Assembly: GCF_006345805.1 (NCBI RefSeq)
Contig: NW_021836453.1
Coordinates: 1-25,504, forward strand
Length of the DNA stretch: 25,504 bases
DNA from: Octopus sinensis
Lineage: Eukaryota
Reading direction: 5' to 3'
The position numbers and the translations under genes were made by a program. Below, piece by piece: positions 1 through 25,504 of this stretch; the stretch's first letter is position 1, and each line of letters begins with the position of its first letter. The notes beneath the pieces were generated by a model that saw only the letters and a list, made by a program, of their open reading frames with translations, was not told the origin of the DNA and made no database searches.

Positions 1-1330
<1,330 letters not shown>

Positions 1331-1520
1331 TAGATATATGTATGTACATGTATAATTATACATACACATAGGCACAGAACCCACACCCACACATATAAGT
1401 ATGTATGCACATACACACATATTTTTGGTTACATATTGAAATGCATGTATGTGCAAAAATGTCTATTTAAACATCCATACATGTTATATATATACAGGTA
1501 TATACTTTACGTCTGCAAGT

Positions 1521-1560
<40 letters not shown>

Positions 1561-1589
1561 TTATAATGCATATTTTATATATACTATAT

Positions 1590-1625
1590 ATGGCCGCAGC
1601 TCTGAGCTGAAACTGAAAAAAAAAA
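1590..1625 (+). mobile_element. 3' tail fragment of a family A-related SINE (variant tail)
   Basis: ATGGCCGCAGCTCTGAGCTGAAACT plus A-run, versus ATGGCCGCAGTCAAATGACTGAAAC at the 3' end of 2814-3212. Confidence 0.5.
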
Positions 1626-1756
1626 TTATAGGACATATTCTCTGTTTTTAGTACATACATACACATATATATATACCCACATATTTATATATATATATAC
1701 ACACAAATACAATAGAAGAAATTAAGGACTGGTGTAGATGCATAAGATCAAAACGT

Positions 1757-1816
1757 AAAGGTGGTGCTCCAGCTTGACCGGAGTGTGATAAATGAAACAA
1801 GTAAAAGAATAAAAGG
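1757..1816 (+). mobile_element. Degraded 3' end of a family A SINE
   Basis: TAAAGGTGGTGCTCCAGCTTGACC...TGAAACAAGTAAAAGAATAAAAG matches 3151-3212. Confidence 0.7.
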
Positions 1817-2369
1817 ATATTTTATACGATATTTTATATATATATTAGAACTTGGTGTGTCTAATTAGGTTCATTATGCTAATAAAAATTAAAATAAACA
1901 CATGTTGTCTTTCAGTACCATTTAGAAAAATATTTTTCACAAAGTAACTATTCAATTGACGGTTCAATGTGTCGATAGAACAGTCAATCGCTTGTCAATT
2001 TACTCCCTCAGAGAGTCCTTACGTCGCCATTGGCGACGTAATTAATGACATGCCCTCACTTTACTTTTATATAAATATATATATATAAATAATATATATA
2101 TATATAGAATATATTATATATAAAAGTAAATATATGTATATATATATGCATATATACATATTACATACTTATGTAAATATATATATAAAATATATACATA
2201 TATATGCATATGTATATATATACACATATATAATTATATACATATATATGTTTTTCGTTTTGGGATTTGGTTTGCAAGATTCTATATTTATATATATATA
2301 TATAGTATATATATATATAGATATATATATTATATATTACATGCATATCCATCTATATCTCTATCTATC

Positions 2370-2411
<42 letters not shown>

Positions 2412-2440
2412 ATATACATATATGTGTAATATATATATGT

Positions 2441-2474
<34 letters not shown>

Positions 2475-2813
2475 ATTTAATTCTAAGTTTTGGAAAGAGA
2501 GTTAACTGCTTACAGTGCAGAGCCATGCAGACGTTTTCACACACATTAGTATATACTCTTTCCTGCACATGCATTCACAGACATACACACTCACATTTTT
2601 GAACAACTTTTCTCTTCAATTTGCATATCCGTTAATAAACACATAAATATACATATATATTCTTTATTAACACACACACACACACACACACACACATACT
2701 CACACACACTCTCACACACACAATGCAATCAGACATACACGCACGTACACATACTATTGCATATGCAAACACTTTAAGATAGACTCACTCCCGCATGTGT
2801 AAATATATATATA

Positions 2814-3212
2814 GTGGCTATGTGGTAAGTAGCTTGCTAACCAACCACATGGTTCCGGGTTCAGTCCCACTGCGTGGCATCTTGGGCAAGTGTCTTCTGC
2901 TATAGCCCCGGGCCGACCAATGCCTTGTGATGATTTGGTAGACCGAAACTGAAAGAAGCCTGTCGTATATATGTATATATATATGTGTGTGTGTTTGTGT
3001 GTCTGTGTTTGTCCCCCTAGCATTGTTTTTGACAACTGATGCTGGTGTGTTTACGTCCCCCGTCACTTAGCGGTTCGGCAAAAAGAGACCGATAGAAACG
3101 TACTGACTGGCTTACACAAAGAATAAGTCCCGGGTGTCGAGTTGCTCGACTAAAGGCGGTGCTCCAGCATGGCCGCAGTCAAATGACTGAAACAAGTAAA
3201 AGAGTAAAAGAG
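2814..3212 (+). mobile_element. tRNA-derived CORE-type SINE (family A), near full length
   Basis: A-box-like TGGCTATGTGG and B-box-like GGGTTCAGTCCC. Central GCATCTTGGGCAAGTGTC resembles the CORE motif ACCTTGGGCAAGT. It has an internal TA/TG tract and a 3' tail GGTGCTCCAGCATGGCCGCAGTCAAATGACTGAAACAA(GTAAAAGA)2. Homologous to 20827 and 23790. Confidence 0.85.
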
Positions 3213-3247
3213 TATATATATATACTTGCACAAAAACTGATATGGAA

Positions 3248-3256
3248 GCGCGCACG

Positions 3257-3306
<50 letters not shown>

Positions 3307-3920
3307 CACACACTACACATGCTCATGCACATACATACTGATGCATACCCAAACACTCTAAGATAGACTCCCCACATATATAAACATGCATATAGACACA
3401 CTTAAGCAAAAACCAATATTCACACATACATACATGCGCACATACACACATGCACACATGCAGATGCGTACATACAGATGCCTACACATTCATACATGCA
3501 CACTTACACACATGCACACATGCAGATATACACACATACACACATGCACACATGCACACATGCACATATACACACATACACACATGCACACATGCACACA
3601 TGCACATATACACACATACACATATACACACATGCACACATGCACATATACGCACATACACATACACACACATGCACACATGCACATATACACACATGCA
3701 CACATGCACATATACACACACATACACATACACACACATGCACACATGCACACATACACACATGCACATATACACATGCATACACACATACACATATACA
3801 CACATGTACACATACACACATGCACACATACACATTCATGCATGCACACATACACACGTACACACATATACACACACACATGCACATACACACATACACA
3901 CACATGCACACATGCACGCG
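3248..3920. repeat. (CA)n tract plus degenerate CACATG/CACATA hexamer array
   Basis: Direct reading. This is the source of the HT/MCV-rich ORFs in all six frames. Confidence 0.95.
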
Positions 3921-4044
3921 TTCATAATCGTTTAATTCCTTATCAAATGCTTAAGAGATTTACTCTTCTCCAAATTAAATTTTGTTTTTTGAATTTTGCT
4001 TCTTTGATTTTTGTATCAAAATATTCCGAGCTTTGAATGTATTA

Positions 4045-4436
4045 AGTCATCACCATCAACATCATGATCAAAATCATCATCATCATCAGCAGCAGCAGCA
4101 GCATCAGCATCATCATCATCGTCATCATCATCTTCATCGTCGTCGTCATCATTCGTCTTCATCATCATCATCATCTTCATCATCATCTTCATCATCATCA
4201 TTATCATCATCATCATCATCATCATCATCGTCGTCGTCCTCGTCATCATCATCAACATCATCATAATCATAATCTTCGTTCTTTTCACTATCACCACTGC
4301 CACTATCACCAACACAGCCACCACTCCCAGAACAACCACGCATCACCGCCACCACTACCACCGCCACCACCATTACCATCATGATCATGATGATGATCAT
4401 CATCATAGTCATCATCACCATCATCATCACCATCAC

Positions 4437-4502
<66 letters not shown>

Positions 4503-4578
4503 CATCATCGCCATCATCATCCGCCTCCTCCTCCTGCTCTTTCTTCTTCTTCTTCTTCTTCTTCTTCTTCTTCTTCTC

Positions 4579-4666
<88 letters not shown>

Positions 4667-4684
4667 CTTATTATTTATTATTTA

Positions 4685-4736
<52 letters not shown>

Positions 4737-4740
4737 CATT

Positions 4741-4772
<32 letters not shown>

Positions 4773-4778
4773 TTATTA
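4045..4778. repeat. Compound trinucleotide array (CAT/CAG/CGT/CAC/CTT/ATT)
   Basis: Direct reading. This is the source of the poly-H/S/I/L/D/M ORFs. Confidence 0.95.
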
Positions 4779-4779
4779 C

Positions 4780-5301
4780 TTGTGTCTTTGACCAGAGCAA
4801 AATGTCGCCATCGCACGTCGCACACACACACACACAGAGAGTCAAAAACCACTCACAAGACCTTCACGAAGGAACACTAATGCTTTAAAAGTCAATGCTC
4901 AAGTTCCTCATTGACCTTCTAGTTTTCTTTCGTACTTCAGACACATGCATTCTGCCCTTTAAAAAACGAAAAAAAAACAAGAAAAAAAATCACTCCCCCC
5001 ACACACACAGAGACACACAGACGTTGCGTTATCGTATTTGACAAATTTCATTTAAAACCATTATTTAATGCATTTAATGAAGCCATCTTTGTTGTCGATA
5101 TATCGTCGTTGTTAAAGTTTTATTTCGTTTTATTTTCTACCAATTAACCTTTAAATATCTTAGAATTTATTTCAAGTAAAAATTAAAAGTTTTGTTAGAA
5201 ATGTGCTTTGTACTTGGAACTCTGTGTGTTCGTGTGTGTGTGTGTCATTTTTTCTTTTTAATATTTAAATTGATTTTGATAAAATATCTTTAAAAAATAA
5301 A
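4780..5301 (-). other. Possible minus-strand exon(s), largely non-coding (UTR or lncRNA)
   Basis: Strong acceptor TTTTTTGTTTTTTTTTTGCTTTTCCCCAG (AG at 5303-5302) and a second acceptor ...TTCGTTTTTTAAAG (4958-4957). Donors GTGAGT (4856) and CAA|GTAATA (4779). No long ORF and no transcript evidence. Confidence 0.2.
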
Positions 5302-5428
5302 CTGGGGAAAAGCAAAAAAAAAACAAAAAAACTTTTACTTTTCAAGTATCATAGAATTAATTTGAAATGAATAATATATAAACAAACCGTGTTCAATATA
5401 TATATATATATATATATATGAACACGGT

Positions 5429-5429
<1 letters not shown>

Positions 5430-5508
<79 letters not shown>

Positions 5509-5539
5509 TATATATATATATATTGTATATACAACTATA

Positions 5540-5604
<65 letters not shown>

Positions 5605-5634
5605 GTATATACAATATAAATGTATATATATATG

Positions 5635-5683
<49 letters not shown>

Positions 5684-5903
5684 ATATATATACATATATA
5701 TATAAGTTATATATATATGGATATATATATAGATACATATATATATATACACACACCACGCCCAATATGTATATACATACACACACACATATATATATTT
5801 ATTGAGTAATATTTCGAGACCTTTGAAAATATTTAAATGTTACAGTTTTTAGATCTGAAAGAAGTCACGTATATGTGTATGTGCATCTATGTGGGGTATG
5901 TCC

Positions 5904-5950
<47 letters not shown>
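5430..5950. repeat. TA-rich field and (TG)n (5908-5950)
   Basis: Direct reading. Confidence 0.95.
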
Positions 5951-5952
<2 letters not shown>

Positions 5953-6233
5953 CAGATGGAAACAATGCACAGTTTAATTAAAATGCTAAACTCCAAAATA
6001 TTTTCCGGGAAAATAATTAAATGCAAAAATTAAAATTAATTATATTTCTACTTCAAAATTTCAAGTTGTTAAAAACTCGAGGCAAAGGAAACATCTTGTC
6101 ATCACTTGGGTGAACATTATTATTGATTCAGGAAATCCTCGGCTGAAGTCAATTCCTCACCGCTGGATCACATCTTATCAACATACTATCACTTTCTCTT
6201 CTCTCTCTCTCTCTCCTCTCTCTCTCATCCCTC

Positions 6234-6280
<47 letters not shown>

Positions 6281-6396
6281 GTCTATCTAATGCATATATG
6301 TCTATATCTGTATATATATAATATATATCTATATATATATATTTATATGTAAATATATATATGTATGTATATATATATATGTATATAGATGTATAG

Positions 6397-6439
<43 letters not shown>

Positions 6440-6573
6440 GTATATAAATATATGTGTATATATATATATTTATTTTACACACATCTGTCTGTCTGCTTCT
6501 CTCCTTCCATATATCCATCTAACTCTCTACCTATATCTATCTATCTATAACTGTGTACATACATACATACATG

Positions 6574-6637
<64 letters not shown>

Positions 6638-6697
6638 AGAGAGAGAAAGAGAAATACGTGACAGAGAGAGAGCGAGAGAGAGGGAGAGAGCGATACC

Positions 6698-6838
6698 TGT
6701 ATCTATTAATGCATGTAAAGTGTTTTAAATGTACGCAAATACTTGAATTGTAAACGTATGTTCGTTAATTTGTAGTAATTTACGTATGTCATTAGGTAAG
6801 TATACTTAATTAAACATCATATATTTGTATGTGTGAGT
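6698..6838 (+). repeat. Diverged direct repeat, copy 1 (~140 bp)
   Basis: Aligns with 8527-8675, including an exact 26-mer GTAAAGTGTTTTAAATGTACGCAAAT. Roughly 85-90% identity by eye. Confidence 0.9.
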
Positions 6839-7105
6839 TCGTCTTAGAAAGAGGAAATACTCGAAATTATTTCTCCAATGTAATAATTAATTTACGTAAT
6901 TTAGTATAATTACTTTAAATGCTTTTAATTTTTAACCGAAAATATCGCCCGGAAAGAGGGAAAATTTAATAACTGTAATGGCGGATGATTTAGCAAAAAT
7001 TAATTTGAACTGTTAGAACTTGGTGTGAATACTTCTGACATTGATTGATGTTCGATGTGGTATATCTGGGTATTCTCCAACGTTTGTTGGTAATTTACAC
7101 AAATA

Positions 7106-7230
7106 GGCACAGGCATGATTGTGTGGTAAGATATAAGGTAAATGTGTGGTAAGATAAAAGGTAAAGATATAAGGTAAATGTGGAGGACGAGGAATAGGGA
7201 AGTTGTGGCTTCTATGCCTAAGCCATGGGT
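7106..7230 (+). mobile_element. Family A SINE head fragment interrupted by a small tandem duplication
   Basis: GGCACAGGCATGATTGTGTGGTAAG resembles the SINE 5' end. It is followed by repeats of GTGTGGTAAGATATAAGGTAAAT and then AAGTTGTGGCTT...CCATGGGTT. Confidence 0.45.
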
Positions 7231-7852
7231 TATTATTAAGTTAGTGTTACAAATATTTTTTTAATTTTTAAGGACAAGAAACAGGGAATTTTATCATAAG
7301 CGATGTGAAATCCTTCAATAACGAATGTGGCTATTCCACTTATAAGAATCTTCTGCCAAATTTCCCTGAAGACACATTCTAAATATAGTCTTAAAGAGAA
7401 TGAAGACCGTATTAGAAAAGGGAGTTCAAGATAGACGAAACCAATAAAAAAGAGTGATGTTTACAGGGAATTCCTTGGTCACGGGTCTACATGGATAATC
7501 CTTACCCAGGGCTAAATAATAACAATAACATGCAAAAACCTTATTGACCCTCGAATATACAAATGAATGTAAATTTGAGACCCGTCCAAATAAAGGTTAA
7601 TATAAGCACATATAGGTAGAAGAGACGACTCTCGTTTACATAGCTGGCCCAAAATATTCAGTGTTGAAACCGGTGGTTTCGCATAATGGGTAAAGCCCCG
7701 CCTTTATAAATGCTTAACCTTGTGTCACACAAGGGCCTGCCTGTGTGTCTGACAGCGTGTCAGTCTATGTGTATCTCAATTTCTTTCTCTATCTACTTCT
7801 CTCTCATTTTCTTTCTTTCTCTTTATATATACATATATATATATATACCACC

Positions 7853-8295
7853 ATTATAGAAAATAGTCTGAAATCCATCTTTATAGAGTATATTCTGTTA
7901 AAATCCATCACTGTAGAGCATATTTTCTGAAAAAATAGTGACTATAAAACAAATTTCGTTAAAATCAACATCTATAGAATATTTTCTGGTAAAATCTACT
8001 ACTATAGACTATACTGCATTAAAATACACCTATTTAAAGTATATTCAGTTAAAATTAACCACTAGGGAGTATACACACCTCTATAAAGTATGGTCTATTA
8101 AAATACACCTTTATAGAGAACAGAGGATATTTGTTAAAATCTACTTCTATAGAGAACATTTTATGAAAACCCATGTATATTGAAGGTAGTCCATTGAAAC
8201 CAAACATTATTGAGTATATTACATTGAAATTCACCTCTATACAGTATATTCTGTTAAAATCTACCACTACAGAGAATATTCTATTAAAATCCAAT
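7853..8295. repeat. Degenerate 30-bp minisatellite, about 15 units, consensus ~TCTATAGAGTATATTCTGTTAAAATCYACC
   Basis: Units parsed by eye: eleven of 30 nt plus 27, 31, 19 and 36 nt (total 443). TATAGA and TTAAAAT anchors recur. Confidence 0.9.
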
Positions 8296-8526
8296 ATTTT
8301 ATTAACGTCTAGCCAAGCGTTATTTAAAAGCACGGTTTGACAATGGTGTTGATAAATAGAGTGGGTTTGACAATAATAATTGTGATGTCTATTTGGGGGC
8401 GTCATATTTGATGTCACGGTTTGACAGTTAAGAAATATACGTATTTATAATTGTGTTTAAAGATACATATAGAGAGATATGTATCATATATATTCGCTCG
8501 TAAATAGTTTTATACATACGTATATT

Positions 8527-8675
8527 TGTATCTATTTATGCATATGTAAAGTGTTTTAAATGTACGCAAATGCTTGAATCGTAAACGTATATTCATGTTC
8601 ATTAGTTTGTAGTAATTTATGCATATCATTAGGTAAATATACTTAATTAGACATCAAATATATGTATGTATGAGT
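8527..8675 (+). repeat. Diverged direct repeat, copy 2
   Basis: Aligns with 6698-6838 with two small insertions. Confidence 0.9.
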
Positions 8676-9043
8676 GTGTGTGTTTATACACACTCGTATC
8701 ATTTTTAACTGTGTAAAGATACGGAATAAAGAAGTGTAGAGTTATTTTAATCTAAGAAGGAAGTCAGACATTTTTGAAAAAAGCCTTTTCTTGTTGCTGT
8801 GCTGGTGGCGGCGGCGGCGGTCGTGGGAATATAAGAACATCTTTGAGGATGTATAACCTAACGTAGATGCAACTTTAGACTGGAATCGAAACCACAACAT
8901 TAATTATCTCACATTGTTACTTCTGGTCTTTGTATATAAGATGATTAATTTCAAAGTCACATGTGTGGCTCTTACTCGCGCTCTGTCTGTGTGTCCCCCG
9001 CTCACTCTCTCTTTCTCTCTCCCTCTCTCTCTATCTCTCCTCT

Positions 9044-9076
<33 letters not shown>

Positions 9077-9245
9077 TTATGTATATATGTGTGAATATGT
9101 TGTACATTACACAATTCTAAACTGAAGGAAACACGACTGTCCGCTTGTCTATCTATTTATCTACCGAGCTAGCTCACTATATATAGACGCACTCACACAC
9201 AAACACACATATACACATGCTCATATGTATATACATATACTCACA

Positions 9246-9280
<35 letters not shown>

Positions 9281-9312
9281 GTATATATATAAAATAGTTT
9301 GAATTGTCCCAG

Positions 9313-9375
9313 GCAGGGTTTGAACTCAGAGCATTAAGGTCTAAAATAAATAGATGCCGCAACTTTAATCATTCC
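9313..9375 (-). mobile_element. Degraded family B-like SINE head fragment
   Basis: Minus strand CTCTGAGTTCAAACCCTGCCTGGGACAATT resembles CTGAGTTCAAATTCTGCCGAGGTCGACTT of family B. Confidence 0.4.
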
Positions 9376-9944
9376 ACAATTTTTTCATGTCAGAATAGAA
9401 AAAAAATACTACAAGTGAGTGGCATCTATTGCTTGTATTAATCAAAAATATATCAGCTGAGTTAGTTTAAAGATATTTGATGCAAATGGCTTCGAAGATA
9501 TCGAACAGCAACAATTACGTTGCTAGAAGACAAACAGAAAGACCGACAGACACAGAGTATTTAAGCTGGTATTGACATGTTTAACGCTGTAACATTAAGC
9601 ACGGGAGACAACTCTGGACATGCTTCTGTCTTACTGTGACCTCATCAGTTCAATATAAATTTGAACGTAACTGGCAACGTAATATTCGAAGAATCATCCA
9701 GGACTTGTACAATAATGTAAAATTGGTCGACAGAAGAATCCGTGATTCTTTCTGACCGTAAATCTTCATTGTTTTCTTTGGAAATGTATTTTATTTCCGT
9801 TAACGTATCGTGAACTGAAGCTTTAGACAGTTTTTCTTTTTGTTTTCAACAAAATGTGATCACGGTTTTAGTAGATACACGAATGCATCGGTAGGTGTCA
9901 GGTCGCTTGTTTACAAAGTCATCATTTACCATCTCTTCTAACAT

Positions 9945-9967
9945 TACAACAACAACAACAACAACAG

Positions 9968-10024
<57 letters not shown>

Positions 10025-10194
10025 TACTACCACCACCACCACCACCACCACCACCACCACCACCAACACCACTGATAATGCCTTCATCGCCGCCATTACT
10101 AACATAAGGAAATGGGGAGGAGTAGCAAGAGCGATAATAAGTGAGAAGGAGAGAAGTAAGAAAGTAAAGAAAGAAAGAAAGTAAGAAAGAAAGT

Positions 10195-10237
<43 letters not shown>

Positions 10238-10245
10238 GAAAAAAA
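9945..10245. repeat. (CAA)(CTA)(CCA) compound array and (AAAG)n tract
   Basis: Direct reading. Confidence 0.95.
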
Positions 10246-10309
10246 GCAGCAGAAAGAAAATGAGTTTTTAAGTTGTTTTTTCATGTGTGACATCTTCGAA
10301 AGAAGCTCG

Positions 10310-10510
10310 ATATCACATATTTGTGCTATAATAGCTCCACCTCGTAATATCCTATTTATCCTATGCATATGTTATAATAGCTTCACCTTTTAATATCACA
10401 TTTATCACGCACGTATATGCCCTAACGGTTTCACCTTACAATAATACCGCGTTTATCACACAATAAATAGTTTCACCTTATTGTAACAAATTTATCGCAC
10501 GTATATAATA
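10310..10510. repeat. Degenerate ~46-bp minisatellite, about 4 units
   Basis: ATAATAGYTTCACCT...AATATCACATTTATC recurs. TTCACC anchors at 10382, 10430 and 10472, with TCCACC in the first unit. Confidence 0.8.
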
Positions 10511-11385
10511 TTTTTTTTATCTTCAAACCTCCCACATTTTGCTTCATGTACGTGCAATAATCATATAGTTATATGACTCTCCGTTTATTACATATTTATG
10601 CTGTAATGGTGGACTCTCCTCTTGCAGACGACAAATGAGAGTTCCGCAGTTTCTTGCTGAGCAATCTTCACGAATGTTTTATTTATAGTGATGAAGTATT
10701 TGTGTTGCACTTTAGCTCACTTGCTCCGTCAAATCGACATTGCTTCTACAGGTATACGGTGTGTGTCACTCGTCAAATGTCAAAGTGATCGCAGAAAAAC
10801 GTGAAAGAAAAAATATGTTCCTTAACTGGTAATAGGGCAAAAAACAAAAAAAAAAAGGCGTTTGGAAACCTGTATAAATTCTGAGTACCACGGCTGGAAT
10901 TTTGGTATTCCGGGTTCGATACTAGTCTGCGAATTTCGTTTTACAAAAGTCAGAACTTTTCAGAAACGTTTCTCTGTAAATGTGATCCCGTTTGACCATC
11001 CCAGAGATTAACTGCGATATCTTTTGATACTCTCCCAGTTAGCTACCTTTACTGTTATTTGATCTTGGGAATACCGGGCACGGAACGCAATTCCGTCTGT
11101 ACGTTTCCATTACTGCAACACGCTGCCCTGTTTGCCGTACTCTTCACTTTGAAATAAGCCATTCTAGACGTATAAAATTTCAGAAGCATATAACTTAAAC
11201 CCTTTCATACCTGTTAATTAATCTAGCAGTAAGCAATAGAATTTCTTTTTCAATTAACAGATGGTGAAATCATTCAACTACTACAACATACTAATACTCA
11301 TCACCACTACCACCACCACCACCACCACTACCAACACCACCACCTCCACCACCATCATCATCATCATCATCATCATCATCATGAA

Positions 11386-11556
11386 GGCGGCGGGCTGGCA
11401 GAATCGTTAGCACGTCGGGCAAAATGCTTAACAGCATTTCGTCCGTCTTTACGTTCTGAGTTCAAATTCTGCCGAGGTCGACTTTGCCTTTTTTGTTTCA
11501 ACTTATGCCCTTCCCTCAAAATTGCTGGCCCTGTGCCAAAATTTGAAACCATTATT
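11386..11556 (+). mobile_element. tRNA-derived SINE (family B), internally deleted copy
   Basis: GGCGGCGGGCTGGCAGAATCGTTAGCAC...CTGAGTTCAAATTCTGCCGAGGTCGACTTTGCCTTT, then directly the 3' tail CCCTCAAAATTGCTGGCCCTGTGCCAAAATTTGAAACCATTATT. It lacks the central block present in the adjacent copy. Confidence 0.8.
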
Positions 11557-11600
11557 GTTGTTGTTGTTGATGTTAGTATTAATATTATTACTATTTGGCT

Positions 11601-11816
11601 AAAGTGGCGAACTGGCAGAATCGTTAGCACATCGGGCGAAATGCTTAGCAGTATTTCGTCTGCCGTTAGGTTTTTGAGTTCGAATTCCGCCGAGGTCGAC
11701 TTTGCCTTTCATCCTTTCGGGGTCGATAAATTAAGTACCAGTTGCGTACTGGAGTCGATCTAATCGACTGGCACCCTCCCGCCAAAATTTCGGGCCTTGT
11801 GCCTAGAGTAGAAAAG
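11601..11816 (+). mobile_element. Family B SINE, full length, flanked by an 18-bp direct repeat (TSD)
   Basis: CTGGCAGAATCGTTAGCAC head, B-box GAGTTCGAATTCC, core GAGGTCGACTTTGCCTTTCATCCTTTCGGGGTCGATAAATTAAGTACCAG. AATATTATTACTATTTGG occurs at 11581-11598 and 11817-11834. Confidence 0.88.
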
Positions 11817-12449
11817 AATATTATTACTATTTGGTGATGCCACTTAGTCTAAGATGGTAAGTGTTGCTTTAATGAAGTGTAAGTATCGCCAGTTCCTACG
11901 GAAATATTTGCTGATAACCAACTATTTTCATTAAGTGCTTGGATTAACTCATAAATCCAAATCCGATTTTTCCTCCATAAGTGTTTTACTCACAACCACT
12001 TCTCTGCAACCACTTCTCCTTCTCTCTCTTTCTCTTTCTCTTTCTCTTTTCACCCCCCTCTTTGCTTGTCTTATTACGAGGTCAATAACCAATCTAGAAA
12101 TTAATGAGAAATAAAATAATATTAAATTAAATTAATTTGATTTAATTTCAGTAACAATATGTGTCGTTATTGTTATTGTTGATGTTGTTTAATTTTCATG
12201 GCTGAAAATTTAGCATTTTAAAACTCTAAGATTATTTTTCATTCTCCTGTAACCTGTTGCTAAGTTTATCTCTCTCCCTCCTCTCTCTTTCTTTGAGTCC
12301 TCGACATTAGGTAAATAGAGGAATTTATATAAGTATAGTATAGGACAATCAGTAAGTTGTCATAATAGGACTCAGAGTTTCAAATACTGGAGCTAGAGCT
12401 AGAGTGAGTAACATATTTACACATATATATATATATCTGTAAAATAATA

Positions 12450-12890
12450 TGTGACAATTATTCAATAGCCAAGATAAAACTCTGAGTTTCGGATGCCGAG
12501 GTGGAAATCCACAACACCATCTCTTCTGTTATCTGGCCATATAAGAAATTCCCGTTCGAACATAGCATATGTGCATTCTCATCATCAGCTACCCAAGCGG
12601 ATATCATAATGGTTTCGACACCTGGATAGGACCGTTTAATCCGGTATTATCCATGGCGTTAGAAATAAAGACGTTTCCTGGGAAACCACCAGTTTATTAC
12701 TAAAAGTAATAATATAAGTGTAAACTAATAGTGATAACTTATGGCTACAAAGCAATAATTATAGCAAAGAATTGAACTAATTCCAGTAAGGTGATGCATA
12801 CAAGCACTCAGCTCTGAGTTGCGCTTCTTCTTATAGCAGAAACAGCTGAAAGCCAATGATTGCATAATTCCTGTTCCCTCGATATTTCCT
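12450..12890 (-). mobile_element. Putative Penelope-like pseudo-LTR / retrozyme-like non-autonomous element (boundaries approximate)
   Basis: Non-repetitive, CpG-containing segment between TA and GT microsatellites. It has several hairpins (12621-12656, 12673-12686, 12804-12822) and ends in the hammerhead motif. Type I hammerheads are known from Penelope-like elements and retrozymes. No RT or GIY-YIG ORF in the window. Confidence 0.4.
12465..12540 (-). ncRNA. Type I hammerhead ribozyme motif (this copy carries a U4A core substitution, probably inactive)
   Basis: Minus-strand RNA: AUGGCCAGAUAA CAGAAGA GAUGGUGUUGUGGAUUUCCACCUCGGCAUCC GAAA CUCAGAG UU UUAUCUUGGCUAU. Stem I is AUGGCCAGAUAA/UUAUCU(U)GGCUAU, 12 bp with one G.U pair and one bulged U. 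Core CAGAAGA versus consensus CUGANGA. Stem II is GAUG/CAUC plus GUGG/CCAC. GAAA follows, then stem III ACUC-A-GAGU and U17. The order matches type I topology. Confidence 0.75.
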
Positions 12891-13099
12891 TAACTCATAT
12901 ACGTGTGGTGGTGGTGGTGTGTGTGGATAGACACATATTCGCACGCATATTTATATATGTGTGTGAATGCAGGAATGAATATTTGTATACACGCATAAAT
13001 TCTGTGAATGTTCTTTAACTTGTGACATTAGTAAAAGATAAAGTTCCTATAACATTACCTTCGGGTCAAACATTTAAACATTTACCAATTCCATATATT

Positions 13100-13445
13100 C
13101 CTCTTGTTGTTGCTGTTGTTGTTGCCATTGTTCTTGATGTCAATGGTAACGGTGGCGAGGTGGTGTCGATGGCGGTGGAAACAGTGATGGTGGTGGTGGT
13201 GGTAGTAAGGGTGATGGATGGTGGTGATATTAATGTTGGTGGTGGTAGTGGCTGTGGTAATGGCGGCGGCGGCGGTGGTGGCAATGGCTGTGATAGTGTT
13301 GGTGGTGGTGGTGGTGGTGTTGGTGGTGGTGGTGGTGGTGGTGGATGGTGGTAATATTAATGTTGGTGGTGGTAGTGGCTGTGGCGATGGCAATGGTTGT
13401 GATGGTGGTGGTGGTGGTGCAGGTGGTGGTGGTGGCGGTGGTGGT
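13100..13445. repeat. GGT-rich trinucleotide array with internal duplicated block ATATTAATGTTGGTGGTGGTAGTGGCTGTGG
   Basis: The block occurs at ~13227 and ~13355. Confidence 0.9.
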
Positions 13446-13670
13446 GAATGCTATAACGTTTCTCGCGTTGGTGATGTGCTTGACAACTCGTTTCGCCGAA
13501 CTCTTTTAGACGTAACGCGACTCCGCCTTTCTCTTCGTTGTTATTGTTACTGTTATCAGCGGGTATTGCCATGTGCGGAACGGTATTTATAATGTCATTC
13601 GGTGGTACCCTGTGTGTTGTGTGTCTGTGTCTATGTTTGTTTGTGCGTGTGAATGAGTGTGTGTAACTGC

Positions 13671-13707
<37 letters not shown>

Positions 13708-13798
13708 AGTGGCGCACTTGTGAGCATTTTAGTCAAGTATGCAACGTGTATGTGCATCAATATGATAGTATGTACATATATATATATATATGTGTGTG

Positions 13799-13902
<104 letters not shown>

Positions 13903-14137
13903 GTATATATATATGTATATGTATGTATGTATGTATATATTTATTTACATTTGTATATATATTATATATATAATATATATATATATATATATGATATATA
14001 ACCATATACATATGTATGATGAATATGATATATATATGTATTTACATATATATATATATATATAAGATACACACACACACACACCACACATATATATATA
14101 TATATATAAATACTCACATGCATATGTATATATATAG

Positions 14138-14144
<7 letters not shown>

Positions 14145-14194
<50 letters not shown>

Positions 14195-14439
14195 TAATGT
14201 GTGTGTGTTGTGTGTTATCTGTGTTCATGCTTATATGTACGAAAGTATTAATGCCGACAAAGATATTACGTATATGCGATATGTACTTTGGCGTTCCTTT
14301 ACGAAATCACGTATGTTTTTTTTTCTGAGTCTACATGTGTATGTGCGTATGTATATACGCAGATTTGCATGTATGTTTGCGCGTGCTCGTATGTGTGTGT
14401 ATGCATTTGTTTTTTTTTGAGTTTGTGTACGTTTGTATT

Positions 14440-14472
<33 letters not shown>

Positions 14473-14801
14473 TGGGGGTGCGTTTGTATGGACGAGAGTG
14501 GGGTACCGTGAATGTACGCGTTCCTTGTGATCTTATCACGAATTTGTGGAGATATTTTGTCTCTGCCATTCATCACTCTTTACCTATAGAATCTTCTAAA
14601 TGTTGCCACCGCCACCGTCTAACCCACCACCACCACCACCACCACCACCATCAACATCAACATCGCCATCACCCCCATCACCACAATCTGAAGAACTGAC
14701 AAATTGATTACATCAACGAACTTTTAAGCCATGATATTCTGCATTTCGCGTATGTTTCTAAAACATGGCGGAGTCTGTGGTGGTGGTGGTGGTGATGATG
14801 G

Positions 14802-14836
<35 letters not shown>

Positions 14837-14887
14837 ATGATGATGATGATTATGATGATGATGATTATGATGGTGATGATGATGATG

Positions 14888-14925
<38 letters not shown>

Positions 14926-15540
14926 TATGATGATGATGACGACGTTGATAACAGTGATGACGGCGATGACGGTGTCGATGATGATGATGACGATGTTGAT
15001 GATGAGAATGATGATGATTGTGATGATGACGACAACAACGACGCCGAAGATAATGACAATGACGACGAAGCGATGACAACTATGATGCTGATGGTGGTGA
15101 TGGTGATGACTATGATGATGATGATGACGATGATGATGATGACGGCAGCGACGACGGCGGCGATGATGACAACGAACCTGTTGTTGTTATTGTTGTCGCT
15201 GTCTCTCTCGTCGGCTGTATATTAAAACGATTTGACACCCGAACGAGAAAAATCACACCGTTTGCCCCACAAAAGGTGGGGATGTTTTGTCGCTTCCACC
15301 CCACACCGACCGACGTCTCTCATCTTCCAAGTTCAATGCGTGCAAAATCTTAGATATGCGAACACTGATCATTCCACGCATTATGACACACCCATATATA
15401 TCCATATATATATGTGTATGTATATGCATGCATGTGTGTATAAACACACACGTATGCATAGACATATATGTACATATGCACACACACATACATATATATA
15501 TATATGTATATGTGTGTATACATACATATGTATATATATA
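14145..15540 (+). repeat. Tandem duplication, copy 1 (~1.4 kb)
   Basis: Unique blocks are repeated at an offset of 1396-1444 bp (e.g. CTAATGTGTG at 14194 and 15590). Only two substitutions were seen outside microsatellites (14772 A/16169 T; 15269 A/16713 G). Confidence 0.95.
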
Positions 15541-15590
<50 letters not shown>

Positions 15591-16183
15591 TAATGTGTGT
15601 GTGTTGTGTGTTATCTGTGTTCATGCTTATATGTACGAAAGTATTAATGCCGACAAAGATATTACGTATATGCGATATGTACTTTGGCGTTCCTTTACGA
15701 AATCACGTATGTTTTTTTTTCTGAGTCTACATGTGTATGTGCGTATGTATATACGCAGATTTGCATGTATGTTTGCGCGTGCTCGTATGTGTGTGTATGC
15801 ATTTGTTTTTTTTTGAGTTTGTGTACGTTTGTATTTATGTGTGTGTGTGTGTGTGTGTGTGTGTGGTGGGGGTGCGTTTGTATGGACGAGAGTGGGGTAC
15901 CGTGAATGTACGCGTTCCTTGTGATCTTATCACGAATTTGTGGAGATATTTTGTCTCTGCCATTCATCACTCTTTACCTATAGAATCTTCTAAATGTTGC
16001 CACCGCCACCGTCTAACCCACCACCACCACCACCACCACCACCACCATCAACATCAACATCGCCATCACCCCCATCACCACAATCTGAAGAACTGACAAA
16101 TTGATTACATCAACGAACTTTTAAGCCATGATATTCTGCATTTCGCGTATGTTTCTAAAACATGGCGGTGTCTGTGGTGGTGG

Positions 16184-16251
<68 letters not shown>

Positions 16252-16286
16252 ATGATGATGATGATTATGATGTGATGATGATGATG

Positions 16287-16324
<38 letters not shown>

Positions 16325-16968
16325 TATGATGATGATGACGACGTTGATAACAGTGATGACGGCGATGACGGTGTCGATGATGATGATGACGATGTTGATG
16401 ATGAGAATGATGATGATTGTGATGATGACGACAACAACGACGCCGAAGATAATGACAATGACGACGAAGCGATGACAACTATGATGCTGATGGTGGTGAT
16501 GGTGATGACTATGATGATGATGATGACGATGATGATGATGACGATGATGATGATGACGATGATGATGATGACGATGATGATGATGACGGCAGCGACGACG
16601 GCGGCGATGATGACAACGAACCTGTTGTTGTTATTGTTGTCGCTGTCTCTCTCGTCGGCTGTATATTAAAACGATTTGACACCCGAACGAGAAAAATCAC
16701 ACCGTTTGCCCCGCAAAAGGTGGGGATGTTTTGTCGCTTCCACCCCACACCGACCGACGTCTCTCATCTTCCAAGTTCAATGCGTGCAAAATCTTAGATA
16801 TGCGAACACTGATCATTCCACGCATTATGACACACCCATATATATCCATATATATATGTGTATGTATATGCATGCATGTGTGTATAAACACACACGTATG
16901 CATAGACATATATGTACATATGCACACACACATACATATATATATATGTATATGTGTGTATACATACA

Positions 16969-17006
<38 letters not shown>
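15541..17006 (+). repeat. Tandem duplication, copy 2
   Basis: Same block order as copy 1. It differs mainly in GAT/CAC/TA tract lengths and a 1-bp loss near 16272, and ends in (TA)n at ~17006. Confidence 0.95.
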
Positions 17007-17009
<3 letters not shown>

Positions 17010-17130
17010 TGATGGGTAGAAAATGGATAGATGAATTAATAGACCAATATAGAAAGTCAGGTAGAGAGATACATAAACACATCGGCAGCTAGCTAGTAAT
17101 ATAACTGGATAAATAGAAAGAAAGAGTGAA

Positions 17131-17178
17131 AGATAGATAGATAGACAGCCAGACAGACCGACAGACAGACAGACAGAC

Positions 17179-17232
<54 letters not shown>

Positions 17233-17250
17233 GTAGATAGACAGATAGAT

Positions 17251-17306
<56 letters not shown>

Positions 17307-17364
17307 TATAGATAGACAGACAGACAGGTAGATAGATAGATAGATAGATAGATAGACAGACAGG

Positions 17365-17424
<60 letters not shown>

Positions 17425-17430
17425 CAGACA
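17131..17430. repeat. (GATA)n/(GACA)n tetranucleotide array
   Basis: Direct reading. Confidence 0.97.
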
Positions 17431-18734
17431 CGTTCTTTATAACGAACAAGAATTTAATCAGCACATACAGTTCTAGCCTTAATTTAAGATAGTGCCGTGT
17501 CACAATTCGCAAAACATACAACATGAGTCATACGTAAGTAATAGTACAACTAAAATTGCAGTTATGTTGTAAGGGAAGATAGCTGTCGTTGACTAAATAG
17601 TAACGTTCTAAAACCTAGGTTTATGTTTCCTTTAAGGAAAGCATACGATATAGCTTGTTCTTTCCTGCTTAAAATGTCACCAGTTAGAGTTAGAAACTGT
17701 AGTTTTCCGTTGCACATAGATGACATGGTCATTGTACGCCTTTTACAAAAGTTCCCTATTTTATCGTAAGATTGCAGGCTATTCCAGCTTTTATGGGTAA
17801 AATAAACTTTGTTTTTTATTCCCATCCACCCTCCCATACATACACTGACACATGCACACTCATACCCACAATATCACTCGCGCAGAAATGTACATGCGCA
17901 GATAAAGAAAGTATGAGAGACATTACAATTCATTAATTGTATATAATGAACGTGAACACTTTTCCTCTCTTCATACACATGATGAAAAATATACTCACAC
18001 AGAATCAGAATGAAGGATGGGGAGATAGCGAGAGGGGTAGAGGTAAATAGAGAGAGGAAGAGAAAACGAAGGAAACAATAAAACAAGCGAAGCATTAAAA
18101 TGTCCGATGTCAAATAAGTCAGCGTCGAATCAGTGACTCCAAATAAACGGCGCCTAAACGCCTACGCCCGAACGTTTCATATCTTTACATGACTACTATT
18201 CTTCTTATGGACATTCTCAAAGATATAGAAAATGGTAAAAATCACCCACCTAATCAAAATTGCAACTTAGAAAGGGACTTAAGTAAATACCTAGTGGTAT
18301 TTACCCAGGTATTTCATGGTAACTGAATGACTACTGTTGCTCTTCTGTCTCTGGAGATAAACAATGATATGATTTAATGGCTGTCTTTAATATTTCAGGT
18401 TGTTTTGAAAGGATTCTGTCTTGTGTTAATTTAATAAACACATTATAATGAAATTGGTTCCACGTGGTTAGACATATTGAACGTTTGGGAAATAAGAACG
18501 ATGGACAGGGTGTTTAATCAGCATTGGTCTGTATCAGGACAGTCATAGAAGAATAGCCATTATTAGAATCAGGTATGAAGGGATGGTTGTGGTGGTGGTG
18601 GTGGTGGGGTGTGGTGGTGGTGTAGTGGGGGATGGGTTAAGGTTATTATGGAAGCGGTTAGAACAGGTATGGAATCGACTGAGCAGAACGGAAATATTAA
18701 TATAGGGAAGAGAGGAGTCGGTGGCGGGATATGC

Positions 18735-18865
18735 AATGATGATGATGATGATGAAGAAGAAGAAGAAGAAGAAGAAGAAGAAAGAAGAAGAAGAAGAAGA
18801 AGAAGAAGAAGAAGAAGAAGAAGAAAAGGAAGAGGAAGAAGAAAAGGAAGAGGAAGAGGAAGGGA
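18735..18865. repeat. (GAT)n(GAA)n purine-rich array
   Basis: Direct reading. Confidence 0.95.
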
Positions 18866-19294
18866 GGATTATTCTATCCCGAGTTAATAGTTTTAATTAA
18901 TTTCTGTTCTAGAAATCGATCGATATTATGTGTTGTAAAACGATCGAACAGTTTTATTGATATCAACCTGCAAACTTAGTGAATTCAATAAAAAACAACA
19001 AAATACATGTAAAAACAAAGAAACAAAAAAGTAAAAACGAAAAAATATAAAACCTTTTTGTCAGATTGAAGGAACGTTCCAGAAAGTTGTCAGAGATGGT
19101 TTTTCAATAAAATATCCTAATTAATTCTTAGTTTAATTAAATGCGGTTAATCTTGTTACGTTGTCTTTGATTATTTGTTTTAATTAAGTAGGTAATGTAT
19201 CTTTGTCTATGCAACAGAATTATATGGTGGGTCTTTTTTTTTTTTAATCTTCTTTGACGGTAAGAAAATTAAAATTAGTAATCTAGTTATCTTC

Positions 19295-19830
19295 ATGCTG
19301 TTGTTGTTGTTGTTGTTGATGATGATGATGACGGCGACGGCGACAATGACGATGATACGGGTGATAGTGGTGGTAGTGAAGGTGGTAATGAAGAGGATGA
19401 TGACGACGACGACGACGAGGATGATGACATTGATGATGATGATGAGGAGGAGGATGACGTTGACGGCGACGACGACAATGACGATGATACGGGTGATAGT
19501 GGTGGTAGTGGTGGTGGTGATGAAGATGATGACGACGACGATGATTATGATGATGAAGATGATGATGATGAAGAAGATGATGATGATAAGAGCGATAGCA
19601 GTGGTGATGATAATGATGATGATGAGGAGGAGGATGATGATGAGGAGCAGGAGGACAAGGAGGATGACTTCGGTGATGATGATGTCGATAGTAATGATGA
19701 TGAAGATTATGATTGACGACGAAGATGATGATGACCACGATGATGATGAAGCTGGTGACAATGATGACAACGATGGCGACGATGACTGACAACAACGACG
19801 ACGCCATTGATGACAAGGATGATAATAAAT
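19295..19830. repeat. GAT/GAC/GAG compound array with internal ~50-bp duplication
   Basis: TGACGGCGACRRCGACAATGACGATGATACGGGTGATAGTGGTGGTAGTG at ~19329 and ~19461. Confidence 0.9.
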
Positions 19831-20826
19831 CCGATCCTTAAACGTAAAAACCGACTTAAATCCCTTATCCAGGTTCCCACCTGTCTTTCTAATACGGCAG
19901 ATCGAAAGAGACCCCCCCCCCACCGACCACTATGTAATATTATACGTTAGTTCGCTATTTGTATCACTCAGAATCAATAGAATTGATGTGTATGTGATTG
20001 GCCACGGAGGTATTGGTAAATAGATGCATAAAGACGAAGCGTATCGATAGTAATTAATTATAAGCAGGTAGCATGTTTCCGAATCAATCATTAGCAAAAC
20101 CAATCATTAAAACTACCCTGAGTAGGTCAATAAGTCAATAAAAACATTTCATCTGTTCGCACCACTTTGAAGTAGTTTAGCATTAAAGCTAATAAGGTTA
20201 GCACTAAACCACTGAGCTTTCCCCTTAAACTGAGCATTTGATGACTTTTTAATGGCCCCCTGAAACAACGTTATGACTCTTACGATCTTGCTGGTCTCTT
20301 GAAAGCGATCCTTTTAACTACTTCCGAGTCGTTATTGAAGTATTTCCAAAATGGTTATTATGCGTTCATGAATTTGTTGTTGGAGTTTATGTAATTGTAC
20401 CAGCGAGTACCATATTCCCTGTTGAGACCATCGAAACAGATACACTGCAAAGTAGTGGGAGGGATGAAGGAAAGGAGGGAATGAAGTTCATATTCTCTTT
20501 CACCAAAAATGGTTAGGTTCAATGGCTTTTGAGAGAACCAAAGTATCTTTCTGTTGATTTAACTCTGTAAAGGGAGATTGTTTTTGATGCTTCGGGTTAA
20601 ATATACAAAAGAAATTTAAGAGAATTTGAAAGTATATGTACACTGCCGGTTTATGTGAGGATTTCAAAAACTAAAAGATCGCAAAAATCTCGATGATTAT
20701 ATTGAAGAAGCAAAACCTTTCTAATTTAAGCGTAGTGTAATTAAAACTTACGGTTGTTTATTATAAAAGATAAAAGCGTCGATAACGTTCTGTATTAAAG
20801 GATATTATATAAAATATGTATAAATA

Positions 20827-21049
20827 GGTGCAGGCGTGGCTGTGTGGTAAGATGTATGCTTCCCAAGCACATGGTTCCATGTTCGGTCCCACTGCGTGGC
20901 ACCTTGGGCAAGTGTCTTCTACTATAGGCTCAAGCTAACCAAAGCCTTGTGAGTGGATTTGGTAAGCAGAAACTGTGTGTGTCTTTGTGTTTGTATTTGT
21001 CTTCCCCCCAACACTTTTGACAGTTGGTGTTGGTATGTTTAGGTCCCCG
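20827..21049 (+). mobile_element. Family A SINE, 5' part with internal deletion, 3' truncated
   Basis: GGTGCAGGCGTGGCTGTGTGGTAAG...GGTCCCACTGCGTGGCACCTTGGGCAAGTGTCTTCTACTATAG...AAAGCCTTGTGAGTGGATTTGGTA aligns by eye with 2814-3060. Confidence 0.85.
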
Positions 21050-21084
21050 AAGCTCGATAGATGGATTTTACCTCGAATTCAAAG

Positions 21085-22450
21085 ACACAACCTTGTCATT
21101 CTGTCTTTCTATATTTTTCTGTATCTTTCTGTAACCTCCCGCATCTCTTTGTATAATTCAACTTCTTTTTGTACCATTCCGTGCTATTTCTATTGTTTTG
21201 CATTTTTCTAAATTTTTTTGTATCTTACTATGCCTTAACTATGTGGAGGCACATGGCCGAGTGGTTAGAGCAACGGACTCGCGGTCGAGGGATCGCGGGT
21301 TCGAATTTCAGACCGGGCGATGTGTGTGTTTATGAGCGAAACACCTAAGCTCCACGCAGCTCCGGCAGAAGGTAATGGCGAAATTTCTGCTGACTCTTTC
21401 GCCACAACTTTCTCTCACTCTTTCCTCCTGCATCTTCCAGCTCACTTGTGACGGACTGGCATCCCGTCAAGGTGGGGAACCTATACGCCAAGGAAACCGG
21501 GAAACCGGCCCTTATGAGCCAGGGGTAGCTCGAGAAGGAACAAACATGCCTTTACTACGTCCTTCTGTCTCTTTCTGAGTCCTTTTGAGGCTTTTTAACG
21601 TGTCTGTACCTTTCGGTACCTTTCTAGGTCACTTTGTGTCCTCTACTGCAAACCTGTCCTTTTCTAAGTCTTTCTATGTTTATTTTCTGAATCTTTTTGC
21701 ATCTTACTATATCTTTCTGGGACTTCTTGTACATTTCTAAGTCTTTCAGTACTTTTCTTAAGTCATTTTTTATCTTTCTATATCGTCTTGTATCACTTTG
21801 TACCATTTTGTTTCTGTCTATGTCTTTCTGGCCCATTTTGAAATTTCCTCCATCTTTCTTGCTATTATTTTGTGTCTTTCTGCGTCATTTTACATTTTTC
21901 TACATTTTTCTCTTTATACTTTTTCTTTGTCTTTTTGTACCTTTTACTATCTTTCTCACTCTGCTTGCATCTTTCTATGACTTTTCGTGTCTTTCTGAGT
22001 CTTTTGTATCTTTTTACGTCATCTGGTGTCTTCCTACATCTTTTTCTGCCTTCCTACATCTTTTAATGTCTTTCTACGACTTTTATTATATCTTTCTATA
22101 TCTGTTTCTCTCTTCCTGCTTCTTCCTGCGTATTTCTGTCTCTTTCTCCGTCTTTCTATATCTCTTTGTATTTTTCAGAATCTATTTGTGTCTTTCTATG
22201 CCTAATTGAATCTTTCTTCATCTATTTGTATTTTTCCGTGTCTTGCTAAGTCTCTTTGTATCTTTCTATACGTTTTTTTCTATCCTTCTTTGTCTATTTT
22301 GTAATGTTTTTATATCATTCTATGTCGTTCAGTCGCTTTTCCCACCTTTTCTAGTCTTTCTATGTCATTCTTTGTATCTCAGCGCCATTTTGTATCTTCT
22401 ACGTTTTTCTATATTTATTTTACGCCTTTTTGTATCTCTTTTGAATTTTG
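21085..22450. repeat. Pyrimidine-rich degenerate ~10-bp periodic repeat (~RTCTTTYTRT), interrupted by the family C SINE
   Basis: Successive decamers such as ATCTTTTTGC/ATCTTACTAT/ATCTTTCTGG/GACTTCTTGT/ACATTTCTAA/GTCTTTCAGT at 21701-21760. The pattern is present on both sides of the SINE. Confidence 0.8.
21245..21545 (+). mobile_element. tRNA-derived SINE (family C, V-domain-like), full length with 15-bp TSD
   Basis: A-box TGGCCGAGTGG (21254-21264) and B-box GGTTCGAAT (21298-21306). Central GACGGACTGGCATCCCGTC resembles the V-SINE domain from memory. Tail ends GCTCGAGAAGGAACAAAC. Flanks ATGCCTTAACTATGT (21230-21244) and ATGCCTTTACTACGT (21546-21560) match 13/15. Confidence 0.85.
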
Positions 22451-22519
22451 AATGTTTTCAACTAAATATAATTATTTGTTATTTATTTTTTAAAATTCAA
22501 CTTCATTTTAGCATTATTG

Positions 22520-22563
22520 TTTTGTATGTGTCTGTGTGTATATATAATATGTATATATATATG

Positions 22564-22641
<78 letters not shown>

Positions 22642-22900
22642 CATGCATATATCTATAAGTGTGTGTGTATGTATGCATGTAATGTGTCTATGTATGTATG
22701 TACGTTTATGGTATGTATGCATCCATGTGTTTATGCATATAAATATGTGTGTATATACAGATGTGTGAGTATCATATTAATACGTGTATTTGCAAACGTT
22801 TCTGTATGATTGTATGTGTGTGAACGTGAGTGTAAGTATGCCTGGATCATCATCATCATCATCATCATCACCATCAATATTATCACCATTGCTGTTGTTG

Positions 22901-22956
<56 letters not shown>

Positions 22957-23010
22957 GACATCATCATCATCATCATATCATCGTCGTAGTCGTCGTCGCC
23001 GATGTCGTTG
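22520..23010. repeat. TA/TG field followed by CAT/GTT/ATT/CGT compound array
   Basis: Direct reading. Confidence 0.92.
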
Positions 23011-23462
23011 TTGTAGTTGCTATTTCTTCAGACAAAGTCACGTGAATAGATATCCTTTCTATAGAATATCACACACAACAAAATTATTGTGCCTATGGTA
23101 AACCATAACAAAACGGCTTACAAAGAGACTAGCTTGCTTCTATGGTAGCCTGTAAATTTAATATTTATTTTTGCCATTACTGTCACAGACGCACAGCTCC
23201 AGACAACACGTTGCAAAGGTGAGGAAATTCTCGCAGAGATGGCGTGCAACAGATGAATACATCCAGAATTAATTATTCCATCTTTGGAATGGGAAATAAT
23301 AAAGAAAAATTAATAAATTTTGAGAAATCAATGTAAAAGAAAGGAAGAAAAATCAATAAAAAAACCCCTAAAAAACTGATGGAACAGCTTTATACATGCA
23401 TGCATATATACATACATGCATACACATACGTACACACAAATATACACACATACAAACACATA

Positions 23463-23506
<44 letters not shown>

Positions 23507-23789
23507 GTATATATATATTTGTATAAACACCACAGATATATCTATATCTATATATGTATCTATCTATCGATATATATATGTGTGTGTGTGTGTATGTGTG
23601 TATATGTATAACACATACACTCACACACACATAAATGTATACGTATATGTGCGTTTGCATGTATATGCTGGTGCATACATATATGTGTGTATGAATATTT
23701 GTCTATACACATAAATGTATGTACATTTATGTACATACATATATATATATATATATATACACACACATTAATATTATAATATATATATA

Positions 23790-24350
23790 GGTGCAGGAGT
23801 GGCTGTGTGGTAAGTAGCTTGCTTACGACCACATGTATTCCGGGTTCAGTCCCACTGCGTGGCACCTTGACCAAGTGTCTTCTACTATACCCTCGGACCA
23901 ATTAAAACCTTGTGAATGGATTTGGTAGACGGAAGCTGAAAGAAGCCTGTCGTGTATATGTATACATATATATATGTATACACAAACACACACACATATA
24001 TATAGTTCTATCTATTCATCTATCAATCAATAAATATCGACACGAGTCACGATTATATATATAAACATACATATATATATGTATATATATATATATTATA
24101 TTATGTTATTATATCATATATATATTATATATTTGTGTTTGTGTGTGACCCCTCCCATCACTTGACAACCCGAGTTAATTGTTTAACATTCCCTTAACTT
24201 AGCAGTTTCGACAAAAGTAACCGATAGAATAATTACCTGGTTGTTCAAAAATAAACACAGGTGTCAATTTGTTCGACTAAATCCTTTAACTTTTTGAAGC
24301 TGAGCCCTAACATTGCCACTGTTTAAAGACTAAAGCAACCAAAAATTAAA
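23790..24350 (+). mobile_element. Family A SINE with expanded internal TA-rich microsatellite (~23955-24125) and diverged 3' half
   Basis: 5' half GGTGCAGGAGTGGCTGTGTGGTAAGTAGCTTGC...GAAAGAAGCCTGTCG matches the other copies closely. The 3' half (CACTTGACAACC...AACTTAGCAGTTTCGACAAAAG..ACCGATAGAATAA..TTCGACTAAA) is recognisable but degenerate. Confidence 0.8.
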
Positions 24351-24394
24351 GTATTTCTTCAGGGAACCTACAACGGTACATCATACTGCGCAAA

Positions 24395-24466
24395 CGCCAT
24401 TCAGCGAGTTCGCCATTTCTTAAAAAGGAAAAAGCTAAGATCTTTATGGCGGGAAACGTCACGTTT
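24395..24466. promoter_or_regulatory. Motif cluster: YY1-like CGCCAT x3, E2F-like TTTCCCGCC, palindromic AAACGTCACGTTT
   Basis: CGCCATT at 24395 and 24411, ATGGCGG at 24446, GGCGGGAAA at 24448-24456, palindrome at 24454-24466. Motif match only. Confidence 0.2.
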
Positions 24467-24719
24467 GGAACAAAGAATTACGCTCCATTTAGCGTTGAAT
24501 AAAATATTTGAAAGTAGTCTTGAAAAATCACTAGCGGCTGTAATTAATTCCTTGTTGTATGTATATAAACTAATAAGCGCGTCTTAACATTAAATATATA
24601 CAGATGTTTCTATGTTTACAAAATATATACACATACATACATATATGCACAAGACAAGAGGAACGTGATATCTGCAACTATGCACAAGCAGTGAGCTACG
24701 ACAAATTTTTAATTCACTC

Positions 24720-24735
24720 ATATATTATATCATAT

Positions 24736-24786
<51 letters not shown>

Positions 24787-24895
24787 ATACTACATATATA
24801 TACATACATATATATCTATATATTATATATATATATATATATAATATATATATTATATATATATGTATATATATAGTATATACACACACACACAC

Positions 24896-24928
<33 letters not shown>

Positions 24929-25115
24929 TATGTATACACACACACACATATATATAATATACATATATTTCTCTATATCCTTTGTCTATACATTTGTAGG
25001 TGCGCGGGAGAGTATGTGTATGTATTTATGTATACATGCATGTATACATACGTTTATATACATATATATATCATGTATATATGATATATATATGATATAT
25101 ATATGTGTGTGTGTG

Positions 25116-25158
<43 letters not shown>

Positions 25159-25310
25159 TCATGACAAAGAACAAAAGAGAACTCAATCTACGCCCACGTG
25201 TGTGTGTATATATGTGTGTGTATATGTTTGTGTGTGTATGTGTGTGTCTGTGAGTGAGTGTGCATGTGTGTGTGTGTGTGTGTGCGTGCGTGTATTTTGG
25301 GTAAGTAGTC
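24720..25310. repeat. TA/TG/CA microsatellite field
   Basis: Direct reading. Confidence 0.95.
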
Positions 25311-25504
25311 AAATATATTTGGCTATGCAAATATTTCCAATATGTCTGTCATCCATCAATTAAAGACGTTGAGATTCTTGAAGAAACATCAAAGTCAAAA
25401 AGATAATTGACTTCCACGGCAGATCTCTAAATATGGCGTTGGCTGTTGCTACTGTTGTTGTTGTTGTTATTGTTGATGTTGTTGTTTGTTTTTAGTGGAG
25501 ATGA

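What the first reader, a model, noticed from the sequence alone, without database searches (positions are those of the whole stretch)
12465..12540. Type I hammerhead ribozyme fold hidden on the minus strand
Seen: every hammerhead element is in the right order. Stem I has 12 bp with a single U bulge 6 bp from the core, then CAGAAGA, a 31-nt stem II domain (G-C closing pair, AUG/CAU, 5x5 internal loop, GUGG/CCAC with an AUUU loop), GAAA, stem III and U17. The predicted cleavage is between 12478 and 12477. Established: type I hammerheads occur in Penelope-like elements and retrozymes, and U4 is part of the conserved CUGANGA core. Inference: this copy has decayed (U4A, T at + strand 12527) from a self-cleaving family. 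The GUU triplet and long, internally looped stem II are less usual than GUC/GUA minimal motifs. I cannot tell whether this family is already described.
Basis: partly seen in the sequence, partly recalled or inferred. Interest (0 to 1): 0.85.

Follow-up and report, generated by a model that had tools for sequence, protein, structure and literature searches.

The report
Dead hammerhead in Penelope-like element tail
The 76-base fold is real: it is the worn-out self-cleaving "hammerhead" RNA motif in the tail of a very abundant Penelope-like jumping gene, and this copy is an ordinary dead fragment, although its whole subfamily carries an unusual change in the catalytic core.

Summary
The region is not single-copy. 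It lies in a 5'-truncated tail fragment, about 107 nt long (12434-12540), of a retrotransposon inserted at a (TA)n microsatellite.

Full-length copies encode a 708-aa protein whose predicted fold resembles telomerase reverse transcriptase. The protein has the sequence motifs published for the "Hydra" clade of Penelope-like elements (PLEs).

Related elements from four other assemblies carry a textbook type I hammerhead at the same 3'UTR position. They share the box GAAACUC(A/G)GAGU, and their helix II covaries. The motif is therefore a genuine PLE hammerhead homologue.

In this genome the 20-mer around the core occurs 3036 times. In a sample of 100, about 92% read CCGAAGA (C4). CUGAAGA accounts for 253 copies and the window's CAGAAGA for only 16. 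An older sister subfamily of 1195 copies is about 90% CUGAAGA.

The window copy therefore descends from a master that already had U4C, including the ORF-intact copies, and then gained a private C-to-A change. Rfam models do not detect it.

Verdict: an ordinary decayed member of a known kind. The prolific C4 subfamilies are a modest curiosity.

The parts
12529..12540 (-). Helix I, 5' strand (AUGGCCAGAUAA). This is also the 5' end of the truncated element copy.
   Evidence: Many other copies also end, or join an inverted partner, exactly at ATGGCC.
12522..12528 (-). Hammerhead core box 1, CAGAAGA (positions C3-A9), with A instead of U at position 4 (12527).
   Evidence: Genome-wide counts at this site: CCG about 92% of a 100-copy sample, CTG 253, CAG 16 of 3036.
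12491..12521 (-). The 31-nt helix II domain: GAUG/CAUC, an internal loop with weak UG/CG pairs, GUGG/CCAC with an AUUU loop, plus one extra C before G12.
   Evidence: Older subfamilies have the same architecture with an intact middle helix CGG/CCG.
12487..12490 (-). Hammerhead core box 2, GAAA (G12-A15.1).
   Evidence: It is part of the GAAACUCAGAGU box, which is shared with canonical hammerheads of related elements.
12478..12487 (-). Helix III (ACU-CAG-AGU) and U17. The nominal cleavage site is 3' of 12478. The near-palindromic CUCAGAG could form an extended helix III in a dimer.
   Evidence: self-duplex -9.8 kcal/mol. PLE hammerheads are reported to act as dimers (PMC4209133).
12465..12477 (-). 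Helix I, 3' strand (UUAUCUUGGCUAU), with a U bulge.
   Evidence: The bulge base varies between subfamilies (U or A) while the pairs are kept.
12434..12464 (-). Remainder of the element's 3' tail (UGAAUAAUUGUCACAUAUUAUUUUACAGAUA), the 'short-tail' form.
   Evidence: Homology to other copies stops at ACAGATA, where the TA repeat begins.
12423..12437 (.). (TA)n microsatellite at the 3' junction, the usual insertion target of this element family.
   Evidence: (TA)n targeting is described for Hydra-clade PLEs (PMC8557442).
12294..12385 (-). A second, older tail fragment from a related PLE family. It is truncated inside its hammerhead: it starts just before GAAACUCUGAGU and lacks box 1 and helix II.
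   Evidence: local alignment to L084, about 80% identity.

Best explanation
Window 12434-12540 (minus strand) is a dead, 5'-truncated copy of the 3' end of a Penelope-like retrotransposon of the Hydra clade. Its 3' end abuts a (TA)n microsatellite.

The 76-nt fold is that element's type I hammerhead motif in a lineage-specific form. It has a long, bulged helix I, a 31-nt two-part helix II, a 3-bp near-palindromic helix III and a GUU site.

In intact elements of this kind the motif lies in the 3'UTR/pseudo-LTR. The literature infers that it processes tandem or read-through transcripts, probably acting as a dimer through helix III. The encoded telomerase-like reverse transcriptase and GIY-YIG nuclease then copy the RNA into (TA)n sites. 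This often leaves 5'-truncated and inverted partial copies.

The subfamily that produced the window copy already carried C instead of U at core position 4 and a weakened helix II. The window copy added a private C-to-A change. As a lone fragment it has no partner copy and no promoter of its own, so it almost certainly does not cleave or do anything.

Shown: the repeat nature, the element identity, the homology to canonical hammerheads and the variant frequencies. Inferred: the processing role, the dimer mode and the inactivity.
For: - Copy number: at least 58 scored hits at 90-98% identity from 1475 first-look candidates. The core 20-mer occurs 3036 times, with 0 for the reversed control.
- Copies extend 5' into a roughly 3-kb element with a 708-aa ORF.
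- The AlphaFold model has pLDDT 89.7, and its top Foldseek hits are telomerase TERTs.
- The protein has RWK, DKT, YKDD, a CxCX5C linker, GIY-YIG-like YVGLTE...R..NH, CxxC and CxH, and no CCHH. These are the published Hydra-clade features, along with (TA)n insertion, a length under 3 kb and hammerheads.
- Tandem pseudo-LTR (L044) and inverted partial copies are present.
- Relatives at about 45% amino-acid identity carry CUGANGA-helix II-GAAACUC(A/G)GAGU-A|ACAG in the 3'UTR. Helix II covaries: GCGC/GCGC, GUGC/GCAC, CGCC/GGCG. One of them gives a sub-threshold Rfam hammerhead hit (24.8 bits against a gathering score of 48.5, E=0.0016).
- The L084-type family in the same genome keeps the same architecture with different helix I and II sequences and a CUGACGA core.
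- Rough ages, as divergence from subfamily consensus: A 2.4%, C 4.7%, B 7.3%.
Against: - No Rfam hammerhead model matches the window copy at E<=10, and none matches a CUGAAGA copy of the same family.
- Pfam and PDB sequence searches give nothing for the ORF. PLE membership therefore rests on the fold, on motifs read by eye and on the element's architecture.
- Within the family there is no covariation: 92.6% of cells are paired against 92.7% in shuffles.
- One extra C between helix II and G12 does not fit the textbook core.
- No cleavage or expression data exist here.
Confidence: 0.88

Rival explanations
1. The C4 (CCGAAGA) hammerheads of the young subfamilies are still catalytically competent in vivo, perhaps helped by the long helices or by dimerisation. 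On this view the window copy was inactivated only by its private C4A change, and the family is a natural U4C hammerhead class.
For: - C4 is fixed in the youngest and most numerous subfamilies and in all 12 ORF-adjacent copies examined.
- C4 also dominates subfamilies of the compact sister family.
- A U4C viroid hammerhead is reported to lose much activity in vitro yet still allow infectivity (PMC3088659).
- The fold is still within 0.7 kcal/mol of the MFE.
Against: - U4 is one of the most conserved core positions (established knowledge; PMC3088659).
- The same lineage also lost pairs in the middle of helix II, which looks like relaxed constraint.
- PLE clades without any hammerhead proliferate well (PMC8557442).
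- No activity data exist.
Confidence: 0.2
2. The short unit (hammerhead plus tail, starting at ATGGCC) is a separate non-autonomous element, SINE-like or retrozyme-like, mobilised in trans by the PLE, rather than a random 5' truncation.
For: - Many copies start exactly at ATGGCC or are joined head-to-head there. Examples are the window, L010, L020, L023, L029, L009, L012 and L026.
- Animal retrozymes are proposed to derive from PLE pseudo-LTRs (bioRxiv 10.64898/2026.07.22.740005).
Against: - Other copies extend by graded lengths upstream into the 3'UTR and ORF of the autonomous element, with the same sequence.
- No tandem direct array of units is present at this locus. The neighbouring fragment lacks the catalytic box.
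- My sample of 5' ends was biased towards the query's own extent.
Confidence: 0.12
3. The hammerhead resemblance is a coincidence in a structured retrotransposon 3'UTR whose real role is, for example, recognition by the reverse transcriptase.
For: There are no Rfam hits, the core is non-canonical, and there is no within-family covariation.
Against: - A canonical CUGANGA...GAAA hammerhead with the same helix III box lies at the same place in four related elements and in older subfamilies of the same genome.
- All elements occur in the correct order and topology.
Confidence: 0.03

Closest known systems
Hammerhead ribozymes of Penelope-like elements (Cervera & de la Pena 2014, PMC4209133)
   Same: - Type I topology and location in the flanking repeat or 3' end of a PLE.
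- A short, near-palindromic helix III that suggests action as a dimer.
- A larger-than-usual helix II.
- Thousands of dispersed, truncated copies, with pairs on opposite strands.
   Different: - Helix I here is 12 bp with a bulge, against 4-6 bp.
- Helix II is a 31-nt two-part domain with an extra C next to G12.
- The subfamily core is CCGAAGA, and CAGAAGA in the window, instead of CUGANGA.
Hydra clade of C-terminal-endonuclease PLEs (Craig et al. 2021, PMC8557442)
   Same: - A single ORF of about 700 aa in an element of about 3 kb or less.
- RWK and DKT motifs, a CxCX5C linker, and GIY-YIG without CCHH.
- (TA)n target sites, a tail extension at one end, and inverted or tandem partial copies.
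- A hammerhead in the 3' region.
   Different: - The paper reports canonical hammerheads as universal in the clade. Here the youngest subfamilies have a U4C core.
- This family's membership was judged from motifs and fold, not from a tree with the reference sequences.
Canonical compact hammerheads of related elements (L078, L091, L092) and the compact family in the same genome
   Same: An identical GAAACUC(A/G)GAGU box, type I order, the same 3'UTR position and a (TA)n junction.
   Different: - Those have a 4-bp helix II with a tetraloop, helix I CUGU/ACAG and a GUA site.
- The window's family has different helix I sequences, a GUU site and an expanded helix II.
Animal non-LTR retrozymes
   Same: A type I hammerhead of PLE ancestry carried on short non-coding units.
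   Different: Retrozymes are tandem direct repeats that give circular RNAs. This locus holds one core-bearing unit and one core-less fragment, and no array.

Membership tests
Hammerhead ribozyme, type I | Conserved core box CUGANGA (C3 U4 G5 A6 N7 G8 A9) | tested here: not met
   The window has CAGAAGA and its subfamily consensus is CCGAAGA. The feature is met only in the older sister subfamily (about 90% CUGAAGA) and in relatives.
Hammerhead ribozyme, type I | Second core box GAAA, the A15.1-U16.1 pair, and H (not G) at position 17 | tested here: met
   GAAA at 12487-12490, A15.1 (12487) paired with U16.1 (12479), and U17 at 12478.
Hammerhead ribozyme, type I | Three helices around the core, with helix I open (type I order) | tested here: met
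   The hammerhead-type structure scores -21.9 against an MFE of -22.6 kcal/mol. The helices are kept with different sequences in the L084-type family and in relatives. There is no covariation within the family itself.
Hammerhead ribozyme, type I | G10.1-C11.1 pair directly abutting A9 and G12 | tested here: inconclusive
   GAUG/CAUC pairs, but one extra C (U in D-type copies) lies between helix II and G12. Alternatively, G pairs with the last C and leaves a C bulge.
Hammerhead ribozyme, type I | Match to the Rfam covariance models (RF00163 and its clan) at the gathering score | tested here: not met
   There is no hammerhead hit, even at E<=10, for the window or for a CUGAAGA copy. A compact relative scores 24.8 bits against a gathering score of 48.5.
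Hammerhead ribozyme, type I | Mg2+-dependent self-cleavage 3' of position 17 | not testable with these tools
   This needs in vitro transcription or mapping of RNA ends.
Penelope-like element, Hydra clade | Single ORF with a telomerase-like reverse transcriptase | tested here: met
   A 708-aa ORF in L043 and L044. The model has pLDDT 89.7, and its top Foldseek hits are TERTs at E of about 3e-9. Pfam and PDB sequence searches were negative.
Penelope-like element, Hydra clade | C-terminal GIY-YIG nuclease lacking CCHH, a CxCX5C linker, and RWK and DKT motifs | tested here: met
   The motifs were read in P0001 and are invariant or nearly so in 35 homologues. They were compared with the description in PMC8557442. 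This is a match by eye, not by a profile.
Penelope-like element, Hydra clade | Insertion into (TA)n, with pseudo-LTR or tandem copies and inverted 5'-truncated copies | tested here: met
   (TA)n lies at the 3' junctions. Tandem copies occur in L044 and L091. Inverted dimers occur in many loci.
Penelope-like element, Hydra clade | Phylogenetic placement with reference Hydra-clade proteins | not tested
   Reference sequences (Repbase and the paper's supplement) were not available.
Non-LTR retrozyme | Tandem direct repeats of hammerhead-bearing units that yield circular RNA | tested here: not met
   The window contains only one core-bearing unit. The adjacent fragment lacks box 1 and helix II. 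Circular RNA cannot be tested here.

The most novel reading that the evidence does not exclude
The youngest, most prolific and ORF-intact subfamilies of two Hydra-type PLE families in this genome carry C instead of U at hammerhead position 4. This covers roughly 2,700 long-type and 3,000 compact-type copies.

The most novel reading not excluded is that these are a natural class of U4C hammerheads that still self-cleave in vivo, compensated by extended helices or by dimer formation. The other possibility, also informative, is that hammerhead cleavage is dispensable for PLE retrotransposition.
Probability: 0.2. Interest if true: 0.55.

Novelty: new member of a known kind. Interest (0 to 1): 0.3.

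Why it matters
For this locus it matters little. It is one of thousands of dead retrotransposon tails and should be masked as a repeat, not annotated as a ribozyme gene.

At family level the data offer a natural experiment on a standing question: what hammerheads do for Penelope-like elements.

- An older subfamily with a canonical core was succeeded by younger, more numerous, ORF-intact subfamilies with a U4C core and a weakened helix II.
- Either U4C is tolerated in vivo, or self-cleavage is not needed for proliferation.

The work also shows that the Rfam hammerhead models miss this expanded-helix II form even when its core is canonical.

Tried and rejected
- **Rfam.** The gathering-threshold scan of the whole window and the permissive scan of 12300-12700 gave no hammerhead hit. 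A scan of five whole loci returned only microsatellite-driven miRNA noise. A CUGAAGA copy also gave no hit.
- **Protein sequence searches.** Pfam on ORF pieces and on the full 708-aa protein gave nothing. Pfam on three relatives gave nothing useful. PDB sequence and profile searches gave only chance hits.
- **Within-family covariation.** Counts on 71 copies showed no signal above shuffles, as expected for young neutral copies. RNAalifold on 9 representatives gave only 2 compensatory pairs, and MAFFT misaligned the divergent family.
- **Alternative pairing.** I considered pairing of the CUGA box with the UCAG of the helix III loop. It appears in the MFE of the B-type. I rejected it as a conserved feature because the observed combinations (CUGA with UCGG, CCGA with UCAG) vary in the wrong direction.
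- **MITE or foldback transposon.** I considered this because of the inverted dimers. I rejected it because full-length copies encode the reverse transcriptase.
- **CUG copies as an active canonical sub-lineage.** I rejected this because copies matching the 20-mer with CUG are spread over several subfamilies, and CCA variants are similarly frequent in the sample.
- **Literature.** The supplementary tables of PMC8557442 are not held. No paper in the library treats cephalopod or octopus hammerheads specifically.

Full report
**1. The observation.**

Read on the minus strand, 12540->12465 is AUGGCCAGAUAA-CAGAAGA-(31 nt)-GAAA-CUCAGAG-UU-UUAUCUUGGCUAU.

- Helix I has 12 bp. A U bulge follows the fifth pair from the core.
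- The first core box carries A where U4 should be (12527).
- Helix II has GAUG/CAUC at its base and GUGG-AUUU-CCAC at its tip.
- GAAA follows, then a 3-bp helix III, and U17 is at 12478.

One C is left next to G12.

ViennaRNA gives an MFE of -22.6 kcal/mol (z = -2.06; 6 of 200 shuffles fold as well). The hammerhead-type structure lies 0.7 kcal/mol above the MFE.

No Rfam family matches the window at its gathering score. No hammerhead model matches 12300-12700 even at E <= 10.

**2. The genomic setting.**

The window belongs to a 2.72-Gb, 13,516-contig eukaryotic assembly and is packed with microsatellites. It has no long ORFs around the site.

A 241-nt query around the site found copies at 90-98% identity on most large contigs. 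There were 1475 first-look candidates, and the shared segment is window 12413-12549.

Copies end in a (TA)n run, have variable 5' ends, and are often paired head-to-head with an inverted partial copy. Some extend at least 1.4 kb upstream.

**3. The element.**

The upstream sequence contains reverse-transcriptase-like and GIY-YIG-like reading frames. A search with the GIY-YIG piece gave 18,402 first-look candidates and copies with open frames up to 717 aa.

Two such copies carry a 708-aa ORF, L043 and L044. About 200 nt downstream of the stop codon lies the same motif, followed by the tail and (TA)n. L044 also has an upstream direct copy, a pseudo-LTR.

Pfam and PDB sequence searches find nothing for this protein. 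An AlphaFold model built on 35 homologues is confident (pLDDT 89.7, pTM 0.85). Its best structural matches are telomerase catalytic subunits, followed by other reverse transcriptases.

The protein, and the invariant columns of its family, show:

- RMRWK and a DKT motif;
- FDIVxFY and Y(K/R)DD;
- a CxCX5C linker;
- YVGLTE...R..NH;
- CxxC...E and CxH, with no CCHH.

These are the features that Craig et al. (PMC8557442) give for the Hydra clade of Penelope-like elements. The same paper describes a length under 3 kb, insertion into (TA)n, hammerheads, a tail extension at one end, and tandem or inverted partial copies.

I did not build a tree with reference sequences, so clade membership is by motif and architecture.

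**4. Is the fold really a hammerhead homologue?**

I fetched DNA for six homologues of about 45-49% amino-acid identity from other assemblies. Four of them have a hammerhead with the shared box. L089 and L090 gave no such match in the scan.

- L078: GUUCUGU-CUGACGA-GCGC-UUAG-GCGC-GAAACUCAGAGUA|ACAGAG, with (TA)n about 45 nt downstream.
- L091: CUGAUGA-GUGC-GUAA-GCAC-GAAACUCGGAGUA|ACAG, in a tandem of 2513-nt units.
- L092: CUGACGA-U-CGCC-CCAA-GGCG-U-GAAACUCAGAGUA|ACAG.
- L077: CUGAUGA...GAAACUCAGAGUU. Unlike the others, this motif lies upstream of the ORF, at about 470-510 in the locus.

In L078, L091 and L092 the motif lies in the 3'UTR. Helix II covaries across the four while the box GAAACUC(A/G)GAGU is the same as in the window.

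L078 gives a sub-threshold Rfam hammerhead hit (24.8 bits against a gathering score of 48.5, E = 0.0016).

Within the window's own genome, a more distant family (L084) keeps the same unusual architecture: a 12-bp interrupted helix I, a long two-part helix II, an extra C before GAAA, and CUCAGAG. Its helix I (GUUGCCAUUAAUAG / CUAUAAUGACAAC) and helix II (AAUGU.../...ACAUU) sequences differ, and its core is a canonical CUGACGA.

This cross-family and cross-species pattern is the structural evidence. Within the family itself there is none: 92.6% of cells are paired against 92.7% in shuffles, with 1 compensatory cell. That is what young neutral copies should show.

Canonical Rfam-detectable hammerheads of other families also exist in the genome. 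One, at 48.2 bits, uses a GUU site too.

**5. The state of the core.**

Whole-genome exact pattern counts:

| Pattern | Count |
|---|---|
| AGATAACNNAAGAGATGGTG | 3036 (reversed control 0) |
| same, NN = TG (CUG) | 253 |
| same, NN = AG (CAG, the window's state) | 16, scattered |
| CTGANGA-N(4-34)-GAAACTCAGAGT | 4290 |
| CCGANGA-N(4-34)-GAAACTCAGAGT | 6015 |
| CCAANGA-N(4-34)-GAAACTCAGAGT | 321 |

Among the first 100 places of the NN pattern there were 92 CCG, 3 CTG, 3 CCA, 1 CAG and 1 CGG.

All 12 copies next to ORFs that I examined read CCGAAGA. Copies of this 20-mer with CUG are spread over several subfamilies.

The window's subfamily therefore descends from a master with C4. CUG and CCA look like the two CpG-decay products, and the window's A4 is a private change.

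The last three rows of the table show two groups sharing the box: the window's long-helix II group and a compact group. The compact group has U4 forms (CUGAUGAACGGCAACGAGAAAC) and C4 forms (CCGAUGAACGGCAACGGGAAAC, CCGACGAACGGCAACGUGAAAC).

Older long-type subfamilies appear in the CTG list but hardly in the CCG or CCA lists. The B-type pattern GATAACNNAAGAGATGGNGGCNTGG has 1195 copies, and about 90 of the first 100 read CTG.

Stem II CpGs are lost stepwise: GGCGGCG -> GGTGGCG -> GGTGGTG -> GGTGTTG, and CCCCGG -> CCTCGG -> CTTCGG. Rough divergence from subfamily consensus rises in the order A 2.4%, C 4.7%, B 7.3%. That sample is small and partly selected.

The simplest order is B (U4) -> C (mostly U4) -> A/D (C4). 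In this order the middle helix of stem II (CGG/CCG) degenerates along the way. Parallel CpG decay or template switching could complicate this picture, and I could not exclude either.

**6. Mechanism.**

Shown:

- the fragment is a 5'-truncated PLE tail at a (TA)n site;
- it starts exactly at the base of helix I, as many copies do;
- it has no partner copy; the only neighbour, at 12294-12385, is an older fragment of a related family truncated inside its hammerhead.

Inferred from the literature (PMC4209133; PMC8557442):

- PLE hammerheads sit in the pseudo-LTRs;
- they probably process tandem or read-through transcripts, working as dimers through a short palindromic helix III;
- they show low activity in vitro.

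Here two CUCAGAG segments can form a 10-bp duplex with a central mismatch at -9.8 kcal/mol.

With A at position 4, no dimer partner and no evidence of transcription, the window copy is best regarded as inert. Whether the C4 masters cleave is open. A U4C viroid hammerhead loses much activity in vitro but still supports infectivity (PMC3088659). PLE clades without hammerheads nevertheless proliferate (PMC8557442).

**7. Comparison and novelty.**

The kind of feature is known: a hammerhead in a Penelope-like element, Hydra clade, with (TA)n targeting and inverted or tandem debris.

New at the level of detail are the expanded helix I and II form, which Rfam misses even with a canonical core, and the dominance of a U4C core in the youngest subfamilies of two families.

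I found no paper in the library on cephalopod or octopus hammerheads. Repeat databases were not available to check whether the family is already catalogued.

**8. Verdict.**

This locus is an ordinary dead repeat copy. Interest is low to moderate (0.3). The U4C subfamilies are the only point worth a follow-up experiment.

Noticed in passing
window 12294-12385 (minus strand): A second, older tail fragment of a related PLE family (about 80% identity to L084) lies in the same orientation, about 40 nt beyond the (TA)n. It begins just before GAAACTCTGAGT, so it is truncated inside its hammerhead.
   Followed up: partly
L009, L012, L026, L003, L011, L022, L027 (around locus position 1500-1700): Tails occur as head-to-head inverted dimers joined at the base of helix I (...GGTTATCTGGCC|AGATAACC...). 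One arm ends ACAGATA(TA)n. The other carries an extension of about 70 nt, ending ...TTACCGTTTTTACCAA(TA)n. This resembles the one-sided 'tail' described for PLEs. Many solo copies, including the window's, start exactly at ATGGCC, which suggests a 5'-end hot spot.
   Followed up: partly
genome-wide; examples L079-L082: A compact sister family has the same GAAACUCAGAGU box and helix I CUGU/ACAG. It exists as a U4 subfamily (CUGAUGA A CG GCAA CG A GAAAC) and as C4 subfamilies (...CG G GAAAC and CCGACGA...CG U GAAAC), with thousands of copies each. The base before GAAA changes together with position 4. The reason is unknown.
   Followed up: partly
L083 (G000:C1:12149230-12149450): A further family has CCGAAGA-CUAGCCACACGCUU-GAAACUCAGAGUA. 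Many CCA variants of it appear in the CCA list, so an old family also had C at position 4.
   Followed up: no
L043 614-865: A palindrome of about 250 nt lies just upstream of the intact ORF copy. It appears to be an inverted duplication of the element's 5' end. It produced a spurious sub-threshold 'MIR2646' Rfam hit (100 bits against a gathering score of 245).
   Followed up: no
L031 3630-3986: An ORF fragment with a Helitron helicase-like N-terminal domain (Pfam PF14214, E=6.5e-10) lies about 3.3 kb upstream of a PLE copy. It is an unrelated transposon remnant.
   Followed up: no
window 13184-13446, and the window as a whole: A GTG-rich minisatellite with a 127-bp higher-order period. Overall the window gives 79 tandem-repeat rows ((AT)n, (CA)n, (TGA)n, (GATA)n and others) and GC content between 19% and 41%.
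   Followed up: no
homologue search with P0001: More than 900 homologues of about 700 aa (42-51% identity) sit on 2.2-3.7 kb contigs of many ENA, Logan and JGI assemblies. Most have no Pfam annotation; some have weak HTH_animal or DUF8422 hits. Hydra-type PLEs therefore seem widespread and poorly annotated in public protein sets.
   Followed up: partly
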